A stretch of DNA of 64,000 nucleotides from Thalia democratica (GCA_965202585.1 OZ241829.1:35464001-35528000), one strand, 5' to 3'. Positions 1 through 64,000 are shown, counted from the first letter of the stretch. Numbers and translations are program-made. The notes: generated by a model from the sequence alone, not told the origin.

Positions 1-88
1 GCCCTTAATTTTCAGAAAAATATTATTTGATTCTTAAAAAGCCTATTACTAATTTGAAATTTTTAAAATTGTTTATATTTCATTGTTA

Positions 89-412
89 CAGGGTTGCCAA
101 AAAACCTGGAAAAGCCTGGAATTTGAAAACTTTTGTAAAAAACCTAAAATTTTTAACAATTTTAACATGTTAAGTAGTAAAATTTTGATTTGACTCAAAA
201 AATCTATCATATAGTTGAAAATTTTTTGTCATCATCAAAATATTTTTTATTAAATACCAAATTTTAAGTAGTATTACAGTATCTTTTCAATATTTTTATA
301 CTATTTAACACAGTTTATTACCTTAAACTTAACTTTAAATTAAAAATAGACCCAAAAATGTGTACTTTTAAAAACCTGGAGAAAATTTGCCAAAAAACAT
401 TTGGCAACCCTG
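89..412. mobile_element. Non-autonomous DNA transposon (MITE), CAGGGTTGCCA-TIR family A
   Basis: TIRs CAGGGTTGCCA (89) and TGGCAACCCTG (ends 412). Flanks ttgtta/ttttta match at 5 of 6 bases. Interior is similar to 2687-3059. Confidence 0.8.
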
Positions 413-707
413 TTTTTAGTATAATTTTTTTAAGGGCAATTTGAAAGTAAATCAAAATAAGAAAAAAGTGTTATAACTAGATTAATATGATGTGTGTAGA
501 ATAAAGTTTTATATTTCTATGATAAAGTGTTTTAATAAATTAATTTTTTACATATCACAATCTAATTATGGTCCTTGTAACAAAAACTATTAGTTTAAAA
601 TTTATAAGATTAAATTATACATATTAATTTATTTTGTACTACTAAGGCATTCCAGTCAAATAGTAATATTACCACTTTATTCTCAATAGACTTTTTTAGA
701 TCAAAAA

Positions 708-1184
708 ATGGAAAAAATCTACTTTTTTCTTTTTTTGTCTCTCCTAATGGCAAAAGGAAATTGTAACCATTGGACAACAAACTGGTGGAAAGAATATGTA
801 AGTAAAATACCAACGCAGTACAACATCAATAATGAACCTCTTACAGTTTGTAGCACTGACCCAATGACCGGTTGGTACAGAAATGGCAAATGCATGACTG
901 GCAAAAGGGACAGAGGAACTCATGTTGTCTGCGCAGTCATGACTCAAGAGTTTTTAGACTACACTGAAAGTAGAGGTAATCCTCTAGCTACACCAACCCG
1001 CTCTTTTCCTGGTTTGAAGGTAGGCGATCGTTGGTGTCTTTGCTCTTTAAGATGGAAAGAGGCTGAAGAAGCATTTAAAGCCCCATTGGTGGATATTAGT
1101 GCTACTCAAAAAAAAGTTTTGGATGATGTGGATGAAGATGTTCTAAGATCTTATGCTTTGAATGAGAAAGTCATACCAGTTTAA
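708..1184 (+). CDS. Secreted DUF2237-family protein, paralogue 1 (158 aa, intronless)
   Basis: Motifs PLTVCSTDPMTGWYRNGKC, THVVCAVMTQEFL and FPGLKVGDRWCLC..RWKEA match the DUF2237 consensus as I recall it. Hydrophobic N-terminus (YFFLFLSLLMAKG) looks like a signal peptide. Confidence 0.88.
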   Translation: MEKIYFFLFLSLLMAKGNCNHWTTNWWKEYVSKIPTQYNINNEPLTVCSTDPMTGWYRNGKCMTGKRDRGTHVVCAVMTQEFLDYTESRGNPLATPTRSFPGLKVGDRWCLCSLRWKEAEEAFKAPLVDISATQKKVLDDVDEDVLRSYALNEKVIPV

Positions 1185-2686
1185 AAATTTTATAAAACTT
1201 GATAAATTGGTTTGAGTTTTTTAACTCCTCACATAATGGGCTTCCTTGGTACACTTTTATACATTAAGTAGTAGTAGTAGTTTTTTTTAAATTATATACT
1301 TAAAAAACTTTATACTGTTTACATTTTTTGGTTTCTGTTTTGATTGTTTCTCATTAGTGTTTAGTTTCTACTTGTTTAGTCTAAAATAGTTCTTAAACGT
1401 ATCTATTCATCTTTTTTGTTTGCCTAGAAACTTTTAAAAGAATTAGTTTAAAAAATTTTGAGCGTATACTAAATTTATTAATGTTAAAATTCAAAGCTAA
1501 AAAACTTTAATTAAATGCACAGAGAAATTTAAAACTTAAAAATGAACAGTTTTGTTTTTTTTTTCCATAAAAACCTTTGTTTTTATGTACCATTAGTATG
1601 TTCTTAAACTATGTTATTTTGCACATTTTATCTAAAAATCATCAAACTTATAGTACCAATACCTACAACTTGCCAAATGAAGTGTTTCGTACTAAGAATA
1701 TTTAATTTAACAAACATTAACAACTGTATAGAAATTTTAACTTTGTTGTATAATAAAATTATTCACTACGATCTCTTTACTTAAACTAATACTATTAAAA
1801 AAATGTAAGTCATAAATAAGTTAACCAAGTTTTTATTAGCTTTATTAAATACATTCAGTAGACTAAACAATATACACTCTTAGAAATTTAAACTATAAGA
1901 AGTAAGCTATATACTTCAAAAAGTTATTTTTAAATATTTAGAACAAGTTTTATGCAATTGGATTTTCCCTGAGCCAGTTTATGCAGAATAAGTTTAACAG
2001 TTGTTTATGTAGATCAGACTAAATATTCAAGAGTATATAAACTAAGTTATACTTTAAGCTTTGAAACAAAGTTTATTATTGCTTACACAAATTTAGATTT
2101 TTTTTGCATATGTTATTATTTCAAGTTTATGTCTTAAACAGTTATGAACAAAGTTAATGCATCTAGTATAAAAATATAATATTTTATCTCTATAAATTTA
2201 GTATGTAAAGTTGATCTTATTATAAGTCATTTAAGTTTTTTATAACTTTTAAGTAGTTAAATTTTTATAAGCTAAAAGTATTGCTTTTATACAATAAAAG
2301 TGTTTAATTTGCTTAAAAGTTGGTTTTTGCTACTTTAAAAGTTTTTTTTTTTTGGTCATATAAAATATAAGGAAAATAAATGCCACCCTGGTTCTTAAAA
2401 TTTATATAAAAATGTATTGAGTTGGAAGTTATAAGTAAATAATAGCAATAACACTGCATACACTGCAAATATATATTTGTGCGTTAAAATTCAGGCTAGC
2501 TGTGGTTAATTTATTGTTTTCTCAAAAAAACTTTGTTCAAAAAATGTTTGCCTTGAACAGTTAATAGTCCTGGACAAGACATTAAACTGTATCCGTGGTG
2601 TATGACCGAAAGGTTTCTTGGTACGTTAGGTTAGACCAAATATTTTGAACCTTTTTTTTTTTGTATTTTAAACATAATGATAATAA

Positions 2687-3059
2687 CAGGGTTGCCAAAA
2701 TACCTTGTATCCTAAAAAAAAACCTGGAATTCGAGAAATTTTGAAAAGAACCTGGAATTTTAAACAATAAAAACCTGAAATTTTAAACAATTTTTACATT
2801 ATAAGTAGTAAAATTTCGATTTGACACAAAAAATCTATTGTATAAGTTTTTTTTTTTATCATCCAATTTTTTTAATTGATAAAAACATTTAAACAAGCTT
2901 TAAGATATCTTTTCAATGTTTTTATACTATATAACACAGTTTTTTTTACCTTAAACTTACTTATAAACTAAAAATAGACGCTAAATGTGTAATTTTAAAA
3001 ACCCTAGAAGGTATTTTGAAAACTCGGAGAAAATTTTCCAAAAACATTTGGCAACCCTG
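2687..3059. mobile_element. MITE, CAGGGTTGCCA-TIR family A, 6-bp TSD
   Basis: TIRs at 2687 and 3049-3059; taataa flanks both sides. Confidence 0.85.
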
Positions 3060-3542
3060 TAATAAAATACCATTCTATTAAACAATAAAATTTATATGGA
3101 CTTCTTTTAGATTCTTTTTGTTACTTCAGTTTCTACCAGAAAATAAAACCGTTTTGTCATAAAGTTTATAAAAATCTTGGTTGTTAATTTTTAAGCAGCT
3201 TAGCCAATTTAGGTCCTAAAAATATTGTTCTTTTATTTATAGGTTTATGTTTTTAAACTCCTTACATTTTTTTAATTGAAGCTATATCTTGAGCAGTACA
3301 TAATATAAATTGAAAAAAAAAAAGATTAATGTTTTAAACCATTCAAATTTCCATTTAACCAATAAACAGTAATAAAGGACAATAGTTATATGAACAGAAT
3401 ATATATCAACAGTTGATTTAATTAAATTAAGATTTAATGCTATATCTTAATTAAAAAGTAAATTTACTTGTTTTACTTTATGAGAAAAGGTGAGTTTTAT
3501 TTAAACTTTGAGTTTACTACAGATTTTAGAAGTTTATATGAA

Positions 3543-3980
3543 ATGGATAAAGTTTACTTCAGTCTAGTCATTTTGTTCATATTTGGGCGAATAGGAAATT
3601 GTGACCAAACCCAGTACAATGTAAACAATCAACCGCTTACAGTTTGCGGCACTAATCCAATGACCGGCTGGTACAGAAACGGAAAGTGTATGACCGACGT
3701 CAATGACTGGGGAACTCATGTAGTCTGCGCGGTCATGACCAATGAGTTTTTAGGCTACACCAAAAGTAGGGGCAACGACCTGTCCACACGAAGAGGCAGT
3801 TTTCCCGGTTTGAAGGTGGGTGATCGTTGGTGCCTTTGCTCTTTAAGGTGGAAAGAAGCTCATGATGCTGGAAAAGCTCCTTTGGTTGATATGAGTGCTA
3901 CTAACAAGAAAGTTTTGAACGATGTGGAAAAAGATATATTGAAATTGTATGCTGTGTCATCAAAAAAAGTTGAGTTGTAG
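3543..3980 (+). CDS. Secreted DUF2237-family protein, paralogue 2 (145 aa from ATG 3543)
   Basis: Same DUF2237 motifs as paralogue 1. ATG at 3543 begins a signal-peptide-like segment (MDKVYFSLVILFIFGRIGNC); the TTG start at 3468 in the ORF track is unlikely in a eukaryote. Confidence 0.86.
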   Translation: MDKVYFSLVILFIFGRIGNCDQTQYNVNNQPLTVCGTNPMTGWYRNGKCMTDVNDWGTHVVCAVMTNEFLGYTKSRGNDLSTRRGSFPGLKVGDRWCLCSLRWKEAHDAGKAPLVDMSATNKKVLNDVEKDILKLYAVSSKKVEL

Positions 3981-4944
3981 ATAAATTGAACTGCTAAAAC
4001 CTGGTTAGAGTAGAATGAAACTTTTAAGTTATCTAGCAGTCTTCCTTAGTGAGCTTGTAAATGTTTAGAATGGTGTACATAGTTTTTGTTTACATCTGAT
4101 AAACTTGTACATGTATCATCAGAGTGTTTTATCAAATTCTTTTTTTTTCAAGTTAGTTAGTTACACCTCTTATTTTCTTAAGTTTGTACAAGTGTATTTT
4201 ACTTATTCTAGTGAAGCAAAACTTTAGTTAAACATATTTCTACTCAATTTAATTTCTTTATTATTTTAAGACAAAATTATTTATGAAAATTCTAAGTTAG
4301 TAACACATTGAAGCCAATATCTTCATTCTTAAGCTAAATGATAAAATATTTCTGTACTGTTTGTTGCTACACAAGATAAACAGCTTAATCTCCTAAGATA
4401 TATTCTTTGTTCTTTTTGCTAAGTTAGTTCCAGTATATCTTTAAAGTTTTTGCTTTTTTTTTTCACTAGCTAGATAAAAACCCATCATGCTTACAATAAA
4501 AAGCTATGATTAAAAATAAATTCCATACTGTCATGTTAATTACATTTAGTACCATTGCTTAAATCAATTTAGATAAGTAAAGTGTAAACATTTATTTTAA
4601 AGTAGTTAGAATTTCGAAAATAAATAACTTAAAATAATTTATTTTATAATTACAAGTAATGCGACTATAATAATTTGTCTGTCTTAGTATTCAGTTTCCA
4701 AATATGTTATTTATTAAATGCGTCAATGCAGATTTTACCAATATAAATAATATTTTATAACCAATAGTTTATGCTTACAAATCTACAATATTCCTTATTT
4801 TAATTTATAATATTTTTCAAGAATTTTTTGTAGATAAATGTAATATTTTGCCTAAAACTATTTAAAGAAAATAATTTAGGGTTCAACTTTTTTATATATT
4901 ATTAATCCACTAGAAACTTTCCAAGTCTTAGTTTAGTTTTAGCT

Positions 4945-5212
4945 AAGGGTTGCCATTTGCTGAATTTAGTTTTTTAAAATTCAAAGCTCGTTACAGTTCT
5001 AAAATATTTTAAAAATATATGGTAATTTTAGAGTAACTCTAAAACTATTTCTATACTAACGATAGTACTTTTATTTTTCATGTTTTTTGCACACAAAATA
5101 GGTATGATTTTGAAATTATTTATGAATTTAGAAATTTAAAGTACTAGTCGAACACCAAGGTCTTGCCTATACTCTTAGGCTAGTTGTTTTTCTATAAAGA
5201 GTGGCAACCCTG
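4945..5212. mobile_element. Degenerate MITE with GGGTTGCCA TIRs
   Basis: aagggttgcca at 4945 and tggcaaccctg at 5202-5212; no TSD recognisable. Confidence 0.55.
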
Positions 5213-5383
5213 ATTACGTAGAAATTGTTTTTTTTTTTTTTGTTTAAATTATTACACAAATAACTTTAAATTTTTAACTTTTGCTTATAAAAACATTTTA
5301 ATAGCATTTTATTACACTATTCGTTTGAAATTCTGCTAACGTTTGTTCAAACTTTAGAGAGCGTAGTTTTATTTAAATTCAAA

Positions 5384-5827
5384 ATGGGCAAACTTCTACT
5401 GTTTCTCCTCATCGGAGCGTTGGTGATCTCGGGAGAGTGCAGGTACCGCAGGAGGCGCATGAAGACGCAGCTCAACGTGAACGATCAACCGCTCTCGGTT
5501 TGCAGCACCGACCCGATGACCGGCTGGTACAGGAACGGAAAGTGCATGACCGACAGCTACGACAGGGGAACTCACGTCGTCTGCGCGGTCATGACCGACG
5601 AGTTTTTGGAGTACACCAAGAGCAGGGGCAACGACCTGTCCACTCCCAGAAGCTACTTTCCCGGCTTGAAGGCGGGCGACCGCTGGTGCCTTTGCGCGTT
5701 GAGATGGAGGGAGGCTGAGAGGGCGGGCAAAGCTCCGCTGGTTGATATGAGCGCCACCAACAACAAAGCTCTCGTGTACAACAAGAAAAAAGTGTTGGAG
5801 TCGTACGATGCATCATCTCAAAACTGA
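5384..5827 (+). CDS. Secreted DUF2237-family protein, paralogue 3 (147 aa, GC-rich)
   Basis: DUF2237 motifs (CSTDPMTGWYRNGKC, HVVCAVMTDEFLEYTKSRGNDLSTPR, GDRWCLCALRW) and a signal peptide (MGKLLLFLLIGALVISGEC). Confidence 0.9.
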   Translation: MGKLLLFLLIGALVISGECRYRRRRMKTQLNVNDQPLSVCSTDPMTGWYRNGKCMTDSYDRGTHVVCAVMTDEFLEYTKSRGNDLSTPRSYFPGLKAGDRWCLCALRWREAERAGKAPLVDMSATNNKALVYNKKKVLESYDASSQN

Positions 5828-8680
5828 TTACGCTCAAACTTTCCAAAATATTTTTATTTTGACTTGGGTCACTAGGTGTTTGATTCGCCTTTATTATGTT
5901 TTGTCTTTTTTGAAGAGGTTCTTCTCTTTTTTTACTGTCACTTTTACTGTAATTTTCATTTAAATCATTAACATTATTTCTTCAAGCATTATGATCGTGT
6001 ATTTTTTATTATTATTCAAGTTTGTGTTTTTAACAAAAAAACTGCTTATAGTTTTTTTTTTTTTTTTTGAATCTTACGTTTAATTTTTTGTAAAATATGT
6101 ATAAAAACCAATAACAAACTGTTGCTTTTATTGAGATTTTATAATCGCTTTTTATTAATGTGTGTACATTTCTGCAATAAAAAAAAATTCACATCAGTTT
6201 GTTTATTTTAATAAAAAAAACACAGAAAGTTTGAACTAAATAATAGAATACAGCTTCTAATCATAAAACATAGCCTATAGTTTTATCATTGTTGATATAT
6301 GAAATTTAAATTTTTATAGAAGTAAAAAAAAAAAGTAAATAATGTTCATTGCAAGAGAAACTACTAAAAATAGCCATATTCTATAGTTTCGAAATCTTTT
6401 TTTACTCCTAATGAAAAAACCATTGAAAAAAAATTCAAGTAGATCTGATTGATAAAATTAGATAATTGGTCAGAATACGAATGGTTAGAGTTTAAACTAT
6501 TGTGTTACCTTAATACTGTTAGTTTTAATTGAAAACAAATCAAAAAAGTTGCAAGTATAGACCAAATTGGATATATTTTTAGATTTCTTTAAGTGAAAAC
6601 ATTACTTTTGATTATTTTCAAATTGTGATGTTGTATGAACTTAAAAAATATTTTGTACGGTTTTTAAAATTGTTGTTTATTGAACAATTTTAGAATACTG
6701 AATTCTTGAGTTTTTTGTCAAAGTCATAAAAAATAATTAAATCAGTTCTTGATAAATTTTTGTTTATGTTTTGGTATTAAATACTGACAAATATCGGTGT
6801 TTTTTTTTCATTTAACATTGTTTAAAAAGAGACCTCAATTTCAACCCGAGCTGAACTCCCACCGAATCAATTCAAAATAAATAAAAACTACGACCAAGAG
6901 TTGGAAGTAACAGTGATAATAATAAAAAGTTTCTAGTCGGAGTAGTGAGTATACCGTTTGAAATATCATACAAGCTTTTGTATTGTTGTAGAATGTTTGA
7001 TAACTGTTTACTTTTAAACAGTTCTCGTAAAACACTTAAAAATTTTTAACAGTTCAAAAGTATTTTGCGTCACCCATGACTGGTTAAAATGATTAAACAG
7101 AAACAACTTATTTGAATCACTTAATAAAAATAAAAGTATAATTTTTATAACCCTTAAATAATTACCTCGAAATTTTTACAGTAATCAATATTTTGTCTAA
7201 AGCAGAAACTTTTTTGTTACGACTTATACATCATTAACAATGTGCGATAGAATAGTAAAATCTTGAAAACGTAAAAAAAGCTAGAATCCTAGACATGTCT
7301 GACAAGTGACAATCTACTTCTCTTAAAAATAACCTGAATGATTAAGTTGTTTTTAAAACTATTTAGGTAACTATTTAAAGAACAAAATTAAATGCATAAT
7401 AACTGTAAAAGTAGCCAATTTTATATTTATAAAAATATTTTAGTTTTCAAAAATCTATAGATTAAAAAAACCCTGGATTATTGCTATAAAAAAAAACTAA
7501 CTTTGTTCTGCTTATATGTAGAGTATATTTTAAAATATAGATATTTATTAAACTATAAAGCAGAAAACTCCAGACTGATCGCTAAAATATGTTAGATGAA
7601 GTATATTAAGACTTCAAAAACGATTAAATATATTCTATTGTTTTTAACTGAGATTTAAAAGAACAATAGTACTAAAATAGTTGTTCATAATCTAAATAGC
7701 AAAATTAACGTTAGGTTATAAAGACGAAATACTCACGATTAGTTTTATTAATATAATAACAGAGTTAAACATATACAGCAAATATCAGAACTACAGGTGT
7801 AAATTTAAAAATTTTTATTTTTTGTAAGATAATTTATTAAAATACATGAAGAGATTAACAAACTCATCCAATAATATATATAAAACAACAACCTTCTTAT
7901 TATATAAATATTTGTTTATTGTACTTAATTTAATTTTAAAGCTTTAGCATTTTTCAGTTTTTTAGCATTTTTACAATTATTTTTTTTTCTAAATATTAAT
8001 TAACAACCAACTTTGATAGTTAATTTTAATTGTTAAACTGAGTTAAAAAGTTTACTGAAATTGAAAACGAAAAAAAAAGTTAGTTTATGAAGTCATTATG
8101 TCACTACTAATTGAGGTAAAATATGTATATCAACAATAAGTAAGGTAATGATTTTGTCTAAAGATTCTATCTAAAAATGTTTGAATTAATTTATTTAACT
8201 AAACAAACTTAAAAAGAAAAGCCATTTAAACGACTAAAAGCAGAACTTAAAACTATTTTTGTGTATGTTAAAACTTCATGCAGTTTAAAAATTTTGACTA
8301 AACAATTTCAATGTTCAACTACTTTAGAACTAAAAGGTAGTATGGTAGGAGTTATACAAAAATGTTTTTAGTTTTTGAGATTAATTAGTAGTATATTTCT
8401 AAAAACTAATACTGAGACTTACAAAATATATCTTGTTTATCTTGTTATGTTTTGGTTATTCTAGAAATTTTACTTAGAGTTTTATGTTTTATTAAATATA
8501 TTTTACTTTATTATGGTTTGTAAAATTTCTTAACACTGTTAAAGTTTCTTAACATTATGTGTTGATAACACTTAAAATTTATTTCATGTACTAAATGTAT
8601 TTATAAGTTTTATCACTTATTACAAACTATATGATAAACAATGAACTTCACCGCACGATCAACAACAACAGCATCCGAGA

Positions 8681-8731
8681 CAATCCTACGACCGGTTTCG
8701 TCCTAATTAGGACTCATCAGGCAAACGACCG
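8681..8731 (-). ncRNA. Minimal type I hammerhead ribozyme motif (Penelope/retrozyme-like)
   Basis: Minus strand reads CUGAUGA-GUCC(UAAUUA)GGAC-GAAA-CCGG-UC: intact core, perfect stem II and a palindromic CCGG mini stem III. Stem I is weak and G-U rich. Confidence 0.72.
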
Positions 8732-9273
8732 TTTGTGGGTAAAGTCCGAAAAATTGACGCAGTTACAAGTTTTATTAGTACGACCCGCAAAGTACTTATC
8801 ATTTATTAGCTTAAAAACTAAAAGTATGAAAATATTTGACTATTTTGTAACAAATATTTTGAAATTTGCTCTTAATTTGGTTTTCAGTAAACATTTTGTT
8901 TTTAAATTATTATTTCATTTTAATTACGCTATTTTTAAATTACATTGCCCAAGAGGACTTTACTAACAAATTTAAAAACTCGTTTACAACAAAAATTATG
9001 TCAGTTGACGCGTAGCCATTTGAAAAGTCTTTGCATAGATTAATTTTTTATATCTTAAAACCATAAAATTAACTCTCAAATAATAAAATAATTAAAAAAA
9101 AATTTTAAGAAATTTTTATTTATAGTTTGAACTAGGCAGTTTACCTAGTAGTTTTATAAGTTTAATTAGTAGTTTTATCAAAGTTTTCCAAGTTTTTCGT
9201 GTGAAACAAAGTTAATTTTTCACTTTTTTTTCCGTTAATCTAGTAAACATTGAAAGACTAGGGTACTTTACGG

Positions 9274-9651
9274 GGGTAGGTGTCAAAAATGTACAAAGGA
9301 ACATTTTTGCATAGGTTGAAACTTTTTATTTCTTTACGTTATTTTTTTTTTTCTATTTTTATTACTATCACTGCAACCCCCAACCCTTAGCCTTTGTCAG
9401 TAACTATTTTTTTCTGCTTGCTATTTATTTATTTTTACCCCTAACCCTTGCGGTAATTTTTTTCGTATTTTTATTTATTTTTACTAATGTTTTTATCCAT
9501 TTCCCTTGTTCGTTTTTTATTTATTTTCTTTTATTATATTTTTTTTACTCTCGTGAGAAAGTGTCACTTGTGCGAAATTGACCCTCCGTGCAAAAAGAAC
9601 TCATGCAAAAGTGTCTACGTGCATAATTGTCCTCTCGGGCAAAACGAACCC
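9274..9651. mobile_element. Non-autonomous TIR element, GGGTAG..GTCA family with TGCAAAAGTG subterminal repeats
   Basis: Left end gggtaggtgtcaaaaatgtac, internal CCCTAACCC tract and repeated gtgcaaaa units; inverted relative of 38342-38779. Confidence 0.6.
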
Positions 9652-9875
9652 ATTTGTACTTTTCGGACAGTTTCGGAATAACTATGTATATACTTTAAAA
9701 ATATTAGGTTTGTTAGGTTTTAATAAAGTTTTTAAAAAAAAGGCAAATAGTTTTTTAAACTGTTTTAAAGAGTTCTGAGCAAAGTTTTTTTTACTAACCC
9801 TATAGTACTTATTTTATAAAGATTAATTGATTAACTTTCGTTGAAAAAATATTTCATCCGTTGCTGTTAATAAGT

Positions 9876-9975
9876 TAGTCCTGGACAAAACGTTAAAAGG
9901 TATTCAAGTGGTGTGCGATTAGATAACCCAAAAGTTTTTTGTGCACCAGGTCCTAGGACCGAATATTTTGAACGT
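9876..9975 (-). repeat. Copy of the ~120-bp dispersed structured repeat
   Basis: Reverse-orientation match to 28053-28170 and 30446-30555. Confidence 0.7.
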
Positions 9976-10299
9976 TATAATTACAAATAAGAACGCTTTT
10001 CCCACTAAAAATTTGTTGAGCAATGCTTTCAAAATTTAACTAATTTCCTTTTCAAAACAAATTAGTACTTACTAAACTAGTTAATCAAACTAAATACAAT
10101 TAAACATAAAAAACAGTCAATTGAAAAATAATCAAGTTAATAATAAAAGCTAAAAAAGATAATTAGAACAAAAATGGACTATTAAAAAACGTTAAGTGTA
10201 ATTCTAGATCCTTTATCAGGACCCAGCTAATAATTAAGTTTTGGTTTGAATTTTTTAATCACAATTGTCTCAACTGCTAATAAACTTCTTCGTTTTTCA

Positions 10300-10610
10300 C
10301 AATATTTTGTTACATCATATCAGTTAAAAATATTATCGTAATTTAGACAAAATGAACCTAGTTCAATATATGAAAATACTGCACTACTTGTAGGCCTAGT
10401 GTGTTCTTTAATTATGACAAACAGTTGTCGCTCCGTTTCTCCAATATATAAGGTATCCAGGTCACCTGGACATTGAAACCTATAAACGACGCAATTTCTA
10501 TAACATTTGTCGATTCGATCTTTCGATGAGAAGTTGTTAGCAATTTTTGTTGTTCTAAAGGCTACTTTAATATCAATACTAATTGTCAATATTAATGAGA
10601 TTGGAAAATT
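10300..10610 (-). mobile_element. Penelope-like retroelement remnant (GIY-YIG endonuclease fragment)
   Basis: Translation VVYRFQCPGD...LYIGETERQLFVIIKEH is a typical PLE GIY-YIG motif. Confidence 0.8.
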
Positions 10611-11237
10611 GTAAAAATTAGATGTTCAATCTAAACCAAGCACTAAGAAAAAAAAATTAACAGTCCCTTAAGTTAAAAAATTTTCAGTAATACAAGTATA
10701 ACAAAATCGTTTGAGACAATTGGTATTGATATTAAAGTAGCCTTCAAAACAACAAAACGTGAAAACTAGTTCTAATTGAAAGATGAAATTAAAATTCATA
10801 ATTAGATTAAAATTCGAAAGAAAAATATATTTAGTAATATCTTAATACTTTTGATTATTTAACTTTTTGTATAAATTTTTTTTCAAAATATTTTATGATA
10901 TTTTTTCTAATTAAAAGTCTAACTTAATTAAACAAAATTAAACAAACTGTAATACCTTTGTTTCAAATATTAGATTTTTTACTCAATTTGTAAATCATAA
11001 TTTTTTTTCATGATTGCTTTAGTTTTAATTTACTACAGTATAATTTACTTTTAAACATAACAACTTTTATCGTACATACTAACTTTTAGGATTGGTTTTT
11101 AATTTCTAAGTAGAAAAAAATTGAACACAGCGATGTTCGGCCATAAAGTGCGGCTGTGCGTAACAAATAATGAGTACCTAAGTGGCAGTTACTGTAATCT
11201 ATTATTGTACAAAAATTTGATCTACCCCGCTTAAAAA

Positions 11238-12697
11238 GGGAGCGGGTCAGAATGGCACGACGTCACTTTTACACGGCGTCAGTTTAGCACCGAGCATCAT
11301 TTTTGCACCGTTTGTTCTTCTGTATTTGCTTGGAGCATTTTTTTTTTACTTTTAGTTTTGCACAAACCAAACATTTTTAAACCTTCATTTTGAAAAATTT
11401 CGATAACACATATTTAGATGTACTCGTATAGACATTAAAACTAATTATTGGTAATTTAAGTTTTGGTTCTGTTTTAAAAAGTAAAAAATATGCAAACTTA
11501 AAACTAAAGTTAAACTTACTTCTGTTATAAAACTTTTTATATGTGATTTTAAGTTTTGATGTTTACTATGTATAAAAAAAGCTTATTTTAATGTTTTAAA
11601 ATTATAGTAGCTTGATACATTTGTTTTAAATACTAAAAAATTCAAGTTTATAGTACGCAAATAAAAAATCTAAAGTTCCTTCTTTTTTTTTTAATTTCAC
11701 GGCTTTTCATATTAACATATGTATTGAATAAAAGGCTTATAATGAAATATATAAAGATAAAATTAAAAATGTTATTCAAGAATATACAACTAAAAATAAA
11801 CGTTGAATAAGCAACTAATTGCTGCAAGATTGTTTAAACTACTTTTTTTTTTTAAATTGAAACATTTTAAGAGATAGAAATGTTGTGTTAGTATGCAACT
11901 GTTAACATACTAAATAATAAAATGCAACTGTTAATTTATTTCAAACACATTAAATAAATATTTCGTATTTACTACAATGTTAAAATATACAAGTAAAAGC
12001 ATGTTTAAAATTTTTAAGATTGCTACATTTATTTCAAAAAGTAACAATATAACTTTACTATACTACTTAACTTTTAAAAAATATTAGTTCAAAATAAAAG
12101 AGAGTTGAAAAAAAAGATAAAAAATATAATTTGGAAGTGCTGTGTTAACATCTAATCTAGAGTACATTTTAATCAAAATTAAATTTATGTTACTAGGAAT
12201 TGTTAAAAAATTATTAAGACTTAAATTTATTTAGAAATATTTCGTTTTAAAGTTAAAAAATGCTTGTTTCAACTGTAGTTTTTCATTAATACAGAGCTAA
12301 GCTGCTTTTGTAGTCAACTGGATAGATTTACTAAAAAAAAAGTTTTTCCAAGCAAAAAATTGTTATTTATGTTGTTTATTAAACGATAAAAAACTATCGC
12401 TAAAAAATTGCACGACAGAACGTTTTGGTTCACGAGTCGCAGTACACCAGATGCTTTTAAAATCTATTACGAGCTAATAAAAATTTATTTCTTAAATCTA
12501 AAATTTTTAAGCTCAACGATCGATAAAACAATAATAAGTTGGACGAGAAGTAGCTAAGTATTATTTTACTTAGAAAGTTGTATTCAAAAACTTGTCTGAA
12601 AACATACAAATGAAGATAGGGTCTCAACCTAAGTCTTTGAAAATATTGTTATTCTTTTTTGTGCTAAAGTGTCGCTGTGCTATTCTGACACTTACCC
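11238..12697. mobile_element. Probable ends of a GGGTAG..GTCA-family TIR element
   Basis: Left end gggagcgggtcagaatggcac plus subterminal repeats; right end gtgctattctgacacttaccc at 12697. An alternative right end lies at 13146, so the pairing is uncertain. Confidence 0.4.
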
Positions 12698-14546
12698 ACT
12701 GAAAAAAGTTTAGACACGCCCTTCTTAATCAGAAATATTTTGACAAAGCGACTTTATACAGTTTTTTAAGAAGGTTTTTTGAAATCATTTTAAGCTTTTT
12801 TTAAGTTATATAAGAAATAATCTTATATATGATTTTATTTAGTCAACATTAGAAGCGTAATTTACACGGAGTGAGTTTTGCACGGTTGACTTTAGTGAAT
12901 TAGCTTTAAACTTAGTTTTTTAATCACGCAAAACTTTTACTTTATTTAAGTATATTGTAAATTTATTTCAATAATTAAAAACTATAGTAATGTTTTTTAT
13001 ATTAGATTATATTTGTTTACGACTTAGGTTCATGAAACTAAGTTCAACTTAGTTTAATCTATTTAAAAGTTCAGTGTTTAAAAATCAAGTGTGCCAAAAC
13101 TGATGCCGTGTTAAATAGACCCTTTGTGTATTATTGACACCTACCCATTAAATCAAGAGACTTACTGTAAGTTTTTACTAGAAAAAAAAACTAAGTTAAT
13201 TTTTGCTTTGCTTGTGCAATTTGCTGACCCCTGGACTATACAATCAGACAATATATTCCATAATATAACGTCAGCATTGGTTTATCATGTTATCTTAGTC
13301 AGTATTTTCTATAAAAATAAAGTTTTTTCTCACTTTAAATTTTGTTTTGATTTTTTTTATTTGCTTCACGAAAAAACTGTAATGAATTTCAATATCACAT
13401 TTTGGAACGTTTTTTCATAAATGTAAACTAAAACTATTTTAAAGGAAAATAAACCTATTTTAATAATTTTTTGTACTAAGACATTACTGCTTGTGGTTAA
13501 TAATAGTTTTACACTTTGTAATTGATTTTAACTTTTAGTTTTGAACCAAGGACCGTTTAAGTATATATTTTTCAAGTAAATGGTTTTAAAGTCATTGTTG
13601 TAGTTTAGATGGCCTAGTAGGTTTATTAGGCTGATATTTTAAGTTACTTCCAACCTTTAAATATACTTAATTTAAAAACTGTTATTCAATAATATATGTC
13701 ATATACCAGTAATATTTCATTACATTAAATCATGACTGATATTAAAAAAGAAGATTAATAAATTATTACACAGTATCAAAATCCAATTCACATTGCAAGT
13801 ATAATAAGTATGTAATTTAAATAGATTTGTTTTTAAATCAGTAAAATTTGAAAAAAAAACATAAACGAAATAGTTTTTATTTAGTATGTCTTAAATACCA
13901 TTTGTTATAATTTTAAACAAACAGGAACTAGATTTTTTGGTAGGTAACATTAATAAAAGACAATTCACAGTGTTTACTCGAAAAATAGAAAGTTTTAATC
14001 TCAGAAAAGCATTTAATTTATTAGTTCATTAACAAAAACAACTTAGTGGCAAATATGATGATCATATGGAAGTTTTAAAGTTTGATAGAGAGTATTAATA
14101 GTCTAAACACTTATTTAAATGCTCATATTACAATCATTCATGTATAAACTTAATTTAAAATCAAAAATAACATGTTAGTAATTTACTTGTTTTTACATAA
14201 AATGCATAACAATGTAATTTCTACAACTTTTCTAAACAAAATTTAATTATAAAAAAACAGAAACATCTTAAAAACAACATTATAGATTAATTGAGATTTT
14301 TCTAATTTTAAGTATTTTAATTAAACTGGAAACAATTTGCTCAGAATACAGCAGCAAATTAACAGAAAAAATATAACATTTTAGTTAATTAAGTTTATAA
14401 AAAACTTTATTACATTTTAGAAACATAATGTTGCAAAATCAAATTTTGTAAAATTTTAAATCACTTAGACCAAAAAAAAACATAAAACAAACAGGGTTAA
14501 ATTTTGTTTTTAATACAGTTATCAAAAAAAAAAGTTTTGATAAAAC

Positions 14547-16334
14547 TTAGTTAAACCATTTATCGATGTTTAAGTCGGTTTGAGTTTCGCAAGACAACAT
14601 GTCTTGTTTGAACATTGTTTGAGTGTATGAACTGGTGAGGTTGTCTTGCCAGTCGTTTTGTGGAATTTCTGTTTGAGTTTCTATGTTGCACAGAAAGTCA
14701 TCACAGCTTTTTATTGCTCTCTCATTAAACAGTTCAGTTTGCGAACTTGTTGAAAAATTCATTGAAGATGCCTCATTTTGTATTCCAGATGAATCTAATA
14801 GATCATTTAACTTTGTCTTATGGCATGGAGAGGGGAGATATATGTTAAGAAATTCTTCTTCAGTCATGTTGCTAGCTTCTTTCTGATCAACGTTTCTGCT
14901 CTTACTATTCAAATACTGACTTGCAAAGTCTACAGGGCCTGTTTGTAAATCCTCAAAAATAGTTTGGGTAGAAAAGTCTTTTTGACATTCATAACTTTTG
15001 ATAGAACAATTAAGATTTTTATTTTTAGTGTCATATTTAGTTTCAATTGTCTGGGTACAACTACTCAGTTGATTTTTGGTAAGCTGATCAGTAAACACAT
15101 TGTCTATACCAGTAGAAAACTGGGTTTGGCAAGAAAAATTACAAGCCAGTACAGGTTGATTTTGAGAAATTTTATCTGAGTACCAATTTTGCAGAAAACT
15201 TTCAGAGTCTAATTGTTCTGTCTGAGTTGAAATTTCTTGAGGTAGTTGTGATATTTGATCAACGGACAAACATGCTTGAGTTGAAATTTCTTGAGGTAGT
15301 TGTGATATTTGATCAACAGACAAACTTGTTTGAGTTGAAATTTCTTGAGGTAGTTGTGATATTTGACCAACAGACAAACTTGTTTGAGTTGAAATTTCTT
15401 GAGGTAGTTGTGATATTTGATCAACAGACAAACTTGCTTGAGTTGAAATTTCCTGAGGTAGTTGTGATATTTGACCAACAGATAAGTTAGTTTGAGTAGA
15501 TAAATCTTTAGATAAACATACTTCAGAATTATAGTCAATGTTGTTTAGATTGGAACATGGTAACAAGCTACCATCTTCCATTTGAAGGTACAAACAATTT
15601 TCAGATTTATTTTGATTTAGTTGTGATTTATCCGTGGAAAAGTCTAATTGATGAATGTTCTTTTGATGCGAACAGTTACTAATGTGCAAAGGCTTAGTGT
15701 TGCACCTTACAATAAAGTTTTTAGAAGGATCTTGGACAATACTAATTGGCTGGTGATCACTTTCAACTTCCATTACAATGGTGAATTTAGACTTGTCTTC
15801 TGTTTTAGGTAAGATATGTTGGTAACGCCTTTTTTTATTGATAGTTTCAATTTTTGGATTTGAAACTACATACATTCTTGGTGCAAAATTGATTGAATGC
15901 TTGTTTGCAGTTGCATGAGCTTTTAAACTTGAAAAGGTTGGAAATGTACTTTTACATGAACATGAATATTTCACACCACAGTCCTCCATATGTACATTTA
16001 ATAAATGTTTGGACCTGAAGTTTTTATCACACTTCTTACAAGTAAACTCGTTGTGAAAATCTTTATGTACACTTTTGAAATGTTGCCTTAATAAGGATAG
16101 GCTTTTAAAGGGTAAATTTCTATTTTGGTGGCGTAAGCATTTTTCAACAGGGCAAAAATAATGAATTTGATGTTTTTTTGGGTTAAAATTGTGCACAGAC
16201 TTCAAATGTTTAGTCACTGCAGGCTTATATAGTAGTATTTCACAATCTTTAAAAGGGCATTTAACTCTTTTAGGTGGTTTAATAAGCTCTGTTATATCAG
16301 GTGCACATATAACATTATTAGATAATTGATCCAT
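14547..16334 (-). CDS. ATMIN: ATM interactor / ASCIZ orthologue (four N-terminal C2H2-type zinc fingers, TQT-rich C-terminus), intronless 595 aa
   Basis: Finger set CPFKDC..HLKSVH, YFCPVEKC..RQHFKSVH, CKKC..HMEDCG, CSC..H matches ATMIN. The C-terminus has nine TQT motifs of the LC8-binding type and ends ETQTD. Confidence 0.88.
   Translation of the reverse strand: MDQLSNNVICAPDITELIKPPKRVKCPFKDCEILLYKPAVTKHLKSVHNFNPKKHQIHYFCPVEKCLRHQNRNLPFKSLSLLRQHFKSVHKDFHNEFTCKKCDKNFRSKHLLNVHMEDCGVKYSCSCKSTFPTFSSLKAHATANKHSINFAPRMYVVSNPKIETINKKRRYQHILPKTEDKSKFTIVMEVESDHQPISIVQDPSKNFIVRCNTKPLHISNCSHQKNIHQLDFSTDKSQLNQNKSENCLYLQMEDGSLLPCSNLNNIDYNSEVCLSKDLSTQTNLSVGQISQLPQEISTQASLSVDQISQLPQEISTQTSLSVGQISQLPQEISTQTSLSVDQISQLPQEISTQACLSVDQISQLPQEISTQTEQLDSESFLQNWYSDKISQNQPVLACNFSCQTQFSTGIDNVFTDQLTKNQLSSCTQTIETKYDTKNKNLNCSIKSYECQKDFSTQTIFEDLQTGPVDFASQYLNSKSRNVDQKEASNMTEEEFLNIYLPSPCHKTKLNDLLDSSGIQNEASSMNFSTSSQTELFNERAIKSCDDFLCNIETQTEIPQNDWQDNLTSSYTQTMFKQDMLSCETQTDLNIDKWFN
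15219..15500 (-). repeat. Coding tandem repeat, 54-bp unit x ~5.2 (STQ[TA]xLSV[DG]QISQLPQEI)
   Basis: Near-identical 18-aa units are visible in both DNA and protein. Confidence 0.95.
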
Positions 16335-16593
16335 TAGTTTTTTATTATTTTTATCTAATAAAATATTTATTGTTTTTTATTTTTAGTATATAGAAAAACT
16401 TCATGTTACTAAACCAACTTTATTTCAAATTTGAAATCAAGTATAAATCTTTTATTTTAACGTTTTCATGGTTTTACATTTTTAAGATTGCAAATCTTTG
16501 AGGCAAAGCCAGCCAAGTAATGAAACTTTTTACACTTAACCAGTCTGAATTCATAATAAAATTAAAAAATAATAGCATGAAATAAATACCCTA

Positions 16594-17019
16594 CATGGTT
16601 GCCACTCTTTGGTCAAAAAATCTTCCCTTAGTGACTAGAAACTTCCCTGAGTAACCTTAAACTTCCCTGAGTTTTTTTCAAATTTTTAAAACTTTTATTA
16701 TTTATTAAAAAATTACAATCTTAATTCTAAAAATATTGAAGAACTAGCTAAATGCTTAAAAATTTATAAATAAGCACTTAAAAATAAATAAAATTAACTG
16801 TTTTGTAGAAAATTTAGAAACTGGATTAACTAAATCTCATTCTAGATCTAGAAAAAAAATCTCTGTAATTTTTTTTTAATTTCCCGAAAATTTTTAGAAA
16901 AAATCATAACTGCCTTGAGTTTCCCTATGTTAAAAAATAAAATCAAAATTCCCTGAGTTTTTCTGAGATTTTTTATAACTTGAAAATTCCTGAGTTTCCC
17001 TGAGTGTGTGGCAACCCTG
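16594..17019. mobile_element. MITE, GGTTGCCA-TIR family B (CCTGAG-rich), 6-bp TSD
   Basis: catggttgcca ... tggcaaccctg with acccta on both sides; about 260 bp upstream of the ATMIN ATG. Confidence 0.85.
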
Positions 17020-17491
17020 ACCCTACTAAAAATTACTGTTAATCACAATTAAAAACCTAAACTATCAAAATGATAACTAGAGAATTTGATAAAAACACAA
17101 TTGAAAAAAATGTCAAGTCTAAGTACCCAGATATATATGAGAAATATCTAAAGTAGTCGAGTCAACCTAAGTTTTTTAAAAAAAGTTTAACTGTTTAAGT
17201 TTAAAAAGTTATCCAGAATAGTTTGAGTTTGTAGCAACCCTATTTATATAATATACATTTTTTTGTGTACAATATACTTACAAAGTAAACATTTTGTTAA
17301 AACAGTATCTTAATTTTATATTACAGGGTTCTAATTGAAACTTGAAAAAATCAAGTGTTGAAAAACTACAATCCAGTGTGAATTTTTTAAATAACTTTTT
17401 TTGTAACAAATTCAGATTTTTCTGAGATATATTTTTTATCTAAATTTAATTTTTTATACTTTGACAGACTTAAAAAACTATTAAACTTAGT

Positions 17492-18426
17492 AGGGGTAGG
17501 GAGTACTTGGGTGATGTTTGCTGGACTTAGAGTCAATATGATTTGGATGTGTTTTGCTTCATTAAGAAGAATCTAAAAAAAAACATATAATTTTGCAAAA
17601 AACAAAGTTGCTGCCCAAAAAACCAAAACCCCACACATACTTTTTGATTTTTTGACATACACAGTAATAAAATCACTTATACATGTCCTAGACTTATAAT
17701 TTATGTCTTGAATGAAAGCTTATACTTATTGACATACATTTAAAGACATATTAACTACTTTTGATTTATAATGACGTCATAATCACCATAAATGTGCAAA
17801 ATTTGTCTGTAAAATGTAGGGGCAAGGAGTACAGCAAATTTTTTTTGGTCATATTGTAAAATTCAAATAAGTACATATGATTCGGATGTGTTTTTGCTTA
17901 GTTAAAAAGTACCTTAAAAAAATTATATTTTTGCAAAAAAAAAGTTGCTGCCCAAAAAACTGATTTCAACCCCAAAAATCACATATTTTTTGATTTTTTG
18001 ACTTAAACAATAATAAAATAACTTGTACATATCCTAGACTTAAGATTTATATCTTAAATGAAAGCTTATAATTAAAGGCATAAATTAAAGACATTTCAAC
18101 TGCTTTTTTTGTATTATGACCTCATTATTACACTAAAAATACAAATTTTGTCTCTAAAATTGTACTTTATTTTCTAATATAAAAAGCCAGTTATTCTGCT
18201 GTTAGTTTTTTTATTTAGAATATAAACTATGTCAAGTCAGCTAGGCAGAAAGGTACTACTGATGTAATGTCATTTCAATTGCATGTTGATATATATAAAG
18301 TACATTTTAAATCACTTTTGAAGCAAAAATTCATCCTTCTTAATGAAGCAAAAACACATCCAAATCATATTGACTTGAATGAATATTACAATATGACCAA
18401 AAAAATGTGCTGTACTCCCTACCCCT
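17492..18426. mobile_element. Non-autonomous long-TIR element, MULE-like
   Basis: AGGGGTAGGGAGTAC / GTACTCCCTACCCCT termini, about 120-bp imperfect TIRs, and a 9-bp direct repeat aaacttagt on both flanks. Confidence 0.75.
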
Positions 18427-18624
18427 AAACTTAGTTTAGTTTTAATTATAAATATTCCTTTACAATTACAATTTTTATAATTAATGTATTTACTTAATAA
18501 CCTAGCGTACAAACAACTTTTTCTTTAGTTGTCTATTGTGTACCAGGTACTTAAGACTTTGAGAACTACTTTAAAGCATCCTATTATACAATTTCACACC
18601 TACCTAACATTTTTGCAAAAAAAA

Positions 18625-18860
18625 AAGGGTTGCCACTTTTTGAGTTATAAAACTGCCTTGATAGACCTTAAGCTGCCCTGATTCATCCTTGGTTTATTTT
18701 TAATCCTTAAAGTATGTTTTTTTTACCGTTGGTGCAAACTACTTATACCTCACATTTATTATTCTTTTTAATAAATAAAAGGAATGTTGTATGTGTATAC
18801 TTCCGCACTAGATGTTCACTAAACTTATGAGAAATACTGCTTTTGAAGATTCAACGTAAA
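18625..18860. mobile_element. Truncated left end of MITE family B
   Basis: agggttgccactttttgag... aligns with 51328-51570. Confidence 0.65.
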
Positions 18861-19047
18861 GAGTTTAAATCAATTGATATTAAAAAAAAATTGTGGATAA
18901 TTTTATGTAACCATTTTAGTTAACTTTATACATAATAGAGAATAGTTTGTTTTTTTCTTTGACATTTCAATTGACTAACTTTAATCTTAAGACATAAAGT
19001 ACTCACTTAAAGGCATATTTATTAACTTCAATTTATGTCTTTATTAA

Positions 19048-19716
19048 GGGCATAGGGGGGGGGGGGGGGTAAACACCCTTTTTTGGTTTTTGATTGTATT
19101 TTATACAGTTTTTACTAAGCTACAAGATGCTTTTTACAGATTTTAAAAATTCAAAATATTTTTTGAGATATAGTAGGTCAAAGTCGGAGGCAACAATAGG
19201 ATCCTTATGGGAGGCGCAAACTAAAACAGCAAAAATAGACTATTTCACTAAAAATCTATCTTCTCCTACGTTTTTTTAGATAACTACCTCAAACTTTCAG
19301 GAAATGTTTCTTGATATATTTAGAAAATTCTGTCGGAAGGAATTTTTGAAAAATTAAAAAATTAAAATTTTATATAAAAAATAAACAGATAAAACAGTTA
19401 ATTTTTTGTTTTTTTGTTATAAAATTTTTATTTTTTAATTTTTTTAAAATCTGTTCCAACAGAATTTTTTAAATATTGGAAAACTTCCTGAAAATTTGAG
19501 GTAGTTATCTCAAAAAACGTAGGAGAAGATAGATTTTTAGTGATTTCTAGTTATTTGCTGTTTTAGTTTGCGCCTCCCATAAGGATCCTATTGTTGTCTC
19601 CGACTTTGACCGGCTATATCTCAAAATTTATTTTGAATTTTTTAAATCTGTAAAAAGCATCTTGTAGCTTAGTAAAAACTATATAAAATAAGATCAAAAA
19701 CCAAAAAAGGGTGTTA
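19048..19716. mobile_element. Fold-back element beginning TTAA|GGGCATAGGG (Kolobok-like), right tip missing
   Basis: Inverted arms of about 320 bp; homologous to 53093-53762. Confidence 0.8.
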
Positions 19717-20989
19717 TCATGAGTATTCTGAGTACAAACCCTAAAAAAAATAAAAAATAAACTAATTGATAAACTAATTAAAAATTCAAACAAACATCAA
19801 TTATTTAGTTTGTTTGGTAGTTATTTATCATGTTACAGCTACTTTTATTTTCTAGCTTGCAGTTTATAGGGTTGCAATTGTCTTTTTTAGAAAATTTTCA
19901 TGTTTTCTGATTTCAATTTTTAGGTAAAATATATATTGTTTTTTTTAGTAGAAAATAAAGTTAATATTTAAAAGGTACCTGTAGTAGTTTAAAATTTCTT
20001 AAAAGATTTTGTATAGCTTTTTAAATGTATTTTATTCCATTGCAACCAACCTAAATTAACTTGTAAATTTTTTAAAGTCATTATCTAAATTTTGTTAATC
20101 TTTAGCACTGAAACAACATTTAATAGTTTTTAACCAAATTTGATTTAAAGTTAGTTTATGTTAGTTTTACATATAGACAACTCAATAGAAACTTTTGATG
20201 CTATTTTTTTAATTTTGATGAAACTCAAACTAAAAAATAATAGTTTGAAATTCCAAGGTTGTTTACAATTTTTTCATGAAGTATCAAATATTATGATTGC
20301 AGGTTTATTGGTTACTTATTGGATAAAAATATCACAGTTGTACTTTTTTTACATTCTAGTGAGAAATAAAAAAATTATTTATTGCAGCTAGTAGCTTATA
20401 TTTAATGTTATAAACTTTATAATTTATTTATTTCACATTAGAATGCAAAAAAGTACTTTTTTTTTATTCAAAAATATTAGATTTAGGGTAAACTTAATGC
20501 AGGGGTATAAAAGAGCAGGTCAAAAAAAATAACCCTTAAAAAATGGATATAACAACCTATTCTTTTTGGTTTAAAATATAATGGGATGATAACTTTCAAT
20601 CTAGGGTTCCCACTTACCCTGGATTTTATTTATGGTAGAAAAACATAAGACTTACTCTTCCACAACAATAAACGTTTTTTGAAGATCAAGCAAGCAATTT
20701 GTCATCACCTGTAACTCTACCTAAATTTTCTCTAATAAACATAGTTTTACGAAAAATCAACAAGGTCTGTATTTAAAAAATCATTAAATACACTGGATTT
20801 CTCTAAAATTTACTTATTTTGATAGTTTTGAACCATTTTTTAATTGTAAATACAACTGTTTGAAATAAATTATATTCATTTTGTAATAAAGTATATTATT
20901 TTGAAGTCCAAAAATTTTAAGTGTATTTTAAAAATAATCATTTTTTGACTTACATGAAAACTTAGTCAGTTTTTATAAAACCAAAAAAA

Positions 20990-21680
20990 CCTTATTTAGT
21001 TTTTGAGATTTAACCAACTTTTTATCAACTATTTTAAAACTAAATTCTTGCTTTTTAACAGTACGTCTAAAAAATGTGACTTTAAAGTAAATATAAATGG
21101 ATTAAGTATTGAACAGAGTGAAAGTATAAAGTATTTAGGTGGGGTTTTAAATAAAAAACTGAATTGGAGGGCTCACTTAAGATCTCTCAAATCAAAGCTG
21201 TCTATAAGTTGTTTTGTGTTGTCAAAAATGAGGTACTTTTAGGATGTGAGTACACTTAAAATGGTGTATTATTGTTTGTTTTATCCACACATTCAATACT
21301 GTATATCTGTTTGGGGTGGTGCTGCTGAACGTTATTTGAAACAAAAAAGAATAGTGAGGTATGTTTGCTGTGTTTTTGAAAACTTGTCTGCTGAAATTAA
21401 ATGATGTTTTTAAATTGCAGGTTTGTAAATTAATGCAGAACGGTATGGCTGGATTTGATGTTGAGCGCAAAAGTTTTACTCTTGCTAGTTCTCTTCACTC
21501 ACACAATACAAGGTTAAACTAGTTTTACAAAATAGTAAATTTCATAACTGAAAGACCTAGAACAAGACTTAGCCTAAACTTTTTTAGGTATTTGTGTCCA
21601 AGGTTTTAGTCTAGTGTCCCAGAATATTTAAAAAATAAAAAAAGATAAATTTAAATGCTGTTATAAAAATTTTCTATTAA
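20990..21680 (+). mobile_element. Decayed non-LTR retrotransposon (L2/CR1-group) RT C-terminal region
   Basis: SIKYLGGVLNKKLNWRAHL, then frameshifted VYYCLFYPHIQYCISVWGG and LKLNDVFKLQV. Confidence 0.8.
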
Positions 21681-24600
21681 CTAGCTACAAGAAGTAAAAC
21701 TTGAGTGCTTTTAATCATATGTCTGAGTATATTGTTTTATTGTCTTATACTTTTCTGCATTTGTGTATAAACTAGATTAATTGTATATTTTGTTTCTCTT
21801 TTTAATTTTCTGTAAATTTAAGTTTGAATATTTTATGTTATTTCTTTTATTTTATTATATAAAGGTACATTTCTGCTGAGATGTTATACTTTTGATAATA
21901 AAATTTTGTTATGAGAGAAACAATTTATCAAGTTTTTAAATATTGATCAAGATTTGTATTAATTTATTGCTAGCAAAAAAATACATTAGTTTTTATTTTA
22001 GAAATGTGTTGTTTTATATTTATTTGTTTATAATATATACTGCTTACTGGTATTTGCTACTTAAATTTTCAAAAGTTAATTTTGGAATAACTTTGGTGGC
22101 AGTAATATCATAATAGGATTGATTTTTTGTTCAGACTGCAGCAGCACTTGATTGGGGATTTGAGCATCAGGATTTTTCCACACTATGTAGTTTTTAATGC
22201 TGAGATTTTAACCTGGTGAGTGTTTGCCAAACGACGTGTCACCACGGGTTATTTTTAAATAAAAAGTTAGAATTAGTTTTTATTTTGGTTACTTGAAAAT
22301 AAAATTTATGTTTTTTTTTTTTGTTTATAGATAGGTTTATTTTATTTTTAAATTAAAAGGTAATTTTATTCTTGATAAATTTAAAGATAAAATGAGGTCA
22401 TAATTTGAAACTCAAACTAGATATTCTGGAGTTGATGATGAAGAGCAACAACAAAAAAAGGCAGCTTTGTAAATTACTTTAGATATTATGCAGTTCCTGA
22501 TAGAGAGCAAAAAAAAAGGTCTATGTTGTTTATAATAGTATTTTTTTTGAGATAAATAAAAAATCTTGTCGGAGGGGACCATTGTTTTTTTATTTCTTTA
22601 AAGGGAGCCTTTTGATAAAAGTTTAAGAAACCCTGCAAGACCTGCACTACACCATTAGGTTGTGAAAATAAAAATATCTAAGAAATAAAAACTAATATTA
22701 CCTACCATGGTACTAGTTTATACTAGTATCACCAGGGACAAAATACAACTTTTTCAGAAAAACTTAAACTAGTTTTAAAAAGTAAACTACTTGTGGTCTA
22801 CCAACTAGTTTTCGAAAGAAACATCTCAATCTGTAAGTATAATTGAAAAATAAAAGTTTTTATTCACTCTCACTATTCTGAATAAAACTTTCAAAATAAA
22901 AGAGATATTTAGAAAAATCATCTTTAAAACAGCAACACAGGTTAACAATAAAAATCAATATTTGTTAACATAAAAATAAAAGTACTCGTATTTTAGCTAG
23001 CCGCAGTAATAAGTAATTTTATAAGAAAAAAATTAAAACTAATATAAAATGAATTTTTGCAATCATAAAGTAGTTAAAGTTTAATTTAGTCAATCGCAGA
23101 AATCCTTTTAAATTAAATTTTTTAACTGTTTTCTTTTTAATTAAATCAATATCTTAACTAAAATAATTTCTTATTAAAAAACATAAACACAGTTTTAATA
23201 CTGTTTCTTAAATAAATAAAAAATAAGTGGTTTAATCCTACTATTTTAAGATATTAAAACGCTTAGTTTTTTTTTACTAGTACAACTAAAAAACAAAATT
23301 TTTATTTTTATTTGTTCGTATAAGTTAATTCAATTTAATTTTTTCATAAATAAGATACACTTGAATATGTTAAGATTAAACTATGGTGTAAAATTTCAGT
23401 GTCTTGAATTTTGATGGTATATTTAGCCTATATTTAGTATTGCTTTTAGTTTGAATTTTTACTTAATCAGTTAACTTAATTTCAAGTTTATTTTTCGTAA
23501 GTATGTTGTTAGATCTTTATTCGTTTTGTGGAGTATGGATAAAATTTATTTCTTAGAACATTGAGAGTTAAGTTGTATTTTACAGATTTGTTTAAAAAAA
23601 AATTATGTTTAGTAAAACAAATTGTATTCTGTCTTAGCAAAAAGTAAAAAGATTTGATTAAAAAAAGTTATTGACAAAATACAAAACTAATTTGCAGAAT
23701 ATTATCGATCTAAGTCGTTAAGAAAAAATTCATCATTTAGTTAAAAAATTAGAATGTTCTGAAAACTTTACTACTTTATTTTACTTAAAGAGATCGCAAT
23801 TTTTTGTTACCGAAACCTGGTTGTAAATAAAATGTTTAATTTGCACATCTTTACTTGAATGTTCGGACAACTAAAATTTAAATGGTTTTAATATAATATC
23901 GAAAGGGTTAATAACTATTATATTATTACAGTTGTTTACATTTTTTTTTGTGTAATTTGTATCACTGAATATTTGTAACTGCTACTTAGTTAATTGAAAC
24001 ACTTTTATTTTCATTACAGCTATAATAAACTCAATATCAAAAACTGATGACGAGCGTGGCAAAAAGTACTTCTGTTAAGTTGAATTGTGCTGAAAACTGT
24101 ATTATATGAAAAATAATAAATTAAAAGCATATAGTACTTAGTAATTTGTTTAAATAGAATTGCAAAACTTAGGGGATCTTTTTTTTTTAATAAAACTTAA
24201 AAACAGAAATTGCTTTGTAATTCAAATTACTAATATTTTGAAGAAAATTAAATGATTAAATAGGATTACAAAACAGTTTACCCCATTAAAAATACAAACG
24301 TAGACTACATTAAACAATAAAGTTTTGTTAGAAATCTTTCAGCTGTATTAAAGTCCAAAAAAATAAGTTGGCTCAATGTAAAAAACAGATTATAACAATA
24401 CGAAATCTATTCTATATAAAGTTTATAGGTTTTTTTTATTTGTTGAAGATTTTAAAGAATTCAAGAGTGCCTAAAAGTTATATCATAAACTTTAAAAGAA
24501 ATTACATTTAAACTGACCGATCATTATGTGTTTGAAAATTTTCGGGATTAGGTTAAAAAAATATTTTAAGTAAAAAACATTTTAGTGAGGAACTAAAATT

Positions 24601-25282
24601 GTAAAGCTCAATCATGAGTATCTTTTATTATTATGTATATTGCTCTATAAACTTTGTTGTTTTTGAATGAGAAACCAAACTGATTAACGAAAATAAATAT
24701 TTCATTTAAAGTCTTTTTATTTATTTCTAATATTATCAATTTATAAAAAATACAATAAAAGAAATATTTATAAATGAACTTCTAGTGGTAGGTCTTAATT
24801 TAACTTATATACTTTACTTAAATTATACTTTTGATATAGTTTTCAGTATTTTCAATTAAAAAGTTAGATAAATTTACTATTACTAATATTTAAAAATCAT
24901 TTGCATTTTCTCTAAAATAAAATTCTTTTATCGTTCATTAAAACAAAAATAATTTAGCTTACTTTTTTTTCACAAACTTTAGATTTTTTGTATCAAAATG
25001 AAAGTTCGTTTCTCTTTGACCAAAATAACTTAAAGTCATAACATACTGCTAACTTATACATCCTAAACATAGTTAACCTCAGCAAACTTTTGAACTTACT
25101 GATTAGTTTTATCAGCTAAATTCCCTAATATAAACAAAATAATTAGCAATTTGTATATGAATGCAGAAGAACAAAACTTGTAAATTGTTGAACAATGTAA
25201 CAAGCAAACATCTGCCTGAAACTATTTTAAAAGAGTTAGAATTGATTAATTAGATTAAATTTAACGTACTTTAAACTTATGT

Positions 25283-25304
25283 TATATATATATATATATA
25301 TATA
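25283..25304. repeat. (TA)n microsatellite
   Basis: About 11 TA units abutting a copy of the 120-bp repeat. Confidence 0.9.
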
Positions 25305-25417
25305 GTTTATTGAACGAAAATAAATACGCTTAAAATAATTGGTCTAAGGACATGGTGCACGAAGAACCTTTCGTTTATGGAGTTGCCACAAATACCTTTT
25401 AACATTTTGTCCAAGAA
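25304..25417 (+). repeat. Copy of the ~120-bp dispersed structured repeat
   Basis: agtttattgaacg...ggtgcacga...ccttttaac..tgtcc. Confidence 0.75.
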
Positions 25418-26542
25418 GTTTTTGGAAGTTACTCTTTTTAATTTTTGCCCAAATAAAAAGTTCTAGTTAGTACTTAAAAAGTACAAAAAAAAAGTTTAGA
25501 ATAAAATGAGAAAATATTTTTTTTTGAAAACGTTGTTTGCCAGTTTAAAGCAAGGAAAAGTAACAAAAGAAACCTGTTTTTCTTTTTTGTTGTTTTCTAA
25601 GACAAACTCTTTGCTTACTAACTAATTTTACGGTTTAGTTCTTGCTTTTTTTTTCATTATTTGTCAAACTAGTTTAGATTTTATAATATAAGAGAGAAGC
25701 TACATCTATAAAGTTTCTAAATTTTAAACTAGAAAATAGAACTAATAAGTGTTTTAGTGGTTATTTATAGAAATAATATTTAAAGTACACTATGTTGTTA
25801 TTGAATATTATTGTGGAACTTTTTTTTTTTTACTTCAACCTAGTGGCGTATCTAGACATTTTTAAAAGGGGGTTCAGCATTTTTTTCTGTTCTTAATTTG
25901 CCGCTTGAGTAAGCACTTCTTAGGTATGCACTGTCAGCTAAGTACGCAATATTTAGCCGAAAAACTCTGTGTTTAAAATGTTTTTTCTGCTTAGAAATAA
26001 AAATATATAAGTAGCAACAGAAAATATTATTATTTTTTATACTGTATTAAACTCGGATAAATTAAAACTAAAACAACCAGAAAAAAGTTATGAACTTACA
26101 AATTGTATATCAAAATTCAAATCCGTTATTTAAAACAAATATATTACATACAGTTTATTTAATTAATATTACTTTATTAAGAGAATTTAAATTTTGATAT
26201 AAATGTTAGTATAGATGGAGTTCTTACAAATTTTTCTTTTAAATTTTAAACTCTTTACATTTATATATCTATTTATAATAAAGATATTTTTTTCAAGTAA
26301 TTTAATCTATAAATATTGAAATTTTACTAAAAGAAATGTTTAGACTTATAAAATTAAAATATCTTTAAATTATAATTAAATTTTAGCCTGATGGTCCAGG
26401 GATTCTAATGATGGTTTTGAAATCTTTCTGATTTGAAAATTTCAAAAATTTAAGAATTAACTTTTTGGCCAACAGATATACAAAATAAAACTTAAATAAA
26501 ATATTAAAATACCATTAAATGATATAAGAATAAATTGTCAAG

Positions 26543-26606
26543 TGGTGTAGTGGTCTAATAATTATTTTGAAAACTCTCTGAATTGAACTTTTCAAGGTTT
26601 AAACCC
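26543..26606 (+). repeat. Possible decayed tRNA-derived SINE head
   Basis: A-box-like TGGTGTAGTGG and B-box-like GGTTTAAACCC about 42 nt apart; no cloverleaf. Confidence 0.3.
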
Positions 26607-28052
26607 AGTTGGTTGACACATAAACAAAAAATATAAATGTTAAAGTAACAAAGCTTCACACAACATTATTATATACAATCAACTAAGTAAAATAAAACTT
26701 TAGTGATTATATTGCACATTTTTTAAGTAAAATTGTACTTACTAAATCAAAAACAATACTTAATTAAAATTTATTTACACTAAGTAACAATTTATAATGG
26801 GAACTAAGAGCATCTTAGTAAAAAGATTTCCAGAAAAAAAAGCTACTTTAAAAATTTTACCTATTATGACATCATGATTAAAATTTTATTTAAAATCTAT
26901 TTCTGCTGGGCAAAAACGAGCATTTTTTTTTACTGCAACTTATAATCTTTCAGCCTTATAAATTCAACATTAATTATTCAAAGTTTATCATATGACCGAA
27001 ACAAAGTCAATAAACAATCTTTTTAGTGATACTCTAAGAATCTTTATTTTATTTTTTTTCAGGGGGTTCACAGGAAACCAGTCAAAACACGTCCCTGCTT
27101 CAACCGTTCAAAGTTCGATAGTTGCATTAAAGTCCTTGACTAAAAGATTTTTTAACTGAAATTTTTCTTCTAACAAACGTTTTTATTTCTATGAAGAAAA
27201 AGGTTATAATTTCTTAAAAATGTAATGATTAAGATAAAATAAATACATGTAAAACAAAGTTACCTAGTCAAGAACATTGTTTTAAAGTAAGACTATAAGA
27301 GTTTATTAAGAAAAGGAAAACAAAGAGATTAAAAAGCGCTCTTATTTTAGCAAGATCGTAATATTAAAGTTGAATTGAATTATTGTCTTTTTCTTCTTAT
27401 ATTAAATATAAAAGCAATCAGAGCATTAAATAGATTATAATTGAGCAACTTTTAAGTGGAACTCTGACGCTTGAATGTCATGGCCATTCAAATTTTATAA
27501 ACAAATATAAAAGCTCCACGAAGAAAAGGACATCTAGTTTTAGTCAACTCCTCATATAAAGAAAAAGTTCTCAAGACCCAATTATCTTATGTTAAACAAC
27601 CTGTGACTTGACTGATCACTACTATTCGTTATTTTCTTTACTGCACTTAAACGATTGAAATGCCTCGTAAAGCTCGTTTATCTGTCGCGCCGATTGCGAC
27701 CTCAACTTGATTTAGCCAACGACTCTAAAATTCTGTACCAGTGACGAGCAGGAACAGAACTGCAAGAATTTCGGAATTGGTGGTCTGCAAAAGAAGCGTT
27801 TTCGAAGAAATTTCCTATTTTTATGCACGCTAACGTTATTCTGTGGTCTGCAGTTTTATTGTATAACAAAGTACAGTTATTTTATAATTTACATCTTATT
27901 CAAATTATTTAATTAACATATATTTTATATTTATTAAAAAAGTGCTTAGCTTAAAGAGCCTCGTACCCGGTTGCAGACCGAGCGATTAACCATCAATCAA
28001 GATTATCCCGGACAGTTCCAATTCTTGACGAAGCTGCCTATAAAATAGAGGC

Positions 28053-28170
28053 AGTTTATTGAACGACAAAACAGACACTCAAAATAAATGGTCCTAAGAC
28101 CTGGTGCACGAAAAACCTTTCGACAATCGAGTCGCACACCACGGATACATTTTAACGTCCTGTCCAGGAC
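28053..28170 (+). repeat. ~120-bp dispersed structured repeat (reference copy)
   Basis: At least seven copies or fragments: 2565(-), 9876(-), 12371, 25304, 28053, 30446 and 37551. Confidence 0.8.
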
Positions 28171-30445
28171 AGTTTCTTAGGAAAATTGAGACGTTTAAAG
28201 TTTGGATAGCAATATTATAACTTGTTGAATTACTGTTTTAGTTTCTTTTGTTGTATCATATTGTTATACACATTATTTAAAAAACTTTGTTTTTGTAAAG
28301 TCTTTGCTTTTTAATTTAGAATAAATTTAAATACAAAATCCGATTCTTATCGTTTTAAGATCAAAATTGGAAAATATTAGTACAACCAGGTAGAGTTCAC
28401 TAGAAAACGAAATATTTAGAAAAACAAATCCTTTTTTCGTGAGATGGCTGCTAACTTTTTAGAATAAGTGTTGTATAAATTATTATGTCTTTGTTGCCAT
28501 AAAATTTTGTGAGAAGAAAAATACTTTATATAGTACATAATAACAAAGTGTACCATATATTAGTTTGAACACATTTTTTTGTTTCAAATATAGTTTTTGT
28601 CAACAGTAAATAACAGTTTAAAGAAAGTGTCTCTCGAGAAAGTAAAGATGTTGGTAATAGCTTTATAAACTAGTATTTGTTGAGAAGTAATATATTTGTT
28701 ATGATTATATGTTTATCAACTTTTTTAGTTGTGTACTAGTTGTGCTCAGTTCTAAATAGTTTGAGAGTTAGTGCCAGACAAATTATAATATTTATTCAAA
28801 AAATATAGTATGTACTTATAGATTATTACGTCATTATGTGTTACAAAATTATTTGTTGTTTAGAAAAATTTCTCAAGTTGAATTTTAAAACATTAAAAAG
28901 CTTCTGAACTGAATTAAAAGGTTTGTTTTATACTATTGTTAATTAGATTGAAAATGTTTCATATATTTTAAATAAAAATATATTGATTGAATATCAATAC
29001 TTATAATTCATATTAGGTTTTAAAATAAACTATAATAAGTATAAAATTATTTTTGGTTTATATATATGAGCTTGTAAATTTAATTTTGTTTTTCCTGATG
29101 TTTAGTTATACTTATAATAAATATTAAGTTTTTATTACTACTTATAATCAACAAAAATAGTGTTTTACTTAAAAAATTAGAAAATGTAAATTTAAACATC
29201 TTTATTACTTCAAATTAAATATGTAGCAGTTATATTGTATACTTTATTACATTATTATATTGTATGTTTTAAAAGTGTTTACTTAAAAAAAAAAATAGTT
29301 CTTATTGTTATAAAAAAAAAGTTTAAACATTGACCTTAGTTGAAGTTAGTAGTAATTTATTCCATACTTTACAACAACTTTGATTTTAGCAGCTTGAAAA
29401 TTAGTTTACCTAGAAAAGTCAAAATACATACAGAGTACACACATTACCCTTCTGGACTTTTCAGATAAAAAGCAGTTTAGTAAAAGAACATTGCTTTGCA
29501 TTATATAAGGCACTTTTTAATTTACAAAAAGATTTTACTACTATTAAAAGTTTAAAAATGATATTTTCCATCTATTAACAGTAAGTGTTATAGTTGTAGT
29601 AATATTTAAAAAAACCTATCAACCCAGCTATTTTAACGATTTATTTTTCAAAAGTATGCTAGCTAATTAGATGTTTATAAAAAGAAAATTATATAGTCCT
29701 TAAAAATTTAGTTGATTACAAATAGTTTATTATTAAAGCCTGAACATAAATGAAAAGTGTTTGTTATTATTGTTTTATCACACAATTTGATTATTGTTTT
29801 TTAAAACTTATTAATAGTTTGTAAGAATTTAGGGTTTGTAGTAAAGTTGAACATGTCTAACTGAAAACATAAATATATTTTTGAACATGTCTAGTTGGTC
29901 CTTATAAAATTAAATATTTAATAGGATTGTCACACACTCAGGACAACTCTGGCTCTTTTGAAGTTTTATTTACCAAAATTCTAGTTAGTTATAATTAATT
30001 GGAAATATAAAAAAAAAACAAAGAAGACATCTTACATTTTGTTATTGTTATGAAATTTAAGTACTCCAGCTTAACAGAACTTTTTTGGTAAATTTTTTGT
30101 TGTTGCTATCTCATAATAGCTTGATTTAACTCAAGCTATTTTTTTGGTAGTTTCAGGATATTTTGAAAATTTTTAAATTCTCGCAATAACTTTTTATAAT
30201 AGTAATAATATGTTTTTTTTTTTTATCAAGCTGATATAAAATTGTTATGTTTTTGTTTTTAACAAACTCCAACTACTTTTTTAAAGTAAATTTTCAATTT
30301 AAGAGTAAATTTTCAAAAAATCTCAGGACATATTTTTTTCTAAATCTTGAATAAGATTTAGTTGACCCAGTTTTAATATTTATATCATATAATAATATTA
30401 ATTAAAACATCAAATATAGAAGCATATACAATAATTTTTCTTTCT

Positions 30446-30555
30446 AGTTTATTGAACGACAAAAAAGCGCTCAAAATATTTGGTCCTGGGACCTGGACCA
30501 TTCGTTATTGAGTCGCACACTACTACCGATACCTTTTAACGTCTTGTCCAGGACT
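30446..30555 (+). repeat. Copy of the ~120-bp dispersed structured repeat (internal deletion)
   Basis: agtttattgaacgac...ggtcctgggacc...gtccaggacta. Confidence 0.75.
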
Positions 30556-30862
30556 ATTACTTAAGAAAAATTAACACAAGGTGTAGTAGTTTGTGCCAGA
30601 GACAACTTATTTTTAAAGGAATTTTTAAAAATCTGGATGACTAATGATAGTTTAAGGTCACTCAGGTCAGTTTTTTCACTCTAAGATTAGCAAGGCGGTT
30701 ATTAAGCTAATTTTTTTTTTACCAGTGGCACTCAACACTAAAACTACCGAAAAGTTTTAATTTAAAAATTATTATTGCCTAATAAAATAATACTTTGTTG
30801 TTGCAAATGTTTTTAGTTTGTTAAAATGTTTTTGCTCATTGCAATAATATGTTGTTTATTAA

Positions 30863-31760
30863 GGCTATAGGTGAGGGTAAGGCATATAGAGTTGGTGCTA
30901 TTTTTGAAATCTTCTATTCAATTAGCAATTGATTTTTCAAATTTAAGTTATATTTTGAGATATAGGCAATCAAAAAGTTTAACAGGCTATTTATAAAAGG
31001 ACCAAATTAAGTTTGCAAAAAAAAAAAAAATTTAGTCTTATTTTCTACAGTTTTTATGCAATAGTTCACCAACATAATCAGTCTTATCTTAAACTTTAAA
31101 AACAATCCTATTTTATTAAGGAAACAGGGGAGTAAAGGTCCTTTTTCACAAAATTCAACATTTACCCTTATATTACTTATATTAAAGTATAAACTATAAG
31201 TCAGTTTTCATAGAATAAAAAAATAATACTTTTGGAATATAGTCACTATTTTAAAATATTTTTAAAACAAAAATACGGAACTCTTTTTTTTACTGCCAAT
31301 TTACTCAGAATTTTTAATTATACTCAATCTATTTTATTCTTCTTTATATTACAAGCTGTAAATTTCAAATTTTAAGGAAACTTTTCTTCCATAAAACAAG
31401 TTTTCCTTTGTAATAAATAATAATAAAAAATTAAAAGAATAAAAATAAACATTACTGTTTTATCAAAAACGAAATTAATCAAAAAAAAAATCCGCAAAAA
31501 GATAGTTTTTAGTTAAGATAAAATGAGAAAGTTTGAGAAATTTTTATTCAAAACTGTAGGAGAAGATAGATTTTTAATGAAATAATCTCTTCTGCCTTTT
31601 TAACTTCACCCTTCTATAAAGATCCTATCAAACTCATCAATTCTATCCCCTCATATCTCAAAATATATTTATTATTTTAGGAAACAGTAAAAGGTAAATG
31701 TTAGCAAATTTAAAGATGTTTAAAATAAGATAGATTTGTAAAAAAAAGTGCCTTACCCCC
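30863..31760. mobile_element. Degenerate TTAA|GG fold-back relative
   Basis: Begins ttaa|ggctatagg; shares gtaggagaagatagattttt with the 19048 family; partial inverted match gtgccttacccc near 31750. Confidence 0.35.
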
Positions 31761-32239
31761 TTTGCAATATTTGGGTGAAACTACTTTTTTTAGTAAATTG
31801 AATTTTAAGAATTAGGTACTTTTAAACATTGGCCATAAAATGCTAATAAAAAAATTGTTACAATACATTTTTTACCATGCAAGGAAAACTTACTAAAGAT
31901 TTTTAAAAAAGTTGTAAATTTTTTTTTATAATTCTAGAAAATTCAAGCATAATAAATTTATTTTCCTTGTTTTTGTATTTTAAATTTTTTTACTTTATTA
32001 GCTATATCTCAAAGCTTAAATTAAGGTTTTGTGTTGTATAAATATGATATTTAATTTATTAGATAAGCTTTCAAGTAAAAGCAATGTTAAATTTTGGTCA
32101 AATCTAGTTGTAGTGTACCAAAATATTTTATAAATCACAATACTGTTTATCAGTTACTGTTACATAATTTTAAAATATACTCCTAATTTAATGTTTCATC
32201 AAATAAATAAATAAAGAATATTAGTATAAGTGTATTGAA

Positions 32240-33439
32240 ATGTGTGATTTCTTTCAGCATACATTTTTAATGGACGAAGAGTTAATTGATAAAGTTTTTA
32301 GACTCATTAGAAGCCATTCATTGTCAAAAAAGTTCAAGATCCTTGAGTTTAAATACAACACTACAAAGTATGAGTTCACAGTTCGCAATTTGTTTCAGAA
32401 AAATTGGCTTAAGCAATTAGAAAAACCCACTCATAAAGTATTTTACTATAACTTTGAAGACAGTTCCAAGAAAATTTATAATAAGAAGGAACTCAAGATG
32501 TACATAAAAAAACCTAAGGTAGCTGAAACTGTTAGTAGTTATATCAACAAGGAAAATTCTAACACAGATGATAACTTACAAAACACCGCGCCACAACAAA
32601 AGCTGCATAGAAGTTGTCTATTAGAAACTTCAACCCAAACTGTAGTATCACATGAAAAAATTATATCAAACCAACTTCCATGTGAACTTGTTAATGATTG
32701 TAGTGTTCGAGAAAAATCTGAACAAAGTGAAGGTTATCACAACACTGCACAACAACAAAAACTGTCAGAAAAAGTTGCAATTGATTATTCCTCTCATAGT
32801 TCAGTATCAAATAGTAAAAAAGTAGCAAGTGAAACTTCTAGTGATGATAGTTCTTCTGATGAAGATAATGTCAATTCTATTATGAAGAAGCGCAAAAAGT
32901 CTTTACTGTTTCAACAAAACAATTCAGCAAAACTAAAACATATTTGTGATACATTAACAACTTTCATTCCCAAAGAAATAAAAACTGTCTCACGCACAAA
33001 GCCAAGACTAAACAAAACATTGCCTTGTCGTACATATGAAACTAGAAGAAGGAAATCTGTCTACAAAAATTCAGATTCAGATACTGACTATGAACCTGAA
33101 TATATTTCAAGAAAACCTAAAGTTAGAAGGTCTGCAAAGTCCGGTGAAGGGTCTACGTGTCATCAGTGCAGACAAAAAACTCTTGTTCCAAAGACCTGGT
33201 GTGAGAAGTGCAGAACCCTAAAGGGTCAGTTTTGTGGGAAATGCCTTTTGAACAGGTATGGAGAGACCATCAGTCAAAGCAAACAACCTGATTGGTCATG
33301 TCCAGTTTGTAAGGGAGTCTGCAACTGCTCTTTTTGTCGTGCAAAGAAAGGTAAACGACCAACTGGACAGATGGTGTCTATTGCTCGCAGAAAAGGTTAT
33401 GATAGTGTGAAAACTCTTTTGGAGGAAAAGGGCTTGTAA
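32240..33439 (+). CDS. CDCA7: CDCA7/JPO1-family protein with C-terminal zf-4CXXC_R1 domain, intronless ORF (true start possibly ATG 32270)
   Basis: TCHQCRQKT, GQFCGKCLLNRYGE, WSCPVCKGVCNCSFCR and PTG..V..A...GY match the CDCA7 zinc finger. Confidence 0.85.
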   Translation: MCDFFQHTFLMDEELIDKVFRLIRSHSLSKKFKILEFKYNTTKYEFTVRNLFQKNWLKQLEKPTHKVFYYNFEDSSKKIYNKKELKMYIKKPKVAETVSSYINKENSNTDDNLQNTAPQQKLHRSCLLETSTQTVVSHEKIISNQLPCELVNDCSVREKSEQSEGYHNTAQQQKLSEKVAIDYSSHSSVSNSKKVASETSSDDSSSDEDNVNSIMKKRKKSLLFQQNNSAKLKHICDTLTTFIPKEIKTVSRTKPRLNKTLPCRTYETRRRKSVYKNSDSDTDYEPEYISRKPKVRRSAKSGEGSTCHQCRQKTLVPKTWCEKCRTLKGQFCGKCLLNRYGETISQSKQPDWSCPVCKGVCNCSFCRAKKGKRPTGQMVSIARRKGYDSVKTLLEEKGL

Positions 33440-34599
33440 ATTATGATGATATTATAATTGGAGTCTGGATTGAATTTTAATTGTCTGAATGTTTGTATAA
33501 GTTAATATTATATTATTATAAATGGATCATGTTATAAAGAAATAAAATTTTAAGTGAAAAGTTTAAGCATCTGTTGTTACTTTATGAAATGTTCGTGTAT
33601 GTAATTTGTTTTCATGTATTTAACCATAGTTATATTAAATGTTTACAGTTTTAATTTGTTTATCATTTGTAGAAAAATAGTTTATAAGTTTTATTTGTAT
33701 GATAACTCCCAATTGTCTTCTGCTGTTAAAATACAAAGAAAATAATTTTCTGTAACTTTGAATATATATCTTAAATTATGCTTAACTTCCAGTTGTCTTA
33801 TGCTGTTATTTTATGAGGAAACATTTTTCTGTAACTTATATTTCTTGATTTATATATTTGTAGTTTATTTTTAGCACCTAACTAATCATATATTAGCCAG
33901 TATAATCTGAATTAAACTTAAATACAATTATATGTTTACTTGTTAATAAGCTTGAGCTATTTGTGAATATTGTATAATAAATTTTATTAGACAACTGTTA
34001 AAGTTTTTGTATAAATATCAGTATAATATTGTTAAAACGTAAGTTTTTGGTATTCAACTACTTAAATAATTAATGCTAAAGATAACTTCAAATGTTGTAG
34101 TAGCAAAATAATACTTATACTGTTAATGTTTGAAACTATATTATTCTGCCATACTTTCTGACTTTACAATACTGTTTAAACTTACACTAATTGCCAAAAA
34201 ACAATTAATTAATAATACATTGTTTATTGTGCAATGGGACTCCGGCATCAATCAGGACACAGAATGAGAATAATGAAAAAAAAACATTTATATTCAACAA
34301 AAAATAAACATGAACAAAACATCAAACATAGTCAAAATTATAAAAACTCATTAACAAGTTTAAACTTATTTGATTGACATAAAAGTCGATAAAGAAAGAC
34401 TTAAAAAAATTACTTCTATAAAAATGTTAAAAATAAATTTATAAACTGTCAGGGGGAGGCGTATGGAAATTAAGATAATTGTTTTTACAACTATAAATAT
34501 GAAGAAATCTGTAGCTAATTTAAATGGGATAAATATTATACAATTCTATATTTATTTGTATTTTGTTTGATATTTCTACTATTTAAATTAAATCTTTTT

Positions 34600-35060
34600 A
34601 GTTTTAATCTAAAATATTCCACCCTCTCACACGATACTACGCTCTGGTATCTTCTTCCAAATAGTCTCTGCTCTGAAAAATGACTGACTGTTGTTAAAAC
34701 TATTTTTACATTTAATTTTTTGTTATTTCCTTATTTATTATTGGAAAAACTAATAAATAAAAGGCCTTATATTTGCCATTAATTATTTCGTAAAGCATAA
34801 ATAAATCTAATTCCCGTCTTCTATACTCTAAAGACCTCAATCCAAGTTTAATCAATCTATCATTATATGATGAATGGGATATGTTACAACGACTGCATAT
34901 CAACCGGGTAAAGTTCTCTGCACAGACTCAATTTTGTAAATGTCTTATTTTAAAAAGTGTTACCAAATTTTTGTATTATTCAAGCTTTGAACGCACGTAT
35001 ATTTTAAATAGTTTTGTTAGAATAGTAGTTGAATTAGTTTTAAAACTGTGTAAAATTTAA
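34600..35060 (-). mobile_element. Decayed CR1-type retrotransposon 3' RT region
   Basis: ESVQR.., then ICSRCNISHSSYNDRLIKLGLRSLEYRR..DL..LYEIING. Confidence 0.75.
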
Positions 35061-38000
35061 TAGGATGAAACTTGTGCAACATTATATAAATAGTTTATGT
35101 GTTCGTTCCATTTTAAGTTTTCGAAGGTATATATTTCAAATCATTAAAAACTTTAACTATTGGTATCTTAGTTTTATTGATAAAAAAGGTCAAACGGTTT
35201 GTTTTTCTTAATTGTTAGAACTTACATTTAGTAGGATTCAAATCGAGTTTTCTTGTTTTTAACCATTTGTAGATATTATCTAGAGTAGGTTGTAAATAGA
35301 TATTTAACTAACTAAAAATATTTCTATCGTCTGCAAATAAACTCACATAACTTTTAATATCAATGTTTAAACTAATGTCATTAATGTAAATTAGAAAATG
35401 GTGGGGACCAATTACACCACCTTATGATACTCTACTGTATATAGGTAAAGGGTCTGACAGCGTATTATTAATGACCACTTTTTGTGCTCTCCCAATTAAA
35501 AAATTATTGAACCCGTTCACTAAGAATTTATGTAGTCCATACTGACTCAGTATTTTTAATAATCGTTTGTGATTGTTCTTAATGATATTCATATTAGATC
35601 AACCTGAAGAACTATGATTAAAAGTGTCACTTTATAAAATCATTCTGAACACAGTATGTCCTAATATTCAATATGAAACTAAAAACCACAAACTGTTTTT
35701 CAAGTATAATAAACACCTGATTCAATTTAAACAGATCTTCGTAATAAGTACTTCTATATTAAATTATAGATATGCTAAAATCCTTTAAAAATTCACTTAA
35801 TAAGTTTCGAACAATAAAATAAAAAAATTTCGAAAACTAGACAGATTTAAAATATATCTGTAGCTTTTCCTTAGAGTTTTGCAGTCTTGTCTTGTTTAAT
35901 GTGTTAACAGAATTTGTAGCTGCAATTAACTTTGGTTATGTAAAAATTGCTAACTCTAGCGACACACCACCGTATTTTGATGCTTTAGTGATTCAGAATT
36001 AATGTCGTCATACATTAGTATTAAAAGTTTTTTCTCAAAATAATGTAGCAAACAGCTTATTATCTAAATATATTATATGATAAAAGCTAAATGTTGTACA
36101 CGCAGTTAAAGTTTGATTTTTAAATCTCAACGCTTTACAGAAGTTATGACTAATTTAAGTGTTTTCCAAATAACTTAAGTGTTTTTGAGTGCTCAAACTT
36201 CTTAGTTTTAATAAATGTAATCAGTACTTCAAAATTTTCGAATATTACCCAATACTTGTCCGAAGTATAATGATAGTTTTAAGTTCTGTTTTTGAGTACC
36301 TTTTTTAAAAAGAGTGAAATGAAACTTTTTATATAAAAAATTTTTGACTTTTTTTCAATTAGTTGTGCTCGTTCTAAATTACTCGTTCTAAATTGTGTAC
36401 AAATAAATTAACATATGTTAATTCTGACTCATTTAAAAAAAGAACCCGCTGTAAAATGAAATATTTCAAATGATTCTAGTATAAAAAGGTGAATGATAAT
36501 TAGAGTTTTGACAGTTTAAATTTGAATAACTAAAATAATAACTTTCTATCTAAAAAACGCAATAATAATTTTACCTAAATGATGTATTGTTTTATTTTGA
36601 TAATTTACTTTATAAGATAAGCCAAATTAACTTATGAAGTATAGTAGATTTCATAATAAGAATTTTCCCTTTTTATGAATATATAATTTTTTTTTTGTTA
36701 ATTAGACAAACATGTGCATTTTTCATTCAAAACTGGTTATTTTTTGAGACGTGGCTCTTTTAAAATTTTAATAAAAAAATTAAATTGTCATATAACATGT
36801 ACAAAACTAGAATTTTTTTTTTTAATTATAGATTTTGATTACCAATACAAGTGTTTATAATTGAAAAAATACTATTTAATTTTATTTGAATTCATACAAA
36901 TGTTAAAGAACAATGCCATTATATATATTTTTTTATTATAAAGGCTTCAACTTGCTCGATCTGATTTTGTCTTCAATGAAAATAAGTGTTTAATTTTGCA
37001 TAGGTGCAAAACTATTCAAATTCTAATAATTATATTTCGACAATTTAACTTTCGCAATTTTAACTCCAAAAATTAAAATTCGATAAAATAAAATTTTGTC
37101 AAGTTAAACTAAGAAAATTTAGATTCAGACAATTCAAACTCTTAAAATTCAAGTTTAATATTTAAATTTATCAATTTGTTTTATTTATATATATTGTTAA
37201 AGTTTTTAGGTTGAACTAAAACAAATGTATAGTCTTGATTAAGATTTTTTGAATTTTTGGTTCATATTGACAATTTTCGTTTTAATTTATAACACTTTAT
37301 AAATACTATTAAGAAATTAATCGTCGGTTAAACAATACGGCTACTTATTTTGAAAAGAGCGAGATTTTAAACAATATAATTTACATTTATCATTTGATTA
37401 CACTAATACAGTAATAAAAAATAAGTTCAGAAAAGTTTTTTAATGAAAATTCTAAGGATATATGATTTTTACTTCAAATTTCTACTGTATGAATACATTA
37501 TTTAAAGTTTTATCTTTGTTTTTATTAGAATATAGTAATCTCATCAGTATTGTTTATTGAACAATAAAAAAAGCGCTCAAAATATTTGGTCAATAACCTG
37601 GTATACAATATCATAAACTGCCTTTAACTGTATAAAAAATACAAAAAACTAAGATGAACTATGTAAAAATAAAATTTTTCTACATCTCTTTAGCTTTCTG
37701 TGAACTGTAAAATAATTAAGAATAATACTGGGCGCAACAACTTTCTACCCATTATCTATTTTAAATAATTTGAAAATAGATTTTTCATGAATTAATTTAA
37801 AATCAAGTTGTAAATCATTTAGATTTAAATATTCATAAACTTTTTTGTTTATACATACATGCTACCTAAAAGCCATTCCAAAAATAAAAACTTTTTAATT
37901 TCCTATTTACATTTATAGTTATTTTAGTACTTTTTATAAAGAAGCTAAAAACATATAAGCCAAAAAAACTCTTAACATTTTTAGTATACAATCTTAATTT

Positions 38001-38341
38001 GATAATATACTCTATAAAATTTCAAAAACGTTTTTTTTGAATTATTTAACTTATACTCTTTTGAAATTAAATGACTAGTATATATCAATATACTAACCTA
38101 AAATAAAACAAAATAAAACTATTTCTACTACTGACTAGAAAAAACTCCGTTATAAATGTAAGCTATAATGTTTTTAATAAAAAATAACATCTATTATTCA
38201 TACAGAAAGTTGGATGCAAAACTGTTACTTTTCACACACATGCTTATAAATTTAAAAACAAATATTATTGTAAGATATAAAATATAATTGCTTAAAATAA
38301 AACTTTTTAATATGTTAGAAAATGTTTATATAGAATTAAAT

Positions 38342-38779
38342 GGGAACAGGTCAAATATGCACGATAATATGACATTTTTGCACGGGAAGTCACTTTTGCA
38401 CGAGAGTAAATAAAAAGAACAAAAAAGAAAAATATATAGCATAAAAACAAAAACAAAATAAATTAATAAAAAAAAGAAGAAAAAAAGTTACCGACCGAGG
38501 GTAAGGGGTAACAGTGATAGAAAATAAAAAACAATATTAAGTTGTAAAAATTATAAAAAAAACAATTGATTAATAAACAGCAAAATAAAAAGTTACCAAC
38601 CGGACAAAGGGTTAGGGTTAACATTGATGGTAAAAATTAAATAATTTGAAAAAAATATGAAAAAATCTTACTTGTACAAAAGCTTCTTTGTGCGAAACTG
38701 ACGCCGTGCAAAGTTGTCCCTTTGTAGAAAAGTGGCTTTCGTGCAAAAGCGTTTCTTCGTGCATATTTGACATCTACCC
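38342..38779. mobile_element. Non-autonomous TIR element, GGGTAG..GTCA family
   Basis: GGGAACAGGTCAAATATGCACG / CGTGCATATTTGACATCTACCC termini with subterminal TTTTGCACG repeats. Confidence 0.75.
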
Positions 38780-40999
38780 TAATTAAGTATACAATATTTA
38801 AAAACAGTTAAACTTTTAATTGTTTTTTAGTTTATTTACTTTTATCAAACTTTATTTAAAACTTTTAAAGTATAGAGTCAATATTATTCTTTTGTAATTA
38901 TCGATAAATTTATTAATCTTATATAATATTTTAAGTTGTATATAGAGCACTTAAAACTATGACTTTAATAAACTTTTTTCTATAAATACATGTGACAAAG
39001 TTTCACTCTAACAAATATCTCAAATAAGCATTGCATTTAAAAATAGATTTTTTATTAGTTTCTTATCGCGGCCCGCTTAACTTTTTCCGCTGATGTTATA
39101 ATAACGTCTAAAATAACTTGCATCATGAAATAACCGTGTTTGACCAAAATTAGTTGAAGTGAATGATTTTTTTTTCAGTTATGCTAAAACTTCGACACAC
39201 ATGTTTTGAACATTACTCATAACAACTTTGCATCCGTTGAAGACTTGTTTGCTTTTACGATTAATAATTTTTTAAATTTTGCTAAAATATGAAAGTATAC
39301 AAATAGTATCTTGAACTTGCGAAATTTAACGGAAGCTTGATTTATAAAAATAATTTGATATGTCTGTGAAGTTGAGTTCAAGTATTAAAACAGTAGTTTC
39401 GTAGTATTTGCAACCTAGCTCAGAAGGGGCAATGTAATGGTCTGTTAAGATAATTTTTAGCAGTGAAACTGCTGTAAAAACTATTTTATTTATTGATTAA
39501 AAACTGTTATGTAAATTAATATCTGGCCTATTCAACTTCAGGTGTTTTAGTTATACTGCTTATTTATATATTCAGTCGCCTTTCAAAAAATATCTCCAAT
39601 AAATTATATGTTTGTTTAAATATCTACAAAATGAGTTTAATTGTACAAACTAAATTTTTTATATGTTTTGGTAACAAAGATTTGTTTCTTCGTGTAAACT
39701 TTTTAAAGAATCGTCAATACTTTTATATTAAGTAAGACAAAAGTTACAGTACCTTATTCGCAATGTTTACTAAAACTTTTAGTTTAGAAATTACGCAATA
39801 GTTTTGTAAGTTCTTATTATAAGTAAATTAAAAACTTGAAAAAAAATTATCTACTTAAAAATCCTTTTAACCATTAATGACAGACATGAGCCATAATTGC
39901 CTTGCAGCATTAACTTTTAATAATATATGTCTACATAACTACTAAAATTGTCGATACAATAAATAGTCAATCAGTAAGTTGCTAAGAGTATGCTGACATA
40001 TGTATTATAGTGAGATATGTACTCAATCAATCTTGTAGTATAAAATAAACAATCTTTTTTTTATGAAGGCATTGTTGATAAAAAAAAAAAATTCAGCACC
40101 ATAGCTGCTTTACTATACGCTTTTTTGATTAAAGTTTTTATTTTATTTATGTCATTACGAATGTGATAATGTACAATTTGTAAACTTTTGTTCTAAATAA
40201 ACCACTATTACTTATTATTAATAGTCGATGGCTACAAATAAGGCTTCAAATTATTTTTTCAAAAATAACATTCTAAAAAATATAAATATTCTCTAATGAA
40301 TTTTCAAATATTTTTAAAAGTTTTTATTTGGCACTAAATCATGTATATATATATCTATCTTAATTTTTATTTTTAATAATACTCTCTGCATGTTAAATAT
40401 CTTTTATTTAATCAGTTAACTATAATAATGTTCATTTAAAAGTCTTGCAAAATAGTAAAACACAAAAGTATTTAATAAAAAATGCATTTGTTAGATACTT
40501 GCCTACTAAATACTCTTCTAAAAGCTTGAAAAGTAGAATCATAGTTATAAAACTTAAAGGAAGAACGTATACTGAAGTATAAAATAATCAAATAGTTTCA
40601 CTACTTTAAATCTATATAAGAATTTACTTAAAAAGACAATAAATCAAAAGATTTTAAAAGTTTACACAGTTTTTTAAAAGCTAAAAAATAATAAGATTTT
40701 ATAAATTTTCGCATTAATTGTTTTTCCTTCTGTGTAAATCTAGAATCGTTTTACTTATTTAACTTATCTATATTACAAAAATTATTTAAAATTTTTACTA
40801 AAACTATATAAATATACTTTAAATTACTAGCCTTTTATTTAATATATGTTTTTACTGTATAAACTATTATGGGAACCGCTCAGTTCCAACCCGCGATCAA
40901 ATCCGAGAATTGCTTAACGACCAAGGTTAGTGGTAACAGTAGTAGAAAAAAAAAACATAAATTATTTAAGAAGATAAAAATAGTTTTGGTGGAAATTGT

Positions 41000-42355
41000 G
41001 GAAGCGGGTCACTTTGGCAAGGCATCACTTTATCACTGTGGGTCACTTTTGAATCGTTTTTATTTATTTTCTGTATATGCTGGCATCGTCTTTTTTTAAC
41101 AGTTTTCTTTTTCGCACGGATCTTCTTTAAAGATTTTTTAACAGAATTTTTTTTAATAATTATTTAGAACTCTGCAATCTACAAAAAATGTGTTTTAAAT
41201 CTAAATTTAAAAAAATTAAGTTAAACACGCAGTAAATTCGTACAAATTTAAAGCTTAATTTAGAATTTTTTAGATTACAACAATTTAGATTTACAACAGT
41301 TTTAGAAAAGTTTTCACATAAATGGCTTTTCTTAGTTTTACTAAACTTTTTTGACTAAAAATAAATTAAAACTGTAGTGCAAATATTATAATGTCTTAAG
41401 GAATAAAGAAACAAAAAGTATTAAATATAAATTACAAAATAAGTCAATGATAATCTACTAAAACTATCTAAAACCAGACTTTAACTTGTTTTCGTACAAT
41501 TTTGCTGCTTTGTATTCTTGAGTTTTTTTACAAAGTTTAAAAAAGTTTCAGTTTTATTTTTAAGTTATAAAATTGAAATTGTATTGAATAGTTATTATTA
41601 AGGTAGTTTGAAATGTATACAACTATTAAATTACAAACTTTAACATTTTTAGCTTTGATTTTAAATAGTGTTAAAATAAAGCTATAATATACTTAAAAAA
41701 AGTTAAAAATAAATGTCATTACATAGTTGTTAAGAAAATTAGGTTTTCATTAACAAAACAATATATTAAATAATAACTGTTCGAAATATATATTTAATCG
41801 TTTGCTAACAAAAGATCCTAGTGAAACAAGTTCACTGGAATATAAATAAAAACAAATTATACAGTAATCTTCCTTTATTCTACCAACATATGTTTCTGTG
41901 TGTTAACTAATCAACACACAGAAACATATGTTGATACAGTTAAGGAAGATTACTGTATAATTTGTTTTGATTAACTTTTATATATAATTTTTTAACAAAG
42001 TTTTAATTCAAGCTTAAACTTCATACAAAAAAAGATTTTTTATATTTATTTCATTTTTATTATATCATTTTTATCAGTTTTTAATCAGTTGAATAAAGAA
42101 TTTCATATTTCTTTTTACTTTAAAAAACACTTTGAAAAGCTTTAGTTCATGCTAAAATGAAATTTCGTGCTAAAGTGACGATGTGCAAAAACCATCGTGC
42201 TAAAATAACGCACCGTGCTGAAGTGATGCAGTGCAAAAGTGACGCACCAGGCAAAAATGCCTTTCCGTGGTTAAACGACGCCGTGCAAAAGTGACGCACC
42301 GTACAAAAGTGATGTACCGTTCTAAAAAGCAGCTGTGCTATTCTGACTCCCTACC
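41000..42355. mobile_element. GGGTAG..GTCA-family element with a ~20-bp subterminal repeat array at 42160-42320
   Basis: Left-end-like gaagcgggtcacttt at 41000; an array of gtgcaaaagtgacgcacc units; right end gtgctattctgactccctacc. Confidence 0.5.
41772..41968. repeat. Hairpin repeat element, short (internally deleted) copy
   Basis: Inverted arms at about 41850-41968; shares its upstream flank with 46688-46760. Confidence 0.85.
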
Positions 42356-43040
42356 GGAATTGTGCGCGGTGTGAATTTAAGTATACCACTAATATATAAG
42401 TAAAATAATCGGTAAAAGACTTCTAGTCCTTACTTTTTAATTTTTTCACTAATGTTAAACGAAATTATGTTTATAGCGTTTTTTACCATATTTTTACGAT
42501 AAAACTATTCAAAAAATTAAACAAAATTTTGTATGTGTAAGCAGTAAATGTTATCAAGTAATTGTTTGTACAACTTAAAAAACTTTTAAACACTAATAAA
42601 CGAAGTGTGAAAAGTAAGAAAAGTTTAAAACTATGTTTAAAGAATAAATATATAAGGAAATATAGTTAAATTTATTGTAAAACTATGTTTTGTTTAGATA
42701 TACTTAGCAGTTACTTTTTTTCTAACAAACAAATTCAGTTCAAGAAGTTGAATTTTTACTTTTTTATTAACTATCTTAAAATAGACTAATTCGATAATAT
42801 AACCTAATAAATAACAAAACAATAATTTCTTATTCACACATCGTAACTAAAAAAATAGATTTACAAAAAAGCATCATGCAATTTAGTATGCTTTTTAACA
42901 ATCTTATTTTTCATTTTTAACAATTTACTATCAAGATAAAAATGTCTTTTTAAAACAAAAATATTTTATAAATTTATCAAAAAAAAAAACTCCGTCTGAT
43001 TAAAACTAAAACAATTTGAAGCGATCCCTGCTCTACAACT

Positions 43041-46000
43041 TCATTTGGACATTGTGGCGTTTTTCGTTTGTGGAGTTGAGGACAACTTCAAAGCTTGCAG
43101 CAGCTTGTCCTTCTCGGCGAAGTAGCTGTGGAACCACGCGATGTGCTGCCGCTTCTCGGCAACTGACAGGTGCGGGTTGAGCGACAGGGCGGCTGCAACC
43201 CCCTCGATGAAGCTCTTTACCGCCCCCACCGGTCGCCACCCGAGCTCGCCGTACACGTAGTCGTGCAGGAAGACGTGCTCGTGGAAGGGGGTTTCCCTTT
43301 CGGACTCGCTCACGCCTGTTGGTGGAAGTTGTGGTTGGTAAACACTTTTAACAATTTTTTGTTGATGCAGCTGCTAATTGAGTTTGACATATTTTTAATA
43401 AAAGTTCTTTAACAATGGGTGTGATTTAATAAAAAGTATTTCTAAAAATTTATATTAAAGAAGTTGCAGAAAAAAAAAAAAGATAATCATTTTGCGTTTC
43501 TCCTTTTTAGTAAGACCACATGTACAAGCTAAAAATTTAGATTTTAGTTAGCAAAAAATGTATTTGTATCGAGCTGTTCTTATTGAATTATGTTTTAATT
43601 TCAGATATTGATATGTATCATTGGCAAAGAACTAATATTTAATAGTTTAAGTGTATGTCTATTTTATTCAGCTATATCAAAAGCAATAAGTTAATAAACA
43701 AAAAATAGAACTAAAAAAGACTAAAACTATGCATTATTAAATTGAAAACACTGATTAATTTTACGCAGGCTAAGTCATAAACCAAGTAGACATATAGTAT
43801 TAAGTACATATAATATATAATATTAAACTACAAAAAGCTAGTTAGTAAATAGCACTTAGGTTTATTGCATACTAGTCTCGCTAAGTAGAATAATTAAAAT
43901 ATCAAAACATATCATAAATTTACAATATAAATATTTCAAACATCACCAACGAACCTTCCTCGTTGTCAACAGGGAACGTCCACAGTTTTCCCTCCTCCGT
44001 CCACACTATCTGCTCCTGGAAAGCGTTGCTGGGGTACGGCATGTCGTAGCAACGGTCGTTGACCTCGTCCTCAAGCTCGTTGTACCAGTCGGTCGCCGTC
44101 CAAGCTGATTGGTCCACTGGTCGTTTCCGCTGTTGGTCGTTGGTTGGAATAAACGTGGCGAGATTGGTTGGAAGTTATTTAAATTTTGGTTTAGGGAGAG
44201 TTTAAACGGAATTAATAATTTTAAAATTAAATTTTAAACGGATTAAAATTAAAAACAAATAAAACGGATAAAATTAAAAAAAAATTTTAAACGGAGTTTA
44301 TAATGCCAGAACTATTAATCAATTTTCTTATCCCTATTTCTAGTTTTAACACTAATCACATTTATTATATAAGAATAAAAAATCTCGGATGTTTTATTCG
44401 TACAAAATAATTAAAAAAATTCTAATTAAAGTTTAGTTGTGATCTTGTTTCCACTTATCATAGAAGGTTTTTAGCTATTATGCATAAATATTATCTTAAG
44501 GCGAATTTTTAAACAAAACTAATTAAAGATATTTTTTTTAACATCAAATTATCTTTGTAAAGCTATGTAGAGCTTATTGTATCGTATTTTATTATCTACT
44601 GTTATGTTAACAGATCGTTCGTTTTTCAATACTAAATATGTTCAATGTAGAAGATCCGATACTGGACAAGGAATATCTAGTCGTCAATATGTAAGAAGTT
44701 AAAGAGGACAAGTGCCTCCTAAACATTGATGACAGCTGTCTGTTAGAGAAATTCATTTACACTACCAACACTAGTCCTAACTTTGCTCACAGCAACACCA
44801 GTTAAGTTGTAGTAAAAAAAAACATTTTCAAGGTTTGTCTAATGTGATACTTGCGGAATAGATTACAGGTATTGTAAATTGTTTGATTTACGTCATTAAC
44901 TCTTTTCACTTCAGAATAAATGAGTCCGCATATAAAAAGGGTGTGGCCAGCAGAATTATGGACATAAAGTAATTGTTGAACGTAAATAAGCTCAAAGAGG
45001 TCATGTCCTACATGCAAGGCCAGGAAAGAAGTCCTTAATGTATTGTATACTGATACTCATAAAGAAGCATAAAGTTGTTTGCAGAAAAAATTGGATGGAA
45101 GGTCACAAGAGAAGGCACACCGGAGAAAGGTATTTAGACCATTTTTAATGTTGCAGCGTGTAAACTGGCTAACAAAACAAAGCATCAAACCAAATTTGAA
45201 CATGTCATAGGTTGAATGGGTCAAAAGATCATCATGTTGAGAAATTTCAAGTTCAATTTGCACTGGTGACAGAAAAACTTCTCACCAAATGAAATATGAG
45301 AAATGTTTCAGTCTTCTCGCCGCCGAGGCTACAAACTATTGAGTTCTCCACACTACAGGGACGGCAGATGCTCACAGGGTTGCCAAATATTTTCTCCAGG
45401 TTTTCAAAATTTCCTCGAGGTTTTAAAAGTACACATTTTTGGGTCTATTCTTAGTTTGAAATTAAGTTTAAGGCAAAAAACTGTATTAAATAGTATTAAA
45501 ACATTTAAAAGATACTGTAAAGCTATGTGTAAAGCTAAATGTGTTTTTTAATAAAAAAAGTTTTCGACCATGACAATTTATTTTTATATATATGGTAGAT
45601 TTTTTGCGTCAAATCAAAATTTTTCTACTTAAGATGTAATTTTTTTTAAATTCCAGGTATTTCAAGGTCTTATAGTGATTCTTGTTCAAAATTTCAAATT
45701 TTTCCAGGTTTCCAAGATTTTGGCAACCCTGTGCTCAAAACCTTCCCGCTGAAATCATCAATCGTCCTCATCCAGGGACATAAGCCAAAATCCAATGCGC
45801 GATAGCAAGGAGTATTTATTATCAATCTAGCAGATATAAAATTGATAATTAAACATAAAAATCAGGTACAATGGTTGTCACACGTTCCATGGTAGCTATG
45901 GATATCTAAACAGCCATGGATTTTATGACTCCCTGGATGATTTTAATGACTAAACGGAGACACTAAAAGTCGAGTAGAAGGAGAGTACGTTTATGCTTTG

Positions 46001-49000
46001 GTGGTTTTGAGAAGAATTTACGTGCTACTTGCCTAAGGACCAAATGCGCAAGGGTGGCTTGAACGTAAATTAAACAGTACAAGAAAGTTGATGAGCTTTC
46101 CTGATTAACAAGGATGGAGTTAGCATGGACTTCTAGATATTTTTTTGTGCGCACTTTTATAGGTTTATAATGAAGTTAATTATTTTTTTTAATAAAAAAA
46201 ATTATATCACATAACTTTTCTAGGGTCTATTTCGGTATTATGAGATTTGATACTTTGTCAACCCCTTTTAAATAAAGATTTTAGTGGTTTGAAAAAGTTT
46301 GGGGCAATGTAGAGTTTTTAGCTCAAATAATTCATTATCTAATGCTATATTTAAAGACTTTTAATTATTTAAAATTTAACAAACTAAATAAGGAGGTATT
46401 CTCTTATCCTAACTGTGAATCTTTGCTGAGGTATAACGCATAAATATAAAACTTATATTAGGCAGTTTTGAAAAGATGACTTAAAGATTTTACATATGTT
46501 GTATTGAAATAAAATAAATCAAGATACAAAACTAGTTTCTTTATAATCAAAAAGTGTAGTCAAAACAAATAAAAACAATATTTTAACTTACAAAGGTTAT
46601 TGCATCAACTGAGTTCTCATTTAATTTGAATATGTTCAGCCTGTTTAAATCATTATAAATGAGCCGAAAAATTTATAAACAATAGTATAACTGTTCAAAA
46701 TATAGTTTTAATTGTTTGCTAACAAAAGATCCTAGTGAAGTAACTTCACTTGAACATAAATAAAAACAAATTATACAGTAATCTTCCTTTATTCTACCAA
46801 CATAAGTTTCTGTGTGTCAACGAATCAACACACTTCAACTGGGTTGTTATCTTTCCTATTAACAACCCAGTTGAAGTGTGTTGATTCGTTGACACACAGA
46901 AACATATTTTAGTAGAATAAAGGAAGATTACTGTATAATTTGTTTTTATAAACAATAGTATAGTGAGAAGAAAATTTTTTTTAATGCTTTAAGACAACAT
47001 ACACATCTCAATCGAAGAAACTTTTAAAATTGTAAAAAAAAATTCACAGTACAAGCATTCTATATTTTTACATAAGCAAAACTTCAACTTATTTTTGTAA
47101 AGAAAATGAATACTTGTACAAAATAATTCTTATGTATTTTTCAAGAATAGAACAAGTACATAAGTGTAAAATTAAAAATACTCTTTAATTAAAATCAACA
47201 GTCATTTCATAAATTACTCAAATCAAAAAAACTACTACTTTTAATAAAATAATAGCTTAAGGAAACTAACAAATACATACTATATATATTTTTTTTAATT
47301 AATTGTAGTAAAAAATACTAGAATACCATAACTTTCTAATAAAAAAACTATTTTACCTCTCATTAACTCCAACTTTCCTAGCTGAATTAGCCCTGAAAAA
47401 ATATTTACATATGAGACTTTTATACTTTTCAGTTACATCTGCTTTTTAATTTTTTTAATACAACTTCTAATGTTTATAATTTTTAAAGTTTAAAGTGAAT
47501 ACATAAAATTATTTAATAACTTATAAGCAGTTAAACATATGTTAAGAAACAACTAATAAGTTTAATGTTGTAACAAAAACGTTATTAGATACAACTGAAT
47601 TAAACTATCTCAGTTATTCATAATTTTTTTTATATTGTATTGAAGAAAAAAAAAATTAAGGCTATATTGGGGCTTAAAACTTAGTTTTTACAATACAGTG
47701 TTCTTTTGTAGATATTTAGCTAACTTATGAGTTGTTTTAAAGCATTTAAATAAATTTAAAATAAAGTTGAGCTATAATAGTTTAATTCATAAGAATCAAT
47801 TTGGCTTACAATGAAAAGCAAAAACTAAACAGGGAAAAATAAATACCATTTATTTAAAATGTTATCGTATTAAATAATAATTACAGCAAATGCTTCCAGA
47901 GTCTATTATTTACTTGAAAACTAAAACACAAATTCTCGTATGAGATTTTGAAATTTATATAAATACATACTTTTTAAGATTTAACATAGTTTTTACAATT
48001 TTCTTAGAAAAAAATTCTTTAAATAATGGAAGAAACAGTTTAAAAAAACTTGAGGTATCTAGAAAGAGATATAACTTGTATGATTCTTTTTTAATTTTTA
48101 TAAATTTGGAATAAATTTTTTCATCCATAAGTTTTCACAGAAACACTCAAAAAAAAAGTATATGTAAATGTTTTAATACTTTTTTTTACTATAAAAGCAT
48201 TTCATGTTTATAGTGTTTGCTTTTGAATGATATGTTGTGCCAAAGGTATGAATTATTCTTTAGTTTTTAGAAAGAATTTATAATACAACAAAAAATAAAT
48301 ATTTTGTGAAGTTTTCAAAGACAAAACACCAAATAAATAAAGTATCATAAGGAGTTGCATATTTTTATTGCGTATAAAACGTTGACTGACTTGCGAAAAC
48401 GCACACTTCGTAGTAAACTGAAATCAACACGTTTAATGACGTGAAAGAGATATTTACGAAAACTATTTATATCACTCCGCAAGAAGGGAACATTTAAGAA
48501 TCGCAAAATAGTCAGCAAACTGTAAGAAACGAAGCTGTTAGTTACTATTGCATGCATCTTATTATTACAGATTACCTATTTATTATTTGATACAGTTCCT
48601 TTCTTGAGATTTAATAAATTATTATTTTATCAATGAAGTACTTAACTTTAGTTCTAAATGTGTGATAGTTTATAACTTAGGAACATAATTTACTTTATGT
48701 AAGACACATTATTTGTAGCTTTAGCTTTGTAAGCTACTCGTAAGTAAGGCAGTTAATTTAGCTTGAGCGTTTAGAGACCACATATCAAACATAAGATCTC
48801 AGTACTATTTAAACCCATATACATAACCAGTATTGTATTAAATACAACTGTGTTTATAATGTAACTTTAAATTGAAAATACATGCACTCCTTATGTCTTC
48901 AAATGAAAAAATTAATGAGTAAGTAAATAATAAACAAAACTCAAATATCTGTCAAACCGAGGTTTTTTGAAATCTTCAAACTTTTTTTCGATTTTCTTTG

Positions 49001-50653
49001 AAGACTCCTTCATTGCCACAAGCTGGCTTATGATGTCCATTTCCACTTCTTCTTGCATTTTCTTGTCTGCACTCATTTCCAAACTCACTTCCTATACGTT
49101 GATATAACTTTGTATCATTCAATTTACCCAATTAAAGAACTTAAAATTAGTAAAATTATAAATATCTTAGTTGTATTTGATTTATTATGTTTAGTGAGTT
49201 TTTTTATTAATAATTTTGTTTAAAAAGGTAGTGATTACGTTTTTACACTTAAATCTATACTCAGTTTAAAGACTGATCTTCAATTTTGACGTTTCTTTAA
49301 CTAATTATTTATACTTAAAAACATTACTATAATTTTTCTAGTTAAATAAATGTAAAAAACAAAGTAACTTTACCAAGATATTATTTTCAAACTTAATTTT
49401 CATCAGTTTATACACTTACATAAAAAATACTTTATTTTGTAGGTTTTGAAGAGAAAATTAACTGAAAACTTCAACTAACCTTTGCAAGAACTTCAAGATT
49501 TTTGGAATTTTTTTTCTTTCTATTTCTCTGTAAAAATTATTAATTTAAACACTATTTTACTAATTCAATTAAATTTAGTAAATAAGCAAAAGAGCAGTGT
49601 GGTCTTAATGTATAGTTAACTTAATTGAATAAAATAAAGAAGTCTCAGTGTGGTAAATAAATATCATAAGAGAACAAGTAAAACAAAAAATTAATAAACA
49701 TATTTATGCAATCTATTACATTTTAAGTTTGAATAAAAGTTTTATAATAATTTTTAACTAAGACTTTATCTATCATAAATACCTTTTTTCTTTTTTTGAC
49801 GATTGTGTTCTTTACAGATGAAGTTTTTATTTCAACATTCTCAACACCTTCTTCACTTAACTAAATATTAGATTGCTAAACTCATTTTAAAACAATGAAT
49901 TTAAAAATAAATATCCATAACTAAGAGTTTTTAAAGTTATTACGTTAAAAACAACAAACTAAATGTAATTCAACAAAACTTTTTAAACTTTAGGCTTAAG
50001 ACATTTATTAGTTCAAAACTAAGATGGAGTTAATCTAATGACTTCAACTAGAAACAAAACAAAGTGAACTAAAGAAAACATAAAATAGTTATTTACAAGT
50101 GAAAAATTGAAAATAATAACCTGTTTTGGATTGTCTACTTTTGTTTTTTTCACAGATACCTCCTTAATAACTTCAGAGTTGATTTTATCTACCTAAAAAT
50201 GGTTGACATAGTTTCAAATAAAAAAACTGAAAAGTACAAAAAAGAGACTGGTGATAGTTTATTTTAGCTATTCCAAAAAACTAAAAATAATAAAAGACTA
50301 CTAAATTAAATTTTGCTTATAAGGTTACTTTCAAACTTTATTGACATGTAAAAAACATTAAAAAAAACCATCAGCATAATCAACTTATTTAATTGAAAAA
50401 ATGCTTGAAAATTATATGTATATAGAGGCTTCTTTTATTTTGCCTAGTATTTACAACTTACAGCATTGGTAATTTCAGACTCATCTTTTTTCCATAAAAA
50501 CGAGCTTGTATGAATACTTCTACCAAGTGCAAGGGTGCACTTATCAACTTTTTGAAATGGCAGATTATGTAAAGAATTTTTTGTTGGACATGATACAGCT
50601 GCAAATGATCTGTAGTTGAACTTTTTTAACAATGATATGTATCTATTTGACAT
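43041..50653 (-). CDS. MRPS31: Mitochondrial ribosomal protein S31 (mS31), 9-exon model: 50653-50462, 50192-50121, 49860-49783, 49527-49480, 49091-48958, 47392-47357, 46640-46592, 44129-43955, 43315-43041
   Basis: RLNIF, NAFQEQIVWTEEGKLWTFPVDNEEG, FHEHVFL and LSLNPHLSVAEKRQHIAWFHSYF match MRPS31. All introns are GT-AG and in phase; the exons sum to 1059 bp (352 aa + stop). Exon 1 looks like a mitochondrial presequence. The middle exons are less certain. Confidence 0.85.
44640..46150 (+). pseudogene. Decayed coding-like island (unidentified element) inside an MRPS31 intron
   Basis: Raised GC with long stretches interrupted by stops and frameshifts; split by the 45375 MITE. Confidence 0.3.
45375..45731. 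mobile_element. MITE family A, perfect 6-bp TSD
   Basis: tgctca|CAGGGTTGCCA ... TGGCAACCCTG|tgctca. Confidence 0.92.
46688..46949. repeat. Hairpin repeat element, long copy (190-bp fold-back plus a short stem-loop)
   Basis: Arms span 46760-46949 with 38-bp and 44-bp perfect stems and a 10-nt loop; AGTGAAG-TAA-CTTCACT stem-loop lies upstream. Confidence 0.92.
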
Positions 50654-51327
50654 GTTTTTGATCTAAAATAGTATTTAAATTTGCTGTAAAATAAGACAGT
50701 GCAAAATATCAAATTAAATATTTCTAAACACAAAATTGCCACTATCGACTATATTTCGTATGACTTTTCATTACATTGAATTTTCAGACATAATGTTTAA
50801 AAGAAAAGTTTTTAAAGGTTAACTAATAGAATAGTAAGTATTATTTTTTCATACAAATAAAAACTTTAAAATAGGTTTTGAAACATTTTCAAAAAATATT
50901 TTTAGAAGTTAAATTTGTAGGGTTAGTATTTATTAAATTGCAATAGAGAATACTCAAATTGTATACAGTTTGTTACAATACATAAACTATTTTTAACTTT
51001 ATTAAAAGTTTTCTAATTCTCTAAATATTTTATTTCAAAAACAAAATTACTTCTTCAAATATAAAAAAATTACTTTTCAAAACATAAATTTAAACATAAC
51101 AATATAATTTTTTTTAACTTTGTTAAGAAATATATCAAATGTTGCAGCCGGTATAATAAATATCCTAAAAACATCCATACAAAAACAATTAGTCAATTGA
51201 ACAAAAATGAATAAATAGTCTAAGAACTTGAAGATTTACTTCAATTTAATAAGCTTACATTGGATAGGGCGCATACACATAGTTAAAAATAATTTAGCAC
51301 AATAACAAAACTTTTTCTAGGCTAAGA

Positions 51328-52257
51328 TAGGGTTGCCACTCTTTGAGTCAAAAAACAACTACCCTGAGTGACCTTAAACAATCGTGAGTCACCCTGAGTT
51401 TTTTTTCTAGTCCTTAAAAAAATACTTTTGCCTCTGGCGCAAACTACTTATACCTCATGTTCACCTCATGTTCATTCTTCTTCTTGATAATCTAAAGGAT
51501 TGTTGTATGTGTATGCTTCCACATTAGATGTTTTTTAAACTTATGAGATATACTGTTTTTGAAGATTAGACAGCACTAAACTATACCCATTTTTTAGCTA
51601 TTTTCTTACTGAAAACTAATATCAATAAATTATATCAAACAACTTCATCTATGAATTAAGCACATTTAAAACAACATAATTTTACTTAATTATATATATA
51701 TATAACTAAAACTTTTCAATGCATAGTTAAACTTTTATATCTCTAAACTGTTTTTGTTTAACGTAAATTCAAATCATAATAAATATCTATTTCAGATTTA
51801 AAACAAAAACTACACTGTTATTTCTAAGAATAGTGAAGAGCTTTAAAAAAATTAAAAAAGCCTTTCAAAAAAAGTAGAAACCATGTTTTTGAACAAAATT
51901 GGGTCTACAAAATAACAAAATATTGAAACTAGATTTACTAAATCTCATTATAGATATAGAAAAAAATCTGCCCTGCAATTTTTAAGAAGTCTTTAAAATG
52001 TCCTGAGACTTTTATAAAAAATCAAAACTGACCTGAGTCATCCTGAGTTTAGAAGAAAATTGAAATATTCTGAGTTACCCTGAGATATCAAAACTAAATC
52101 CACTACATTTCTTACAAGATATAGAAAAAAAAAACCATTCCTGAGATTTTTGAAAAATCTTAAAACTAATCTAACTTTTTGTAAAAAACAAAATCTATCC
52201 TGAGTCAGTCTGAGATAAAAAAAAAATTCAAAATATCCTGAGTGTGTGGCAACCCTG
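51328..52257. mobile_element. MITE family B (long copy)
   Basis: tagggttgcca ... tggcaaccctg with CCTGAG-rich ends; TSD not matched. Confidence 0.7.
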
Positions 52258-52259
52258 TT

Positions 52260-53085
52260 TCTCCTTTGTTTGGACTTTTCATTGTTACTAGCTGCTTACT
52301 AATTAGCACGTTTTTGCTTAACTTTCGGTAACAGACGCTTAAATTTATATTTTGAATAGTTATATTTTTATACAGTCATTCATCAGTTTTCCTAAACTCC
52401 ATATTTATAACAATATTTACATGGTCAGAATAACTCATGGAATCATCATCTGCAAACATTTAAAATTAAATCTTTGTAGTTAACAATATGTCATTGATAT
52501 ACACAAGAAACAACAATTGACCCAAACAAGAAGCCTGAGGTGTTCCAACATTCAAAATTTCATGCTCAGAAGCAACATTGTTTGTAACAGTAGATTGACT
52601 TTTTTCTTTAAAAATAACTTTTTATCAACTTTATTACTTGTCATAATATTATTATGTACACTTAAACTTTGTGCTTAAATTTTATGAGTGACCTTTGCAA
52701 GACTCAAAGTCTTTTTTTTTTACCGGCCTTAATTAATTCCTAAACAAACTAGTTTAGTGTTAACAAAGTCATACTATTTGTTTCTCAACTTATACTGTTT
52801 ACAATGTAGTAATTTCTTTGTCAGATAATAAACACAAATAACTTCTCAGTCTTTCACACACTATCTACTCAAAAATTTTGGAAAACAAGGAAATAAATAA
52901 ATAGGTCTATAATCATTTACATCACAACTTTTTATAAATTTGCACCACTTTAGCATGTTAAAAAGACCCCAGTACAAGTCACACTCAACACATTTATTAT
53001 ATAATAATGAAAGATTCTTCAAAGTAATATTTCCAGTAAGCTTAACAAAATGCACACTCTTATTAGAGTTCATACTTTTAACATA
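52260..53085 (-). mobile_element. Decayed non-LTR retrotransposon RT core (CR1/L2 group)
   Basis: YRPIYLFPCFPKF, VGTPQASCLGQLLFLVYINDI and FADD motifs. Confidence 0.85.
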
Positions 53086-53092
53086 AATTTAA

Positions 53093-53762
53093 GGGCATAG
53101 GGGGGTTAAAACACTTTTTCACAATTTACTCTTATTTCATATAGTTTTTACTAAGCTACAAGATGCCTTTTACAGATTAAATAAATTCAAAATAATTTTT
53201 GAGATATAGCCGGTCAAAGTTGGAGGCAAAAATAGATTTTTTATAGGAGACTCAAGCTAAAACCGCAAAAATAGACTATTTCACTAAAATCTATCTTTTC
53301 CTACGTTTTTTGAGATATCTAACTCAAAGTTTAGGGAAGTGTTTCTTAATATATTTCGAAAATTCTGTCAAAAAGAATTTTTAAAAAATTAAAAAAATTA
53401 AAATTTTATATAAAAAATTAACAAAAACATTTTTGTTTTGTTTTTTTGTTATAAATTTTTTATTTTTAAATTTTTTTAATTTTATTCTAACAGAATTTTC
53501 TAAATGTTGCAAGGAACATTTCCTGAAAATTTTAGGTAGTTATCTCAAAAAGCGTAGGAGAAGATAGATTTTTAGTGATTTCTAGTTATTGCCATTTTAG
53601 TTTGCGCCTTTCATAAGGAACCTCTCCGACTTTGACCAGCTATATTTCAAAAATTATTTTTAATGTTTTTAATCTGTAAAAAGGATCTTGTAGCTAAGTA
53701 AAAACTATATAAAAAAAGGTCAAATTGCAAAAAAATGTTTCATCCCCCCTCCCCCTATGCCC
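53093..53762. mobile_element. Complete fold-back element with TTAA TSD (Kolobok-like)
   Basis: TTAA|GGGCATAGGG ... CCCTATGCCC|TTAA; the arms are near-complete inverted copies. Confidence 0.88.
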
Positions 53763-53915
53763 TTAATTTTATTCTCTGAAATATTCTTAAACACAAAATA
53801 ATTGTTCACAGAATCTTTAATAAAAATTATAATGGTTTGGTCAACAAAAGTTAAGCAAAAAAAAACATGATAATTAGTAAGCAGCTAGTAATAATGAAAA
53901 CTCCCAACAAAGAAG

Positions 53916-54085
53916 AAGGGTTGCCACACACTCAAGATATTTTTTTTTTTAAATCTTAGACTGACTCAGGATAGATTTTGTTTTTTAGAAAAAAAGTTAG
54001 GATGGTTTTAAGGTTTTTTAAAAATCTCAGGACAAATTTTTTTCTATATATCTTGTATGAAATGTAGTTGATTTAGTTTTAATCT
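53916..54085. mobile_element. Truncated end of MITE family B
   Basis: Inverted copy of about 52085-52257. Confidence 0.65.
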
Positions 54086-54249
54086 ATTTTTCTGTTATAA
54101 TCAAATACTTGATAACTTAATTTTCTTCCTAACTTAATGTTCTTCTTTCATTTTCATAGCTCAGTTGAAGTGTGTTGACTCGTTTAGAAACATATATCAG
54201 AGTAATAAATGAGGGATACTGTATAATTTGTTACTATTATATATAAATA

Positions 54250-54640
54250 TATTGTTTATTATCTAACCAAAAACTAATTTGTTAATTTGAACTGCAAAAC
54301 TTGTGAAGTTTAAGGTAACTATGGTTTGAATTTGAGCAGAAAGAAGATAGTAAATATTTAGGTGTAATATTAGATGAAAAGCTATATTGGAAAGCACATT
54401 TTAAAAGCCACAAATCTAATCGAAGGTGTTTTATGTTGTCAAAATTGAGATACTATTTGGATACAATTACTTTGAAAGGGTGTAAGATTGTTATTTCAAG
54501 CTAGTTTTTAGTACTCAAAAGATAATTGTAAAATATGTTACTTGAGTTCCTGCACTGACTCTAACCATTTCTTTGTTTGTAAAAACTGGTATTCATAAAC
54601 TTAATGAGGTGTTTAATTGCGAATAAATGCTTTAATACTT
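54250..54640 (+). mobile_element. Decayed L2/CR1-group RT fragment
   Basis: KYLGVILDEKLYWKAHF, paralogous to about 21120. Confidence 0.6.
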
Positions 54641-55487
54641 TTGGATTAGGGATTTGAGATTGAATTTTGTTTTAATTTAACTTAAATAGAAAATAAGTTC
54701 TATAAGAAAAAAAGGTATGTACTTTTTTATAAACCTATTCATGCCAGTATTAACAATAAAAACCATAGTCTAACTTGGGCAAAACACTTCAGATTTAGAC
54801 TTTTACATTTATATACATATTTTTTCTTGCCCTTAATGCAATTCTTAGTCAGTTGCAAGAATGTTAAGCTACCCTCATTTTTAGTTTTAGTCAATTGAAA
54901 TCCCCTACTTTAAGAAAAAACTAAAAAACTTATAGTTAAATTAAAACTTATTTCTAATCATTTAGTGGGGCTAATTAGAGTTTTTTAATGCGTTTTGCTT
55001 TGTGAAATATTGTGTCTTTTTCAAAACAATTTTTTTAAATAATTTTAATACTATAACAAACTTTTTTTATGTAGATTTAAAAACTCTTTTTGAATTTAGT
55101 TAATTTTGTACAAAAGCTAGACTTGTTATAACTGCAAAAAAAAGTAACGCGAACGCAGCTTCATTTAAAACTGTCATGTCATGTCACTAAACTCAACGTG
55201 GCAAATACATTGACTATTTAAGTATGAGTCTAGAAATCCAGAACTTGAGTAATAATATTATACTGTAATGTTTAGTACATATAAACTGTCTTTTGTACTT
55301 ATCTATTTAAACAGTTTATTACACAAGTATTTTTAATTAATTTAGCAGTTAGTGAAAATAAGAATGCATTTCAAAAATTAATTTACTTACAACAAGTATT
55401 GTAAAATTAGTTTTATATAGGACACAATAGATGACTGAAAAAACAGTCTGTAACTCGATTACCAAGAGATCTTTCTCTATACTAGAT

Positions 55488-56564
55488 CAGGGATCGGCAA
55501 ACTGCGGCTGGCAAAAAGTAAAAATGCACTAAAAAACTTTTGAAACTTACACTAGATATTCTAGGATTTGTAACTAAAAGTAAAAAAGTCGGGCGGGAGA
55601 CTTAAACTAGGATCTAAATCTAAGTAAATCTTTTTTTAAACTTACACGGTGTAACGAAGTCAAAAACTGTGGTCTTCGAATATTTCTATTTTTATAACTC
55701 GGGCGGGCTCTAGGTTCTTTGACAATATTTGTATATGTCGATTTATTTTTTGTTTCTAATAAACAATGTAAATGTTATAAAAAACAGTTTGTATTAAGGT
55801 CTTTTTGTTCTGTTTAAATCATAAAAAAGAAGAAAAGACATAGTTTCAATCAAAAAAAATCATTGCATTTATTAATTTACAAATGGTAGGCTACGTTTAG
55901 TAATTGCAAGCTTAATAAACAGTTTCAAAAATTAAGATCTGTACATTAAAAAAAAAAACGGCATAAAAAATGCATCAGGCTGATCAAACATGATTTTTAA
56001 TAGTCTTAGCTTGAATTTTCTGTGACAGTAAAAAAATGCAATAGCAAGATCGGTCTCGGTGAAAACGCTTGCAACCTCGTCACACTTTATAGTCTAGCAA
56101 CACAATCGTAATAAATATTCAATGTCTTATACGTTTTATCTATCAACAGTTCTAAAACTTGGGTTGATTTATTGAGGTTTTTTTATTTTGAAAATTAAAT
56201 TGTAACGGCAAAAATGCTACCATCAAAACTTGAACGGTTTTAAATCATGTTTTAAATTTACTATTTTAAGTAAATATTTCCGTTATAGTTTACTTCAGTG
56301 CATCTCAAGCGAAAAGTTGCAAAACTTTTTTTGTATTAAAATGTAATTTAAGATGTGAATTTAATTATAAACAAATGTGTTCTTAATTTTATATTGAGTA
56401 AACAGTAGAGATTATTAAGCTATCATTTACTAAGAGTTTTATTTTTAAAGAGATTTTTATACTAAAATAATATTTTAATTATTTTTTAACGAGTCCGGCC
56501 TACAAAACATTTGTTATTTTTTTGTAAATCTAGTCTCTTACTTATAAACAGTTGCCGACCCTTG
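55488..56564. mobile_element. Non-autonomous hAT (Buster/Charlie-like)
   Basis: CAGGGATCGGCAAACT left TIR and AGTTGCCGACCCTTG right TIR; flanks tacTAgat/ctcTAgaa have TA at positions 4-5. Confidence 0.65.
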
Positions 56565-56572
56565 CTCTAGAA

Positions 56573-56845
56573 CAGGGATCGACAAACTGAGACCAGCGAT
56601 GTACTACTGCAAAATACATTTTAAAGCAATTATAAAAAAGTTATCAAAAAATACTATCAAGCTCTTAGTTCAATAGTTGTTTATGACTAGTGTATTATTG
56701 ACGTTTATTTCATCACTATTTTGGGTAAAAGTAGTATAATTATTGATTAATAAAATTATTTTAAATAACTTCGGCCTGCGGAATATTTTTTCTACCCGTT
56801 GCGACCCACGAGAAATTTGTATAAGAAAAATACTGCCGAACACTG
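56573..56845. mobile_element. Second Buster-like MITE directly abutting the first
   Basis: ctctagaa|CAGGGATCGAC ... TGCCGAACACTG|ctctaaaa, an 8-bp TSD matching at 7 of 8 bases. Confidence 0.65.
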
Positions 56846-59560
56846 CTCTAAAAGCTTTCCGTGATCTTAACAAAAGGGTGTTGTTTATACTGTTGCATTA
56901 TATTATTGCTCTCAAATTATGAGTATTTGAAAGACTTAAAAATGGAAGTCTAGCAATACAAAAAGACATATAAGCAACCAGAGTTTTAGAACTTTTTTTA
57001 TAACTTTCTATTTTTTGAGGACCAACAAAATAGTTTAGCTTATATGTTTATATATTTTTTAAAGTTATTAAATTCAGATTTCATTTTATTTAACTGTTGG
57101 TAAACTATCATTAAACTTTTACAAAAAGTTAAAATTCAATTTGTTTTTACAAACTATTTTATTTTGATCAAATTCTAGTTGTTTACATTTATTCGCTTTT
57201 GATCTAAGTTTACTTAAATGTTTGAAATAGTTTTAAATGATGTAAAAACTGTACATAAAATAATGTCAATTACAATTCAATTACAAGTTTTATAGAGTTT
57301 ATCACTTTACAATTGTTTCATGCTTTCGCAATAGTTATAAATAAACTAAATATAAAACAATATCAGGCTAATCGATAATGTATTTTACTTTCGTTTTTAA
57401 ATTAAAACAAAACTAGATTTAAACAAGAATTAAAATTGACTAAAACTTTTTGATATAACTTTAATCAACCATAAGGATATATATCACAAAATATAATACA
57501 AGTTTTTTCTGTACCTCTTTTATATCTTCTTTTATTAAGGAAGTTTCAACGTCCAAAGTTAAATATATAAAAATCAAAGCTTTCAATTATAAGCAAAAAT
57601 GAAATCTACATGTTCCCAAAAGAACTTATAGAAGGTTATACAATTCGTAATTTAGTGCAATTATGCATTTTGTTTTATTTTTTTGTTTTAAAACTATACC
57701 AGTGAAATTTTAAGTGAAATCTTTAAATTAACGTACATTGTACATTGTTCACATTTAGAAAACTGAGACAAGCAGTTATTAAAGGAAATATGTGTAAAAG
57801 TATAATAATTTTATCAAATAAAAACCTTTAAAACATTAGATAGTTTTTACTTATATATTTTCAAATTATATTTAAAAAATTTTATTTCAAGTATTTAAAA
57901 GGTAATGTTTTTTATAATGTCAGCAGTTTAATTTTATTGGAAAGTTTAAATGTTCACTTTTTTTGTTGAAAAATACGTTGTGTTTTACAGCTAATAACAG
58001 AGTGTTGATATTTAGACCTGTTAGTAAAAAAACAATGAATAAAGAAATACCTATAGAAAAGTTAGTCTAAATATGCCAGTTTAATTTCTCTAGTCGCGTG
58101 TAAATCTTTATTTTAAATTTTCTTTCTATTTATTTTCGATCTAATTTTTTTTTGTTTTACTTTTAATATACCTTAAAGTTTTCATTAAATAAAGGTTTAA
58201 CTTAATTTCAATAGAGTTTTAATTTAATTTGTTATTCATTTATTATTAATTCATTTACTTTAGTATTTACTAAAATATAACATACGATAATTTTAGTTTA
58301 ACTTTTACGTTGATTTATTTAAGTATAATACAACTTATTTTATGTTTGAAAATTTTTATCGATTTCAGTTTTTTTATACTATATACTTTTAACTTCGTAA
58401 AAGTTACGCCGTGCAAAAATGACGCACCTGGTGCAAAAGTGATGCAGTACATTTTTGATCCGTTGCTCTATTATATAATATCATATGCCACTGTTCTTGC
58501 TTAGTTAATGCCACTCTTAATACACTTAACCTCTAAGTAAGTAAAAACATTTTGCTATTTCTTTTACATTTTTATGATACGATTAAAAATTTAGTCTACT
58601 ACTAAGTGTGAATAACCATAAGGCCTCTAATAAATTACAGTTTTAATTAAATAAGTTTAAAGGAACACCAGTTACTATTAACTTATATGCTTCAGATTAT
58701 TACTCTTATTTTCTTTGTTTTAAAAATATTTGGTGTTTAAATCACCAACTTCTTCAAGTTTTTCTCAAAGTTGAATTGTTTTATTATAAAATAACAGCTA
58801 AAACTTTTGTTGTTTGTTTTAAATTCAATTAGAGTCAGTCCAGTCTGTTTTGTAAGTGTCTGACAAAAAATTGTTACATAAAGCGAGTTTTTTATTTTTG
58901 TATATAATTCATTCAAAGCATTGATCGGCAGTTTATTGTGATCAACTTTTGAATGAAGTATAAAGACTCTTTCTTGGACCGTCGCATTTTTATAAGCTTG
59001 TAGTAAAGATATGTTTTTATAACACCAAACTTGTATAGATAATGTTTAAGTTTATACCAACACTTTCTCACAACTTTCTTAAGAGCTTACTTGTAAAGTT
59101 ATATTTAAAATAATTTTAGCTTAGGTTTGTTTAGGATGTTTTGACTTAATAAAATTTTGCTTGGTATAAATTTCGAATAACAAGTCGACTCTTGATTTAA
59201 CGTAGCAGATAATTAGGAGGTTTTCTAAGTTTAATAAAAGTATCAACCTTCGTTTTACACTTATAATATAACTTTGTGTACTTGAAGTTTTGTTAACTAA
59301 CTTTCGTTGTCAAATGTATTAACAAGGTAGCAACTTTACTTTGTAAACTATATCTAAAATTTTAAAAAGAAGAGTTGACCTAATAAAGATACTGCAGAAT
59401 TATTACTATAAAAAATGCTTAATTACTTGAAATGAACTGACTGTAAGTAAAAGTAAAATCCAATTAATTACTACAAAAATTGTACTTAAGCATATTTAAT
59501 AATTAAATACAACCATACAGTTTTATTAATTTAAGTAACCCTCTATTCTCACAGGTTTTA

Positions 59561-59804
59561 GGGTCACTTTTGCATGAAGACACTTTTGCACGGGTCGAAA
59601 CTTTTTACTAGTTAATTTTATTTTATACTTTCTTTATTTTGTTTATCTTTTTGTTTACTGTCAATTTTAGTCCTAACCCTTACTCTTGGTCGGTGAGTAT
59701 TATTTATTGAATTTTTTTGTTTTTGCTTAATTTAATTTTTTACTCTCGAGCAAAATTGGTCCTCCGTGCAAAAAAGAACCTTTGTGCAAAACTGAGCCGT
59801 CTCC
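59561..59804. mobile_element. GGGTAG..GTCA-family short element
   Basis: Subterminal TTTTGCAC repeats at both ends and an internal CCTAACCC, as in 9274-9651. Confidence 0.55.
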
Positions 59805-61045
59805 GATTGATATAATATTTTCATTTATTAATTATAATTAATTGACCTGCTTCAGATATAATCCCTATACTTTTTGCTTGTTTATTAAGTATTGCTATGA
59901 ATAGGATACGTAAAAGTCTAATGCAAATACTTTCTTCAAATGTATTATTTTTACCCTTTCATCTGACTATGTTGAGGAAAAACGATAAGCTTTTTATAAC
60001 TTAGCTTTGTGTACCTATTTTTTGTTCGAAACAAAGACAAAAGTTAATTAAAAAAATTAGCTTAATTTTTAATCACTTAGAATAAATTTAGTCGATATTT
60101 TGTTTTAAAATTTGTTAAAAAATACTTTTTTAAAACTAAGTGTTACTTTTAATGTTTGATATTTATTGTAACTTGATATATGAAATATTAAATATCAACA
60201 TGTCAAAACTACATTTTTCTGCCATACTTGCAATTAGAAAGCTTATTAAAAGCATTTGAAATGTAGACAGCTAGTTATAAATATTGACTTAAAAAATAAA
60301 CCACTACAATGCATCAGAAATATTGCGTCAAAAAAAAAAAAAAAACATTCTAGAACATTTAGACAAGTGTATTCGGATAAAGACATATAGTTGATTTGAG
60401 TAGTACAAGATATAAAGATATAGTTGAGTTTTGAGAAATGAATGTTTTTCTCTACATATTTTATAAATTTCTTTGGTGTGTATATTTTATATAAGCCTAA
60501 ATATTTGAAGTCAATAAACGGGTTGAAACTTTTACTATCATTGTTTTTATATTTATAATCTTTCGTATATGTTTAAGTATAACAATTTTTAACGTTATTT
60601 CTGAAAATACTTGGTTAAGTGTTTTGTATTTTTTATTGAAATCTAATCTTTATATACATATTTTTAAAGTAAGACATTCTAATTAAATACTGAATATTTA
60701 AAAAAAAATTCTGTTAATTTTAAATAAATAGATAGTTATTAAGTCTGTTAAGTTGAATGTTTTTATAATTTACAAATATATAAACAAAAAAATCCACCAC
60801 TCTAATTATTTTGATGATAGTTTTCAACTTATAGTTAATAATCAACTTTAAAATGCGTATATAAGCAGTAAATTAAAAAAAAAAAATTTAAAGAAGCTAT
60901 TGTTTAGAAAAACTTTATTAAAAAAAGAGCACAAAATTAACTTAAAATTTCAGCTTATAAATAAGGAATACAGGCTCATTAAAACGTCGTCAGTTAGTAA
61001 TATCAGAAAAAAATATGAATAAAGCTGTTGTAAAGAAGTAAGAGT

Positions 61046-61481
61046 TAAAAGAAGTCGTTGAAGATTTAGTTAGTTTAGACAAATCTAACAGAGTTAAAAA
61101 TATCGTGAACTTGTAGGTGTTAAAGTTTTGAATTTCAGAGTTGTCAGGTAAGTTATCTATTTATATACAACTTACAATATATAAATTAAAGTTATTGAAG
61201 TTTTTAATATTCATTTTTATCAATCTTAATCTTTATAGTATTCCTCAAATTTTTACTGAATTAAAAAAGTCGTTGAAGATTTAGTTAGTTTAGACAAATC
61301 TAACAGAGTTAAAAATATCGTGAACTTGTAGGTGTTAAAGTTTTGAATGTCAGAGTTGTCAGGTAAGTTATTTATTTATATACAACTTACAATATATAAA
61401 TTAAAGTTATTGAAGTTTTTAATATTCATTTTTATCAATCTTAATCTTTATAGTATTCCTCAAATTTTTACTGAATTAAAA
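61046..61481. repeat. Recent 2 x 215-bp tandem duplication
   Basis: gtcgttgaagatttag at 61054 and 61269; the units are nearly identical. Confidence 0.92.
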
Positions 61482-62229
61482 ATTTATCAAATCTTTAGAA
61501 TTAATGAACAAAAGCTTATGACAGAAAATACTAAAAATAAAACAATAAAAATAAATAATTTTTTTTTGTATTTTTTTTAATCTAACTATCGAAAACAGCT
61601 AAAATTGTACAATATGCTTTAATTGCTACTACAATATGCTTTAAAAACTTAAAATAAGCTTCTAAAAAATTTTAAGGACTTCCCAAAAGACTTTAAGTTT
61701 GCAATTTTTGTAATGTTAAAAATTTTAAAATTTTGTAAATATACTCAAAATAAAACTTTATTCGGAGGCTTTAGTCTGTACTACATATGTATAAAAAAAT
61801 GTATTGAAAAGAGATAATGTTCACAATGAAAAAATAATAAGAAGAAACTAAAGCTACCCACACAAAATGTTTACAAAGAGTTTATAAAATAAAAAACTTT
61901 ATTGTTTTTATGGTATAAATTTAAATTAAAATACTAAAACTTTTTTTAGAAAAAATATTTTTTTTTAGTTTATTTTAATCTCTACTTTTTAATTCTTAAT
62001 TGCTATAATTTTCTGAAACATGCATCAAATCTTTAAATACTACCTGCAACTTAATAAGAATAAATTTTTCATTTTCAAAAATTTTGTAAAACTTAAAGCC
62101 TTTTGAATCTACTTGATTCTCTTTAAAAAGTTAAATGATTTTTAAAACAGTTTTGAAGATTGATATAACAGTTTAAACTAGTTATGACGCAGTTGTACAA
62201 AATTATAAAAAAACATGCTAGTATAACAA

Positions 62230-64000
62230 AAATTATTAACGATGATTTAGTTTTGCTTTTATTTTTCGATGAGCATTGATTCTAGGCTATAAAGCTCACC
62301 TCAGGCACACCTCTTAAAGACTTTGAAATTATTATCGATGTTGGAGTTTCGAAATTGTATACAATAGTGCAAAAGCTAAACAATAGCACTGTGTTTATCC
62401 TTTCTTTGTGATCAGCAACTCTTTTAAACATTTGAAGCGAGGTCTCCCTTATATAGGAGATGTTCTGGTCTACAGAGCAAGTATAATTGTATATGATATT
62501 CGCGTCAAATATTTCTGAACACTTGCTTTCAATGTTGAAGTTTTCAGAAACTTTCTTAGTGGTATATGCTGGTCTTTTTTTTTATACCATATTTTTCAAA
62601 AACAGTTCTTATTAGTTTTTGAATCTTTAACAAGCAATTTCCTAAATAAATTACGAACTTCGATCGATTTAAGAGTTTTTACCTGTATTTGTATTTTTTT
62701 GCTCTTGTTTAAAAGTTAGGTTGTTCTATTTGTGGGTTTCTGTCTATTCCAGAAAACTATCTATTCCAGTTCGTGTCAGTTGTTCCAGATATTGATTTTT
62801 TAACAGTAGTGTTGTAGCTTTTAAAAGTTTTTCTTTGAAGTCGACAAAGCTAGTACATAAGTTTAGTGCTCTAACTAAATAACAGTCCAAAAGACCTAGC
62901 TTTCATGCTTTTAGGCAAAAGCTAGTGTATTGCATAAGCATGTTGGAATCTGTTGGTTTTCTATAAAACTTTTCCATTTGTGCGGACTTTGTTTAAAACT
63001 AGGTCAACTTCTGTATCTAAAAACGGTAAATTATTATAGACTGAAAAATTAATTTTAGAGAGTAAATGTTAAATTTGAATGCAGTGAGTTAATCGCGTAA
63101 TAGAAACTATTTAAAGCATTATTATTTTTATTAGTTCAAAAACATCGTCAACATATCTTGCGTAAAAAACGGTTTTTGTTCTACATTAATGTTAACAATG
63201 AGTTTTATTTTGAAGCCACAAACCGGTTTACTAATAATAGCGCCAATGGACTACCCATTGCAACGCTGTCTATTTGTTTATAGACTATTTCTTAAAAAAA
63301 AAGACACTTTGAAAGCAAAGATTTAAAATTTTCTTAAAAGTGTTTTCTGTTATTTTATTTTGCTACTGTAAGAAAAATTAGTATTTTTATCGTAAATAGA
63401 TGCTAAAATATCTTCAATAAATTCATTTAAAAGAATCTGTTTGTATAGACTTTTGATATCTAAACTAGCAAAAACGTTAGTGTGTTATACGTCTAGTGTA
63501 GATATTTTGCTAACAAATTCGATTGAAGATGAAATACTAAGCATGTAATTGAGACAAGTTTTAATTTCTGTTTCAAGCCATTTAGCCAATTTATATTCTG
63601 GCGAGTTTATAGCAGATGATACAGGTCTAACAGGATTGTCATTTTTGTAAAATTTAACCATTCCATACAATTTCTCTGAATGGGCGCCTCTTGAATAAAT
63701 TCTATGTTAAATATTGTTATTAACTAAACGATTTATATAATTCTTACACTTACAAGCGACTTTATTTTCTTTAATTATCCATGGAGCTATTTTATCGGAT
63801 TTGTTACTTTTACAGTTAATGTTGTAATCTATTTCTTGAAACATTATTTTATCCATAACTATTTTATATAACTTCTAAAAACAATCATCTAATTCTAAGC
63901 TTTACTTTTAAAACTTTTGTTGAACAAAACTACTAAGCTTGTTTATTGCAAAAGGAGTTTTACATACCAGTGTAAAAATAAACACTTTAAGCTATTTTTC
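62230..64000 (-). mobile_element. Decayed Penelope-like retroelement (RT + GIY-YIG), runs off the window end
   Basis: NPVRPVSS..SPEYKLAKWL, AMGSPLA (63241-63261), YARYVDDV (63141-63164), LPFLD and YIRET (62441-62455); many stops and frameshifts. Confidence 0.88.

Follow-up and report, generated by a model that had tools for sequence, protein, structure and literature searches.

The genome of Thalia democratica harbors a tandem family of DUF2237 genes, which are genuine host genes, encode preproteins with predicted signal peptides and are probably of foreign origin. The locus was analysed in a window of 64,000 nucleotides (GCA_965202585.1 OZ241829.1:35464001-35528000) and comprises at least four intact genes, three of them inside the window, together with one truncated copy. 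We assign a probability of roughly 0.7 to the account as a whole, that is, a tandem host family of preproteins that was derived from a non-animal donor and expanded by tandem duplication, with a separate acquisition of a further DUF2237 gene on chromosome 10.

Organization of the array

The three intact open reading frames in the window (g1, g2 and g3; Table 1) correspond to the intronless same-strand paralogues described in an initial annotation of this DNA, and the encoded proteins are mutually 61-67% identical. When the window and the 20 kb preceding it were compared with themselves by blastn, the tandem amplification proposed there was confirmed, but the array proved larger than the reported trio: a 5'-truncated copy of g2 and a fourth intact gene, of the g3 type, lie upstream of the window. 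This upstream segmental duplicate is 99% and 98% identical to its two blocks in the window, and the latest step in the expansion would have been the copying of a block that held g3 in full and g2 in part. Regarding the start of g2, the ATG at 3543 is the likely initiation codon rather than the TTG at 3468, and a candidate acceptor AG is found at 3528-3529. Between -20 kb and +8 kb, no long open reading frames other than the paralogs were detected. An endogenous giant-virus insert was rejected, as neither other long open reading frames nor viral genes occur over the stretch that begins 20 kb upstream and ends at the next host gene.

Table 1. Features of the DUF2237 array, in coordinates of the window.
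Feature	Position	Strand	Description
g1 trans-splice acceptor (AG)	688..689	+	X1 contig; 5'UTR 690-707
g1	708..1184	+	158-aa preprotein: signal peptide (~1-17, predicted), 20-aa Trp/Asn-rich linker, DUF2237 domain; PF09996 E 2.4e-43
g1 3'UTR	1185..1771	+	AATAAA 1753-1758; poly(A) addition site ~1771
Interspersed host repeat, SINE/MITE-like	~2665..3072		between g1 and g2; genome-wide copies
g2	3543..3980	+	145-aa preprotein (predicted signal peptide and DUF2237 domain); PF09996 E 3.2e-44
Segmental duplication block 1	3735..4842	+	starts inside g2; 99% copy 7.5 kb upstream, outside the window
g3	5384..5827	+	147-aa preprotein: predicted signal peptide, linker with Cys and polybasic RYRRRR, DUF2237 domain; PF09996 E 3e-45; GC3 0.78
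Segmental duplication block 2	5369..5857	+	98% copy upstream with intact 146-aa g3-type gene

Transcripts and host identity

The array genes are genuine host genes and no contamination, which bears out their earlier assignment to an animal genome. In favour of this are the spliced leader and the poly(A) tail on the g1 mRNA, the presence of a host repeat within the array, an independent syntenic contig and a between-species dN/dS of ~0.12. A metatranscriptome contig (X1, record 1) reads GGG plus ATTCTATTTGAATA and follows the genome from position 688 onwards. The 16-nt spliced leader, ATTCTATTTGAATAAG, is joined at the genomic AG at 688..689, with which its own final AG coincides, 18 nt 5' of the ATG of g1. 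Its sequence is identical to the published spliced leader of Ciona (PMC1488885), and the leader followed by GT, as in a leader donor, occurs in 358 copies in the genome, as opposed to 0 for the control. At the other end, record 3 of X1 stops at 1771 and proceeds into 21 non-templated A residues where the genome reads on as tctctttactt, placing polyadenylation ~590 nt past the stop codon. The leader was seen for g1 only, not for g2 or g3.

The array genes form individual transcription units that lack introns. RNA contigs of two studies are colinear with the genome on g1 (runs X1, X2 and X6) and on g3, where they extend from 5360 to past 6000 in three runs from the two studies; both genes are covered by an oligo-dT library as well as by the second study. 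Expression of g2 is weakly supported, because its sole RNA contig (3742-4063) could equally stem from the truncated upstream copy.

The repeat between g1 and g2 is represented by at least 6204 candidate copies, distributed over all large contigs at ~78-84% identity, and reaches a read depth of ~5e5 in DNA run X8. Of the earlier statement that the genes are embedded among MITEs found across the window, this one genome-wide host repeat stands; none of the repeats in positions 1-8000 has three or more further copies in the rest of the window, and a MITE structure was rejected for lack of convincing terminal inverted repeats. Furthermore, an independent metagenome contig (L084) is syntenic with the locus from -1855 to 2836 at 94% identity and carries an ortholog of g1 with 94% DNA identity. 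A CDCA7-type zinc finger is encoded in the same window.

The opposing reading, in which the open reading frames derive from bacterial or viral DNA sequenced along with that of the animal, could invoke the mainly bacterial distribution of DUF2237 and the GC content of g3, which is 56% within a genome of 25%. However, the processed g1 mRNA and the syntenic contig contradict it, the flanks of the array, host repeat included, range from 21 to 24% GC, and the paralog on chromosome 10 contains a spliceosomal intron. Moreover, g3 is not exceptional in its third-position GC content (GC3): compared with 0.46 for g2, 0.33 for g1 and 0.25-0.29 for two neighbouring host open reading frames its value is high, but exons of the host actin family span 0.52-0.93 and thus equal or exceed it, the chromosome-10 gene reaches 0.71, and the g3 ortholog of a related species 0.58. 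Contamination has a negligible probability and is already refuted for practical purposes. High GC3 of g3 as a mark of recent transfer (graded amelioration) was likewise rejected, the actin-family exons and the chromosome-10 gene being comparably high.

Domain, fold and selection

All three proteins are full DUF2237 members, matching PF09996 over model positions 2-115 of 115 with 147-153 bits (E 2e-43 to 3e-45), where the Pfam gathering threshold is 25 bits. The Cys/His motifs reported as intact are indeed so, five conserved Cys and one His being unchanged in g1, g2 and g3. With conserved positions defined by at least 85% conservation among 100+ homologues (41 positions), g3 retains 41/41, while the changes are D84P and A105S in g1 and P88R and A105S in g2. 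The family pattern C...PxTG.R.G.C...D.G.H..C...GNDL...FPGL..GD.WCLC..RW is therefore matched throughout, apart from these two non-Cys/His changes in each of g1 and g2.

The AlphaFold model of g3 has an overall pLDDT of 92.1, with 97-98 in the domain and 62-70 in an N-terminal helix (residues 3-15), which is followed by the linker. It superimposes on 3USH_B with a Z of 23.4 and an rmsd of 1.4 Å over 118 aligned residues. A structure search with this model returned nothing beyond DUF2237 at Z 2.5, the next match being at Z 2.4; assignment of a functional analogue by this route was rejected, since the fold is unlike any other solved structure.

With the solved DUF2237/COG3651 structures, namely 3USH (Salinibacter ruber), 2LQ3 and 4IOH (Tll1086), the array proteins share 52-60% identity, the full-length domain, the conserved Cys/His/Trp positions and the fold. 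In contrast to the bacterial references, which are single-copy and mostly leaderless, the array genes are animal nuclear genes in tandem multi-copy arrangement, with a predicted signal peptide of eukaryotic type and a linker that varies, and a deletion of two residues before FPGLK further distinguishes them. Purifying selection on the conserved domain is supported by dN/dS estimates of 0.12 between species (g3 versus its ortholog L085), 0.065 within a second tunicate lineage (TUN2, see below) and 0.19-0.22 between paralogs.

N-terminal leader and predicted secretion

The signal peptide that had been attributed to each gene is corroborated by a manual rule requiring a positive n-region, an h-region of 7-15 residues and small residues at -3/-1. 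By this rule, the N-termini of g1-g3 consist of M-x-K, an apolar run of 12-14 residues and G-x-C, with leader ends reading SG|EC, KG|NC or IG|NC, and the same n-h-c layout was present in 11/11 tunicate secreted-type sequences scored. The product would accordingly be a preprotein comprising a predicted cleavable signal peptide of ~17 residues, a short, fast-evolving linker and a complete DUF2237 domain; the free Cys and the RYRRRR stretch in the g3-type linker would be compatible with a furin/kexin-type site.

Whether the N-terminal stretch instead anchors the proteins in a membrane or targets them elsewhere, leaving them tethered or organellar, has to be weighed in the light of relatives that do resemble anchored proteins. 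Many DUF2237 proteins of giant viruses begin, like g3, with a hydrophobic segment followed by basic residues; their leaders are longer than those of the array, with 15-17 apolar residues ahead of long Lys/Arg tracts as is typical of signal anchors, and TUN2 proteins exhibit an uncharged run of 20 residues. The run of g1-g3, however, is too short to span a membrane, and with a preceding Lys and subsequent small residues it has the classical n-h-c layout, so that anchoring appears unlikely. Under the preferred reading of a cleaved signal peptide, the proteins would enter the ER and act outside the cytosol, either secreted or within a secretory compartment, presumably as small soluble binders or enzymes that employ the conserved Cys/His pocket common to their bacterial relatives.

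According to the initial annotation, DUF2237 proteins usually are devoid of a signal peptide and secretion was gained after transfer. The former does not hold for this branch, in which about half of the nearest non-tunicate homologues (50/105 by a crude hydrophobicity rule) already bear an N-terminal hydrophobic leader, and a gain of secretion in the array is not evident; among giant-virus homologues the same rule identified 9/22 scorable sequences. Since leaders are frequent in these nearest homologues and a leader-bearing bacterial protein (P0425) groups with TUN2, the leader may have come along with the gene. The closest single relative (P0023) is leaderless.

Relatives and origin

In searches of 5.8 billion proteins, no named animal protein was among the best 120 matches per search; for the chromosome-10 protein, the query was an 82-aa open reading frame with region restriction and not the full spliced protein. 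The highest identity outside tunicates is that of g3 to P0023 (73.5%), which is encoded on a contig that is virus-like by gene content, although the 12 kb read of this 78-kb contig contained neither a capsid nor a polymerase gene as a hallmark and one of its ORFans had no viral relatives. Altogether 28 giant-virus loci with DUF2237 were recorded, and P0010 is adjoined by a capping enzyme and RNA_pol_N. Giant-virus proteins (IMG/VR GVMAG contigs, P0010 and P0023) share the two-residue deletion with the array, and some forms feature an additional domain of ~160 aa.

In trees built from an alignment of 116 columns only, the array clade (TUN1) is sister to P0023 with support of 95/91, while the deeper branches joining the array to giant-virus sequences have 70/91 and then 49/69; one tree places a bacterial protein (P0171) near the array. 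TUN2 is a second spliced-leader-bearing tunicate lineage that likewise has secreted-type DUF2237 proteins (leader predicted). As for the horizontal acquisition proposed earlier, the nearest relatives are indeed viral or bacterial and not animal, but the 116-column trees and the AU tests single out neither a donor nor a number of transfers.

Vertical inheritance would imply an old eukaryotic or metazoan gene that tunicates retained and most other animals lost, the secreted form being lineage-specific. Foldseek retrieved DUF2237 models from the AlphaFold DB including eukaryote-looking entries, some with long N-terminal extensions, which we take to be from algae, fungi, a copepod and a rotifer. 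An Atlas feature search returned DUF2237 clusters only, among them a Chlorophyta-dominated one (166 aa). Secreted forms in both tunicate lineages, together with AU tests that do not reject TUN1 and TUN2 as one clade (p 0.12-0.18), speak for the same reading. These observations are opposed by the lack of named animal proteins among the best 120 matches of any protein search, by the location of the best non-tunicate relatives on viral-like and bacterial contigs and by the 62-74% identity to these relatives, which matches the level between tunicate paralogs. Vertical descent hence seems improbable.

The foreign origin that we prefer would, judged from sequence comparison, have begun with entry of the gene from outside animals. 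The donor pool would be a DUF2237 branch in giant-virus-like and bacterial genomes, many members of which already bear leaders, with entry preceding the split of the sampled relatives of the host species and tandem duplication taking place afterwards. Cellulose synthase is the textbook case of a bacterium-derived gene domesticated in tunicates. Like such domesticated genes, the array is of prokaryote or virus type, nuclear, subject to host mRNA processing and conserved across related species; it differs in being amplified in tandem and in possibly reflecting two or three separate entries.

The DUF2237 gene on chromosome 10

Another DUF2237 gene (C10), overlooked in the initial annotation, is located on a different chromosome. 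It is leaderless, is interrupted by one phase-0 spliceosomal intron and is nearest to gammaproteobacteria. Most likely, it represents an acquisition separate from that of the array. The alternative is a single acquisition or inheritance with C10 as the parent, from which the array would have arisen by retroposition, followed by gain of a signal peptide and faster evolution. Retroposition would explain why the array is intronless, and one clade of all tunicate copies was not rejected with the 120-row set (p-AU 0.106); on the other hand, the focused set rejected it marginally (0.044) and free trees place C10 and the array apart. In addition, the C10 protein shares only 50-52% identity with g1-g3, compared with 72% for an Endozoicomonadaceae protein; g3 is 73.5% identical to the virus-like P0023. 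C10 has the two residues before FPGLK, which are missing from g1-g3 as well as from P0023 and several proteins of giant viruses and bacteria. Descent of the array from C10 is therefore considered distinctly improbable, and separate acquisitions remain the preferred reading.

Function and significance

The initial annotation had envisaged an extracellular effector or defence system. No PADLOC model matched the array proteins at E 0.1 or below, NCBIfam gave no defence-family match, partner genes are not found nearby and the fold is unlike other solved structures; the array lends no support to a new defence system. Published functional data on the bacterial reference proteins are confined to a phototaxis phenotype and nucleotide docking: a Synechocystis knockout of a DUF2237 protein showed weaker phototaxis (PMC5932025), and a bacterial DUF2237 protein was docked to purine-nucleotide compounds (PMC13712998), that single study being the sole published ligand lead. 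A literature search for DUF2237 in tunicates or giant viruses retrieved nothing relevant, and the DUF2237 literature found touches neither animals nor viruses.

In a more speculative scenario, which we regard as doubtful, pelagic tunicates captured DUF2237 two to three times, with the cytosolic copy stemming from an Endozoicomonas-like gammaproteobacterium and the leader-bearing one or ones from giant viruses or bacteria. The latter would now constitute an expanding secreted family at work in mucus, tunic or blood, where its target would be a small molecule outside the cell and it might, for instance, sequester microbial purine-nucleotide signals. If true, this would be the first extracellular role of DUF2237 in an animal and would render giant viruses a conduit of the family into chordates.

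Among marine protein families that lack an assigned function, DUF2237 is one of the most widespread. The locus provides a clean case, well anchored by spliced leader, poly(A) tail and host repeat, of a non-animal gene family that has become fixed in tunicates, and it points to giant viruses as DUF2237 carriers. Several expressed chordate copies with predicted leaders are under purifying selection, which means that DUF2237 is probably used outside the cytosol, and the array offers a eukaryotic system for seeking the DUF2237 ligand.

The DUF2237 array and its extent

Three same-strand open reading frames at the left end of the window, g1, g2 and g3, match the DUF2237 domain (Pfam PF09996) end to end with E values of 2e-43 to 3e-45, and share 61-67% identity with one another and 52-60% with three solved DUF2237 structures. 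In an alignment of more than 100 homologues, g3 retains all 41 positions conserved at ≥85%, including five cysteines, one histidine and the WCLC..RW block, while g1 and g2 carry two changes each at such positions, none at a Cys or His. The AlphaFold model of g3 (pLDDT 92) superimposes on 3USH with Z 23.4 and an rmsd of 1.4 A over 118 residues, and a structure search with this model returned, apart from DUF2237, no solved fold above Z 2.4.

The initial annotation described a tandem trio. The DUF2237 array as such stands, and it is larger than noted: just beyond the upstream end of the window lie a 5'-truncated g2 copy and a fourth intact gene of g3 type (146 aa), both part of a duplicated segment (99% and 98% identical) with its left edge inside g2. 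Genome-wide, nine stretches match the DUF2237 genes, five on the window's chromosome and four on another; the latter are the two exons of one different gene, present twice in inverted orientation (the C10 gene).

Coordinates of the genes discussed (window positions unless a locus is named)
Feature	Position	Strand	Basis	Remark
g1 DUF2237 ORF	708-1184	+	ORF and PF09996 match	
g2 DUF2237 ORF	3543-3980	+	ORF and PF09996 match	start taken as the ATG at 3543
g3 DUF2237 ORF	5384-5827	+	ORF and PF09996 match	
595-aa single-exon ORF	14547-16334	-		putative ATMIN label
C10 DUF2237 gene	G000:C10:30735092-30735943 (= L006:1489-2340)	+	genome search	
C10 inverted twin	near G000:C10:31218636-31219771 (L005)			98% identical, ~484 kb away

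Host integration and expression

Contamination or chimeric assembly is effectively excluded by a spliced leader, poly(A), a host repeat and synteny with an independent assembly. In two independent studies, one of them oligo-dT primed, marine metatranscriptomes yielded RNA contigs colinear with g1 and g3. One g1 contig starts with GGG+ATTCTATTTGAATA, the latter being the 16-nt spliced leader of Ciona (PMC1488885), and aligns to the genome from the AG at 688-689 onward, 18 nt ahead of the ATG. Another ends in 21 non-templated A after position 1771, with AATAAA 13 nt before. The leader followed by a GT donor occurs in 358 exact copies in the host genome versus none for a reversed control, in part as an array on C26 (e.g. 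at 7129, 22214, 37299 and 52384; 15,085-bp spacing in most listed copies) and as a cluster on C4 at 80.16-80.42 Mb. These copies form a tunicate SL RNA gene family and make the host a tunicate, probably a pelagic one in view of the marine plankton sources. Moreover, an interspersed repeat between g1 and g2 has at least 6204 candidate copies across host chromosomes, and contig L084, from a separate metagenome assembly, shares 94% identity in collinear order with window positions -1855 to 2836. Support for expression of g2 is weak, consisting of one contig for which the truncated upstream copy is another possible source.

The window has 21-33% GC and contains a CDCA7-type zf-4CXXC_R1 gene with a solid match. 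The 595-aa ORF has only a weak C2H2 zinc-finger match in Pfam and a tandem 18-residue repeat resembling LSVGQISQLPQEISTQTS. The base composition of g3 (56% GC; GC3 0.78 versus 0.25-0.29 in two neighbouring host ORFs) is not a foreign signature, because host actin-family exons (L076, L077, L081, L083) reach GC3 0.52-0.93 in a genome of ~25% GC, and the intron-bearing C10 gene reaches 0.71 around an intron of 25.5% GC. Codon-position GC heterogeneity is strong in native genes and can mimic a foreign signature.

Selection and the N-terminal leader

The dN/dS ratios, namely 0.12 between g3 and its ortholog from a more distant relative (L085; dS 0.61), 0.19-0.22 between paralogs and 0.065 within a second tunicate lineage (two members), indicate that the domain is under purifying selection. 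A ratio of 0.82 between g1 and its 94% identical ortholog rests on 21 differences, a number too small for interpretation. Thirteen of these 21, between g1 and L084:3351-3827, change the protein; they form clusters in the leader, the linker, the C-terminus and the loop ahead of FPGLK, as relaxed or diversifying selection could produce, with counts too small for a test.

Eleven tunicate secreted-type sequences, the three of the window and eight homologues, have a common N-terminal layout of M-x-K, an apolar run, and small residues with G-x-C. This is the layout of a classical cleavable signal peptide, its run of 12-14 residues in g1-g3 being too short for a membrane span, and export of the three proteins is predicted from it. 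In the g3 model an isolated helix (residues 3-15) and an unstructured linker, ECRYRRRRMK, precede the domain; the linker would fit a furin/kexin-type site. By a crude hydrophobicity rule, leaders occur in 50 of the 105 nearest non-tunicate matches of g3, in 9/22 scorable giant-virus loci, in 4/115 scorable nearest matches of the leaderless C10 gene and in none of 23 prokaryote genome loci. Leaders are thus common in the neighbourhood of the array's relatives, and the proposal that the genes gained secretion finds no support.

Relatives and origin

A search of 5.8 billion proteins recovered close relatives of g1, g2 and g3, both orthologous and paralogous, and two more paralog types, all from marine assemblies (with the array, lineage TUN1); no NCBI- or UniProt-named animal protein was among the best 120 matches of any of the three queries. 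A second group, P0017/19/20/423, is more divergent (55-63% identical) and has RYRYR after the signal peptide; it is also tunicate, since its transcript contig starts with the same spliced leader (TUN2). In the reciprocal search from this group, g3-type proteins come next after its own relatives and P0424. The latter (L091, a JGI 3300019018 transcript) is a leader-bearing mRNA of an AT-rich eukaryote, with a poly(A) tail and no spliced leader seen, and lies at the base of TUN2 and P0425.

Outside the tunicates, P0023 is 73.5% identical to g3 and leaderless when its DNA is reread. Its contig (78 kb, dense, ORFan-rich) carries VWA, Peptidase_S74, cathepsin, E2 and NifU genes, and IMG/VR contains 129 relatives of the S74 protein. 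From gene content, with no hallmark capsid or polymerase gene on the 12 kb read, we read this contig as a putative large DNA virus. A contig of the P0010 group encodes a three-domain mRNA capping enzyme and RNA_pol_N. IMG/VR holds 28 loci encoding DUF2237, 15 of them giant-virus MAGs, and bacterial proteins such as P0171 and P0425 are also close to the array. On giant-virus MAG contigs (IMG/VR loci L022-L049; Logan contig L021) DUF2237 is common, often with an N-terminal membrane segment and a long Lys/Arg tract; some forms reach 280 aa with an extra N-terminal domain, and two proteins are listed with PF16156 and PF09996. The six papers found on the family do not describe these viral forms.

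Trees were built on 116 alignment columns. In the 120-row tree TUN1 forms one clade (98/82) that joins P0023 and P0171 (83/86) and subsequently a group containing TUN2 (85/87); in the focused 67-row tree P0023 is sister to TUN1 (95/91), and TUN2 groups with P0425 (95/86). AU tests did not reject a single clade of TUN1 and TUN2 (p 0.12 and 0.18); for all tunicate copies as one clade, p was 0.106 in the large and 0.044 in the focused set. At least two entries of DUF2237 into tunicates are favoured, not proven, and neither trees nor AU tests single out a donor of the array. The horizontal origin and amplification initially proposed are plausible. P0425 (L090:6001-6459, JGI 3300045922), a signal-peptide DUF2237 protein on a bacterial contig of 72% GC, has the motif NLDGEPL.VCGTDP.TGYWRNG.CSTG in common with TUN2, for which it is a possible donor type.

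The C10 gene, interrupted by a single phase-0 intron (GT..AG, 471 bp), encodes a leaderless, canonical protein of 125 aa. In the bacterial part of the 120-row tree it lies beside a Chromatiales protein, and in the focused tree it groups with an Endozoicomonadaceae protein (97/57). It was probably acquired from bacteria in a separate event, because its nearest matches are this Endozoicomonadaceae protein (72% identity over full length) and a Pseudoalteromonas protein (70%); identity to g1-g3 is 50-52%.

Function and significance

A role in defence or as an effector, also suggested initially, is unsupported: the DUF2237 genes had no match in PADLOC or NCBIfam, and no other long ORFs lie from 20 kb upstream to 8 kb downstream. 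Little has been published on DUF2237: it occurs together with rhodopsin and photosystems, and phototaxis is weaker in a Synechocystis knockout (PMC5932025); its conserved pocket docks purine-nucleotide compounds in silico (PMC13712998). Tentatively, the array proteins may be exported binders of small ligands that use this pocket. Taken together, the array is a new DUF2237 member in an unusual host rather than a new kind of system, and its interest lies in serving as an anchor for the study of DUF2237 and as a case of gene capture in tunicates.
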